A stretch of 45,600 nucleotides of DNA from positions 1 through 45,600 of the IMG/VR virus record IMGVR_UViG_3300033407_000031; one strand, written 5' to 3'. Shown one piece after another: positions 1-45,600 of this stretch. The first letter of the stretch is position 1; the number at the start of each line of letters is the position of its first letter. A program made the position numbers and the translations under genes. The notes under the pieces are model-generated. The model was given only the letters and a program-made list of their open reading frames with translations. It was not told the DNA's origin and did not search any database. This DNA comes from a virus. Taxonomy: Duplodnaviria; Caudoviricetes.

Positions 1-162
1 TAATCTCCCCGGTCAAAAACGACTGCAACTGCATAGACTGCTCCATAAGGTGTCGCGCTGCGAAGAGAAGGTTGGTGCCTTGGAGGTCGGAGAGCCCGTT
101 CTCCTTGGCGAGGCGCTGCACGATAGAAACCACGAGCTTATCTTGCGTAGTCATCTGGTCAC

Positions 163-429
163 TCACTTTGTGGACTCCTTTGAACTCTGTTCAATCATGT
201 CACGATAGACGAGGTCAAGTACCTTCATCACCCGACTGGCCGTGTTCAGGTGATCCACCTTGGTGCCGTTTGGATCCTTCTTCTCCATGAGTGAAAGAAT
301 GCTCAACACTGTGTTGTTCACCGTGCTTAGTAAGAAAAGGAAGTGGACCGTCTGCTCTGGAGTGTACCCAGCCTCCACGCACAGTCTCTCGGTGAACTCG
401 ATGACCTGCTCGGACTCCTGAAACTTCAT
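163..429 (-). CDS. hypothetical protein (88 aa)
   Basis: Start abuts the stop of 429..908 (TAATG), with an AGGA-type RBS. Last gene of the leftward array. Confidence 0.65.
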   Translation of the reverse strand: MKFQESEQVIEFTERLCVEAGYTPEQTVHFLFLLSTVNNTVLSILSLMEKKDPNGTKVDHLNTASRVMKVLDLVYRDMIEQSSKESTK

Positions 430-908
430 TACTCTATTCCTTTCTTGGGTTGAAGAAAGTCGGGAAGGTCGGCCTCGAGAGAGCCCACCCGCAGATCTGG
501 GTCCCCCGGAGGAGCGAGAATCCCCCGCCAGAGCCGATCCCCCCCGAGGATGTTACTCCTGCGGCAGTTGAGGGCGTCCCGGTCCGCGAGGTAAACTCGC
601 TCCCGATCGGAAAGCTCCGCGAGGAGCAAGGCGAAGTCCCCGCGTTGAAGCTCGCTCGAGACCGCCAAGGCGTCGGCCGGAGCGAGGTCCATGAACGCTC
701 GGACGATCCGAGGGATCGGGATGGGGATCCGGTGGACGGGCTTGGGAGGCGAGAGAAGGTACGGGACCCACTTGTTCGCTCGAGGCCGGCGAAGGTGAAT
801 CTCGAGCGGGAGCAAAAGCTCGTAGTCCTCCTCGGAACAAAGGAGCGAGAACCTCGGCTCGCCTCCGTAGGAAACCGGAACAACGTACGGCCACGGGTCA
901 TGCGTCAC
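429..908 (-). CDS. degenerate HNH-endonuclease-like protein
   Basis: LLCSEEDYELL and DRDALNCRRSNI resemble the xVDDEDYExL and DHINGDxLDNRRxNL motifs of phage HNH proteins, but the catalytic His residues are missing. Confidence 0.5.
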   Translation of the reverse strand: MTHDPWPYVVPVSYGGEPRFSLLCSEEDYELLLPLEIHLRRPRANKWVPYLLSPPKPVHRIPIPIPRIVRAFMDLAPADALAVSSELQRGDFALLLAELSDRERVYLADRDALNCRRSNILGGDRLWRGILAPPGDPDLRVGSLEADLPDFLQPKKGIE

Positions 909-1218
909 TGGCGGGACTCCTTGGAATGATGGTGACCCAGAGGATGTTGACCCCTGGAAAGAGACGACGGATGGTCCAAACTGTGTTGCAAAGGAGCGAA
1001 ACAGGTCGGCCGGAGAGTCTGTACCGTGGAGAAAGGACCAGCTTCCTCCATTTCTCCCTGCGGCTCCGGTGGGGTCGCTCGTCCCTGGCGATGATGGTGG
1101 CCAGGTCGCCTACGATGGGCCAGAGCTCCGCGACTGCTTCGGCACAGATAGATAGCGTCATTTCTTTGTCATACCAGAAATTAAAGCACCGTTGGATATC
1201 CTTCCTGTGTTCGTTCAT
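898..1218 (-). CDS. hypothetical protein, tandem paralog family member 1
   Basis: IC-x7-WP, WRK, RLSGRPVSL and FPGVNILWV match motifs in neighbouring ORFs. ATGA coupling. Confidence 0.8.
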   Translation of the reverse strand: MNEHRKDIQRCFNFWYDKEMTLSICAEAVAELWPIVGDLATIIARDERPHRSRREKWRKLVLSPRYRLSGRPVSLLCNTVWTIRRLFPGVNILWVTIIPRSPASDA

Positions 1219-1529
1219 TCTGGTAACCCCTTCAGGTTGACCCAGAGGACCTTAACCCCTGGAAAGACGTGTTGTAGGGTCTGTTGTGTCGTCGTTCCGA
1301 GAGAAACGTGCTTGCCGGAGAGCCTATCTGGTGGGACGAACTTCCTCCACCCCTTACGCGACTTTGGCTTCTCGTCCTGAACGGTCAGGAGAACCCTCTC
1401 GCAGTCCCCCAGGGCTGGCCAGAAGCGGAGGGTAGTGAACCGACAGAGGTAAACAAACGGCCACCGACACTCCGTCCACCAACACTCCTTGTACTCGTCT
1501 TGAATAAGCTCTCGGGTGAACTTGGTCAC
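1215..1529 (-). CDS. hypothetical protein, tandem paralog family member 2
   Basis: YLC-x7-WP, LTVQD, WRKFVP, DRLSGKHVSL, FPGVKVLWV. Confidence 0.8.
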   Translation of the reverse strand: MTKFTRELIQDEYKECWWTECRWPFVYLCRFTTLRFWPALGDCERVLLTVQDEKPKSRKGWRKFVPPDRLSGKHVSLGTTTQQTLQHVFPGVKVLWVNLKGLPE

Positions 1530-1873
1530 TTCGGGCTCTCCTTTGGAACGACGGTGACCCAGAGCTCCGTTGCCTCTGGGAATACCGTTCTAAGGGACGT
1601 TCTGGTCGTTGTGGTTAGAGTGACCGGATGGTCCGAGAGGCGATCAGGACTGTAAGGGTACGCCGCCGGGACGAACCTTCTCCACCGAGCTACTGGGGAT
1701 CCCTCCGGGGGTACATCCTGGACGGTCAAGGTGGCCCACGAATGGCCGTCAAGCTCTGGCCAGAAAAAACAGAGCGTCTCGTAGCAAAGATAAACACGAG
1801 GCTTGTCCGCGTCGACTGTACGCCACTCCAGCTCCGCGAGGTCAAACTCGATCTCGACGGTAATGGTTGTCAT
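1526..1873 (-). CDS. hypothetical protein, tandem paralog family member 3
   Basis: ATG at 1873 after GGAAGGA. YLC-x7-WP, LTVQD, WRRFVP, DRLSDHPVTL, FPEATELWV. Confidence 0.8.
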   Translation of the reverse strand: MTTITVEIEFDLAELEWRTVDADKPRVYLCYETLCFFWPELDGHSWATLTVQDVPPEGSPVARWRRFVPAAYPYSPDRLSDHPVTLTTTTRTSLRTVFPEATELWVTVVPKESPK

Positions 1874-1904
1874 GAACTTAAGTCCTTCCAAGTGAGTACC
1901 TTCG

Positions 1905-2090
1905 TCACTCCCGGTGCTGCTCCACGACCTGAAAGAGCCCAAGATCGTGAAGCGCCTGGACCGCACTCGTAAACCCGATGTCAAAGACGACCTCCGGCTC
2001 GAACCGGAGCGTCGGCTGGTTCGCGAGGAACCGCGATCGGGCGATCTGCCGCATCGAGTCGATCGTCGTTCGGGAGAGGGGTGGCCTCAT
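1905..2090 (-). CDS. hypothetical protein (61 aa)
   Basis: ATGA overlap with 2087..2386. Fills the gap in the array. Confidence 0.55.
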   Translation of the reverse strand: MRPPLSRTTIDSMRQIARSRFLANQPTLRFEPEVVFDIGFTSAVQALHDLGLFQVVEQHRE

Positions 2091-2386
2091 TGGGAAGCTC
2101 CTAGAGCTACGTAGAACGGGAATGGCCCAAGGAGTTCTCTAAGCCACCTCCAGGTATTTCCACAGAGATGTACTCGATCACCACCTACTACACAAACTGG
2201 ATACCGATCCCACTCGACCCTCTTTGCCTCTGGGTTGGAAGTCACCCAAAGGATCTCGAAAACTGCTGTATTGCAGTCCTCCAAGGCTGGCCAGTATTCT
2301 TCGATAAGTCCTGCACAGAGAAGGGCTCCCTGCGTGTTGTCGATGGACCAATCCCCCAATTGCCTAGAGATCTTAAGCTCCATCAC
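2087..2386 (-). CDS. hypothetical protein, tandem paralog family member 4 (diverged)
   Basis: LLC-x7-WPALEDC and RVHLCGNTWRWLR match the family pattern. Confidence 0.75.
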   Translation of the reverse strand: MMELKISRQLGDWSIDNTQGALLCAGLIEEYWPALEDCNTAVFEILWVTSNPEAKRVEWDRYPVCVVGGDRVHLCGNTWRWLRELLGPFPFYVALGASQ

Positions 2387-2723
2387 TTGGCTCCTTTGTT
2401 GGCTCGAGGGTAACCCAGAACACCTCTGTCCCGAAGACTCCCCGAATCCTCTGGTAGGTTACTCTGAAGAGCTCTACCCGACGCCCCTCGAGGTACCCAT
2501 AGTGACCCTCGCTCGTGTCGGGCTCCAGCTGGAAACTGACCCACCTTCCGTCCGCAAAGGGCGGACCGGTCTGCGCGCAGAGGGTCCCTCCTCCCACTCC
2601 GAGCCCCGGCCACCACTTCTCCACAACACCTCGACAGAGACGGACGCGGAGAGGGGGGAAGGGGTGCTCGGTCTCAAACCAGTCTGGACCTTCGAGCTCG
2701 AACCTAACCTTAACCTCCATCAC
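2373..2723 (-). CDS. hypothetical protein, tandem paralog family member 5 (diverged)
   Basis: RLC-x7-WPGL and RVELFRVTYQRIRGVFGTEVFWV. GGAG RBS. Confidence 0.75.
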   Translation of the reverse strand: MMEVKVRFELEGPDWFETEHPFPPLRVRLCRGVVEKWWPGLGVGGGTLCAQTGPPFADGRWVSFQLEPDTSEGHYGYLEGRRVELFRVTYQRIRGVFGTEVFWVTLEPTKEPSDGA

Positions 2724-2914
2724 TGGGACTCCTTAAGTGGCACAACTTCGACCTCCCATCCCTTTCCCCTACAGTACTTGAGAATCCTCTCGAGCGGCCA
2801 CCCTTCCATGTTTCGGAGGTTCGGAGCCCTGTAGAGACCCCGACCCGCCCGGTCGAGCACAACGCCGGAGAATCCGCGAGGGGTCTTAATAATGACGAGG
2901 TGCCGTTCGTTCAT
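2720..2914 (-). CDS. hypothetical protein (64 aa)
   Basis: Coupled at both ends (ATGA/GTGA). Protein-like composition (APNLRNMEGWPLERILKYCRGKGWEVE). Confidence 0.7.
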   Translation of the reverse strand: MNERHLVIIKTPRGFSGVVLDRAGRGLYRAPNLRNMEGWPLERILKYCRGKGWEVEVVPLKESQ

Positions 2915-3231
2915 CGCGGTCCTCCCTCGAGCTCGGAGCTCGCCCCGTCCTCGTCCCCTCCGAGCATATACTGCACCAGATCGATATGCTCCGCTCCATC
3001 ATCCGCGTCCCGCTCGCCCCGAAGGGCGTAGTCCCCTTCCTCGGGACCTCGTCCCGAGGCCTCCCGCCCACAGCCCTTGCAAAGAACTCCGAACCTCCAC
3101 CCATCATCCGGGTCCCACCACCTGACCGAACGCGGAATTGGCTCCTCGCCGCAAATCCCACAGAACCCGGATCCGTACCACCGCTCGGTCCCGAGAACCA
3201 CGAGCCCCGGTCCGTCCTTGTGCGTGCTCAT
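2911..3231 (-). CDS. small Cys-rich (CxxC...CxxC) protein
   Basis: FCGICG...LCKGC zinc-finger-like pairs, acidic tail, ATGA coupling. Confidence 0.7.
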   Translation of the reverse strand: MSTHKDGPGLVVLGTERWYGSGFCGICGEEPIPRSVRWWDPDDGWRFGVLCKGCGREASGRGPEEGDYALRGERDADDGAEHIDLVQYMLGGDEDGASSELEGGPR

Positions 3232-3476
3232 GCGCTGGCTCCTGGAGTGACTCTGGCCCCTGGCCGGAGGGTTCCGACGACCCTGGCGACCTCAATTGCT
3301 ATGTCCGGCTCGGAGCAGATCGCGACCGCTCCGACGATGGTGTTCCACGGTGTGATTGTGAGCGTTCGGTCCGACTTGTCCCACGACAAGCTCTTGGCCT
3401 TCTCGAGAAGCTCCTTGAGCCTCTCCTCGATCTCGAACGGCTCGTCCGCTGGAACTGCGAAGACTAGGACTCTCAT
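3228..3476 (-). CDS. hypothetical protein (82 aa)
   Basis: GGGAG RBS before the ATG. Stop overlaps the next start. Confidence 0.65.
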   Translation of the reverse strand: MRVLVFAVPADEPFEIEERLKELLEKAKSLSWDKSDRTLTITPWNTIVGAVAICSEPDIAIEVARVVGTLRPGARVTPGASA

Positions 3477-3509
3477 ACGTGTGCTCCCTTCGAAGTGACT
3501 CTCGCTCCC

Positions 3510-3770
3510 TCACCCACCTCCGACGTGCGGGGTCGCCTTGCCGTCCGGGTTCCGTGCGACTGACGCTACCCACTCCCCCCCGTCATAAACCGCTGGAAAG
3601 TAAACACGGAGCTTCGTCCAGATCGTAAACGGCGTACCGTCCCTGCTCCCGTACCCATCATCAAACACCAGGTCGAGCTCCTCCTCCGAGAGCGTGCTCG
3701 CCTCGACGTCCACCCAACCTTCCCCACGGTCCTCCATCTCTGCTTCGATTAACTCTTTCCACGTTGCCAT
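3510..3770 (-). CDS. conserved-looking phage hypothetical protein (FDDGYG...PFTIWT...RVYFP...YDG)
   Basis: ATG at 3770 after AAGGAA. The motif string recalls a recurrent small phage family of unknown function (from memory). Confidence 0.75.
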   Translation of the reverse strand: MATWKELIEAEMEDRGEGWVDVEASTLSEEELDLVFDDGYGSRDGTPFTIWTKLRVYFPAVYDGGEWVASVARNPDGKATPHVGGG

Positions 3771-3850
3771 GACGTTCCTTTCGCTTGTGGGCCTCCTCTG
3801 GCCCTTGGCCGGAGAACGGCCCCGCACCGCTCTGCTCCGCACCGCTCTCA

Positions 3851-4063
3851 CTAGTTATTCGACAGGGGTGGGGTCTCTCCCTTTTCTCCCTTGGACTCCC
3901 TGCTGCTCTCGACCGCTCGAAGAAGCCCCCGAGCCAGAACCTCCGCGGCCTTCGAGGGAATCACAAGAACCATCGGGTCCTCCCCGTCTGCTCCGAGAAA
4001 GACAACCTTAACCCAGTCCTCCCAAACACTGATCTCGACCCCTGTTGCCCTAATCACGATCAT
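3851..4063 (-). CDS. hypothetical protein (70 aa)
   Basis: GGAGG RBS, ATGA coupling. Confidence 0.65.
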   Translation of the reverse strand: MIVIRATGVEISVWEDWVKVVFLGADGEDPMVLVIPSKAAEVLARGLLRAVESSRESKGEKGETPPLSNN

Positions 4064-4230
4064 GGCGCGACCTCCACTTTCTCTCTCTCGCTCCCGTCGA
4101 CCATCCGCTGGAGCACTACGGCGAGATCGACCAGACCGTCCGCTCGAAGCTCAAGCGTGACCCAGACCGTCCTGTCTTGAAACATGACCAGAAACCGATC
4201 CTTCCCGAACCGAGTAACTTCGACCGTCAC
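4060..4230 (-). CDS. hypothetical protein
   Basis: GTG at 4230 overlaps the TGA of 4227..4424. GGAGG upstream. Confidence 0.55.
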   Translation of the reverse strand: MTVEVTRFGKDRFLVMFQDRTVWVTLELRADGLVDLAVVLQRMVDGSEREKVEVAP

Positions 4231-4424
4231 CTCGCACCTCCTCCCGTCGGGAGCACCCTCGTCACCTCGCGAACCTGCCCAATGACGTACCCACCGGCCC
4301 AGACGAGCTGGGCGTGATTCCGCTGGGACTCCGACCGCCAAGCGTGCCTCCTCCTGCCTCGCTCTGTCCGTGGCCCCGGTCCGCCGGAGTACCGTTGCAC
4401 TCGCTCGCGCTCTCGCTTCGACAT
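4227..4424 (-). CDS. small basic protein, first gene of the leftward array
   Basis: GAGGAG RBS 7 nt before ATG 4424. Confidence 0.55.
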   Translation of the reverse strand: MSKRERERVQRYSGGPGPRTERGRRRHAWRSESQRNHAQLVWAGGYVIGQVREVTRVLPTGGGAR

Positions 4425-4616
4425 GACTAGACTCCTCGGGCGAAATTGCCCAACGCCCCGAACGGCCCTTCGACCGCCCTGAGCTCGCCCCCTCCTCCCT
4501 AAGTGACTCCCGCCTCCGCGTGTGACTCCGCCTCGACCCGTCCCCTCGCGGCCTCCTCGCCCTGCGAAGCCGCCGCGAGGCCGCCTCGCGAACCGACCTG
4601 GTGCCTACGGTCGTGC

Positions 4617-4632
4617 TGGTACGCCCTTTGCA
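4617..4632 (+). promoter_or_regulatory. sigma54 (RpoN) -24/-12 promoter motif
   Basis: TGGTACGCCCTTTGCA versus consensus TGGCACG-N4-TTGCW. GG-N10-GC spacing is exact. Confidence 0.7.
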
Positions 4633-4661
4633 CCACCTTAGTGACTAGGGACCGAACTTCC

Positions 4662-4688
4662 GTAAGTTGGGCTCCCGCCCTGACTTAC
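4662..4688. promoter_or_regulatory. GTAAGT-N15-ACTTAC palindromic protein-binding site, copy 1
   Basis: GTAAGT tgggctcccgccctg ACTTAC. Recurs at 4880-4906 and 45450-45476. Confidence 0.7.
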
Positions 4689-4879
4689 AATCGCGTCCCT
4701 TGTCCCTTATCCCTTGTCCTGGCCCCCTGCTCGGCCCTGAGAGCTCCGACCTGAGAGCTCCGACCTGAGGGTCTCTCTCTCTCCTCTCTCTCTACTCTCT
4801 CTCTCAAACATATCAGAAGGGGCTCCGGGGGGCCGGGGGGACCCCCAAAAACAAGGGACAAGTGACAAGTGACGCAAAC

Positions 4880-4906
4880 GTAAGTAACGGACTGGACTAC
4901 ACTTAT
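4880..4906. promoter_or_regulatory. GTAAGT-N15-ACTTAT palindromic site, copy 2
   Basis: Same 15-nt spacer. Lies 29 bp from the - strand sigma54 box, mirroring copy 1. Confidence 0.7.
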
Positions 4907-4935
4907 AACAATCATGTCACTAGTCCCTTACCTAT

Positions 4936-4951
4936 TGCAAACCCCGTACCA
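4936..4951 (-). promoter_or_regulatory. sigma54 -24/-12 promoter motif
   Basis: Reverse complement reads TGGTACGGGGTTTGCA, with exact GG-N10-GC spacing. Confidence 0.7.
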
Positions 4952-5329
4952 GCACGGTCCTTGTAACTATGGACCTGACTAGTCAGGGGAAAACGGCCCG
5001 TAGGGGCGAGTAGGGCCGGGGGCCTACCTATCGGGCCGGGGGCCCTACTCGCGAACGTGGCCGATTCTAGCGGCCCTAGCGGCCAAACTAGCGACCCGCC
5101 CCCGCGGCCCCTAGCCGCGAACGCGGCCCCCGCCGCCGCCCCGAACGCGACCTGCCCTAGAACGCCCCGTAGCGGCCCGGCACGGCCGGTCGGCCCGTTA
5201 CGGGGCCGGAGGCCAAGGTCGGGCACGTGGCCGAACCTAGCCCCCCTAGCGGGCCGCGAGGCTAGGGAACGCCCCCCCGCCCGGCCCACCAACCCCATGA
5301 ACACCGTTCATTCCCCCCGTGAACGGCGT

Positions 5330-5854
5330 TCACGACAATCCAGGAACGAAATTCTCTGGAACAAGCTCCGTCTCATTGACCCCCCGAACCGCCGCAAAGT
5401 TGCTCTGAGGCATCGGGAGGTTTTCCGCTTCCGCAAGATCGAGCAACCAATGTCGCAACGTCTCCTCGGCCCCGTCTTCCCGCCGCAGAACCGCTACGGT
5501 CAACCGATTGTAGTCGGCAGTGATCGTGGGGTCCCCATGCGTCAGGGCCGTAACCTTCGCCAGATCCAGCCGAGCTTCCTGAGCCTTCTCATCCCCGACC
5601 GTGCCGAAATCCCGCTCCGCCAGATCGCACGCATTGAAGATCAACGCGTGGGGACCCGTTGCCCGAATGACATTCCCGTGCCTGTCCTTCCCGATGATTC
5701 TGGCGTAAGCAGAGTATCGGGACCGCATCAGGACGATGAGATCTTCGATCGGCGTGTCGTTCGGGTTCCACACAGGCCGAGCCCAGTCCCGAACCGGCGT
5801 CTTACCACCAACCCGGCCGATCTTCATCCGTTGCCATTTAATCATAGCCATCAC
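5330..5854 (-). CDS. hypothetical protein (174 aa), stand-alone gene
   Basis: GGAAGGA RBS, globular composition, flanked by non-coding DNA. Confidence 0.75.
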   Translation of the reverse strand: MMAMIKWQRMKIGRVGGKTPVRDWARPVWNPNDTPIEDLIVLMRSRYSAYARIIGKDRHGNVIRATGPHALIFNACDLAERDFGTVGDEKAQEARLDLAKVTALTHGDPTITADYNRLTVAVLRREDGAEETLRHWLLDLAEAENLPMPQSNFAAVRGVNETELVPENFVPGLS

Positions 5855-6296
5855 ACTATCCTTCCAACTAGCCTAGCATCCGAACCTCTAGCAGGGCTCC
5901 GGCCCCGCTAGTCCTGCGGTCGCGTTGTTGCGAACCGTACCCTACTTGTACGCTCGACCCGCCCCGCGGTTCGCCCGGTTCAACAAAGGATAAAGATTCT
6001 TTTTATCGCCCGCCCGTCTCCATGAGATCTGTAGATCTTGAGAGTAAGATCTCCTCTGATCGGATTGGCCCTGCGGCAGTGGATCAGGAGAGTAATAGAT
6101 CTTGAGAGCGGGAGGTCCCCCGATCACCCCCCAGGGGGGCCCCTAGCGCGAATAAATGAAACCGTCAATAATTTTCCAGTCTTAGGGTACCTACCTACTT
6201 TGGGCACCATTCAAGTATAGCCAAGCCCCGCCCACGCGGGGGAGCGGGGGAGCGGGGGAGGACCCCCGCAGGGACCACCCGAACCGGAACGGCCCG

Positions 6297-7016
6297 ATGG
6301 ACCCATCTCGAGAAATCAAGAAGCTCTCGCATAGGCACCTTGCGATTATGGAGCTGTGGCTGGCGGGGGTGCGCAGGAAGGATATCGCGGCGAGGTTGGG
6401 GTATACGCCGAGCGGGGTGAGGATGATAGTCGAGTCGCCCCTCTTTCAGGAAGAGGCTGCGAAGAGGCGGGAGGGCCGGCTCAGGGAGGCATCGGAGCGC
6501 GGGAGGGCGTCGCGGGATCGGGCGCTCGAGGCGCTCGAGGAGGCGTCGGAGGCCGCCGCGATGGTTCATGTGGGGGCGCTCGGGGATCCGGATGTCCGGG
6601 CGAGGCAGGCGAGTGCGGAGGCGATTCTCAACCGCGTTTTTGGTCGCACGGGAGAGGCGAGCGGGGAGAAGCTCCGGCCGGTGAATATTACGGTGGAGCA
6701 GTTGCAGATGATTCAGGTCGCGCTCCGGGAGGCAAGCGGTCCGGGCCAGAGTCACGACGAGCGTCGAGCGGTGGGGTACTCCGGGGGGGAAGGGAGTCCC
6801 ACCGTAGGTGAGAGTCACCCGAGCGGAGGGTACTCCGAACGCGCGGGAGGGAGTTACTCCGAACTTTCGGCCGTAGGTGAGAGTCCCGTACGGCCCAGCA
6901 CAGAGAAGCTCCGAACCGCTCTCGCAGGGGGCGATCTCCGAACTGCCCTCGGGAAGGGTCAATGGAACGATCCCACCGTAGGTGAGAGTAACGCCCCTTC
7001 GGAGGCACGGGAGTGA
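6297..7016 (+). CDS. terS: terminase small subunit (N-terminal HTH)
   Basis: HTH-like RRKDIAARLGYTPSGVRMIV, then a helical region (ARQASAEAILNR). Directly upstream of and coupled to TerL. Repetitive C-terminal tail. Confidence 0.75.
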   Translation: MDPSREIKKLSHRHLAIMELWLAGVRRKDIAARLGYTPSGVRMIVESPLFQEEAAKRREGRLREASERGRASRDRALEALEEASEAAAMVHVGALGDPDVRARQASAEAILNRVFGRTGEASGEKLRPVNITVEQLQMIQVALREASGPGQSHDERRAVGYSGGEGSPTVGESHPSGGYSERAGGSYSELSAVGESPVRPSTEKLRTALAGGDLRTALGKGQWNDPTVGESNAPSEARE

Positions 7017-7034
7017 TGGATCTCCGAACTGCAG
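6766..7034 (+). repeat. interspersed direct repeats in the terS 3' end
   Basis: CCGTAGGTGAGAGT at 6802, 6871 and 6976. CTCCGAAC at 6833, 6857, 6909, 6936 and 7022. Confidence 0.8.
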
Positions 7035-8593
7035 TAGAGGAGCTCCCGAGCGAGGTCGCGGAGGAGGCCGCGTCGCTCGGATCGGAGGAGCGTCAGGCGC
7101 TTCGCGAGCGAGGGGAGGCCTCGCTTTATTTCTTCTGCAAGGCGGTGCTTGGGTTTACGCTGCTCGATCCGGCGGTCCACCTTCCGCTCTGTAGGCTTCT
7201 CGAGAACGAGGGCGTAACGCACAGGATGATCGTGCTCCCACGAGGGTGGTTCAAGAGCACGATCGCGAGCGTCGGGAAGCCGTTGTGGGAGGCGGTTAGG
7301 AATCCGAACGTCAGGATCTTGATCGTCCAGAACACCTTCGCGAACGCGGCGAAGAAGGTGGAGCAGATTAAGCACCTCGTCGAGCGATGCGAGCTCTTGC
7401 ACCTTCTCTGGCCGGAGATCCGGCCAGGCCGGATCTGGAAGATCGACTCGCTTCACCTCGAGCGTAGCTCGACCTGGCCGGAGGGGACGTTCGAGCCGGC
7501 AGGGACGAGGACGAAGGTGGTCTCGCGGCACTTCGATATTATCATCGAGGACGATACGGTTGCTCCCGACCTTGATGATCTCACGGTCGAGAACGTGCTC
7601 CCGTCGAAAGAGGACATTGACCAAGCGATCGGATGGCATAGGCTCTCGCCTCCACTCTTCACGCCCTCGCCTCGGGCACAGTCCCTCATCATCGGGACGA
7701 GGTGGTTCGAGCGGGATCTTATCTCGTGGGTTCGCGAGAACGAGTCGCATTACGAGATTTACGAGCGGTCGTGTCGGGAGGACGAGGAGGGTCGGTCGGA
7801 TCCGCTCGGGCTCCCGACCTTCCCCTCGCTCTTCCCGGAGGAGAAGCTCGCGGCGCTCGAGAGGACGATGGGGCCGTATCTCTTTCGGTGCCTCTACCTG
7901 AACAAGCCAACTCGGTCGACGGACATGACCTTCCGGTCCGAGTGGTTCACGTGGTACGACGTGGAGCCGCGGGGGCTCGTGGTCTGGACGACGGTCGATC
8001 CGGCTCCGGGACCGGACGACTCGAAGGGGAGAGACTTGGACCCCTCCGCAATCGTCGTCGCTGGGAAGGACCTCTCGAGCGGGTACATTTATGTCCTGGA
8101 GACGTGGAGGGGGGTCGTTAACCCTGGAGAGCTTATCGATCGGTTGTTCGAGACGGTGAGGAGGTGGAACCCGGTGGCGGTCGGAGTCGAAAAGGTCGCG
8201 TATCAGAGGACCCTGCTCTACTGGATTCGGGAGCGCATGCGGGAGCAAGGGAAGTTCTTTCTTGTGCAGGGGCTCGAAGGCTCGAGGACCTCCAAGGTCA
8301 GTCGAATCATGGGCCTCCAGCCGCTTTTCGCCTCCGGGACGATCTTCCTCCGACGGTCAATGAAGGAGCTTGAGTCGGAGCTTCTCGCGTTCCCGCTCGG
8401 AGCGCACGATGACCTTGCGGACGCGCTCTCGATGCAGCTAGGGCTCTGGCAGATGACGAAGTTGGTGAGGAGCCGGGAGCGATACAGGGGGGAGGACCCC
8501 TTCCGGGCGGACGATGCGATCGCGGCGCTTCGAGGGCGTCACCGAGGAGGGGAGAGCTTCCTCTCCGACCTTCTCACTGTAGGGAGGAACTAG
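7013..8593 (+). CDS. terL: terminase large subunit
   Basis: Walker A LPRGWFKST, Walker B IIIEDD, IGTRW, and RNase H-like nuclease motifs TTVDPA and FPLGAHDDLADAL. Confidence 0.95.
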   Translation: MMDLRTAVEELPSEVAEEAASLGSEERQALRERGEASLYFFCKAVLGFTLLDPAVHLPLCRLLENEGVTHRMIVLPRGWFKSTIASVGKPLWEAVRNPNVRILIVQNTFANAAKKVEQIKHLVERCELLHLLWPEIRPGRIWKIDSLHLERSSTWPEGTFEPAGTRTKVVSRHFDIIIEDDTVAPDLDDLTVENVLPSKEDIDQAIGWHRLSPPLFTPSPRAQSLIIGTRWFERDLISWVRENESHYEIYERSCREDEEGRSDPLGLPTFPSLFPEEKLAALERTMGPYLFRCLYLNKPTRSTDMTFRSEWFTWYDVEPRGLVVWTTVDPAPGPDDSKGRDLDPSAIVVAGKDLSSGYIYVLETWRGVVNPGELIDRLFETVRRWNPVAVGVEKVAYQRTLLYWIRERMREQGKFFLVQGLEGSRTSKVSRIMGLQPLFASGTIFLRRSMKELESELLAFPLGAHDDLADALSMQLGLWQMTKLVRSRERYRGEDPFRADDAIAALRGRHRGGESFLSDLLTVGRN

Positions 8594-8594
8594 G

Positions 8595-8870
8595 ATGGTC
8601 CCCTCATCTTTCGTCGCACTTGTCGTCGGGGTCCTTGCGGTCGGAGGAGCGAAGGCCCTTGGGACGGACACCCTCGACCCGTCGTCGATTACGCTCACCG
8701 AGGGCGGTGGGGCGGTCTCGCTCGTCGTCGTCATTACCTGGCTCTCCAAGATGGCGATGAACCTTCGAGATGAGAGGAAGAAGGTCCTCGAGGACCTGGC
8801 CGAGACGCGACGGGCGGTTGTGGTTCTTACGGAGAGGCTGGACCGAATCATAATGGAGAAACACCCATGA
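8595..8870 (+). CDS. small membrane protein, possible holin-like protein
   Basis: Two hydrophobic segments, then a charged coiled-coil tail. GGAGG RBS. Confidence 0.55.
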   Translation: MVPSSFVALVVGVLAVGGAKALGTDTLDPSSITLTEGGGAVSLVVVITWLSKMAMNLRDERKKVLEDLAETRRAVVVLTERLDRIIMEKHP

Positions 8871-9175
8871 GGTTCTTTGCGACCCTGGGGTTTGTGGGGC
8901 TCCTCGCGAGCTGCTCGATCGACCCGGAGACCCGTTGGGCCCAACAGGCAGAGCTTCTCGCCGCCGGGTACGAGATCGCGACGCGGACGCTCCCGTTGCT
9001 CTCGGAGGAGCAGGCGCAGGGGGTGGAGCTCGCCCTGGAGAGCGCACACGGAGCGCTCGGAGACGCCTGGGTGGAGCTCCCGGAGGACTCGTCCGCGTTC
9101 CGAACCTCGATGCGTCAGGTCGCAGCGGCGCTTCGGGCCGCTCGGGCGATCTTAAAGGAGTCCAGTGATGAGTAG
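8867..9175 (+). CDS. predicted lipoprotein (possibly spanin-like)
   Basis: Signal MRFFATLGFVGLLAS-C with an LASC lipobox, then a helical body. Confidence 0.65.
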   Translation: MRFFATLGFVGLLASCSIDPETRWAQQAELLAAGYEIATRTLPLLSEEQAQGVELALESAHGALGDAWVELPEDSSAFRTSMRQVAAALRAARAILKESSDE

Positions 9176-9374
9176 CCTTGTCCTCGCTTGGATGGAGCTA
9201 GCGGCTCAGCTCATGGAGATCGCCCCGGAGATCGTCGAGTCACTCCGGCCGGACGTGGCGCCTGGACGGAAGGAGGCTGCAGCTTTGCGTCTCGCACGGG
9301 CCCGCTCTGCGTGGAAGGAGGCACTCGCAGCACGGGAGCTCAGGGAGCCTCAAGAGCCTAAGGAGTCCCGCTAA
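9168..9374 (+). CDS. hypothetical protein
   Basis: AAGGAG RBS. Stop coupled to the next start (TAATG). Confidence 0.6.
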   Translation: MSSLVLAWMELAAQLMEIAPEIVESLRPDVAPGRKEAAALRLARARSAWKEALAARELREPQEPKESR

Positions 9375-9730
9375 TGGTCTACAATGCAGCGCATCATCCG
9401 ATTGACGCTTGGGGAGGGCCGGGGCTTGAGCTGAAGCGAGCGGTCGTTTCGACTGTAAGTACGGATACTACCCTCGTCGCCGCGGTCGCTGGGAAGAAGA
9501 TCCGAGTCGTTTCGATTCTCCTCGTTTGCGATAGCTCGGTCGGCGTGAGGTTCGAGAGCGACACGGCGGGGACTGCCCTGACGGGCGTCATGACCTTCGC
9601 TGCGAACGGCGGGCTCGCCCTTCCGTTCAACTCGAACGGGTGGATCGAGACGGTGGCCGGGGAGCTCTTGAACATGGAGCTCAGTGGGGCGGTTCAGGTG
9701 AGTGGGTCAATTACGTACGTTGAGGTCTAG
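9374..9730 (+). CDS. putative virion structural protein (beta-rich, 118 aa)
   Basis: TLVAAVAGKKIRVVS...GELLNMELSGAVQVSGSITYVE pattern typical of small phage virion beta proteins. AAGGAG RBS. Confidence 0.65.
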   Translation: MVYNAAHHPIDAWGGPGLELKRAVVSTVSTDTTLVAAVAGKKIRVVSILLVCDSSVGVRFESDTAGTALTGVMTFAANGGLALPFNSNGWIETVAGELLNMELSGAVQVSGSITYVEV

Positions 9731-9733
9731 GCG

Positions 9734-12700
9734 ATGCTAGAGCGGGTGATCGGAAACTTTTTGATTACTCCGATCGGAGGCAGCAGTGGCGTCACTTCCA
9801 TGAGTGACGTCCAGGCCTCGCAGCTCGCCCTGTGGTTCGACGCGGTGGTCGGAGTCGGATACGGAGGGGCGAGGGCGACAAACGGCTCTACGCAGAGTGC
9901 CGGTACGGATGACAGCGCTACTCATTCGACTGGGGACGTCGACTTCATCTTCGGCGGCTGGTTCTATCCGGGCGACACGACAGGCGTACAGATCCTTTGC
10001 GGGCAGTGGGACGAAGGGACGAATCAGCGTGGCTATGTGCTGTGGCTCAATTCGGCAGTCGTCACGTTCAGCGTATCGAACGATGGCACGGCCGAGGTGA
10101 ATCTGACGTCGCCTGTTGCGGCTGCGGCGAGTACCTGGATACAGGTCGTCGGTGCGCATGACAAGACACGGAACGAGCTTGTACTGTGGGTCAACGGTAT
10201 CGAGACTCGGGTCGCTCATGCCACCGGTATCCACGATGCGACGGTTGGGTTCCGCATTGCAGCGGATCTCAACAGTGGAGCACCGGCCAACTTCTTCAAC
10301 GGCCGTGCGGCGAACATCTTTACAGCTAAGCCGCCTGCGCTTTGGGCCGCGAACGATCTGAGCGCCCAGGAAATCGTCGACCTACTCTGGGACACCGGGC
10401 GTAGTAGCTCGTTCGACGATCTGACGAGCACCCAGAAAACTGCGATCGGACTAACGCCGGGAAACGGTTCCTGGTACGACAGCAACGAAGATCCTACGAC
10501 CGATCAGCGGATGATCGATCGCGTCAACTCGAAGGAGACGTCCCGCGGGTTCGACGGCGTCAACGACCGTGCCGAGATCGCGGACGCGGCGCAGACGGGG
10601 CTTGATCTCACCGCGAATGTCGGAACGTTCGCGACGTGGTTCAAGAAGACGGCGCTCGGCGTGAGCGCGTACCTGGTCAATAAGGGCGGTGGCCTTGGAG
10701 CTGGGAATCCAGGCTACAGCATAAATATCACAGCCGGCAATTTGATCAAGTTCGACATCCGCGACGACTCGGATAACACCGAGGCGCAGGCGTCGGCGAC
10801 CGCGATCCCGGACACGGGATGGCACCACATTGCTGTCGTGTTCGACGGCACGAATGCGAAGTTCTATCTCGACGGCGCGTACCTCACGAGCGAGGACAAG
10901 GACATTTCACTCTTGACAGGTAGCCTCGCGAATGCCGCAGCCTTCGTGCTCGGCGGCTATGGTGTGGCGGATGTGTGGGATGGCCGGCTCCAGGATCCCG
11001 CGCTCTGGTCGATCGCACTCACCGCGGCGAACATCACGACGCTTTACGCCGGCGGAGATCCTGATGCGGTCGACTGGTCGACGACGCTCACGACGGGACG
11101 AATCTCGCACTGGCCTTGCAACGAGGGCGTTCAGGGCGCGGCGATTCTCGACGCCGACGGGAACAACGATCTCCCGAACGTCGGCTCGATCCAGGTCACG
11201 CCCGGCGTGGGCTCGACGCACGCTGTGCCGGCGGACGGCGCTGCTCCGACTGCCGCCGCAGGCCCGGGAGCAGGCTTCGTTCGATCGTTCGACGGCACCA
11301 ACGACGGCCTGCTAATCCCGTTCAACGCGCGACTCGTGCCCGGCACGGGCAACTTCACCATTGAAGCGCAGATCACAGTTGACGACCACGGCGCCAACAA
11401 CGGGATCTGGAAGCAGGTCGAGACTGGTGGTGGTGCAAACAGCATCATCAACTTCCTCACGAACGTGACGACGCAGAAGCTCCGCTTGAATCTCGTCGAC
11501 AGCGCCGGGAACAGCCAGGCGTTCGAGACGACGGACACGGTCACGACCGGAACGTCGCATCACGTCGCGGCCGTCGTGAATCGGGCTGCGGGGACCGTGT
11601 CGCTCTACCTAGACGGTGAGCTTAACGGCGGTGTCCAGGCGATCACGGCGTTCGGAGTCGGTGCGTCAATCAGCACCGACAGCGGGACTTACATCGGTCA
11701 GAACGAGACACCTACACAGTTCTTCGACGGCACGATCGGTCGCCTGCGCTACTACTCCGCGACGCGTACGCCGGATCAGATCCGTATCCTTGCGAACGGT
11801 GGCGAGGGGATGGTCTTCGACGATCTCGACGCCACGCAGCAGGCGGACTGCGAGATCGCGCTCGACGGCGACGAGGCCGGCGGGGCGATGCTGGATAGAG
11901 TGACGCCGGTGAGTGTGGCGAGAGGGTTTTCGGCTTCGGGCAGCGATAGGCTATACCACGCAGACCACGCCGATCTACGTGGTGGCAACAGAGATTGGTC
12001 GTTGTGTCTCTGGATTAACACGACCAATTTTGCTGTTCATAGGGTAGTTGCTTCCAAGGATATGTTGTCGGTAAATAGAGATTGGTTGGTATACATCGCG
12101 CAAACGACTGGCATCGTTAACTTTTTCGTGTTCGATGGCGCAGTCCCCGTCAAAAACATGACGCATTCTGTGCCGATCGTAGCTGGTGCGTGGACGTTTC
12201 TGGCAGTGCGGCACACGGCATCGACGAAGGTGATCGGCATCTCTATTGATGGTGGGCCATTTGAAGATGCTGCGGCCTATGTGGGGACTGCTGGTGATTC
12301 CGCTGCGGAGTTCACGCTCGGCGATTATGGAGGGGGAATCGGGAGTACTCCGTTCTTCGGGTCCATGCAAGGTGTGATATGGTACCAGGGCCGCGCATTG
12401 ACCGATGCGGATGTGCTCGAGGCGTTCAACGGCAACGATCCGCAAGACTTCGAGGACATGAGCGCAGGGCTTAAGGTCAACGCAAAAGCCGCGTTTGACC
12501 TGCACGAAAACTTCAACGGCGCTCCCGCGATAGACACGAGCGGCAACGGCCATCACCTAACGAACAACGGCACGGTGTTCGTGGCCAACGGCGTAGGCGA
12601 CACCGTCAACGCCGTCGCGGCCTCCGCTGTTGCCACGCCGACCAGTGCGCTCGGGCCCGAGGAACCGGGCGACGGCACAGCGGTCGACGGCGGGCCGGTG

Positions 12701-13363
12701 ACGATCTGGCAAGCTCGGCCGGAGAGCACCGCAGGTGCGAGAGAGTTCTTCCAGCAGACCGCGTCGAAGAAGCCCACGCATCGAGCTGCGGACGCTGCGT
12801 TCAACAGCAAGCCGGTCAACGAGCTTGACGGCCTCGACGATCTGCTTAACTTCCTTTCGACGAACCTGCTAACTTCCAACGCGGGCTCGATCGTGGCCGT
12901 CGTCTCTACCTCTGATGCGACCCAGGCGGATCAGACGGTGTTCGGCGTCTCGAACGATATCGGGGACGATCGATTCCTCGCTGCGAAGCTCCGTGCGAAC
13001 GCTGCGGCGAACATCGAATACGCGTTCAACGACGGGACTACCGAGGACCGCCTCCGTGGCAATACGGCGATCGTCACGGACACCGTCTACGTAGTCGCGT
13101 TCGTCTGGACTGGCACGACCGTCTCGATGTACGTCAACGGGACGCTTCAGAGCGTCACGGTCGTCTCGGGCGGGAACAATGGAAAGGGGTGGAATGACAT
13201 CCCGGTCAGTATCGACAACTGGACGATCGGTGCTGTGATTGGTACCGCCGCAGCGAAGTTCCTGACTGGAAAGATCGCGGAGGTCGGAGTCTGGACGAAC
13301 AACCTGACGGCGGGAGAGGTTGCGGACCTCTCGACCGCCCTTGCGACGAAGTACGCGTTATGA
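9734..13363 (+). CDS. large multi-LamG (concanavalin A-like) virion fibre/spike protein
   Basis: Repeated LamG signatures (WHHIAVVFDG..KFYLDG, HHVAAVV..SLYLDG, FFDGTIGRLRYY, FLTGKIAEVGVW), about five domains, Gly/Thr/Ala-rich. Confidence 0.85.
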   Translation: MLERVIGNFLITPIGGSSGVTSMSDVQASQLALWFDAVVGVGYGGARATNGSTQSAGTDDSATHSTGDVDFIFGGWFYPGDTTGVQILCGQWDEGTNQRGYVLWLNSAVVTFSVSNDGTAEVNLTSPVAAAASTWIQVVGAHDKTRNELVLWVNGIETRVAHATGIHDATVGFRIAADLNSGAPANFFNGRAANIFTAKPPALWAANDLSAQEIVDLLWDTGRSSSFDDLTSTQKTAIGLTPGNGSWYDSNEDPTTDQRMIDRVNSKETSRGFDGVNDRAEIADAAQTGLDLTANVGTFATWFKKTALGVSAYLVNKGGGLGAGNPGYSINITAGNLIKFDIRDDSDNTEAQASATAIPDTGWHHIAVVFDGTNAKFYLDGAYLTSEDKDISLLTGSLANAAAFVLGGYGVADVWDGRLQDPALWSIALTAANITTLYAGGDPDAVDWSTTLTTGRISHWPCNEGVQGAAILDADGNNDLPNVGSIQVTPGVGSTHAVPADGAAPTAAAGPGAGFVRSFDGTNDGLLIPFNARLVPGTGNFTIEAQITVDDHGANNGIWKQVETGGGANSIINFLTNVTTQKLRLNLVDSAGNSQAFETTDTVTTGTSHHVAAVVNRAAGTVSLYLDGELNGGVQAITAFGVGASISTDSGTYIGQNETPTQFFDGTIGRLRYYSATRTPDQIRILANGGEGMVFDDLDATQQADCEIALDGDEAGGAMLDRVTPVSVARGFSASGSDRLYHADHADLRGGNRDWSLCLWINTTNFAVHRVVASKDMLSVNRDWLVYIAQTTGIVNFFVFDGAVPVKNMTHSVPIVAGAWTFLAVRHTASTKVIGISIDGGPFEDAAAYVGTAGDSAAEFTLGDYGGGIGSTPFFGSMQGVIWYQGRALTDADVLEAFNGNDPQDFEDMSAGLKVNAKAAFDLHENFNGAPAIDTSGNGHHLTNNGTVFVANGVGDTVNAVAASAVATPTSALGPEEPGDGTAVDGGPVTIWQARPESTAGAREFFQQTASKKPTHRAADAAFNSKPVNELDGLDDLLNFLSTNLLTSNAGSIVAVVSTSDATQADQTVFGVSNDIGDDRFLAAKLRANAAANIEYAFNDGTTEDRLRGNTAIVTDTVYVVAFVWTGTTVSMYVNGTLQSVTVVSGGNNGKGWNDIPVSIDNWTIGAVIGTAAAKFLTGKIAEVGVWTNNLTAGEVADLSTALATKYAL

Positions 13364-13638
13364 TTCTCTTCCACGAGCTAACGGTGATGGCCCCGACGGC
13401 ACGTCGAGAGGAAGCAAACCAAGCGCTCGAAGCTCGGGGCTTTGGTCCAGATAACCTTAGCGTTCCGGTCGGGCCGACGGTCGGTCCGCTCGTGACCTTC
13501 TGGGCAGGGAATCCGAGGGTTACTCCGGCCTCGGAGAGGCGTCTCCGCTCCGCCCTCGCGGGCATTCCCGGACTGATCATCCTCCCAATTGGTCTCCGAG
13601 CTCACATGAGCTCGAACGGACTGAGGGAGAAACGCTAA
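13360..13638 (+). CDS. hypothetical protein (92 aa)
   Basis: Coupled to the LamG gene (ATGA) and to the portal (TAATG). Confidence 0.65.
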   Translation: MILFHELTVMAPTARREEANQALEARGFGPDNLSVPVGPTVGPLVTFWAGNPRVTPASERRLRSALAGIPGLIILPIGLRAHMSSNGLREKR

Positions 13639-15428
13639 TGGCTTGGAAAGAGCTTACTATCGACCAGTGGGTGGACGAAATCGAGCGTGGGCTCGAGTTC
13701 CGTCGGGAGTACGGCCTCGAGGATGACTGGGGAAACCTCCAAGCGTTCTACGATAACGTTCACTCCGCGAGCGCTCACGAGGGTCCGAACGTCATTGCCT
13801 CCACGGCGGACTCGATGATCAGCTCCCTCATCGTGCCGAATCCGTATATCTCGGTGAAGCCGACGCAGGTAGGGCTCGTCGAGGGCGCGAGAGTCGTCGA
13901 GCAGCTCGACAACCAGCTCGTTCGGGACCTCGGGCTCTCGGACGAGATCGAGAGGGCCTTGCTCCATGCCTTCCTGTGGAGTCGGGCGATCCTGAAGGTC
14001 GGATACGACTCGGAGTGGGGGTATGATCCGGAGCTCGATATGATGGGGGGCGAGGCCGGAGCAACGTTCAGTCGCTTCGACTCGAAGGGCCGGAGAATCG
14101 AGTTCGGAAAAGCTCGGGCGGGAATGCCGTGGGTTCGGGTGGTGATGCCTCATGACTTCGTCGTGCCCTGGGGAACGGTCGAGCTCGAGGACGCTCCTTG
14201 GTGCGTCCACCGGGTGGTCCGCCATATCGAGGACGTCCGAGCCGACGATAAGTACGAGGGAACGAGGTCGCTTGAGCCGAATGTGTCGATGAGGGATTTC
14301 GTGGACTCGTATCGGCAGAGGAAGGGAGTGCACCGGGTTGGGAGGACACTTCGAACGACGCCGGGGCGAGAGCAGTCCAGTGGAAAGGCCGAGTATGTAG
14401 AGCTTTGGGAGATCCACGAGCGGAGGACGATGCGGGTGAAGGTAGTTACCTCGGGGCACAAGAGGTTTCTCCGGAACGAGATTGACCAGCTTCAGCTCGA
14501 CGGACTGCCCTTTGTCTCGAAGGCCCTTCGCACCAACGCACGGACTTTCTGGACCACTCCGGACGCGTACTTTCTGAAGCAAGCTCAGCTCGAACTGAGC
14601 GACATTGCTCTGATGGGGCAAAAGCAGCGGAGGTCAAGCGTCCCGAAGATCATTGCATTCGAGGATGTGCTCGACGACAGCGAGGTCGAGAAGCTCATGA
14701 GCGCCGATGTCGCTGCGCTCGTTCGGGCTCGTCAGGTGTCGGGCGGGAGCATCCGGGATGCGATTACGACCTTCAACTTCCAACGGGATGTTGGGCTCCT
14801 GCAGGAGGGCGAGTTCACTCGTCGGAACGCGAGGGAGGTCGTCGGGTTCTCGAGGAACCAACAGGGAGAGTTCGAGCAGTCCGGGAGGCGGACCGCGACG
14901 GAGAGTCAGATCGTCAAGCAAAGTGCGGATATTCGACTCTCGAGGCGCCAGCTTCGAGTTCGAGACCTGTACCTTGAGTCCATGCGGAAGGTCAACGAGA
15001 TTGTCTTCCAATTCTGGACGATGCCAAGGATTATCGAGATCGTTGGGGAGGACGGGACTCCGGCCTTCGTTTCGTTCACGGGATCTCGAATCCGCGGTGC
15101 GTATCGGTACGACCTGGGGTTCTCGAACGAGGGAGTGGAGACTCGGGCGGAGCGGAGGCAGCAAGCCCTGGGCATGTACGCTGCGCTGAGCGCGGATCCG
15201 ACGGTCGACCGAGTCGCGCTCGCCCGCTACCTCGGAAACGCGTTTAACGATCCGGAGCTCACTCGTGTGTTCTCTCCGGGTGTAAGTGGAGGCTCTCCGA
15301 ATGCCGGTGTATTGTCTGAGATGCAAGGACTGCCAGGGGCGAGTGGAGCACTTCCAGCTCCGGGTCGGGCTCGAGGCGGGGCTCCGATGCCCATGCGGGG
15401 GCCCGATGGGGCGGGATTGGGAGGCTGA
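13638..15428 (+). CDS. portal protein
   Basis: 596 aa, upstream of scaffold and capsid. Portal-type motifs VELWEI and RRTATE plus long helical segments. Confidence 0.88.
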   Translation: MAWKELTIDQWVDEIERGLEFRREYGLEDDWGNLQAFYDNVHSASAHEGPNVIASTADSMISSLIVPNPYISVKPTQVGLVEGARVVEQLDNQLVRDLGLSDEIERALLHAFLWSRAILKVGYDSEWGYDPELDMMGGEAGATFSRFDSKGRRIEFGKARAGMPWVRVVMPHDFVVPWGTVELEDAPWCVHRVVRHIEDVRADDKYEGTRSLEPNVSMRDFVDSYRQRKGVHRVGRTLRTTPGREQSSGKAEYVELWEIHERRTMRVKVVTSGHKRFLRNEIDQLQLDGLPFVSKALRTNARTFWTTPDAYFLKQAQLELSDIALMGQKQRRSSVPKIIAFEDVLDDSEVEKLMSADVAALVRARQVSGGSIRDAITTFNFQRDVGLLQEGEFTRRNAREVVGFSRNQQGEFEQSGRRTATESQIVKQSADIRLSRRQLRVRDLYLESMRKVNEIVFQFWTMPRIIEIVGEDGTPAFVSFTGSRIRGAYRYDLGFSNEGVETRAERRQQALGMYAALSADPTVDRVALARYLGNAFNDPELTRVFSPGVSGGSPNAGVLSEMQGLPGASGALPAPGRARGGAPMPMRGPDGAGLGG

Positions 15429-15600
15429 GGTTCGCCCACACCCGCGTAGAGCGCGTCGAGCGTGGCAGTGGAACGGGGGTGAGCCCCTGACGCTCGAACA
15501 CATTAACCGGGAGGGCGAGGGCCCATTGACGTTCCGGAGCGCTAAGGAGCTCCGAGCGTATTGCAGGAAACACGAGCTCGCTTCAGGCGCGCTCCTTTAG
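15301..15600 (+). CDS. FmdB-like zinc-ribbon protein
   Basis: MPVYCLRCKDC...CPCGGPM with a GGAGG RBS. Typical position after podovirus portals. Confidence 0.75.
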   Translation: MPVYCLRCKDCQGRVEHFQLRVGLEAGLRCPCGGPMGRDWEAEVRPHPRRARRAWQWNGGEPLTLEHINREGEGPLTFRSAKELRAYCRKHELASGALL

Positions 15601-15611
15601 GAGTCTCGACG

Positions 15612-15842
15612 ATGCAAGTAGCTGCGAAGCGCTTATCGGAGAGTGGTTCCGAACCGGCCTCCGGGGCCCGGCTTCGAGTAATCGCGGAGCTGCAGGAAGA
15701 CGGTCAGTGGAAGATCGCGTTTCCGAAGTTCGACCTCGAGAGCCCCTTGACCATCCCCGCGTTCCGCCGCTTGCTTCGCGCGCTGAAGCTCAAGATGATC
15801 CACTATCGGGCTAAGGGAATCGTAGCCCAGGCCCGTTCTTAG
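15612..15842 (+). CDS. hypothetical protein
   Basis: AGGAG RBS before ATG 15612. Confidence 0.6.
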   Translation: MQVAAKRLSESGSEPASGARLRVIAELQEDGQWKIAFPKFDLESPLTIPAFRRLLRALKLKMIHYRAKGIVAQARS

Positions 15843-15854
15843 AAAGGACTTGCT

Positions 15855-16556
15855 GTGGCAGAAACTGGTGTTCGACTTAGAGCCGTCGAGGAACCGCCCG
15901 CTCCGCCGGAGGAGGCTTCGGAAGGTGCGAAGGTGACCGAGGCGTTGAAGGGCCTCACGGAGCGGGTGGGCGAGGGGAACAGTGCGCTGCAAGAGATCCT
16001 CACCGACCCGTTGGTTCGGGAGGTGCTCGAAGCTCGGCGGGCTGGACGGGATGTCGTCGTTCGACCCGTGGAGGAGCCCGAGGACCGCTCTGGTGACTCT
16101 CCTCCCGACCTCGAGTCGATGACCAACACCGACCTGACACGTTACATCGTGCAGGGCGTCTTGAAAGAACTGGGGCCACTTGTGAAGAAGGAAGTGGAGC
16201 CGATCGGGGAGCGACTCCAAGCGGTCGAGACGGCGGCACAGGCCAGCCTTAGGAAAACCGTCTCGGAGCAGATAGCTGGTCTCTCAGCTCGATATCCGGA
16301 CTTTCCTCAGTACGAGCAAGAGATGATTGCTTTGAGGAAGGGAAATCCTGGATTGAGCTTGGAGCAACTTTACGTCCTTGCCCGGATGGGTCAGGGGAAG
16401 CTCGAGATCCCGGAGGGCTCACCGAGTTCGGAGCGTCCAACGACGGCTCCGGTTCGGAGACCGCTTCGAGAGGGCTCGCCTCCGGTCCGCCGAGGCGCTG
16501 GTGGTTTCGCACAGCTTCTTCAGGGAGCCCTCGACCGGCTAGAAATCCCTGAGTAG
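15855..16556 (+). CDS. capsid scaffolding protein
   Basis: Acidic, helical protein directly upstream of the major capsid gene. AAAGGA RBS. Confidence 0.75.
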   Translation: MAETGVRLRAVEEPPAPPEEASEGAKVTEALKGLTERVGEGNSALQEILTDPLVREVLEARRAGRDVVVRPVEEPEDRSGDSPPDLESMTNTDLTRYIVQGVLKELGPLVKKEVEPIGERLQAVETAAQASLRKTVSEQIAGLSARYPDFPQYEQEMIALRKGNPGLSLEQLYVLARMGQGKLEIPEGSPSSERPTTAPVRRPLREGSPPVRRGAGGFAQLLQGALDRLEIPE

Positions 16557-16567
16557 GATCTTAGAAA

Positions 16568-17575
16568 ATGGTAACGACTTTACCGACGCTGACGCGGAGA
16601 ATCGACGACGCGTTCACGACGACGTGGTACGAGATCCGCCCTGAGGCGATCGACAACATCCTGAACAACCTGGTGGTCTGGGCTGCCCTGCAAGAGCGTG
16701 GGGTCCTGAAGACTCAGGTCGGCGGGGAGTTCATCACCCGGACAATCCGCCACGGGTCGAAGGACGCCTCGTGGATCAACAAGGCCTCGACCCTGACGCA
16801 GGGTGAGGACGAAATCGAGACGATGGCGAGGTGGGACTGGAGGTACGTGAGCTCCCACGTCGTTCGCTCGATCATCGACGATCAGAAAAACAATGGTCCG
16901 AGCAAGATCAAGAGTCTCGTTGCGGTCAAAACAGGGGCGGCACGGGATGCTCTCGAGCAGGAGTTCGAGGCGCAGATTCTCGGAACGGAGAATCCGACCG
17001 AGACGGGCGACACGATGATGAACTTGAACGACATCGTGCCGTCGGTGGCGAACCGGACGACCGGGACGTACGGTGGGATCGCTCAGCCCACGGCGTTCGC
17101 GAGTGGCGTCCCGAGCACCGGGAACGTCTGGTGGGGCGGTCGCTATAAGGAGCTCACCGCTCCGAAGGAAGTCAACCTGGTCACCGATATGGTGAACCTG
17201 TACAACACGCTTAGCTACGGCTCCCGCCCTCCGAATCTGATCATCACCGACCAGACCCTGTTCGAGCTGTACGAGAACATGGCGCTCGATCCGGCTCAGA
17301 TCGTGAAGCGGACGGGCGGAGTGGCCGACCTGGGATTCGAGGTCTTGATGTTCAAGGGTAAGGACATGATCTTTACCGGGAACATGTCCGCCTCGAACGC
17401 GTTGTTCCTGAACACCGACTTCATCGACGTCGTGTACGACCCACAGCTCTGGTTCGACATGACGGAGTGGAAGCCGGTTCCTCTGGAAACCCGCCGGATC
17501 GCACACTTCCTGAGTGCGGTCACTACGGTCTCCTCGCAGCGTCGCTGCCAGGGCAGACTCCATCCGGCGGCGTAA
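16568..17575 (+). CDS. major capsid protein
   Basis: 335 aa with PNLIITDQTLFELYE, LGFEVLMFKG and ALFLNTDFI, typical of HK97-fold podovirus capsids. Strongly biased codons. Confidence 0.9.
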   Translation: MVTTLPTLTRRIDDAFTTTWYEIRPEAIDNILNNLVVWAALQERGVLKTQVGGEFITRTIRHGSKDASWINKASTLTQGEDEIETMARWDWRYVSSHVVRSIIDDQKNNGPSKIKSLVAVKTGAARDALEQEFEAQILGTENPTETGDTMMNLNDIVPSVANRTTGTYGGIAQPTAFASGVPSTGNVWWGGRYKELTAPKEVNLVTDMVNLYNTLSYGSRPPNLIITDQTLFELYENMALDPAQIVKRTGGVADLGFEVLMFKGKDMIFTGNMSASNALFLNTDFIDVVYDPQLWFDMTEWKPVPLETRRIAHFLSAVTTVSSQRRCQGRLHPAA

Positions 17576-17584
17576 GGAGCTCCG

Positions 17585-18106
17585 ATGAAAAGTTTATTCA
17601 GCACGAAGTTGATCGAGACATCGACGTCCGATGAGGAGGGCGTTGGGACGTTGCGGTTCGAGGACGACAAGGTCTACCGATGGGTCCAGAACTACCACAC
17701 CGCTGCGCTCGAAGAGGGCAACGTGGCGTTCCACGTGTTCTCGCACCTCGGGAACGCCCACAAGCGAGTGACTTGGGGCCTCACGGCGAACCTGGGCTAC
17801 ATGGCCGGGGTCGTGATGTCCCAAGCCTCGGTCGCGGCAGCGAGTACGATCACCGCGGGCGATGGTGGGTACTGCTGGGTCCAAGTGCTCGGGTACAACG
17901 CGACGGCGGCGGTCTTTGCGTCGGAGACGGATCCGAAGACCGTGGGAGACACTCTCATTGGCGTGAACTTGCAGCTCTACGCGCATGCGGGGGCGGCGAT
18001 GGGAACGGCTCCCAAGTACACGAAGAACCTGCTCCTGCTCGAGGCAGTCGCCACCGCGACTACGGAAGCCGCCGAGGCCCACGACGTTTACGTCCACTGC
18101 CTGTGA
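17585..18106 (+). CDS. capsid decoration/cement protein
   Basis: Directly after the capsid gene. KVYRWVQ...YCWVQVLG pattern, AAGGAG RBS. Confidence 0.7.
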   Translation: MKSLFSTKLIETSTSDEEGVGTLRFEDDKVYRWVQNYHTAALEEGNVAFHVFSHLGNAHKRVTWGLTANLGYMAGVVMSQASVAAASTITAGDGGYCWVQVLGYNATAAVFASETDPKTVGDTLIGVNLQLYAHAGAAMGTAPKYTKNLLLLEAVATATTEAAEAHDVYVHCL

Positions 18107-18118
18107 AAGGATCTCTCG

Positions 18119-18931
18119 ATGCGTGTGTGTCTCGGGGTACCCGTGGTCGGTAGCGTGCCGGGCTATGCTTATCACAACCACCTCTCCGTCGCCATCGACG
18201 TAGCGACAGTGGCGATGGGAGAGCGGGGGGAGGTTATCATTCCAGGCGTTCTGGATATCCACCCGCACGGGAAGGCGCGCCAGGCGATTCTAGACGAGGC
18301 GATCAAGTTCGATTGCGATCTCTTGTACTTTGTTGATTCGGACATGATTGTTCCTCCCAAGGCGTTTGGCACGCTGCTTGGGACGCTCCAACGTGGGGCA
18401 GTGATGAGCGTGGGACACGCTTACCGACGCGGGTACCCCTACACACCGACTTGGTTCAAGGCACGGGATGGCAAGACTTGGAGCGTCGATGCGAAGAGCG
18501 GGGAGCACGAGATTGACTCGTGCGGGCTCGCGTGCAACGTTATCGATCTTGGGTGGCTCCGACAGTTCCCGGAGGAGAAGTGGTTCCTCCAGGGAACCCT
18601 CGACGGGAAGGAGTTCTACGAGGACGCTTGGTTCTGTGAGCGAGTGCGAGCGCACGGAGGGAAGGTGATCGGAAACGCAGATGTTCGATGTGGCCACATT
18701 GGCCTGCCGATCGTAATCAATGACGCATCCGCGGAGGCGCTGCGGAAGGCCCACCTGCGGGTGAGAAAGGAGCTTGACAATGGCACTTGGAGACAATCTG
18801 ATCTTTCGGAGGGGGCTCCGGAGGGAGTTCGCGGTGCACATGAGGAACACGGTGAACGAATACGCAGGAGGGCCTCATCCAATTCGGAGACTCCAACGGA
18901 GTCACCCGTTGCTCCTGTGTGCGAAGATTAG
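18119..18931 (+). CDS. GT-A fold (family 2-like) glycosyltransferase
   Basis: N-terminal beta strand RVCLGVP, DxD motif FVDSDM, and EDAWFC...ADVRCGHIG. Confidence 0.8.
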   Translation: MRVCLGVPVVGSVPGYAYHNHLSVAIDVATVAMGERGEVIIPGVLDIHPHGKARQAILDEAIKFDCDLLYFVDSDMIVPPKAFGTLLGTLQRGAVMSVGHAYRRGYPYTPTWFKARDGKTWSVDAKSGEHEIDSCGLACNVIDLGWLRQFPEEKWFLQGTLDGKEFYEDAWFCERVRAHGGKVIGNADVRCGHIGLPIVINDASAEALRKAHLRVRKELDNGTWRQSDLSEGAPEGVRGAHEEHGERIRRRASSNSETPTESPVAPVCED

Positions 18932-19100
18932 TGACACGGCTCCGACGGACGACACGGACGGCGATATGCCACCGTCGCTCGGAGCGATCTGCCTCCACTA
19001 CGACTCGGTTGGAGAGTTCCAAGCGGCGTATGTGGCACAGACAGGGACTCTCGCAGCTAGTGGAACGTGCAACTGGGTTGCGATGGAACACACTCCGTAA
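18780..19100 (+). CDS. hypothetical virion-region protein
   Basis: AAGGAG RBS before ATG 18780. Overlaps the low-complexity tail of the glycosyltransferase. Confidence 0.65.
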   Translation: MALGDNLIFRRGLRREFAVHMRNTVNEYAGGPHPIRRLQRSHPLLLCAKISDTAPTDDTDGDMPPSLGAICLHYDSVGEFQAAYVAQTGTLAASGTCNWVAMEHTP

Positions 19101-19112
19101 GGAGGCTCCCTG

Positions 19113-19853
19113 ATGCCCACTGGAGTTGACTTTCAACTTACTCGGGCCGAGATGACGACGAAGGTTCAGTCGAACCTAGGTCGGACCGACAAGGACGGCG
19201 AGATCGACTACGGTCTGAACGAGGCGTTCATCCTGCTCCACCAGGTGCACGACTGGAGGGAGCAGGTCGCGACGGTGACGGACTCGCTTGCGGAGGACGC
19301 TACGACCATCCTCGTAGCTGAGGTTGACCATGTGTGGAGCTTCGTCCTGGGCGTCAGGCTCTACGATGCAACGGATGACTCTTCCTACCCACTGAAGATC
19401 TGGAGCCCTCAGCAGTTCATCCGGCTCTGGCCAGATCCGACGGACAACACAAAGGCAGCTCCTTCGGACTGCTGGATTGACTACTCGACCTCAGGGGGCG
19501 CGACGGTGCGGCTGCAATCCCCCTCCGACGCGGCGTACACCCTCCTTACGCTCTACAACAAGGAGGGAACCTTCGCTGCGACGGGGTCTCCGTCACTGAA
19601 GGGCTTGGATAACTTCCTCACCTCCTACGCCACCTACTACGTCTTTGCGACGCTCGAGGCGTACCAACAGGCGTCGTGGTGGTTGCAGAAGGCCCAGGGG
19701 GAGCTCGCGATTCTTCTCAAGCGGGATCGACGCCGGCCGGAGCGAGTGGATAAGCCCGAGGGTTGGGTAAGTCGGGAGGGGCTCTCCGCAGGAGCGATCC
19801 CGACGAGCGTCGGGGGCGACATCCTCTCGCGGCCGTTTACTTACGGGATCTGA
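19113..19853 (+). CDS. head-tail adaptor (tail tubular protein A-like)
   Basis: Size, position before the nozzle, and helical N-terminus (IDYGLNEAF) as in podovirus adaptors. Confidence 0.65.
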   Translation: MPTGVDFQLTRAEMTTKVQSNLGRTDKDGEIDYGLNEAFILLHQVHDWREQVATVTDSLAEDATTILVAEVDHVWSFVLGVRLYDATDDSSYPLKIWSPQQFIRLWPDPTDNTKAAPSDCWIDYSTSGGATVRLQSPSDAAYTLLTLYNKEGTFAATGSPSLKGLDNFLTSYATYYVFATLEAYQQASWWLQKAQGELAILLKRDRRRPERVDKPEGWVSREGLSAGAIPTSVGGDILSRPFTYGI

Positions 19854-19856
19854 GTG

Positions 19857-21413
19857 ATGCGAGTTGGCCTGGAATATGCTCCGCGGGATGTGCCATTTCC
19901 CTTCAAGGGATTCAATAAGCTCATCCCTCCCGACCTCCTCGCCCCGTCGTACTCTCCGAACTGCAGTAACGTGATGATCGAGGACGGGATAGTCCAAACC
20001 CGGCCTGGCTTTAAGGCACTTGGGACTGGCATCGTCGCAACCGAGGACGTCTTGACGATAATCCCATTTGAGACAACGGCGGGAGCCTTGATCCTCATTG
20101 CTGTCACAACGGAGGACATCTACAAGCTCTCTGGGACGACATGGACTTCGATCCTTGGGTCTGAGTTGTGGACCGCTACGGTCGATAGCGTAATTAGCTG
20201 GTCCCAGGGGCTCGACGGGGATACCTTAGGACGTCAATTATGGATAACGAATGGGGGTGACGAGGTCCTAATGTGGACCGGAACTGGAAACGTGACATCA
20301 CCGACGCTCCTTCCTGCAGGCCATGCAGTGAAGGTAGAGTCGGCAGGATGCCTCCGGGTTTGGAAGAACCGCCTGATCCTTGGGAACATTCAATACTCTG
20401 ATGCGAGCGACGGTCCCCAGAACCTGATGTGGAGCGACGCGCTTGATCTGGATGACTTTGCGAACGGAACAGCGGGAGAGCTTACCCTCGCGGAGGCATC
20501 AGGGCGCATTAGGTGGCTGGAGGAATTCGGGGACCAACTTGCAGTCTATACGGATAACTCAATCGCTTTCTTGAGCAACATCGGCGGGGACTTCGTAATG
20601 TCCACGAGCGTTGTGGCTCAACAGACAAACTTAGCGTCCCCGAAGTCCGTTGTAGCTCTCCCTGGGGTCCACTTGTACCTGACCCGAGAGAACTTCATGG
20701 CCTTTGATGGGACTCCGAACCTCGTGGAGATCGGACCTACGATTGCCCCGTGGTATCGAAGCCTTAATGCCTCAGTTAACCCAGTGAACGCGTTCGGGGC
20801 GTACTTGTCCTCTCGGAGTCGCGTGTTTTGGATCCTTCCTGGAGGGATTGACCTAACTGGAACTGGCTACGGTCACACCGTCTACGTGATGGACTTCGAG
20901 AACAACAACTTGGGGTCCCTCGTCTGGTCTCCCTTCGTCTTCGAGAAGGTTCCGATCTGTGCGACCCCGTGGATCCTCCCTGATGACTTGGGAGTAGGCT
21001 CTCTCGAGGGAGAGCAAGAGATGATCTTCGGATTCGAGGATGGTCTCGCAGCTCGCTTCTCGCACGCCCTTACGCCTGGGGCTGGAACGGACGCAGGGAG
21101 CGCCTTTGTGTCGGGTTGGGATACTCCGGACTTCGTGGTGGGTCCGGGATATCCTGGAGCGCTAGCGCGGTGGGGAGAACTTCGACTACGTCTTTCCGGA
21201 ACGGGTCCCGTGCTCGTTCGGTACTCGCTGAACCGAGGATCCACTTGGACCTCGCTGGATGCGAGTTTGGATATCACAGGGACTCCTACGACCTACCGAC
21301 TTCCATTTGATAAGATCAGTGAGCAAGTCCGATTTCGCCTTCAGTCTGCTGGGACCCAGGGGTTCTTCTTGTACTTCCTTCAAGTGTGGTACAAGCCTCA
21401 AGGAGCTCGCTAG
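19857..21413 (+). CDS. tail nozzle / packaged-DNA stabilization protein (P22 gp10/T7 gp12-like)
   Basis: PFKGFN...NVMIEDGIVQTRPG start, beta-propeller-like WKNRLILGN and LMWSDALD, C-terminal QVRFRLQ. Confidence 0.75.
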   Translation: MRVGLEYAPRDVPFPFKGFNKLIPPDLLAPSYSPNCSNVMIEDGIVQTRPGFKALGTGIVATEDVLTIIPFETTAGALILIAVTTEDIYKLSGTTWTSILGSELWTATVDSVISWSQGLDGDTLGRQLWITNGGDEVLMWTGTGNVTSPTLLPAGHAVKVESAGCLRVWKNRLILGNIQYSDASDGPQNLMWSDALDLDDFANGTAGELTLAEASGRIRWLEEFGDQLAVYTDNSIAFLSNIGGDFVMSTSVVAQQTNLASPKSVVALPGVHLYLTRENFMAFDGTPNLVEIGPTIAPWYRSLNASVNPVNAFGAYLSSRSRVFWILPGGIDLTGTGYGHTVYVMDFENNNLGSLVWSPFVFEKVPICATPWILPDDLGVGSLEGEQEMIFGFEDGLAARFSHALTPGAGTDAGSAFVSGWDTPDFVVGPGYPGALARWGELRLRLSGTGPVLVRYSLNRGSTWTSLDASLDITGTPTTYRLPFDKISEQVRFRLQSAGTQGFFLYFLQVWYKPQGAR

Positions 21414-22069
21414 TGTCGATCGAACACTTCCGAATTCGCATTCCCTCCCTGACCGGCATCCCTGAGCCAATGCGGACGGTGCTTCGAGAGCTCTTCGTTG
21501 ACCTCCAGCGCCTGATCGTCGTTCCGCAACCGAGTGACCGGGCGACGGACTATAACCTGACCTACGACGGGACGGACGAACTGGTCGCTTGGGCCGTCCC
21601 TGCGGCGGCGGGGGCCCTTGACCTAGCGTACGGGGAGATCTCCGTTCGAGCGAATTCGGATACAATCTCTCCGAGCTCGAGTGGGTGGACCCTGGTAGAC
21701 GGCTTCGATACGAACGGAGCGTCCTTTGAAACGACCCCGAACGCCGTAAGCAATAGGATCACGGTTGCCCGGACTGGGACCTACCTGGTCCTCTTCAGTG
21801 GCGACTGGGAGAACACCACGACAGCCTCGTTCGAGCTGACGATCCAGGTGCAGAAGAACGGGGGAGCCGTTGCGTTCAACAACTTGTACTCCACGCACTT
21901 TCTCCCTGTGGGCACCGGAGACGTTGGGGATAACCAGAACATGAGCTTAAGCGGTATAGTCTCGCTTACCGCGAATGACTATATCCAGCTCTTCGCGTTG
22001 ACCAACGATGTGACTGCTAGGACAATCATAATGGAGAATAGTAACCTCTCCCTCGTCCAACTAGCTTAA
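21413..22069 (+). CDS. short tail needle/fibre with C1q/BclA-like C-terminal domain
   Basis: GTG 21413 after AAGGAG. RITVARTGTYLVLFS...SLSGIVSLTANDYIQL is a C1q/TNF-like pattern. Confidence 0.65.
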   Translation: MSIEHFRIRIPSLTGIPEPMRTVLRELFVDLQRLIVVPQPSDRATDYNLTYDGTDELVAWAVPAAAGALDLAYGEISVRANSDTISPSSSGWTLVDGFDTNGASFETTPNAVSNRITVARTGTYLVLFSGDWENTTTASFELTIQVQKNGGAVAFNNLYSTHFLPVGTGDVGDNQNMSLSGIVSLTANDYIQLFALTNDVTARTIIMENSNLSLVQLA

Positions 22070-22080
22070 GGAGCTTAGCT

Positions 22081-22923
22081 GTGCAGATCTTACGAGGTCG
22101 AAATCCGGTTGCGACGGCAGGGTTGCTTCGAGAGAGCGGGGGTCCCCCGAGCGAGCGGGTCCTCGGGTTCGTCGAGGACGCGCTGAGCGAGCCTGGAGTC
22201 GAGGACCGTCTGCTCGTTCTCTTCGCAGTGGAGGGGGAGGAAGTCCTGGCGTGGTTGATCGCTCTAGCGGGCGGGAATCACCCTTACGTGTGGTTGCATG
22301 GAGAGTGGTTGGCGGAGGGAGCGGAAGGGAATTCGCTCCCCCGTCAGCTCTTCCACCGAGTGGCTCTCTGGGCCGACGGGCTTGGGCGGGGCGAGATCCG
22401 GTTCGAGCGAAGGGACTCGATCGAGCCGTTCCTGGGCCGACGTCCCCCGACCCTCGTCGCAACGATTCTCTCCTACGACGTTGCAAGGAGTTTCGAAGAT
22501 GGGACTTTTCGACTCGGAGGTGGAGACAATCAGCACGTTGACGACACCCCAGAAGAGGGTGTCGAACGAGCTGGAGAGGGAGATCCTGACGGGCTTCGGA
22601 TCAACGAAGTTGGGATCGAGGGCGGAGGCGGATGCGAAAGCTCGAGCGAGAGCTCGGTGGAAGCTGATGCCGAAGGCGGATCGGGCGGGGAAGAAGCTGG
22701 CGGACTTGATCGAGGAGGAGATGCAAGCGACGTTCGCCCAGAGGCGACCGGCGGGAGCAGCTCCGTTCCCAGGACAGCTCTCGGCTCCAATCGAGCCGGA
22801 CGTTCAAGCGGCGAGGGAGAACCTACTGGGGTTCACTCCAACGGCGGGAGCGGGAGTTCCCGATTTGAGCCCGGCACCGACGCTCAGCGACTTCGCGAGA
22901 GAAACGCCGGCCGGAGTTCCTGA
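22081..22923 (+). CDS. GNAT-like protein in the tail/ejection module, with a long low-complexity extension
   Basis: AAGGAG RBS. The first ~140 aa look like an alpha/beta GNAT fold in the position of P22 gp14/T7 gp13. The rest overlaps the next gene. Confidence 0.5.
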   Translation: MQILRGRNPVATAGLLRESGGPPSERVLGFVEDALSEPGVEDRLLVLFAVEGEEVLAWLIALAGGNHPYVWLHGEWLAEGAEGNSLPRQLFHRVALWADGLGRGEIRFERRDSIEPFLGRRPPTLVATILSYDVARSFEDGTFRLGGGDNQHVDDTPEEGVERAGEGDPDGLRINEVGIEGGGGCESSSESSVEADAEGGSGGEEAGGLDRGGDASDVRPEATGGSSSVPRTALGSNRAGRSSGEGEPTGVHSNGGSGSSRFEPGTDAQRLRERNAGRSS

Positions 22924-23701
22924 CGTCCCGGGGCTCTCCGCAGCGCTGACGAGAAACCTGTCGGGTACGCCCTCGACCACCGTCCAGCTCGACCGCGGGA
23001 CGACTGAGCGTTTCTTCAAGGAGAGCGTTGCCGCACCGCTCTTAAGGGAGTTCGATCTCGAGATCGGCCCGAGGATCGCAGCTGCGGCGAGCGGGATCGG
23101 GGCGGGATTCTCGTCGAGACGGGGAGCGGAGACCCGGAGGGCACTGGAGAGCCTCCAGACGGAGCTGACGTCGCGCCTTGCGACGGAGCAACTTACGAAT
23201 ATGAGGCTGGAGGAACAAGCGAGGCTCGGGCTTGCCGAGAGTGCCGCGGCGAGATCGCTTGAGTCGATCCCGCAGGCCCTCCAGCTCCAGCAACAGCTCG
23301 CTGGGATCCCGATCGCGCAGTCACAGGAAGCCAGGGCTGGTCAAGCCGCGGATCGAGGGTTCGAGGCGACTCGGGCGAACATCGCGCTGACTGGACGTGG
23401 TCAGGAAGCGGACTTCAACCTCGCGAGGGGGCAGCTAGGTCTCCAGGGCCTCGGTCAGCAGTTCAATCAGCTCCTTGCTCAGTCCCAGGCCTCCCTTCCC
23501 TTCCAGGGCCTCGCCCAGAGCGAGCTCGATCGGGCGAGAGAGGAGTTTCTTCGGACTGCTCCGGAGAACAACCCCTTCACTCGCCTTGCGATGTCTTTCA
23601 TCGGATCGAACCAGACGGCAGTGAGTGCTCCGAGCTCTGATCCCTTCGCGAGTTTGCTTGGGGGCCTCGGGGGCCTCGGGGGGCTCCTTGGAGCCCTTTG
23701 A
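22499..23701 (+). CDS. internal virion (ejection) protein 1
   Basis: ATG 22499 after AAGGAG (MGLFDS). Gln/Ala-rich helical body and a Gly-rich hydrophobic C-terminus (LLGGLGGLGGLLGAL), as in P22 gp7-like proteins. Confidence 0.7.
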   Translation: MGLFDSEVETISTLTTPQKRVSNELEREILTGFGSTKLGSRAEADAKARARARWKLMPKADRAGKKLADLIEEEMQATFAQRRPAGAAPFPGQLSAPIEPDVQAARENLLGFTPTAGAGVPDLSPAPTLSDFARETPAGVPDVPGLSAALTRNLSGTPSTTVQLDRGTTERFFKESVAAPLLREFDLEIGPRIAAAASGIGAGFSSRRGAETRRALESLQTELTSRLATEQLTNMRLEEQARLGLAESAAARSLESIPQALQLQQQLAGIPIAQSQEARAGQAADRGFEATRANIALTGRGQEADFNLARGQLGLQGLGQQFNQLLAQSQASLPFQGLAQSELDRAREEFLRTAPENNPFTRLAMSFIGSNQTAVSAPSSDPFASLLGGLGGLGGLLGAL

Positions 23702-23716
23702 CTAAGGAACCTTTCA

Positions 23717-24706
23717 ATGGCTGCAACGCTCGTCATTCGCAGACCGGACCCCGTCAAGGACGCCATTGACTCCTTTCGGGTCGTTCGTGGGATCATCGAG
23801 GACTCGAAGGACCGACAGCTTCAGCGGGAGCTTCTCGAGTACCAGAAGCAACGTCAGAAGGCGCAGGAGAGTGCTCAGGGGATTGCGCAGGAGCTTGAAC
23901 GAGATCGCTTGAAGTTGATCCAGCGGAGGCTCCTCCACGACGAGGACGTGCTTAAGTCCGAGATGCAGCGCCACGCGGATCGGATGAAGAAGTCCCCAGG
24001 TGGCCTCTCCCCCGACAAGCTCGCGGACCTCCGAATCGATTCGATCAAGGAGGTCAACCGATCGCTGATGCTAGCGGAGACTCCGGAGGAGCGTCAGAAG
24101 CTCCTAGACCGGGTGGAGGGCTTCCTCGAAGCGTCATTGAATGACTCGGAGATGGCGAAGGCGACTGCGAAGGGAATTCGGGAGTTCTGGAAGGCGGACA
24201 AGGTCGCTCCGACTCCGGAGGCTCCCAAGGCGGCTCCTTCGAATTCCAGTCTGGGCTCTACCGTTGGTCGAGGCCTCGAAGCCGTTGGCGGGGCGGGGGA
24301 GTCTCTCGTCCAACGGATCCTCGGAGCAATCCGCCAAACCGCTTCGACGCAGGCTCCGGTCAATCCGGAGGATCCTACTGGGCAGCAGGGCCTTCGGCCG
24401 GGCTCGGGTCCGGTCGCGCAGTCCCCAGGCATCCTCGGAGCGATTCGGGGTCTTCCTCGGGCTCCGACAGAGACGGGACGGGCTCCCACGAGGTCCCAGA
24501 AGAAGGCTCCTGCGAAGGCTCCTGCGAAGGCCACCGCTCCTCCCGACACCGTAGCGACCATCAACCCGACCCCGGAGGAGTTCCGCCAGGCCCTAATTCG
24601 CCTCCGCGGCGAGGATCCGACCTTCGTCGCGCAGGCTCCCCAGGAGGAGCTCGAGCGTCGGATCGCCGAGATCGTGAAGGAGCTCCGAAGTGGCCGAGCA
24701 AACTGA
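23717..24706 (+). CDS. internal virion (ejection) protein 2
   Basis: Coiled-coil and Pro/Ala-rich. Lies between the other two ejection-type genes. Confidence 0.65.
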   Translation: MAATLVIRRPDPVKDAIDSFRVVRGIIEDSKDRQLQRELLEYQKQRQKAQESAQGIAQELERDRLKLIQRRLLHDEDVLKSEMQRHADRMKKSPGGLSPDKLADLRIDSIKEVNRSLMLAETPEERQKLLDRVEGFLEASLNDSEMAKATAKGIREFWKADKVAPTPEAPKAAPSNSSLGSTVGRGLEAVGGAGESLVQRILGAIRQTASTQAPVNPEDPTGQQGLRPGSGPVAQSPGILGAIRGLPRAPTETGRAPTRSQKKAPAKAPAKATAPPDTVATINPTPEEFRQALIRLRGEDPTFVAQAPQEELERRIAEIVKELRSGRAN

Positions 24707-27700
24707 CTTTCGGCTCTTCGGAGGGGAGGACGAGGCAGAGGAGCGAAAGCTCCAGGAGCTGTTCCGTTCGATGGGCGGGCGGGAGGAGGCCCGAGCTCCC
24801 GCTTCGGAGCCTCTGGGGACTCCGACTCCCGAGGCCCCTGACCAGTCTTTCGACGTCGAGATGCCAACGGGAGGGGACCCGGAGGTCTTCCGATCGCGGA
24901 TTACTCGGGAGGTCGAGGGTCGGCTTCGGGGAGCACATCGGGAGCTCGTGCTCTCGACCCTCCAAAACGGCGGGAACGTTTCGGAGATCCTTGCGTACCT
25001 CCGCGCGAGGGACGGGAACCCGGTCCTCCTGGACCAGCTTCTCGTCGGAGACTTGAAGGATCAGGCACTCGCGGACGCGATGATCGACCCGTTCCGGAGG
25101 TACTTCGGTGGGCGCGAGAGCAGCTCCGACCGAGTCCTCCACGACATTCAATCGAACCGAGACATCTCCCGACCTCGAGCGGCGTTCCAGCAGATGGCTC
25201 AGACGTTCCTTGGGACGGTCTACGGCCTTCCTGCAACGGGGTACGACCTTACGACGCGAGGGATCAACAAGGTCCTCGGCACGGAGATCGAGCCGCTTCG
25301 GGATAACCTCGAGGAGGCCCTGCGCCAGGTCGTTCCGAGCAATCCGGACTACTGGTTCCAGAACATGCTAGTCGGAGGTGCGACCTCCGCTTCGCTCTTT
25401 GCCCTGGCGAGCCTTGCGGGTGCAGGGAGCCTTGTGAGCACCTTCGGAAGCGCGAGGAAAGCTGCGCTCGTGACGTCTGGAATGCTCGGAGTCGGAATGG
25501 GCTTGGATGAGGGGAATCGAGGGATCCTCGAGAGAGAGCTCAGTGGACAAGACGTTAGCAACTGGACCGTCGGGGTGCTCCTAACGGGACACGGCTTGCT
25601 TGGTGCCTCTGAGGCTGTCCCCTTTGTGAATTGGATGGGCAGGGTCTCCCGCGCTGGAGGTGGCAAGTACCTCGGTGGGCTCGTCGAGAAGCTCTTGAAG
25701 CGAACGCTCCAGCCGGGGGGCCTTCGGATGGGAGCGACGGTGGTGAATCAGGCAGTGGAAGAGGCTGCTCAGGAGTACGGTCAAGGGCTCTTCGCTCCGG
25801 TGGTGGACCTCCTTGCGGATACAGGACTTAACGAGGAGTTCCGCCTCCGCCTGTTCGATGCGCTCCAGCAAGGGAATCGGGAGGGCGCGTGGGGAGCGCT
25901 CGTCGGTGCGCTGATTGGCGGGGCGTTCGGAGCGGTTCCGGCCGTTATGGAGGGAATGTCCCTGCGGGAGGTTGGGGGGCTCTCTCGGACGCAACGAGCG
26001 GAGCTGGTGAAGGAGCTGAACGCTCAGGTCAAGGCGAGCCCCGAGGCTGCGAAGGCTGCGATCGTGGCGAGGATGATGCCTGAGGAGGGCGAGCGGGGGT
26101 TCGAGAGTGAGGAGGAGGCTCGGGCGGCTCTCGAGGGAGCGCTTCGGAGCCCGGAGGAACGGGCGGAGATCGAGAAGCTCTTCCCTGCGATCAAGCCGGC
26201 CCTGGACGCGTTGGTGGAGGCGGAGGAAGCTCAGGAGGAGGAGCCCCTGACTGAAGTCCCGCCTGGAGCCCCCACCGATGTCGATCAGGAAAGTCGGGAG
26301 CGGATTCGTAGTGGTGAGCAGCAAGGGGAAGAAGCTGAGCAAGGTCCTCCGATCGCGGAAAGCCGCGGAGAAGAGGCTCCGGCAGGTGGAGTTCTTCAAG
26401 CATCGAAAGAAGTAGATCCGGCCCCGGCTCCAAAGCGGAAGCGATCGGAGATCCAGCGCGAGATCGACACGAAGCTCGAGGAGAAGAAGCTCTCCCGCTC
26501 TGCCGGGAACGCCCTGTTCACGCTGGCTCAGGAGGGCGAGACGGAGGCTCGCGATCGCCTCGGGCCGGAGCTCACGGCCCTTCTCCAAGAACGCCGGGAC
26601 TTCTTCACCTCGAAGGAAGCAAAGCCGCCCCTCCCGCCCGACCTTCAAACCCTTCTCAACGACGTCAAGACGAAGCCCCGGCCGCTGACCCCTGAGGAAG
26701 CCGAACGGATCTCTCAGTTCGCTCGCGACGCAGGCATTGGGGCGAAACAGAAACCTCCGAAGGGTGAGTTCGTCCTGAGCGACCGCCTCTCCAGGGCGAA
26801 GCCGAAGCTGGGGAAGGTCTCTCTGAGCTTCGAGACGGACCTCGACAAGGCCCTGTACATCGTCGGTCGGGCGAAGGAGAGCGGATCGGACGCTCCGTTC
26901 ATCGCCGCCCTGAGAAAGTTCACTGGTCTTGACTTCGACGTGGTGCGGGCTCTGGGCCTCGAAGCCCGTAACCGCATTAAGGCGGTGGTGGGAGGGGCGA
27001 AGGAGGGCTCGGTCACTGTCCCGCCCCTGGGCATCCTTCGTGAGGTGCGGGCTCCTCGCCGACCGCCACACCTCTCCGAGGCCGAGTTCGAAGCGCTCTC
27101 GACGGAGGCGAAGAAGTTCCTCGGTGCGGCCGGAGTGATTGCGAGGGGCTCGAGGAAGCCCGGCGGCCAAGGAATCGTGTTCTCGCCTGCTCAGGGCTTC
27201 CATGCGTTGGGGGATCTCCTTGCCCGAGTGGCCCAGAGGTCGGGAGTCGAGCCGCGGAAGATCGTCGAGCGGCTTCACGGTCGGGAGCTCGCAGCGCGGA
27301 TCGTCCGAACGGCGTTTCTTCCAGAGAGTCGGGTCGCTAAGCTCGAAGTTCGGGAGCTCGAGGAGCTTGGTGGTCTGACCGCCGGCCAGCTCCGCCGGTA
27401 CCTCCTGCAGTTCAGTGAGTCCGACCTCGAGACCTTCAAGCTCATTCAAGGGGACCCTCCGACTAAGAAAGGCCAGGCCGTTAAGGCTGAGGCTCTCCAA
27501 CACTTAGCTCCGGACCACCCTCTCCGCGACCCGAAGATCCTTGCGGCGATTCAGAAGCTCCGGGACTTCAACTTCGCTCTCGCTGCGCTAGCCAGCGACA
27601 ACACCCCTCGCTGGGCCGCGGATTACTGGAACGGTCTGTATACGGACGAGAAGGCCGCAAAGAGCTTCTACAACTCGTTCTACCGAACGCACCTTGGGTT

Positions 27701-29696
27701 CCTTAAGGCTAAGCGCTTCCTGACCTACGCCGACGCGGTCGGAGCTGGGCTCAAGCATAAGTACGTCAATCCCGTCGATAACCTCCTCTGGGAGACCCGT
27801 AAGGCCACTGAACGGTTCGCGATGAGAGAGCTCCAGCTCGACATGGTTCAGGCCGGGGAGGGCGATTACATCGTTCGAGAGAAAGACGCAAAGGAGTGGC
27901 AGAAGGAACGGTGGAAGACCGTGCCGGATCCGACCTTCGCTGGTTACCTCCTCGACCCAGACGTCGCGTGGCTCATGGAGAACCTTATTCGAATTAACCA
28001 GGTTACTCACTCGAAGTTCCTGAACACTCTTCGCGAGAGCTCCGCGTTCGTTCGGAACGTCAAGCTCTTCACTCCGACCTTCCACCACTGGACGATGATT
28101 AAGCAGGCGATTGTCAATGGCGGGCGGTACGGACTGCTCGACCCCCGCAACTGGCGAGATGCGGTCTCCTTGGGTTTCAAGAAGGACGACCCGCGATTCA
28201 AGGACCCCCTGTACATTCGGTTGCTCGAGGCCGGAGGCGGAAACATCTCGACTCTCGAGCGTACCTCGACGGATCAGTGGTCCCGCGTGATGGACTGGTT
28301 GGACGGAAAGGGCTTGGTCGGGAAGGCAGTCGCTACGCCATTCAAGCCCATTCGATTCTACACGAGCCAACTCTTCGACCAGATCATCCCGCAGCTCAAG
28401 TTCCTCAAGTTCGCCCGAGAGGTCCAGCAGAAGGAGGCCCGACTTGGCCGTCCCCTGACGAGCGCTGAGGACCAGGAGATCGTAATCGAGCTTCAGAACT
28501 TCTACGGAGAGATGAACGAGAGGCTCTTCGGACGCTCTGGCACGATGACCTCGCTCCTCCGCTTGTTCTTTCTCGCGCCCGGCTTCCGTGAGGGTAACTT
28601 CCGAACGATGTGGAAGGCGCTGTTCCAGTGGCGGGATGGACGGGGTTGGCGGAGCCGACAGAACATCCCGATGAGTCTTCTCTTCACTGCAGCGATCGCC
28701 TCGGTCGCTTCGAGGATCCTGAACGGGGAGTGGCCAGAGGAACCTGAGACGCTTGAGCAGCTTCGAGATCTCTATCAGGTCAAGACTGGGGTGAAGGACG
28801 CCAGGGACCGTGACATCTACATCGACCTCCTTAACTACGATAAGGACTACTGGGAGGTCATGGTGTTGCCGGTCCTCGAGGCGACCTTCGGCCAGGACGT
28901 CGGGAAGGGCCTTGAAACCTCCTTCACCAACTTCCGAAAGACCACTCGGAACATGACCGCCCCGCTCTTCGGTCAAGCCGTCGCTATGGTTAATGCGTTC
29001 CTGACTGGCCAGGCCGTGGAGGATTGGAAGGGCGATCGTTTGTGGCACCCGACCGACCCGCTCGTCCGAAAGCTCTTCGCTCTCGGGAAGGACGTCGTCG
29101 GCCAGTTCCAACCGATCCCAGTCGCGGCAGCGTGGACCGAGGTGAACGTGCGGGACGGGAACCACATGCTTGCGGTGATGTCTGGAATCTTCGGTCTCCG
29201 AACCGCTCGAAGCGAGCGAGAGAAGGAAAAGTGGGAGGTCGGTCGGAAGGTCTGGGACCTTCGAGATAAGCAAGAGGAGCTCTACCGAGAGCTCGGTCGG
29301 ATCGATGCACCGAGAGAAGTGATTCGCGAGTACAATGCGGATGTTAAGAGGATCCTTGAGAGCGAGATCCTTACTCCCGAGCTCCAGAGGGCCCTTCGCC
29401 GGAGTCCAATCGAGATTGACGAGAAGAGGCTTCTCTCCAACAAGGCCGTCGTGTTCTCCGGGGCCCTGACCGCCCATCGTGACCAGGTCGAGATCGACCG
29501 AGCACTCGACTACCTCGGGAACTTCGGAGTAGCGACTAGGAGCGACCTGCGGCGGCTTCTCCTCGAGGCCGCGAGGCGCAAAGCAATTAGCCTGGATAGC
29601 GTGCCAGAGAGGCTCGCTCGATCCATTAGGAGACTCAACCGTGAAAATCCGGATGCAGTGCGACGGGATGCTGTCGGCGTTGGAGCGGCACCTTAA
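24690..29696 (+). CDS. large internal virion (ejection/DNA transfer) protein, 1668 aa
   Basis: Gly-rich hydrophobic N-terminal helices and a helical body. Last large gene of the virion operon. AAGGAG RBS. Confidence 0.75.
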   Translation: MAEQTDFRLFGGEDEAEERKLQELFRSMGGREEARAPASEPLGTPTPEAPDQSFDVEMPTGGDPEVFRSRITREVEGRLRGAHRELVLSTLQNGGNVSEILAYLRARDGNPVLLDQLLVGDLKDQALADAMIDPFRRYFGGRESSSDRVLHDIQSNRDISRPRAAFQQMAQTFLGTVYGLPATGYDLTTRGINKVLGTEIEPLRDNLEEALRQVVPSNPDYWFQNMLVGGATSASLFALASLAGAGSLVSTFGSARKAALVTSGMLGVGMGLDEGNRGILERELSGQDVSNWTVGVLLTGHGLLGASEAVPFVNWMGRVSRAGGGKYLGGLVEKLLKRTLQPGGLRMGATVVNQAVEEAAQEYGQGLFAPVVDLLADTGLNEEFRLRLFDALQQGNREGAWGALVGALIGGAFGAVPAVMEGMSLREVGGLSRTQRAELVKELNAQVKASPEAAKAAIVARMMPEEGERGFESEEEARAALEGALRSPEERAEIEKLFPAIKPALDALVEAEEAQEEEPLTEVPPGAPTDVDQESRERIRSGEQQGEEAEQGPPIAESRGEEAPAGGVLQASKEVDPAPAPKRKRSEIQREIDTKLEEKKLSRSAGNALFTLAQEGETEARDRLGPELTALLQERRDFFTSKEAKPPLPPDLQTLLNDVKTKPRPLTPEEAERISQFARDAGIGAKQKPPKGEFVLSDRLSRAKPKLGKVSLSFETDLDKALYIVGRAKESGSDAPFIAALRKFTGLDFDVVRALGLEARNRIKAVVGGAKEGSVTVPPLGILREVRAPRRPPHLSEAEFEALSTEAKKFLGAAGVIARGSRKPGGQGIVFSPAQGFHALGDLLARVAQRSGVEPRKIVERLHGRELAARIVRTAFLPESRVAKLEVRELEELGGLTAGQLRRYLLQFSESDLETFKLIQGDPPTKKGQAVKAEALQHLAPDHPLRDPKILAAIQKLRDFNFALAALASDNTPRWAADYWNGLYTDEKAAKSFYNSFYRTHLGFLKAKRFLTYADAVGAGLKHKYVNPVDNLLWETRKATERFAMRELQLDMVQAGEGDYIVREKDAKEWQKERWKTVPDPTFAGYLLDPDVAWLMENLIRINQVTHSKFLNTLRESSAFVRNVKLFTPTFHHWTMIKQAIVNGGRYGLLDPRNWRDAVSLGFKKDDPRFKDPLYIRLLEAGGGNISTLERTSTDQWSRVMDWLDGKGLVGKAVATPFKPIRFYTSQLFDQIIPQLKFLKFAREVQQKEARLGRPLTSAEDQEIVIELQNFYGEMNERLFGRSGTMTSLLRLFFLAPGFREGNFRTMWKALFQWRDGRGWRSRQNIPMSLLFTAAIASVASRILNGEWPEEPETLEQLRDLYQVKTGVKDARDRDIYIDLLNYDKDYWEVMVLPVLEATFGQDVGKGLETSFTNFRKTTRNMTAPLFGQAVAMVNAFLTGQAVEDWKGDRLWHPTDPLVRKLFALGKDVVGQFQPIPVAAAWTEVNVRDGNHMLAVMSGIFGLRTARSEREKEKWEVGRKVWDLRDKQEELYRELGRIDAPREVIREYNADVKRILESEILTPELQRALRRSPIEIDEKRLLSNKAVVFSGALTAHRDQVEIDRALDYLGNFGVATRSDLRRLLLEAARRKAISLDSVPERLARSIRRLNRENPDAVRRDAVGVGAAP

Positions 29697-30522
29697 GCTC
29701 GAGGGGGACGAGCTGGTGGAGCGAGGGGAAGAGGCAGAGCTCATTGTTCGGGAGCGGGGTCACGGGGCGCTTGAGGGTCCTGGCCTCGTAGTCGGGAGCG
29801 ACGTCGAGATCACCCATCCGGCCCTGCTTCGAGCCCTTGGCTTCCCTTATCGGGGTAGCGACTCGACCTACGCCCTAACAAAGTACTGGCATGGAGAGTG
29901 GCACCCATCCACTCTCTTCAGCGTAGGTGCAGTTGGCGTTATGGATGATGGGATGGGCGCTCAGGTCCCGACCGGGATCGTGGGGAGGTTCGTCAGTGGC
30001 GGCGACATCGATCGGTTGTTCGAGCGGAAGGAGCTCGAAGCGTTGCTTCGGCGGGAGTCCTTCACTGGCCCAGTTACGCTTGGAATGCACGACGGCTTCG
30101 TCTCCGCGGTGAACCTTCGCCTTAACCCCGTCATCTTCGCTCTGGGCGAGTGTCGAGAGGGAAAGCTCTCTGAGCTCCTCCGAACGGGAGGTCCGATCGG
30201 AGAGAAGTGGGTCATTGCAGCGGTGGTCTCTCGCTGGCCCTGGCCGGCTCGAGAGGCGGAGGGTCGGGCGGAGCTCCTGGGCCTCGAGAGCGAGGAGCAC
30301 TTCTGGGGCTTCCGCCTTAACTGCTTTCGAGACTCCCGATGGACCACCGAGTCGATCCTCGGGATCGCGACTGCGAAGGGAGAGAAGCTCTCTGACGCGA
30401 ATGCTCGACTGTGGTCACTCGTGCGAACGATTGGCGTGGCGGAGAAACAGGTTCGACGGGACTGGGTCCAGATCGGAGGCTCCGCGTGGCGAAGGGCTAG
30501 GGAATCCCTTATCGTCAGCTAG
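29641..30522 (+). CDS. degenerate PurD/GARS-like ATP-grasp protein
   Basis: VMDDGMGAQVPTG, LEALLRRESFTG, VVSRWPWP and GIATAKGEKLSDANARLW...KQVRRD follow the layout of the PurD ATP-grasp and C-terminal domains. Confidence 0.55.
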   Translation: MKIRMQCDGMLSALERHLKLEGDELVERGEEAELIVRERGHGALEGPGLVVGSDVEITHPALLRALGFPYRGSDSTYALTKYWHGEWHPSTLFSVGAVGVMDDGMGAQVPTGIVGRFVSGGDIDRLFERKELEALLRRESFTGPVTLGMHDGFVSAVNLRLNPVIFALGECREGKLSELLRTGGPIGEKWVIAAVVSRWPWPAREAEGRAELLGLESEEHFWGFRLNCFRDSRWTTESILGIATAKGEKLSDANARLWSLVRTIGVAEKQVRRDWVQIGGSAWRRARESLIVS

Positions 30523-31715
30523 CCTCGTTCTCTCTTCACGTAGTGAATGTTCCCGGGACCCCTTGAGATCTCTTGAATCCTTCCTGCCATTTGAAGCGAC
30601 TTGATAAGCTCGTCCATTTCGGAGGGCTTAAGTCGATTCTGAAAGAGAAAAACTAGCTGCTGTCGGTTCACCCCGTCCGCTCGGGCCGTAATGGTCTTGT
30701 AGATCGCCTCGAGGAAGTCCCCTGACTCACTCGAGGCGATCCCTCGAACGAGCATGGGAAGGAACTGCTCTGTTGTGTGGAGGATCTGAAGCCCCTCATT
30801 AAGGTCCTGCTCTGAGATGACGAGGGAGGGCTCCCGAGCCATTCGACAAAGGATGGCGAGGGTGAGCCAGTGCATATGACGCCGATCCGGGTACCCTGGG
30901 ATGTCCTGGAGCGGTGCATTCTCCGGCCGCGTGAAGTCACACATAATGCCTTCGTAGTACTTCTTGAAGAGCTGAAGGGCCACTTGGTCCACCGTGATCT
31001 CTCCCTGCACATTCGTGCGGATCCAACTGAGCCGCTCGACGATTCGATCCCGAATCCCGTGTCGACGCTCAACATCCGGGACGAACGCTACTCGAGGCAT
31101 TGCGGCTGGAACGTAGACGAAGTTGATGCGAGAGGTAAGGCCGGCCCCGGTCGCCTGCTTTGGGAACTCCTCTCGAATGAGCGGGATCGTAGAGCCTCCA
31201 AGGAGACAAACACAGACATTTCGGAGCTCTTCCTTCCCTCGACCCCGAGTATGGTAGGTGTGGAAGTCAGGAGAATCGTAGAGAGCGTTAAGAAGGTTAA
31301 CCATCCCCCGCTCGACACTCCCTCGATTGAGAAAGGTTGTAAGCTCGTCGGCGATGATTACTCCGGAGGACACTACTTCGAGGGAGACCCGACCTGGGAG
31401 AGGTGGGACGGGCGTGGGAGCAAGGGCCTCAACGATTGCCTCGGGAGTGGCCTGCTGAGCCAGGAGGGATATCTTCGGCTTGACTTGGTGGAGGACTGAG
31501 CTAACCCCCTTAATCGCGGTGCTCTTCCGACATAGCCCTGAGCCCGCCACGTAAACAACGTAAAGGTTCGGATACACGTCGTAGTTAAAGCGAAGACAGA
31601 CATTTCGGCCAAGGGCTGCGGATATGGAGAAAAGCCCGTTCCAGAGAGCGTAGACCGGCGGGACCTCGGTTCCCTCATACAGGGACATAAATTGGTGGAT
31701 AATGCTAGGCTCCAA
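30519..31715 (-). CDS. DUF3987/YfjI-like P-loop ATPase (putative replicative helicase)
   Basis: YPNLYVVYVAGSGLCRKST (Walker A), IIADEL (Walker B), GLTSRI (Arg finger), probable C-terminal winged helix. Confidence 0.75.
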   Translation of the reverse strand: MEPSIIHQFMSLYEGTEVPPVYALWNGLFSISAALGRNVCLRFNYDVYPNLYVVYVAGSGLCRKSTAIKGVSSVLHQVKPKISLLAQQATPEAIVEALAPTPVPPLPGRVSLEVVSSGVIIADELTTFLNRGSVERGMVNLLNALYDSPDFHTYHTRGRGKEELRNVCVCLLGGSTIPLIREEFPKQATGAGLTSRINFVYVPAAMPRVAFVPDVERRHGIRDRIVERLSWIRTNVQGEITVDQVALQLFKKYYEGIMCDFTRPENAPLQDIPGYPDRRHMHWLTLAILCRMAREPSLVISEQDLNEGLQILHTTEQFLPMLVRGIASSESGDFLEAIYKTITARADGVNRQQLVFLFQNRLKPSEMDELIKSLQMAGRIQEISRGPGNIHYVKRERG

Positions 31716-34053
31716 GAAACTCCTCCACCGGATGTTGGTTGAACCAGTCCTTCCCGACCGTTACTTTCCATGGAATCACCAATGGACGGGCAACGCCATC
31801 AACGGGGATCTCGACCCACATGACGGAATGGAGAAGCTCGAGACATCGTGGAAGGTGGGAGCGGGGGCAAGAGAAGTTAATCTCGTCATGGACCTGGAGC
31901 GTAGGGACCGCGGGGACGAGGATTTGCTCCGCTCGAGTAAACGCGATTGCAATGACGTCGGCGACGACTGCTTGGGGGATGAAGGAGTAGGCGGAGCGAT
32001 AGAGCTCGTCGTTGAAGAGGCCGAGGAACCGTCGGACTCGGCCGAGAGGAGTTCGGAGCACTCTTGTAGCCTGTAGCTGATTCTGGACATCTGTCCACCA
32101 AGTTTGTAGCTCTGGTATCGCTGAGCGGTATCCCTCAAGTGATCGCTTAGCGTCTTGGAAAGGGATATCGTAGAGAGTAGAAGCTTTTTGAGGTCCGAGA
32201 CCGTAGTTTCCCCCATGTACTCCGATCTTTCCAATCGCACGCTGAGCAGAAGAGACTGTGTCCTCACTAACTCCGAATACCAGACTCGCACTCCATCGAT
32301 GGATGTCGAACCCTGGCTCATCGAGGAACCTTTCAATCAGTGGGTGAATCCTAGCGATCCAAGCAACGACTCGAACTTCTGCTTGGGAGAGATCGACTTT
32401 AATCCAGACGTGACCTTCCTCGGGAAGAAACATCGGCCTGGCGTTCTTTGGAACGTTCTGGAGATTCCCCCCAATCCCGAATATCGTCTTTCCAGAGGAG
32501 ATCCTCCCGTTCACCGTCCCTGCGACGTTGTAGCTAGTGGTGAGTCGATGGTCCTCCCGGAGTCGAGCCTCGAGGTAGGTCGACCGGAACTTTCGCTCGC
32601 CTCGGTACTCTAGGACCGTTCGGAGCAGGGGCTCGTGCTGTGGAAACTTCCTGGCGAGAGCTCGAAGCGCGTCCTCGTTCACGGTGACCTCGCCCCGGAG
32701 TCGACGCTTTGGGAGCTTGAGCTCTCCGTAAAGGTATTCCTTCATCTGCTTAGGGGAGTTCGGATTGAGCTCCTGACCGGCGAGAGCGTGGATCCCCTGG
32801 AGAAGCTCGACCTCCCGTTGCTGACAACTTTGTCTTCTCGTCGCTCGAAAGACCTCGTCCACCCGGACGCCCCGATTCTGAACACGCGTAAGTGCGTGCA
32901 TCGCTGGCATTACGATGGTTTGAAAGTGCTCCCAACAGCCTAGCTCCCGAGCCTCGCCCTCGAGCACTCCCGCCACCTCGAAGGTGACGCAGCAGTCGAA
33001 TCCGTTGTAGGTCCAGGTGCTTGAGTCAAGCGAGCTATTATAGTCGCTGTACTTGTGGAGGTCCGTGTAGATGCTTGTCAGAAAGTCGAGGGACTTCGGG
33101 AGCTCCGAGTGGCACGAGTGTGAGAGCAAGAGCGTATCCACGGCGAGCCCCACGCACGGGAGGCCGAAGTCCTGCTCGAGGATCGTTGAGTCAAACGGGA
33201 AGTTCTGGGCGACCTTCTCGATCCCCGGATTCGAGAATATTCGAAAGAGCACGTCGAGGATCTGCCGTTCTTCCTCCTCGGTCCACGCGTTCTCGAAAGG
33301 GCTCTCAGTCTCATCGAGACTGATCCCACTACGACGCTGGAGAAACGGGACCACTAGCGCGTGGGTCTCGCTCCAAGCAAGCCCGAGGCATCGGGTGTGC
33401 TGCCCAACGGTCTCGATGTCGAAGGAGATTCGAGGTCCGAGAGCACCCGCTGCAATTCCTTGAAGGACCGCGACAATGCGACGGAAGTTGAGACCGGTGA
33501 GGATGCTGTAGGACCTCTCTCGAGGTCCGGAGATCGCAATCCGGCCGGCTTTCTTAAGATCAAGGGCCGTAATGGGATAGTTCTCTGGAGCTCGAAAGAG
33601 ATTCGCGGGGTGATAAGTGGCAACGACCGGGAGACCCGGGTGAATCTCTGTAAGTCGGTGGACGAAACCTCGGTGAGCCTCAATTCCCTTCCGAGCAGGG
33701 AGGATGGCTCTAAGTGCCTCCGCCCCCAGAGGCACGAGGATAGAGGGAGAAAGAGATCGGACCTCGGCTCGCAGGCTCTCCCACCCTGCGAGAAGCTCGG
33801 GCTTAGGCTTGTTTCGCTTGAGAGAATCCTCATAGAAGTACCCGAAGTCATTGCTTGGCGGACGCACCTTCATCACGTTCGTAAGATAGCACGCGGAGCG
33901 GGAGATCCCGGCTCCAGCGAGAAGACGGTCTAGCATCCGACCTGAGGGTCCAATGAACGGGACGCCTCGAGCTTCCTCCTCCGACCCTGGAGCCTCCCCG
34001 ATGATGACGATCTTCGCGCTTCGAGGACCAAAGGGGTGGACGGTGATGGTCAT
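31705..34053 (-). CDS. polA: family A DNA polymerase with N-terminal uracil-DNA glycosylase-like and 3'-5' exonuclease domains
   Basis: UDG family 4 motifs IIGEAPG, YLTNV and TYHPA. Exo motifs FDIET, QNFPFD and YNGFD. Pol motifs DLSQAEVR, RAIGKIGVHGGNYG and QVHDE. Confidence 0.95.
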   Translation of the reverse strand: MTITVHPFGPRSAKIVIIGEAPGSEEEARGVPFIGPSGRMLDRLLAGAGISRSACYLTNVMKVRPPSNDFGYFYEDSLKRNKPKPELLAGWESLRAEVRSLSPSILVPLGAEALRAILPARKGIEAHRGFVHRLTEIHPGLPVVATYHPANLFRAPENYPITALDLKKAGRIAISGPRERSYSILTGLNFRRIVAVLQGIAAGALGPRISFDIETVGQHTRCLGLAWSETHALVVPFLQRRSGISLDETESPFENAWTEEEERQILDVLFRIFSNPGIEKVAQNFPFDSTILEQDFGLPCVGLAVDTLLLSHSCHSELPKSLDFLTSIYTDLHKYSDYNSSLDSSTWTYNGFDCCVTFEVAGVLEGEARELGCWEHFQTIVMPAMHALTRVQNRGVRVDEVFRATRRQSCQQREVELLQGIHALAGQELNPNSPKQMKEYLYGELKLPKRRLRGEVTVNEDALRALARKFPQHEPLLRTVLEYRGERKFRSTYLEARLREDHRLTTSYNVAGTVNGRISSGKTIFGIGGNLQNVPKNARPMFLPEEGHVWIKVDLSQAEVRVVAWIARIHPLIERFLDEPGFDIHRWSASLVFGVSEDTVSSAQRAIGKIGVHGGNYGLGPQKASTLYDIPFQDAKRSLEGYRSAIPELQTWWTDVQNQLQATRVLRTPLGRVRRFLGLFNDELYRSAYSFIPQAVVADVIAIAFTRAEQILVPAVPTLQVHDEINFSCPRSHLPRCLELLHSVMWVEIPVDGVARPLVIPWKVTVGKDWFNQHPVEEFLGA

Positions 34054-34268
34054 TTTTGACCCTCTTCGAATCCAATCTCATAACCCCTCAGGAACCCTGC
34101 GTCCCAGGCCATCTTAATGTTAGTTTCATTCTCCTCACGATTGTTTCCGTGCTCTAGGAACTCTAGTAAACACTTCACCCCACAGAACCTTCGCTCTGTT
34201 CCACTAAGCTTCGGTGTCCACACAATCGTCGGATCTCCCACATTGCACTGACAGCACCTTTCCATCAC
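34050..34268 (-). CDS. small zinc-finger-like protein
   Basis: CCQC...RFCGVKC. Coupled at both ends. Confidence 0.65.
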   Translation of the reverse strand: MMERCCQCNVGDPTIVWTPKLSGTERRFCGVKCLLEFLEHGNNREENETNIKMAWDAGFLRGYEIGFEEGQK

Positions 34269-35629
34269 ACAACTCCTTGTCTAGCCTTAACCTCCGCTAG
34301 TCTCCCAAGCGCCAGGTTGTAGTGCTCAGGGTCTATCTCGCACCCGATCGCTTGCCGGCCGAGGCGAAGCGCCGCACAGAGCGTCGCTGCGCTCCCGGCG
34401 AAGGGATCGAGAACGACCTCACCCTTAACCGTGCTCTGCTCGATGAGGAACTCAAGGAGCGCCGGGGGCTTCTCGAACGGGTGGAGCTTGAGGTTTGAAT
34501 GGACTGGAGGGAACTCGAGAATCGACTTCGTGGGCTTGACGAGACGGCGAGATCGCTTCGCTCGGTGGCCAAAGATGAGCTGCTCGTAACAGGACGGATA
34601 GTTATACCCGGTGAAGACGGTCGTGGCGAGTCCCTTATTCCAGATGAGGGGCTGGACCTCCAGGTCGAAGCCAAGAGAGGTAAGGAGCTCCCAGATCTCG
34701 GTGTGGTTCTCGCTGGTTGTGAAGAGATAAAGATGTGCTCCATCCTTCATGACTCGGGAGAGCTCCCGACCAACCTCCGCAAGGAGCTTTAGGACCGTTG
34801 AGGAGGAGAGGTTGTCCCCCGGCTTGAGCCGGGTCGTGTAGTTAACACCCTCCCGAGCCTCCCCCTCCCGATCCGCGAGCTCCGTCATCCCGTACGGCGG
34901 GTCTGTCACGACGAGGTCGACTGAGCCACTCTGGAGCGTCAGGAGAAACGGGTACGCCGGTCCGAGGTGGAACTGCGAGGTGATGTGGAGCTGGCCGGAG
35001 GTCCGAAGTCGATCGAGGCGCTCAGCCTCCTCAAACCTCTGAATCTGCTTCATTGCGGCAGTCATTGGCAGGCCCACCACCCGATCTGCCAAATCTGGAC
35101 GTTCTTTCAACTTCAGGGCGAATCGAATCTGTCTCTGCACCGAACTCTTTTCCATCTGGAGCTCCTCCGCTGTCCTTCCCATCGTCCATTCGACTGGATC
35201 GTTCTCATGCACCTTCTTCTTAACCGCGTCGATCTCCGCAACGAGGGCGATCCGCTCCTGCCAAGTAAGACTCGAGCGATGGATGTTTTCGTCGAGCTCG
35301 ATCTCCCTTTGTTCCAGCGGGCTAAGGCCCTCGAAGAGACAAACAGGAACCTCCCGAAGGGGAATCTGCGCACAGGCCCGGAGCCTCCGTTCCCCCGCAA
35401 CGAGCTTGTAGAGCCTCTCGTCGACTGGCTTCTCGAGCCTCGTCACCGTAATGGGGTTGATGAGGCCTCGTTCTCGAATGGACTCTCGAAGGGACTCGAT
35501 CTCGGCCGGCTTGAACTCTCGTCGAGCCCGATCGGAGGGGACTAGGATGGAGGAGAGAAGGACAGTGAGTCGGGGTTGGGCCTCCCGGTCCGTCACTTCG
35601 CAAGCTGTGTCCATTGACGTCCTTTCCAC
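34265..35629 (-). CDS. ParB N-terminal domain fused to a beta-class N4/N6 DNA methyltransferase (start uncertain; GTG at 35596 possible)
   Basis: ParB motifs GLINPITV, LVAGERRLRA and ELDENIHR. MTase motif IV TDPPY precedes HPFEKP and motif I VLDPFAGS. Confidence 0.9.
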   Translation of the reverse strand: MERTSMDTACEVTDREAQPRLTVLLSSILVPSDRARREFKPAEIESLRESIRERGLINPITVTRLEKPVDERLYKLVAGERRLRACAQIPLREVPVCLFEGLSPLEQREIELDENIHRSSLTWQERIALVAEIDAVKKKVHENDPVEWTMGRTAEELQMEKSSVQRQIRFALKLKERPDLADRVVGLPMTAAMKQIQRFEEAERLDRLRTSGQLHITSQFHLGPAYPFLLTLQSGSVDLVVTDPPYGMTELADREGEAREGVNYTTRLKPGDNLSSSTVLKLLAEVGRELSRVMKDGAHLYLFTTSENHTEIWELLTSLGFDLEVQPLIWNKGLATTVFTGYNYPSCYEQLIFGHRAKRSRRLVKPTKSILEFPPVHSNLKLHPFEKPPALLEFLIEQSTVKGEVVLDPFAGSAATLCAALRLGRQAIGCEIDPEHYNLALGRLAEVKARQGVV

Positions 35630-36270
35630 TTGTTAGCAAACTTCTCTAGGGCTTGTTTCTCGAGAGAACGCCACTCTGGCCCCGCGGTCTGGGAGCCCCA
35701 GTGCCAGACCACGAGGCTTTGATGTCGAAGGAAGGACCATCCAGCCTTGCTGGCTCGAAGGCACCAGTCAAGATCCTCGCAGTAACCCGGGTCGAACAGT
35801 TTGTCGAGCTGACCAACCTCTCGAAGGGCTTGGGCTCGAAGGAGGATCCAGAAGAAGGATAGGCAGTCAAGCCAAGGATGCTCCAGTACCGCTTCCGACT
35901 GGTCCCATAGTTGCCGTCTCGCTCCGTAGTTGGTGAGGGGCCCGACTCCGGCCACCTTTCGGTCGAACCTAGAGTAGTCCAAGGTGCTGAGGCACTCATA
36001 CCAGTTCGGAGTCAGCGGTATCGTATCGTCGTTGACGAGGAGGATGTCCTCTCGGAGTCCGAGGAGCTCGAACCCTCGATTGACTTGGGAGGAAAAGCCT
36101 CGAGCTGGCTCGACCAGGACAAACACGTCTAAGGGCCTCAGCTGTGCGCTGAGCTCCTCCCCGACTGGTCCAATGACGTAGAGTGGAACCCCTGGAGCTT
36201 GGGCCCGGTGAACTGCGACCGTCGGGAGGAGAAGCGGGTGCGCGGCGAGGGTCGGGATGAGGATCTTCAC
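35593..36270 (-). CDS. family 2 glycosyltransferase
   Basis: KILIPT, GFSSQVNRG, DILLVNDD, GYCEDLDWCLRA, VWHWGSQT. Confidence 0.85.
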   Translation of the reverse strand: MKILIPTLAAHPLLLPTVAVHRAQAPGVPLYVIGPVGEELSAQLRPLDVFVLVEPARGFSSQVNRGFELLGLREDILLVNDDTIPLTPNWYECLSTLDYSRFDRKVAGVGPLTNYGARRQLWDQSEAVLEHPWLDCLSFFWILLRAQALREVGQLDKLFDPGYCEDLDWCLRASKAGWSFLRHQSLVVWHWGSQTAGPEWRSLEKQALEKFANKWKGRQWTQLAK

Positions 36271-36488
36271 GGAGTCGTCTCCTTTGGACCAAGCACTAAG
36301 TCTACGATTTGCTCCGCTAGCTCGTTCCGTACAGTCTCGAGAATCCTACCTTGGGATCGTATTAGCTCCTCGTCTTCGACGGTGGCGGATGCTTCGATGT
36401 CTACGGAGGCAAAGACTGTTCGTTCGCGCCTTCCTGGACCAAACTCAACTTGGAAGACGATTTGTTCTCGAAGCTCATCTCGAGTCAT
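36267..36488 (-). CDS. hypothetical protein (73 aa)
   Basis: GGAG RBS, GTGA coupling to the glycosyltransferase. Confidence 0.65.
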   Translation of the reverse strand: MTRDELREQIVFQVEFGPGRRERTVFASVDIEASATVEDEELIRSQGRILETVRNELAEQIVDLVLGPKETTP

Positions 36489-36624
36489 CAGTGGAGCTCC
36501 GATCGGTCATTGCGATGAGGAAGAGACCGAGCCCGACGAGGAGACAAAGTGGCCGGGCCTTCTCGTATCCGTACTGAGGGGCCATGGCAAGAGCGATAAC
36601 GGTGGCCCAGAGGAGAAGTCGCAA
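36475..36624 (-). CDS. small two-TM membrane protein (49 aa; not in the ORF track)
   Basis: Hand translation from TTG 36624: MRLLLWATVIALAMAPQYGYEKARPLCLLVGLGLFLIAMTDRSSTDDSR. Confidence 0.5.
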   Translation of the reverse strand: MRLLLWATVIALAMAPQYGYEKARPLCLLVGLGLFLIAMTDRSSTDDSR

Positions 36625-36626
36625 GG

Positions 36627-36917
36627 TTAACCCCCCGGATGAAGCTTTGCTCGGACTGCAGCGTCCTTTGCTTCAAGCAACTTACGGAGCGCCACCGTAC
36701 GTTCGGGACCCGGTTCGATCTTCTCCACGATTAGATCAGCTACGTCGCGAAACCACTTCGAAACCTCCTGAAGCCCTAGAGGTAGGTGCTTGTACTCGAA
36801 CCACGTCATCATCCATTCGCCCATCGTTACGATCCTTTCTGCACCGAGCTTACCGCGCTCTTCTGGGTACACCCTGACGAAGCATCCTTGGTGTGTATCC
36901 CAATGAAACTCTCTCAT
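36627..36917 (-). CDS. small helical-hairpin protein, possibly Acb2/Tad1-like
   Basis: FEYKHLPLGLQEVSKWF...PERTVALRKLLEAKDAAVRA matches a recurrent phage family with a helical-hairpin layout. AAAGGA RBS. Confidence 0.6.
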   Translation of the reverse strand: MREFHWDTHQGCFVRVYPEERGKLGAERIVTMGEWMMTWFEYKHLPLGLQEVSKWFRDVADLIVEKIEPGPERTVALRKLLEAKDAAVRAKLHPGG

Positions 36918-36936
36918 AGAATCCTTTCGATCGAGA

Positions 36937-37098
36937 TCACAGGCGGCCTAAGAGCAGTAGGATGATCACGATGATCAGGATGAGCCCGATGAGACTGCTG
37001 CCGCCAGTGAAGAGGTGGTTGCCGGTATGCCAACCGTAACCACCGCCCATCAAGGCGAAGATCAGGATCACGATCAGAATCATCACGAGTATGTTCAT
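36937..37098 (-). CDS. DUF3309-like small membrane protein
   Basis: MNILVMILIVILIFALMGGGYGW...GLILIIVIILLLLGRL: two TM helices with a Gly/aromatic loop and an LLGRL end. AAAGGA RBS. Confidence 0.65.
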   Translation of the reverse strand: MNILVMILIVILIFALMGGGYGWHTGNHLFTGGSSLIGLILIIVIILLLLGRL

Positions 37099-37117
37099 AG
37101 CTCGATCCTTTCTGAGG

Positions 37118-37321
37118 TTATGCCGCATAGTCCCTTGGCGATCCTCGTAGATGTTCGTACTGCTTCTGCGCCTTCTCGAACCGATCCGTAACCCGATCCA
37201 GATGATCCTTCGCCCTTCGGTGAGCTTCCTCGGCAAGGCACACCTCCGTTCTCAGCGCTATTAGGCTGGTGATCACCTCGTGAAGTTGTGTGGCTGTAAT
37301 CCACTCGGTTTGCGAGATCAC
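37118..37321 (-). CDS. small coiled-coil protein
   Basis: GGAG RBS before the GTG. Helical composition. Confidence 0.55.
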   Translation of the reverse strand: MISQTEWITATQLHEVITSLIALRTEVCLAEEAHRRAKDHLDRVTDRFEKAQKQYEHLRGSPRDYAA

Positions 37322-37349
37322 TACTTTGCTCCAGGTAGAATCTTCACCT

Positions 37350-37718
37350 TCACTTTGCGACAGCGTCGAATGCTTTACCGTCTCCGGCCAGGCTCAGGTG
37401 CAGCCCAGTCACTCCGGTTGGGTCCATCGAGCTGAGGCGCACGATCTGGACGATGCGATGGCGCCTCGGTGCGAACACGGTCGGCGGCCACGTGATGCTT
37501 CCGCTCCAGATGTAGATGCTGCCATTGCTCCAATGTGAGCCCTGATAGTGCGTCTCAGCGGCCGGCATCGACGCCGGCGTGTAGTGGAGACCAGATGAGA
37601 GCACCGAGGTCGTCCGTAGCCCGATCCACAGCAGGGCGTTCGGGAGGTCCGCCGAGGCGGAAAGTGCCATCATGCTGACGACGAGCAAGCCAACGACAAA
37701 TCTTGTTGCCTGTGTCAT
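37350..37718 (-). CDS. possible secreted protein (signal-peptide-like N-terminus)
   Basis: MTQATRFVVGLLVVSMMALSASA-D with an AGGA RBS. Overlaps the 3' end of 37555..37986, so it is uncertain. Confidence 0.4.
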   Translation of the reverse strand: MTQATRFVVGLLVVSMMALSASADLPNALLWIGLRTTSVLSSGLHYTPASMPAAETHYQGSHWSNGSIYIWSGSITWPPTVFAPRRHRIVQIVRLSSMDPTGVTGLHLSLAGDGKAFDAVAK

Positions 37719-37986
37719 GGTAGATGTATCCTGAGTCTCCCCCCGCTAGGGGAATCCAGTAGATCAGCGTACCGTCCGTCGTGACGGTTGCGAACACGTC
37801 GGCCTCAAGTTGCGGGATGCGATCGAGTACCAGCGTCGCACTGCCATCGTCGAATCGCACCTCGATCTGCTCGCCGGCACCTCCGGGCCGGCTGCTGTGT
37901 TGTGCAATCACGTAGGCGAACATGAGTACGGTGCCCAAGAACGCAATGCCGATGATCTCACCGATCGCCCAGCGTGGTACTCTCAT
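37555..37986 (-). CDS. membrane-anchored hypothetical protein
   Basis: Starts at the ATG of the junction motif. N-terminal TM segment (IIGIAFLGTVLMFAYVIA). Confidence 0.6.
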   Translation of the reverse strand: MRVPRWAIGEIIGIAFLGTVLMFAYVIAQHSSRPGGAGEQIEVRFDDGSATLVLDRIPQLEADVFATVTTDGTLIYWIPLAGGDSGYIYHDTGNKICRWLARRQHDGTFRLGGPPERPAVDRATDDLGALIWSPLHAGVDAGR

Positions 37987-38432
37987 GACTTGTCCTCCGT
38001 TAAACAAACCACATCAGCGATCAGGTCTCGATCGTCACACACTCTCTCGATATTATAGTACTCCGCGACAGGACCGACAGCAATTTGCTTCTCCGCAGCG
38101 ATCAACTGCTTCCATCGCTGCATAGCGATGGACCAGTTGGCTGCGACAACGTATATCGACCGACCTTCACTCTGGATCCGATAGAGATTCCTCTCGTGAG
38201 TCGACTTGGGCTCCTGCTTCGCGAGTGTCTGTTCAATCTGTGCGCACGCCCAGTCGATCTTCTCGTCAGGCATGCTGTCGACAATGGCCTCTATGGGCTT
38301 ATTGGGGAATCCAGGTGAATACATCGAGATAAACATCTGGCGTGACCCAGGTGTCAAACGCGGGATGGCATCCTTCATGAACTGTCGGACGCCCTCGTAT
38401 GCGGCTTTCATGCTGTCGCTGTGGATGGTCAT
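37983..38432 (-). CDS. hypothetical protein (149 aa), cassette gene
   Basis: Begins and ends in junction motifs. Ends EDKS. Confidence 0.75.
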   Translation of the reverse strand: MTIHSDSMKAAYEGVRQFMKDAIPRLTPGSRQMFISMYSPGFPNKPIEAIVDSMPDEKIDWACAQIEQTLAKQEPKSTHERNLYRIQSEGRSIYVVAANWSIAMQRWKQLIAAEKQIAVGPVAEYYNIERVCDDRDLIADVVCLTEDKS

Positions 38433-38689
38433 GACTTGGACTCCTTCGCTTCGTGTGTCCCGATATTGGTGGGGTACTCGATGTAGGAAATATCAGCATA
38501 GTTTACCGTGGCCACCAACTGCTCACCACGGTATACCTCAATAAAATGGAGACTATTCTCCGCATAGTATCCGTAAGGTACTCCGACGAACCTCTCTCCA
38601 TCGTTCGGGCAAGTGCGTGGAAGCTCCTGGTCACCGTGCGGGATATAGATGAACGATGCAATAGCGCGTGGCTTGGAACCTGGAATCAT
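38429..38689 (-). CDS. hypothetical protein (86 aa), cassette gene
   Basis: ATG in the motif at 38686 (MIPGSKP). Ends KESKS. Confidence 0.7.
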   Translation of the reverse strand: MIPGSKPRAIASFIYIPHGDQELPRTCPNDGERFVGVPYGYYAENSLHFIEVYRGEQLVATVNYADISYIEYPTNIGTHEAKESKS

Positions 38690-38862
38690 GACTTGACCTC
38701 CTTCGCTTTCCCCTCCTGCTCCCGCTGCTCCCGCCGCAAGCACCGCCCGCACAGGGGATAACCCTCTTCGTACAGGCCCCACTGGACCTCGATCACATCG
38801 TCGTAGCCGTCAGGTCCGACGAAGCGGCCGCATCTGGAGCAGTTCAATGGCCTACGCTTCAC
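38686..38862 (-). CDS. small CxxC...CxxC protein (58 aa; not in the ORF track)
   Basis: Hand translation: MKRRPLNCSRCGRFVGPDGYDDVIEVQWGLYEEGYPLCGRCLRREQREQEGKAKEVKS. GTGA coupling. Confidence 0.7.
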   Translation of the reverse strand: MKRRPLNCSRCGRFVGPDGYDDVIEVQWGLYEEGYPLCGRCLRREQREQEGKAKEVKS

Positions 38863-39038
38863 GCCTTGGTTTCCCGATTCCGCCGCTTCTGTAGCAGCTC
38901 TCGAAACGTCTCCAGCTCATCCCGGACAGTCTCACGCCGCAGCTGCTCGCAGTCCGGGCACAAATTGGTAGACCATTTCCCCTCAGGTTCTGTGCAACGG
39001 CCAGCGAATTGGCCGTAGCCGGGGCAGTAGTCGGTCAT
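38859..39038 (-). CDS. small Cys-rich protein (59 aa; not in the ORF track), paralog of 39035..39217
   Basis: Hand translation: MTDYCPGYGQFAGRCTEPEGKWSTNLCPDCEQLRRETVRDELETFRELLQKRRNRETKA. Confidence 0.75.
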   Translation of the reverse strand: MTDYCPGYGQFAGRCTEPEGKWSTNLCPDCEQLRRETVRDELETFRELLQKRRNRETKA

Positions 39039-39217
39039 GACTTGGACTCCAGCTTCCTACGCTCTTTCAAGTTTGCGATAAACGCATTCAGCTCGCGGCT
39101 AATCGTCTCGCGCCGCAGCTCATCGCACCGTTGGCACCAGTACGGCGACCACGGTGTGCCGGCGGGCTCCGTGCACTTGCCCTCGAGCGGTCCGTAGCCT
39201 AGGCAGCGGTCGGTCAT
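39035..39217 (-). CDS. small Cys-rich protein (60 aa), cassette gene
   Basis: MTDRCLGYGPLEGKCTEPAGTPWSPYWCQRCDELRRETISRELNAF...LESKS, from the motif ATG. Confidence 0.75.
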   Translation of the reverse strand: MTDRCLGYGPLEGKCTEPAGTPWSPYWCQRCDELRRETISRELNAFIANLKERRKLESKS

Positions 39218-39540
39218 GACTTGAGCTCCTTTTCCGGTAACTGCTCGATCTGAATGCCGAACACGAACGGCATCGCTGCGTCCCGAAGGTCTTCTGGCAC
39301 TGCCTCGGAAGCTAATTGCTTGATCGCGGAATACAGGTGAGAACAGACGCCAAGGATATTCTTGCCTGAACCAACCAGCACGCCACGACGGCCACATATG
39401 GAGCACCGGATCTGGACCATTCGCTCAAGGTTGTGCTTCCTCAGTGCTCGCAGCCTCGCACACTCATCGCTAAGCCGCTGGAGGTCAGCTCCGAAGTCGC
39501 GTGGCGTTGCGCTGGTCGCGGAGTTTGTCGTGTCGGTCAT
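39214..39540 (-). CDS. hypothetical protein with CxxC, cassette gene
   Basis: MTDTTNS... from the motif ATG. Ends EKELKS. Confidence 0.7.
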   Translation of the reverse strand: MTDTTNSATSATPRDFGADLQRLSDECARLRALRKHNLERMVQIRCSICGRRGVLVGSGKNILGVCSHLYSAIKQLASEAVPEDLRDAAMPFVFGIQIEQLPEKELKS

Positions 39541-39821
39541 GACTTGGACTCCAGCTCGCCGCGTAGCGTACGCAGCCATGCATCTCGTGCGGCCACGAGC
39601 TCACTTGTGATCTGAGCACGGGTCTTCACGCTGCCGTCAAGGTTCTGGTTGAATGGATTGATCGTCTGCCGAAACGTGCGCGTTTCCTGGCGCCGCTTGC
39701 TGTGCTCGTCGCGCCAAGTCCGGAACCCTGTCACCGATACCTCGTCGAATGTGACTCGCATGCCATCGTACTCCATCAAATCCCCCGCCGCCGGATCTCT
39801 CCGGAGACGGGGGGTGATCAC
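39537..39821 (-). CDS. hypothetical protein (94 aa)
   Basis: Contains TFRQTINPFN...KTRAQI. Ends GELESKS in the junction motif. Confidence 0.7.
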   Translation of the reverse strand: MITPRLRRDPAAGDLMEYDGMRVTFDEVSVTGFRTWRDEHSKRRQETRTFRQTINPFNQNLDGSVKTRAQITSELVAARDAWLRTLRGELESKS

Positions 39822-40213
39822 CCGATGATCTTCGGCTCGACGAAGCCCGCGTCGGAGGCGATCGAGTTGATCGCGACGCTCTGGGCATCCCAGAGGGCCT
39901 GGCCCTCGAACCGGTTCGACATCTCGTACACCATGGTGGTGCCCTCGAAGTCCGGGTCATCACTCCCGACGAAGACCTCGACCCGATGCACGTCGACCTG
40001 CTCCGACCGAGGCGGAGCAGTGTCGCCCCAGTCGTAGTGCTCGAGCGCCAGCATGCCATCAGTGAGCTTGCGCTGACCTGCGTAGAGCTCCGGCAGGCTC
40101 TTGAAGGTCGCGATCCCCAGGTCGTCGCTCCCGTCGCCCTTCGGCCACCGCCGCAGGCCCTGGCGAGCACTTTGCTGCCCGTGCATCACGTACGTGAACC
40201 CATTTTCGGCCAT
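39818..40213 (-). CDS. hypothetical protein (131 aa)
   Basis: ATG 40213 after AAAGGGG. GC3-rich codons. Confidence 0.7.
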   Translation of the reverse strand: MAENGFTYVMHGQQSARQGLRRWPKGDGSDDLGIATFKSLPELYAGQRKLTDGMLALEHYDWGDTAPPRSEQVDVHRVEVFVGSDDPDFEGTTMVYEMSNRFEGQALWDAQSVAINSIASDAGFVEPKIIG

Positions 40214-40269
40214 TGTTGGCCCCTTTCGAAAATGCGTGCGCCGTCGCACAAGGTGGAGAAGAAACCTGC

Positions 40270-40305
40270 AAAAGGGCCAAGGGGGAGACACCTCCCCCCT
40301 GACCC
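40270..40305 (-). terminator. intrinsic terminator-like hairpin after the SSB-like gene
   Basis: - strand GGTCAGGGGGGAG-GTGT-CTCCCCCTTGGCC followed by CTTTTG. Confidence 0.55.
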
Positions 40306-40320
40306 CGGCGAAGAAGAAAC

Positions 40321-40746
40321 TCACGCCTCCGGCGGGAGGTAATCTCGAACGTTCGAGTAAAGCTCCGACTCACCGGTCTCCTTGTTCTGCCCGGCCCGTT
40401 GGGTGATCAGCAGGCGGACCACCCGCTGGTTGAGGGCCTCGGGATCAAGCTGCCCCTTTGCGGGGATGTACCCTGAGCTCGTGCAAAGGTGCTTGACCAT
40501 CACTCGACCCGCAGAGAGCGGATCCGCATCGATCCAGATCTTGTGAGTGATGATCCGATTGTTCGCGGCCTCGTCGTACTGAGGGAGGATCTGACTCTTC
40601 ACCGTGAAGGTGTTGACCTCCCGACCGTCCTTCCCTTGCTCCTCAGCAAGGACGGGAACGTCGATGATGCGGGCCTCGTAAACTCCGGCCGGAATCGGAG
40701 GAACGCGATCCGGTGTTGCGTCGTAGTCAAAGTCAAGAAGGGTCAT
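40321..40746 (-). CDS. DUF669-like single-stranded DNA-binding protein
   Basis: PIPAGVYEARIID...YSNVRDYLP OB-fold pattern, next to the Sak4-like ATPase. Confidence 0.75.
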   Translation of the reverse strand: MTLLDFDYDATPDRVPPIPAGVYEARIIDVPVLAEEQGKDGREVNTFTVKSQILPQYDEAANNRIITHKIWIDADPLSAGRVMVKHLCTSSGYIPAKGQLDPEALNQRVVRLLITQRAGQNKETGESELYSNVRDYLPPEA

Positions 40747-41498
40747 GGGGTCTTCTCTCTGTTAAGGGTGGAAAGGATCTCGGGGAGTCCCTGAGTCATG
40801 TCGGTTGGATCCGGGAGCTGAAAGCGGGTTCGTGCGATTACGTCCGCGGTGGAGATCGTGCGGAGACAGAACCGAGTCTTGCCCCCTGGGGCGTCTCGGG
40901 CCTCTGCGAACCATACTTCATCGAAGGGTCCCATTATCAGGTCAGGAAGGTTACGTCCGTAAACGCCGAGCCTCGGAACGGTCCGCTTGTTTTTCTCAGA
41001 GCCGATCTCGACAAGCTGAGTGTGAGCGATGAGGATCGAAAGGATCGGGAGGTTCCGGAGCATGAATGCGACGTTCTGGACCTCGAGAATCGCAGCTCCC
41101 CAGTCCTGGATCGCTGGGTTGACGTTCTCGGCTTTGCCAGCTCGGAGCATGGTTGTTCGGAGCGCCGAGGTCGCGACGGCGGATAGGGAGTCAATGCAGA
41201 TCGCCTCGAAGGGGAAGTCCCCTTTGCGGATTCGTCGCTGAACCTCGAGAATGTAGTTCTTGACCTCATCGAGCATCCGAGGGGACTTGAGGTCCGGGTC
41301 GGAGAACTGCTTGACGTCGACTTTGTGGCGCTCAGGGGTAAATCGGTCTGCGAGGAATGCTCCGCTCGAGACTCCGGCCTCGAGGTCGAGAAAGTGCAGG
41401 CGCTCCCCGAGCGTCAGGACGAAACAGGTCTTCCCGGTGCCCGGAGGACCGTAGATCAGAACGGACTGGACCTTCGGATTGAGCTCGCCTAGCTTCAT
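40743..41498 (-). CDS. AAA_24 / Sak4-like ATPase (recombinase)
   Basis: VLIYGPPGTGKT, FLDLEAG, ICIDSLS, ILIAH, FDEVWF. Confidence 0.85.
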   Translation of the reverse strand: MKLGELNPKVQSVLIYGPPGTGKTCFVLTLGERLHFLDLEAGVSSGAFLADRFTPERHKVDVKQFSDPDLKSPRMLDEVKNYILEVQRRIRKGDFPFEAICIDSLSAVATSALRTTMLRAGKAENVNPAIQDWGAAILEVQNVAFMLRNLPILSILIAHTQLVEIGSEKNKRTVPRLGVYGRNLPDLIMGPFDEVWFAEARDAPGGKTRFCLRTISTADVIARTRFQLPDPTDMTQGLPEILSTLNREKTP

Positions 41499-41761
41499 CG
41501 AGAGGCTCCTAAGACTCCAACGAGGTTAGCGACGTTGTCCCGATCCACTACGTAGTAACGGACTCGCCCGCTCTTGAATGTTCGAAGGAGATTCACCTGA
41601 CCCAGGTTCTTTAGGTGCCTGGAGCAAAGCGAGTCACTGATTGCAAGGTCCCGAGCGAGACTCCGAACCGGCCTGGCTCGCCCGTCGAGAAGGATCCTAA
41701 GTGCCCCAAGGCGAAGGGCGTTCGCAAGGGAGGCGAATTGTTGCTCCGGAGTAACATCCAT
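41495..41761 (-). CDS. ArsR/SmtB-family winged-helix transcription regulator
   Basis: FASLANALRLGALRIL...VRSLARDLAISDSLCSRHLKNL...KSGRVRYY. Confidence 0.8.
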   Translation of the reverse strand: MDVTPEQQFASLANALRLGALRILLDGRARPVRSLARDLAISDSLCSRHLKNLGQVNLLRTFKSGRVRYYVVDRDNVANLVGVLGASR

Positions 41762-41773
41762 GAGATCGGTTCC

Positions 41774-42670
41774 TTACCGCTCTGAGAGCACGATTGGCTC
41801 CTTTGGGTACTCTCGGAACATTCCCGCCAGGTCCGTCCACTTCGGCACGTGGTGACAGAGGTTAAGAAAGTCACAGGAGTACCCCGGCTGCCCGAACATC
41901 GGGATCGTCGAGCACCCCGTGAAGTGCATAGGGAAGTCCTGGCGAGCTTCGTCCGCGAGGAGCCGAGCTCCGGTCTCCCGAATCCACTGAAGCAGTGCCT
42001 CGCTCTGGTACTCCCGCACATCCACCGGATTGCACAGGGTCTCTGTGGTCTTCGGACTGACTCGAATCGCGACGTGCCAGACTCGATGCACTGGCTGCCC
42101 CGTCCCAATCGAGTACGCAAGGGCGTAGGTTAAAAACTGGGGCGACCCGGTGAAGCCCTCAAGGTACCTCGTGGAGATCTCTCGGGAGGTCTTGAAGTCG
42201 ACCAGGCAGACCTGACCGCTCGTAAGCTCGCGGATCCGACCGTCGATTCGAACGAGGAGCGGAACCGGAAGCCCAACGTCGACCGCGAAGGAGATCTCCC
42301 ACGGCGAGGTTCGGTCGTCGAGAGGGAGTGTGTTGGCCGGAGGATCGAGAATCTCGAACACCCCTCGAGTCGACTGGTGGATGCTCTTGAGCATCCAAGG
42401 GACTCGCTCTCGGGCCCGTCCCTTATCATCATTGAGCTCGACGCTCCACGCTGAGTCGAACGCTTCGAGTGCCTCGTCGAGCCGACCCTGACACGCAAGG
42501 GGCGCCGCCTTGTGAATCGCTGTGCCGAACGAGAAGTAATTCGGTTCCTCCCGAGGGCCGAGACGAACCCCGCTCTTCAGGAAGTAAAGTCTCGGACACC
42601 TTGCGTAGTTAAGGAGCGAGGTCGGCGAGAGATACGTTCGCTTTTCGTACCGATCGAATCCTGGCGTCAT
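41774..42670 (-). CDS. PD-(D/E)XK (RecB/Cas4-like) exonuclease
   Basis: LSPTSL...CPRLY, FGTAIH, RIDG, LVDFKT, QFLTY, and C-terminal Cys residues. ATG 42670 after GGAG. Confidence 0.85.
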   Translation of the reverse strand: MTPGFDRYEKRTYLSPTSLLNYARCPRLYFLKSGVRLGPREEPNYFSFGTAIHKAAPLACQGRLDEALEAFDSAWSVELNDDKGRARERVPWMLKSIHQSTRGVFEILDPPANTLPLDDRTSPWEISFAVDVGLPVPLLVRIDGRIRELTSGQVCLVDFKTSREISTRYLEGFTGSPQFLTYALAYSIGTGQPVHRVWHVAIRVSPKTTETLCNPVDVREYQSEALLQWIRETGARLLADEARQDFPMHFTGCSTIPMFGQPGYSCDFLNLCHHVPKWTDLAGMFREYPKEPIVLSER

Positions 42671-43059
42671 GTCTGCTCTCCGGCGATGAGACCAAGGACG
42701 GAGTCTGGACAGTCCCACTCATACTTCGGTACGACTCGCTCAGGCGAGGCTGGAACAATTCGCTCTCCGACCTGACGTCTGGTGCAGATAAGACTCCTAG
42801 GGCAAACAAGGTGGATGTTCATCTTCCATCCGTCAGGAGGAGTCGCCTGGACAATGAACTCCGATCCGTCGAGTTCTGACCTCCTCGTCTTCGGGAACAT
42901 TCTAATGGCGTGTTGAAGGTCTTTGAGGGTGGGGCAGTTGATCCATTGAGGATAATGTAAGACGAAGGTGGATGGAAGTGGAAGGTCGGGATGAGCCTCT
43001 AGGAAGTCCGTGAGCTTCCTCATTGACTCCAACCGTTCAGCTCGTTCTTTCTGGTCCAT
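42667..43059 (-). CDS. hypothetical protein (130 aa)
   Basis: AAGGAG RBS, ATGA coupling. Confidence 0.7.
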   Translation of the reverse strand: MDQKERAERLESMRKLTDFLEAHPDLPLPSTFVLHYPQWINCPTLKDLQHAIRMFPKTRRSELDGSEFIVQATPPDGWKMNIHLVCPRSLICTRRQVGERIVPASPERVVPKYEWDCPDSVLGLIAGEQT

Positions 43060-43060
43060 C

Positions 43061-43261
43061 TCACTGCTCCTTCTCTGTTTCGTCTGTGATTCGGCCGAGC
43101 ACCTGGTCCATAAAGTGCGTGGTGTTGAAACGACGGTTCTCGGTCAGGAACGCGACCGCCAGGTTCTCCGAGATCACCTGAACCGACCGCCTCGTGACCG
43201 CTCGACACCCCGTCGAGAACCGAAGCACCCGTGCAATCATCCTAGTTTCTTCGCCAGTCAT
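43061..43261 (-). CDS. small phage protein (ENRRFNTTHF motif)
   Basis: Resembles a recurrent phage family with an xNPRFDxxRF motif. Coupled to neighbours. Confidence 0.6.
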   Translation of the reverse strand: MTGEETRMIARVLRFSTGCRAVTRRSVQVISENLAVAFLTENRRFNTTHFMDQVLGRITDETEKEQ

Positions 43262-43680
43262 AGGGGGAAGTCCTTGAGCAGATCCCTAAGTTTCTTGAAA
43301 ACCGAGAGCGGACGGTCCGCTCCGTTGGAGAGCCAGGAGAGAACTTGCCCTTGCTCGAAGGGGGAGAGACTCGAGAGAGCCTCCCGAACGGCGAGAAGGT
43401 CCTCGGGTGGGAGCTCGGTCGGAGTGCCCCCTCGGGGAAGCCACCGGCGCTCCCGACGAGCGACGGTCTCGAGAACTGCCCGTCGGAGGTCACGGTACGA
43501 CGGGGAGACTCCCGTCCTCCACTGGCGCATCGTCGCCTCGGCTGCAATGTTCTCGAGGTCGAGGTCACGCCTGGTGGTTATCCCGTGGAGTCGACGCAGG
43601 ATTTTCTCGTACTCGTTCGTGGGTGGAGGACCTCCAAGCGACGAGAAGCCAGAGAATGCCAGCGAGAACAGCGGTTCCAA
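43258..43680 (-). CDS. hypothetical protein, start uncertain
   Basis: Protein-like helical C-terminal half, coupled to 43061..43261. The 5' part overlaps 43565..43759. Confidence 0.45.
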   Translation of the reverse strand: MEPLFSLAFSGFSSLGGPPPTNEYEKILRRLHGITTRRDLDLENIAAEATMRQWRTGVSPSYRDLRRAVLETVARRERRWLPRGGTPTELPPEDLLAVREALSSLSPFEQGQVLSWLSNGADRPLSVFKKLRDLLKDFPL

Positions 43681-43759
43681 GGCAGGTAAGTCCCATGATC
43701 TTGAACCAACTGCTTATACCGTCCATCGATAATAACTCGTGTGTCCCGTGGTACATCAT
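43565..43759 (-). CDS. small membrane protein
   Basis: TM segment LTCLGTAVLAGILWLLVAW. ATGA coupling. Confidence 0.5.
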   Translation of the reverse strand: MMYHGTHELLSMDGISSWFKIMGLTCLGTAVLAGILWLLVAWRSSTHERVRENPASTPRDNHQA

Positions 43760-44034
43760 TCCGTATACCCCTGGAGCTTCAGGAGGGTGGTGAACTGCTC
43801 CGGGCTCAGGCTCGCCCGAATGGCCTCAAGGGCGGTCGGGAGCCTCTTGCGTCGAAGCTTCTTCAAAGCTGGGTCTCGAGGAGCCCTGGGAGCCCTGGGA
43901 GCCCTTGCCCTGTACGACCGACCGAGTGTCCTCGTCGCTCGGAGCTCGCAGAGCTCCGCTGGCGAACGGTCCGGCCAGAGGACCGAGCTCGGAATCACCG
44001 TGTGCATGATCCGGTCCAACGTCACTCCCGTCAC
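43756..44034 (-). CDS. small basic protein
   Basis: GTG 44034 after AAGGAG. Contains a RAPRAPRAP repeat. Confidence 0.55.
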   Translation of the reverse strand: MTGVTLDRIMHTVIPSSVLWPDRSPAELCELRATRTLGRSYRARAPRAPRAPRDPALKKLRRKRLPTALEAIRASLSPEQFTTLLKLQGYTE

Positions 44035-44237
44035 GCTAGGCTCCTTCGTTTCTCCCACTCGTGGACGAGCGCGAGGAGCGTAATCTCCTCGCTTCGTGAG
44101 AGCTCGATTTGGTCGCTCGTCCCGTCGTTCCGTGTGATCTCGACCAGCTCAACTCGTCCATTAACGAGCTCGGCCGCTGCGGTCTCGAGGCCGGAGTGCC
44201 CCGGACGAACGTCGTTGAGAAGAAAGTCAAATCGCAT
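44031..44237 (-). CDS. hypothetical protein
   Basis: ATG 44237 after GGAG. Confidence 0.6.
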   Translation of the reverse strand: MRFDFLLNDVRPGHSGLETAAAELVNGRVELVEITRNDGTSDQIELSRSEEITLLALVHEWEKRRSLA

Positions 44238-44571
44238 CGGGTCGCTCCGGGATTGAGAGGTCAAAGTCGAGCTCGAGATTCGAGATCTCCTCGAGCTCTA
44301 ACTCGCTGGCGGGGATGAGAGGTCTCTTCAACGTCTTCAAGAAAGCATCGACTATCTCCGGATCCCCCTCTACCTGGACTCCAGCCGGCCCGAGAATAAC
44401 CTCTCCCGATCTCTCGATGTAAAGAAAGAGCCAAGCCTGAGAGTGTCCTTGAAGGTTCTGTTGCATGGAGGTTGGGAGAACCTTCCCCTGTACGGTCCAC
44501 CCTTGCTCTGTTTCCTCTAGCTCCAGCTCGACCGTGTCCTCGTGATCCTCGAACGTGTAACTCGTTTGCAT
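44227..44571 (-). CDS. acidic hypothetical protein
   Basis: ATG 44571 after AGGAG. Very Glu/Asp-rich. Confidence 0.7.
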   Translation of the reverse strand: MQTSYTFEDHEDTVELELEETEQGWTVQGKVLPTSMQQNLQGHSQAWLFLYIERSGEVILGPAGVQVEGDPEIVDAFLKTLKRPLIPASELELEEISNLELDFDLSIPERPDAI

Positions 44572-44688
44572 CGTCGTCGCTCCTAAACCCGGAGAAGCCC
44601 TTCTGAGCTCCTCCGAGCGGCTGGAAGGAAGAAAGCTCGGGGGAAGGCATCCCTCCCTCCCTCGAGTGGAGCCCGCTGCCGAGGCTCC

Positions 44689-44721
44689 AAAAACCCGAGG
44701 AGCCCTTTCGGGCCCCTCAGG
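44689..44721 (-). terminator. intrinsic terminator
   Basis: - strand CCTGAGGGGCCC-GAAA-GGGCTCCTCGGG-TTTTT, just after the stop of 44736..45104. Confidence 0.85.
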
Positions 44722-44735
44722 TGGAGGGGAAACGT

Positions 44736-45104
44736 CTAGTCCTCGTCGGCCTCCTCGTCGTCTTCCTTGACTCCGAGAGCGTCCTTCGCCTGCTGCCAAT
44801 ACCGTTCCTTGATCTTCTGGATCGACAGGCCACTGCCGTCCGAAAGGGCTGCCGTAAGCCCGTTCAGGTCCAGCTGACTTGCGATCTGGAGCGCCTTGTT
44901 CCCGATCATCTCCTTCGTCGGCCTCGTCGTCGCTGCCGAGCGGATTCGGTTCATCTCGTTCGTGAGCGCTTGGGCGTTGACGAGCTTAAGAAGCTCGGCC
45001 TCTCCGTGGATCTGAATGGCTTCCTCGATGGACTCCGCCAGGTCAACCTTGGCGGTCCCGACCGTCTTCCGCTTCGCCGTCACCTCTTTTTCAATCGACT
45101 TCAT
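44736..45104 (-). CDS. hypothetical early protein with acidic tail (122 aa)
   Basis: AGGA RBS, strongly biased codons, own terminator. Confidence 0.8.
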   Translation of the reverse strand: MKSIEKEVTAKRKTVGTAKVDLAESIEEAIQIHGEAELLKLVNAQALTNEMNRIRSAATTRPTKEMIGNKALQIASQLDLNGLTAALSDGSGLSIQKIKERYWQQAKDALGVKEDDEEADED

Positions 45105-45159
45105 CTGCGAGATCCTATGATGGTGGAATGGATGAGGGAAAGAACGCTAGTCCTTCTGC

Positions 45160-45390
45160 TCAAGGGGGCTCCCCGCTCTCCTCTTGGATCCTCTCCGCCT
45201 CCGCTACGTACTGGAGAAGGTCCTCCAGCGGGATCGTAAGTGGCACGGGCATAAGGTGGCCGTCGATCTCTCTAGCGACCGTTACTAGTGGCCTCCCGTC
45301 GGAGAACCGAATCCGAACAAGATCGGAGCCGATCGAGTGCCGGGTCCGAAAGGTAACCTCGTACGGGTTGATGGTGACTTCTGGATGCAT
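45160..45390 (-). CDS. hypothetical protein, first gene after the sigma54 promoter
   Basis: ATG about 30 nt downstream of the -12 box. Confidence 0.6.
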   Translation of the reverse strand: MHPEVTINPYEVTFRTRHSIGSDLVRIRFSDGRPLVTVAREIDGHLMPVPLTIPLEDLLQYVAEAERIQEESGEPP

Positions 45391-45420
45391 TCGAGAGCTC
45401 GGTTGGGGCTAGGGTATAGG

Positions 45421-45436
45421 TGCAAAGGGCGTGCCA
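45421..45436 (-). promoter_or_regulatory. sigma54 -24/-12 promoter motif heading the early/replication block
   Basis: Reverse complement TGGCACGCCCTTTGCA is a perfect match to TGGCACG-N4-TTGCW. Confidence 0.8.
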
Positions 45437-45446
45437 AGGGGCAGTT

Positions 45447-45479
45447 TACGTAAGTTGGGGCCTAGCCTATACTTACGTA
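45447..45479. promoter_or_regulatory. TACGTAAGT-N15-ACTTACGTA palindrome, copy 3
   Basis: Perfect 9-bp arms with a 15-nt spacer, just upstream of the sigma54 box. Confidence 0.75.
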
Positions 45480-45600
45480 CGCGGGCCGCCCGCCCGAACC
45501 TGCCAACTTGGCACCTTTCCCTCACCTCCCTGCCAAAAGGATCGTAGCCCGTCAGTTTTTCGAGACGTCCTGGTCAAGTCTTTCCAGATCCTCGAAGATC

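Follow-up and report, generated by a model that had tools for sequence, protein, structure and literature searches.

What is served by a mirror-symmetric element placed where the early and late operons of a phage diverge, in a genome with no recognisable primase? The window, meaning the whole stretch of 45,600 nt analysed here, contains such an element, with its axis at 4784. An earlier note had read it as two convergent sigma54 promoters whose transcripts could prime a bidirectional origin, and had offered a mutually exclusive left/right transcription switch as the alternative. The element was re-measured, looked for in related phages, and weighed against these and other roles.

The mirror element and its genome

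The window amounts to a podovirus genome, circular and complete, whose gene order is PaP2/119X-like. It sits on a 45,630-nt contig in run X1, which fits a complete 45,600-nt circle. Late genes occupy the + strand from terS at 6297 to 30522; early and replication genes lie on the - strand, from 4424 round the circle to 30519, and the early arm encodes a PD-(D/E)XK nuclease, Sak4, a ParB-methylase, UDG-PolA and a stand-alone DUF3987 protein. This two-arm order, the combination of PolA with a stand-alone DUF3987 protein and a size of about 43-45 kb are those of PaP2/119X-like phages (Fredfastierviridae). The helicase is only 23% identical to that of PaP2, and the phage is treated as belonging to a related group, not as a family member. 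Named phages with this layout are PaP2, 119X, PaMx41, Tiera, Mel-JY34, VS-ABTNL-3 and a Desulfofustis phage. The helicase of the present phage (P0002) is also listed on a contig of 45,799 nt, 199 nt longer than the window; the excess could reflect overlap left by the assembler, variation between strains or a terminal repeat. The relevant features are as follows.

4597..4717 (+): left arm of the mirror, core 4612-4717, placed by alignment and by composition-corrected score
4617..4632 (+): sigma54 -24/-12 box pointing right, into the element; start expected at about 4643 from consensus spacing
4641..4652 (+): inward heptamer pair, unit G[GT]GAC[TA]A, including the family core GACTA
4662..4688: TAAGT-N15-ACTTA palindrome of IHF-type geometry, degenerate, its better half with 5 mismatches to WATCAR
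4693..4717 (+): outward heptamer array of period 7, candidate iterons
4718..4850: asymmetric centre, 45% AT
4736-4769: 14-nt direct repeat within the centre
4772-4805: CT tract within the centre, containing the axis 4784
4817-4846: G clusters within the centre
4851..4971 (-): right arm of the mirror, core 4851-4956
4851-4875 (-): heptamer array of the right arm
4880-4906: TAAGT-N15-ACTTA palindrome of the right arm
4916-4927 (-): inward heptamer pair of the right arm
4936..4951 (-): sigma54 -24/-12 box pointing left; predicted start at about 4925
4974..4987: perfect 14-bp palindrome with two further GACTAG cores
5298..5332: two tandem TGAAC-N3-GTTCA palindromes, 22 nt apart, with a third copy at 181-193; candidate regulator (operator or activator) sites
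5330..5854 (-): 174-aa orphan ORF, flanked by the element and terS and oriented toward the former
6297..8593 (+): terS (N-terminal HTH) and terL, head of the late operon
30519..31715 (-): stand-alone DUF3987 protein, MCM-like AAA+ plus C-terminal winged helix, candidate initiator-helicase
31705..34053 (-): UDG-3'5'exo-PolA fusion
40321..42718 (-): PD-(D/E)XK nuclease, small HTH protein, Sak4 and a conserved 141-aa protein
45421..45539 (-): third sigma54 promoter, in canonical order, ahead of the replication operon (ORF from 45390)
45531-45539 and 45501-45513 (-): activator-like boxes of the third promoter
45450-45476 (-): IHF-type palindrome of the third promoter
45436-45421 (-): -24/-12 box of the third promoter

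The left core arm (4612-4717) and the reverse complement of the right one (4851-4956) align without gaps, as had been reported, with 72 of 106 positions identical. The same comparison on 300 dinucleotide shuffles of 4430-5330 gave a mean of 48.2 and a maximum of 55, and the second-best mirror site of the whole genome reaches 54/106. By the composition-corrected score the arms could be lengthened to 4597-4717 and 4851-4971 (63.5 bits). With the block borders redrawn in the present analysis, motif blocks are identical at 61/67 positions and spacers at 11/39, in place of the previous 61/70 and 11/36; the total is equal and the contrast stands. With so few spacer positions identical, it is the layout, that is the order and spacing of the motifs, that is conserved rather than base pairing. 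From the outside inwards each arm holds a sigma54 box, the inward heptamer pair, the TAAGT-N15-ACTTA palindrome and the outward heptamer array, so that short tandem repeats are found in inverted arrays, as in iteron-type elements. The "GACTAG box" previously placed at the start sites is present there, but it is a pair of the heptamer of the inner array, reversed in direction.

The concern that the symmetry might come from assembly was answered by other assemblies: contigs of identical sequence run through both arms in X1, X3, X4 and X5, four of the eight runs compared, and the element is no assembly artefact. Contigs break or begin at the CT tract in X2, X6 and X8, and X7 has no coverage of the element. 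The breaks near the axis are not taken as termini, since depth is only 3-7.5, foreign CT-repeat contigs are drawn to the tract and four runs cross it.

For 3800-7800 no RNA data set was listed as containing the sequence, which has no bearing on expression. A search of the element against Rfam returned no family, with a single match at chance level, and the arm sequences have relatives at one viral locus only (L004), whose proteins show no similarity to those of the phage family. No relatives of the 174-aa ORF were found outside this phage. To the right of the element, 4990-5270 is GC-rich and CTAG-rich, with degenerate direct repeats of about 69 nt, 170 apart. Upstream of terS, the AT-richer segment 6025-6102 contains four AGATCT sites plus more GATC sites; as the phage encodes a ParB-methylase, this cluster is a possible pac or methylation-sensitive site.

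The mirror in related phages

In order to collect relatives, terL was aligned, yielding 161 loci, 123 of them distinct; 44 extend at least 2.6 kb upstream of the gene, one being the present genome. A mirror of at least 30 bits was found upstream of terL in 23 of the 32 relatives with at least 4.4 kb of upstream sequence and in 2 of the 11 with less, against none of 41 downstream control stretches (maximum 25.2). A set of 20 whole relative genomes was also scanned, made of 12 contigs (one partial) and 8 GenBank records. For 19 of them the top mirror of the entire genome falls where early and late genes diverge, between 0.4 and 6 kb upstream of terS; 14 of these score at least 30 bits and 5 are at background. 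The one missed is PaP2, whose best mirror in a fixed 100-nt window scores a weak 52/100 and runs across the junction of the two record ends.

Arm sequences vary between phages, and the design is common: repeats of 7-10 nt around a low-complexity centre. The repeat period is 7 or 8 in 25 of 42 arms, and GACTA points inward on both arms in 8 of 21 elements, for a null mean of 1.5. A low-complexity centre, mostly of AT runs, is seen in 23/28 elements and in 6.5% of random windows; inward G runs occur on both arms in 11/28, inward C runs in 4/28. Loci L045, L108, L110 and L120, which reach 30 bits without a typical centre, were excluded from the counts of period, GACTA, centre, G runs and inward promoters, and L032, a close relative of L046, from the last three. 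Similarity searches miss the element because its layout and position are conserved and its sequence is not.

The primase-encoding podoviruses T7, LUZ24 and CW02 show no mirror above 24 bits, the terminal-repeat junctions of T7 and LUZ24 included, and ReqiDocB7, which encodes both DUF3987 and a primase, none above background in the 30 kb scanned of its 76 kb. Near its DUF3987 helicase (L195, 22600-25080) ReqiDocB7 has a large non-coding region containing CCTAAAT repeats, most of them in direct orientation, and a TATATA tract. Neither IHF nor DnaA consensus sites are clearly enriched in the elements: DnaA boxes occur in 4/32 (5.6% of shuffles) and canonical IHF sites in 2/32 (5.1%). A DnaA-box match lies in the mirror centre of MW202554 (L023, about 35926) and of L196. 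A canonical IHF site suspected in both arms of MW202554 was rejected, its spacing being N3, which leaves the strict pattern unmatched.

A literature search, covering few subscription papers, found no account of the element and, for the group, neither an origin nor mapped termini; the accessible parts of PMC9959647, PMC12747347, PMC3652863 and PMC2811001 contain nothing on termini or the motif. The mirror is thus a real, family-wide and apparently undescribed element. Of the arrangement proposed for a search in related phages, the mirror at the divergence recurs (19/20) and the convergent sigma54 pair does not, being present in none of 32 relatives' elements.

Sigma54 boxes, palindromes and a proposed switch

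The match of the outermost block to the RpoN -24/-12 consensus was confirmed: the boxes at 4617(+) and 4951(-) fit TGGYACR-N4-TTGC, with exact -24/-12 spacing, and are identical to each other at 18/18 positions, with the spacers at random level. A further strict box at 45436(-), with another palindrome at 45450, 14 nt farther upstream, had escaped the inventory of two, so that the genome has exactly three of each, for chance expectations of 0.09 boxes and 0.01 palindromes per genome. All three boxes fit the consensus given in the accessible part of PMC4641369, and are probably real RpoN sites, as judged from sequence.

A preference for sigma54 boxes in the region upstream of terL is seen throughout the family, with 18 strict boxes in 276 kb there, 16 of them leftward-pointing, against 3 in 606 kb downstream. 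In the 20 whole relative genomes, 7 of 8 strict boxes are within 1.3 kb of the axis. Four of those in relatives, and the site at 45436, are preceded at a distance of 71-181 nt by a TTTTGGCAG-type box; the same box, as TTTTGGCAG / CTGCCA-N3-TGGCAG, precedes sigma54 sites in G010, G022 and G025. The recurrence of this motif suggests a shared host activator. No such box was found within 4.8 kb of the axis of the present genome. The site at 45436 has the order of a canonical sigma54 promoter (activator, IHF, -24/-12), whereas the boxes of the element face each other, lack an upstream activator-like box and have their palindrome downstream, at +20 to +46. In the available part of PMC4641369, a few activator sites of Desulfovibrio are placed 40-70 bp downstream of sigma54 promoters.

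The palindrome is not confined to this genome. TAAGT-N15-ACTTA occurs in 17 viral loci, where it precedes a sigma54 box by 5-7, 15-17 or 25-29 nt, a helical phasing (about 10.5 nt) with p 0.0006 over 12 non-redundant loci. Its symmetrised consensus in viral contigs L005-L021 is TAAGTCnTTG-N5-CAAnGACTTA, and 12 of the 17 are within 1 mismatch of the IHF consensus WATCAR-N4-TTR; as a class it behaves like a symmetric IHF site. The three copies of the present genome have 5, 2 and 3 mismatches and keep only the outer bases, so IHF binding to them is put forward conditionally. In two unrelated phages the non-coding stretch just upstream of terS holds clusters of sigma54-like boxes (up to 1 mismatch) in both orientations, 8 in L254 (2500-3000) and 15 in L255 (2450-3410); these may be arrays that bind RpoN or act as decoys in packaging regions.

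The convergent pair, taken by the earlier note as the defining design, is genuine but private to this genome. Four of the 32 relatives' elements have a single box; inward sigma70-like promoters were seen in only 2/28 elements and mirrored IHF-type sites in 1/28. Convergent sigma54 pairs 290-320 nt apart occur at three other viral loci, none with mirror arms (27-38/106). The two boxes of this genome should not be dismissed, however: they match at 18/18 positions amid randomised spacers, a search for a sigma70 promoter nearby found none, and the right-pointing one has no gene for 1.65 kb.

These observations bear directly on the proposed switch. In this genome the element might be mainly a face-to-face sigma54 transcription switch, the left promoter serving the early genes and the right one late genes or an antisense RNA, with palindromes and heptamers as downstream IHF or activator sites, for which the Desulfovibrio arrangement offers a precedent. 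The identity of the two boxes amid random spacers, the bias toward the region upstream of terL and the failure to find a sigma70 promoter within 4200-6400, where no terminator was found either, are in its favour, and the left-pointing box (4936..4951) is the sole recognisable promoter candidate for the early operon starting at 4424. The right-pointing box does not fit: no gene lies within 1.65 kb of it, and its transcript would cross an antisense gene before reaching terS at 6297, the first + strand gene downstream. Nearly all family sites point leftward only. Since relatives have the mirror layout without the promoter pair, the purpose of the mirror cannot be a switch, and the mutually exclusive left/right version fails for the family; a switch as the main role in this genome is itself improbable.

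Replication, packaging and episomal readings

The statement that PolA and a helicase-like ATPase are present without a recognisable primase was upheld. No primase family matched any of the 90 own ORFs (61 + 29), and no family common to the 21 genomes is recognisable as a primase. The PHROG label "DNA primase" falls on the DUF3987 protein itself, whose model matches MCM subunits: with an AlphaFold pLDDT of 90.7, its top Foldseek hits are all MCM subunits (E 7e-10), and the C-terminus has three helices and a beta-hairpin. The protein is therefore modelled as a predicted MCM-like AAA+ helicase with a winged helix. PMC4889955, a 2016 survey of viral replication genes, places DUF3987 among SF6 helicases as MCM-related, notes its C-terminal winged helix, and counts 119X among notable viruses lacking a primase, leaving priming open; in what is available of PMC11724360, helicase activity is shown for one PriCT-DUF3987 protein. 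A 122-aa protein of unknown fold (44736-45104, -), near the head of the replication operon and present in 12/21 genomes, is a candidate accessory or initiator factor.

The reading given about an even chance is that the element is the iteron-type, two-sided origin of primase-less MCM/PolA phages, with one start per strand. The predicted MCM-like helicase would load on each arm, where the repeats would act as iterons for its winged helix; the centre would melt, IHF-type bending would occur within each arm, and a single start on each strand would be followed by continuous copying, with no need of a primase. Copying would then be leading-strand-only both ways, with forks co-directional with both operons. 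The inward sigma54 boxes of this genome would be a lineage-specific add-on, of which the left-pointing one likely doubles as early promoter, and the two together may help to open or prime the origin.

An origin starting each strand once fits the symmetry, the repeat arrays, the usually AT-rich centre, the helicase with its DNA-binding tail and the absence of a primase, and the two-sided origin with heptamer iterons proposed at the outset stays plausible on the layout-conserved cis element and these proteins. Several results count against it. The suggested check for a GC-skew inflection gave no turn at the axis: from the axis to terS, skew is positive in no more than 3/19 genomes, and it tracks gene strand, gene orientation being a confounder of this test. 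The AT content of the centre, here a CT tract, is 45%, little more than the 40% of the whole genome; the element is some 20-26 kb from the helicase gene; DnaA boxes and canonical IHF sites lack clear enrichment; 9/32 relatives are below 30 bits, 5 of the 19 well-placed mirrors do not rise above background and the PaP2 mirror is weak.

That the sigma54 transcripts are the primers, as first proposed, is unlikely. RNAs from both promoters would run into the origin as R-loops, the left-going one with a GA tract and the right-going one with G clusters, PolA would extend them and the helicase would load on the heptamers. In ColE1 (RNA II), the R-loop origins of T4 and phi1.1 of T7, an RNA polymerase transcript can prime a PolA-type polymerase, from one oriented sigma70 or phage promoter and with a primase for the lagging strand. 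The literature searched held no sigma54-primed or two-promoter mirror origin. If true, the arrangement would be a primase-free, leading-strand-only replicon with firing linked to a signal from a host activator, and would be one case of a mirror origin used throughout the family.

Should the element be an origin, priming quite probably comes from another source in every member, a variant within the origin explanation and not exclusive of it. Host DnaG, de novo synthesis by PolA with a small SSB-like protein (CCPol-MP type) or strand invasion by Sak4 are the alternatives. Most relatives lack an inward promoter. PolA and a stand-alone DUF3987 protein are in 21/21 genomes, the nuclease in 19/21, Sak4 in 18/21 and the 141-aa protein, which has no Pfam hit and is presumed SSB-like by position only, in 10/21. 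PolA-SSB primases are described in the available parts of PMC7581432 and 10.1101/2022.12.02.518924; the polymerases of such pairs are N-terminally truncated in the latter, but the present PolA is full length, with UDG and exonuclease domains. Priming from elsewhere also leaves the retention of both sigma54 boxes unexplained.

Among known origins, RSF1010 oriV (IncQ) resembles the element in its two inverted, opposite-strand sites (ssiA/ssiB), leading-strand-only synthesis and plasmid helicase, as far as the accessible text of PMC8567376 goes. It differs in having its own primase RepB', a separate initiator RepC and ssi hairpins; the phage arms keep spacing instead, with spacers only 11/39 identical, and no primase was found. 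In the available part of PMC7581432, SaPI Rep and SCCmec Cch/Cch2 are helicases of mobile elements, Rep and Cch2 bind short iterons through a C-terminal domain, Cch is MCM-like, and an A-family polymerase is a partner; their origins are directly downstream of the helicase gene, whereas the phage element is 20-26 kb away, at the operon divergence, as a 350-bp mirror. The present phage, with a presumably bacterial host, has no Orc1/Cdc6 gene and a helicase model without the MCM N-terminal domain, and in these respects differs from archaea. Archaeal ORB-DUE-ORB origins nevertheless resemble the element, having inverted boxes, often with G-run ends, an AT-rich centre and an MCM helicase.

The main rival, absent from the earlier note, is packaging. 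The element would be a genome-end junction, with repeats as TerS sites, the palindrome as IHF bend and the cut site or terminal repeat in the centre; this is possible, though we lean against it. LUZ24 has the same two-arm layout as this phage, and the element, between terS and the early genes, has the map position of the LUZ24 terminal repeat. The records of PaP2, 119X and PaMx41 open within some 30 nt of the axis. TerS contains an HTH, in 19/21 element-bearing loci of the terL clade the protein is homologous, the box clusters of L254 and L255 are just upstream of terS, and in lambda cosB inverted repeats flank an IHF site. The junctions of T7 and LUZ24 are likewise non-coding, lie close to terS or to an end of the genome, and contain short repeats with a CTA core. 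They show no mirror, scoring 19 and 21 bits, T7 and LUZ24 each encode a primase, and the T7 junction repeats are mostly direct, packaging being polar. A terminal repeat at the site was found in none of 16 Jamesmcgillvirus records, the sequence standing in one place per record in all 16 and several records having probably been opened to match PaP2, and contig ends in the centre of metagenomic elements are explained by poly-T/TA tracts (homopolymers). A TerS homologue is detectable in 12-13 of 20 relatives against 20/20 for helicase plus PolA, a weak contrast as small proteins diverge faster. Shea was called "terminally redundant" from a tagmentation library, with no coordinates (PMC13348215). 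The two roles need not compete: the origin may coincide with the physical ends of the genome. Phages are known that replicate from their ends, in which origin and terminus roles can coexist.

A symmetric site for recombination, or for circularisation and resolution in an episomal (carrier) state, is very unlikely. Shea, a phage of this group, is reported to persist unintegrated (PMC13348215), and GTDB genomes yielded a single family terL, on a 42.5-kb contig. Against such a site, no recombinase or protelomerase was found among the 90 own ORFs, and the arms differ between phages without one host-site consensus.

The element is thus offered as a candidate cis element for the whole primase-less group. 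Cultured members, namely PaP2, PaMx41, 119X, Shea and Tiera, make the question of origin or terminus directly testable. The preference of the family for sigma54 promoters is a second lead. If the mirror is an origin, it would belong to a minimal two-protein replicon, with an MCM-like initiator-helicase at work in bacteria.
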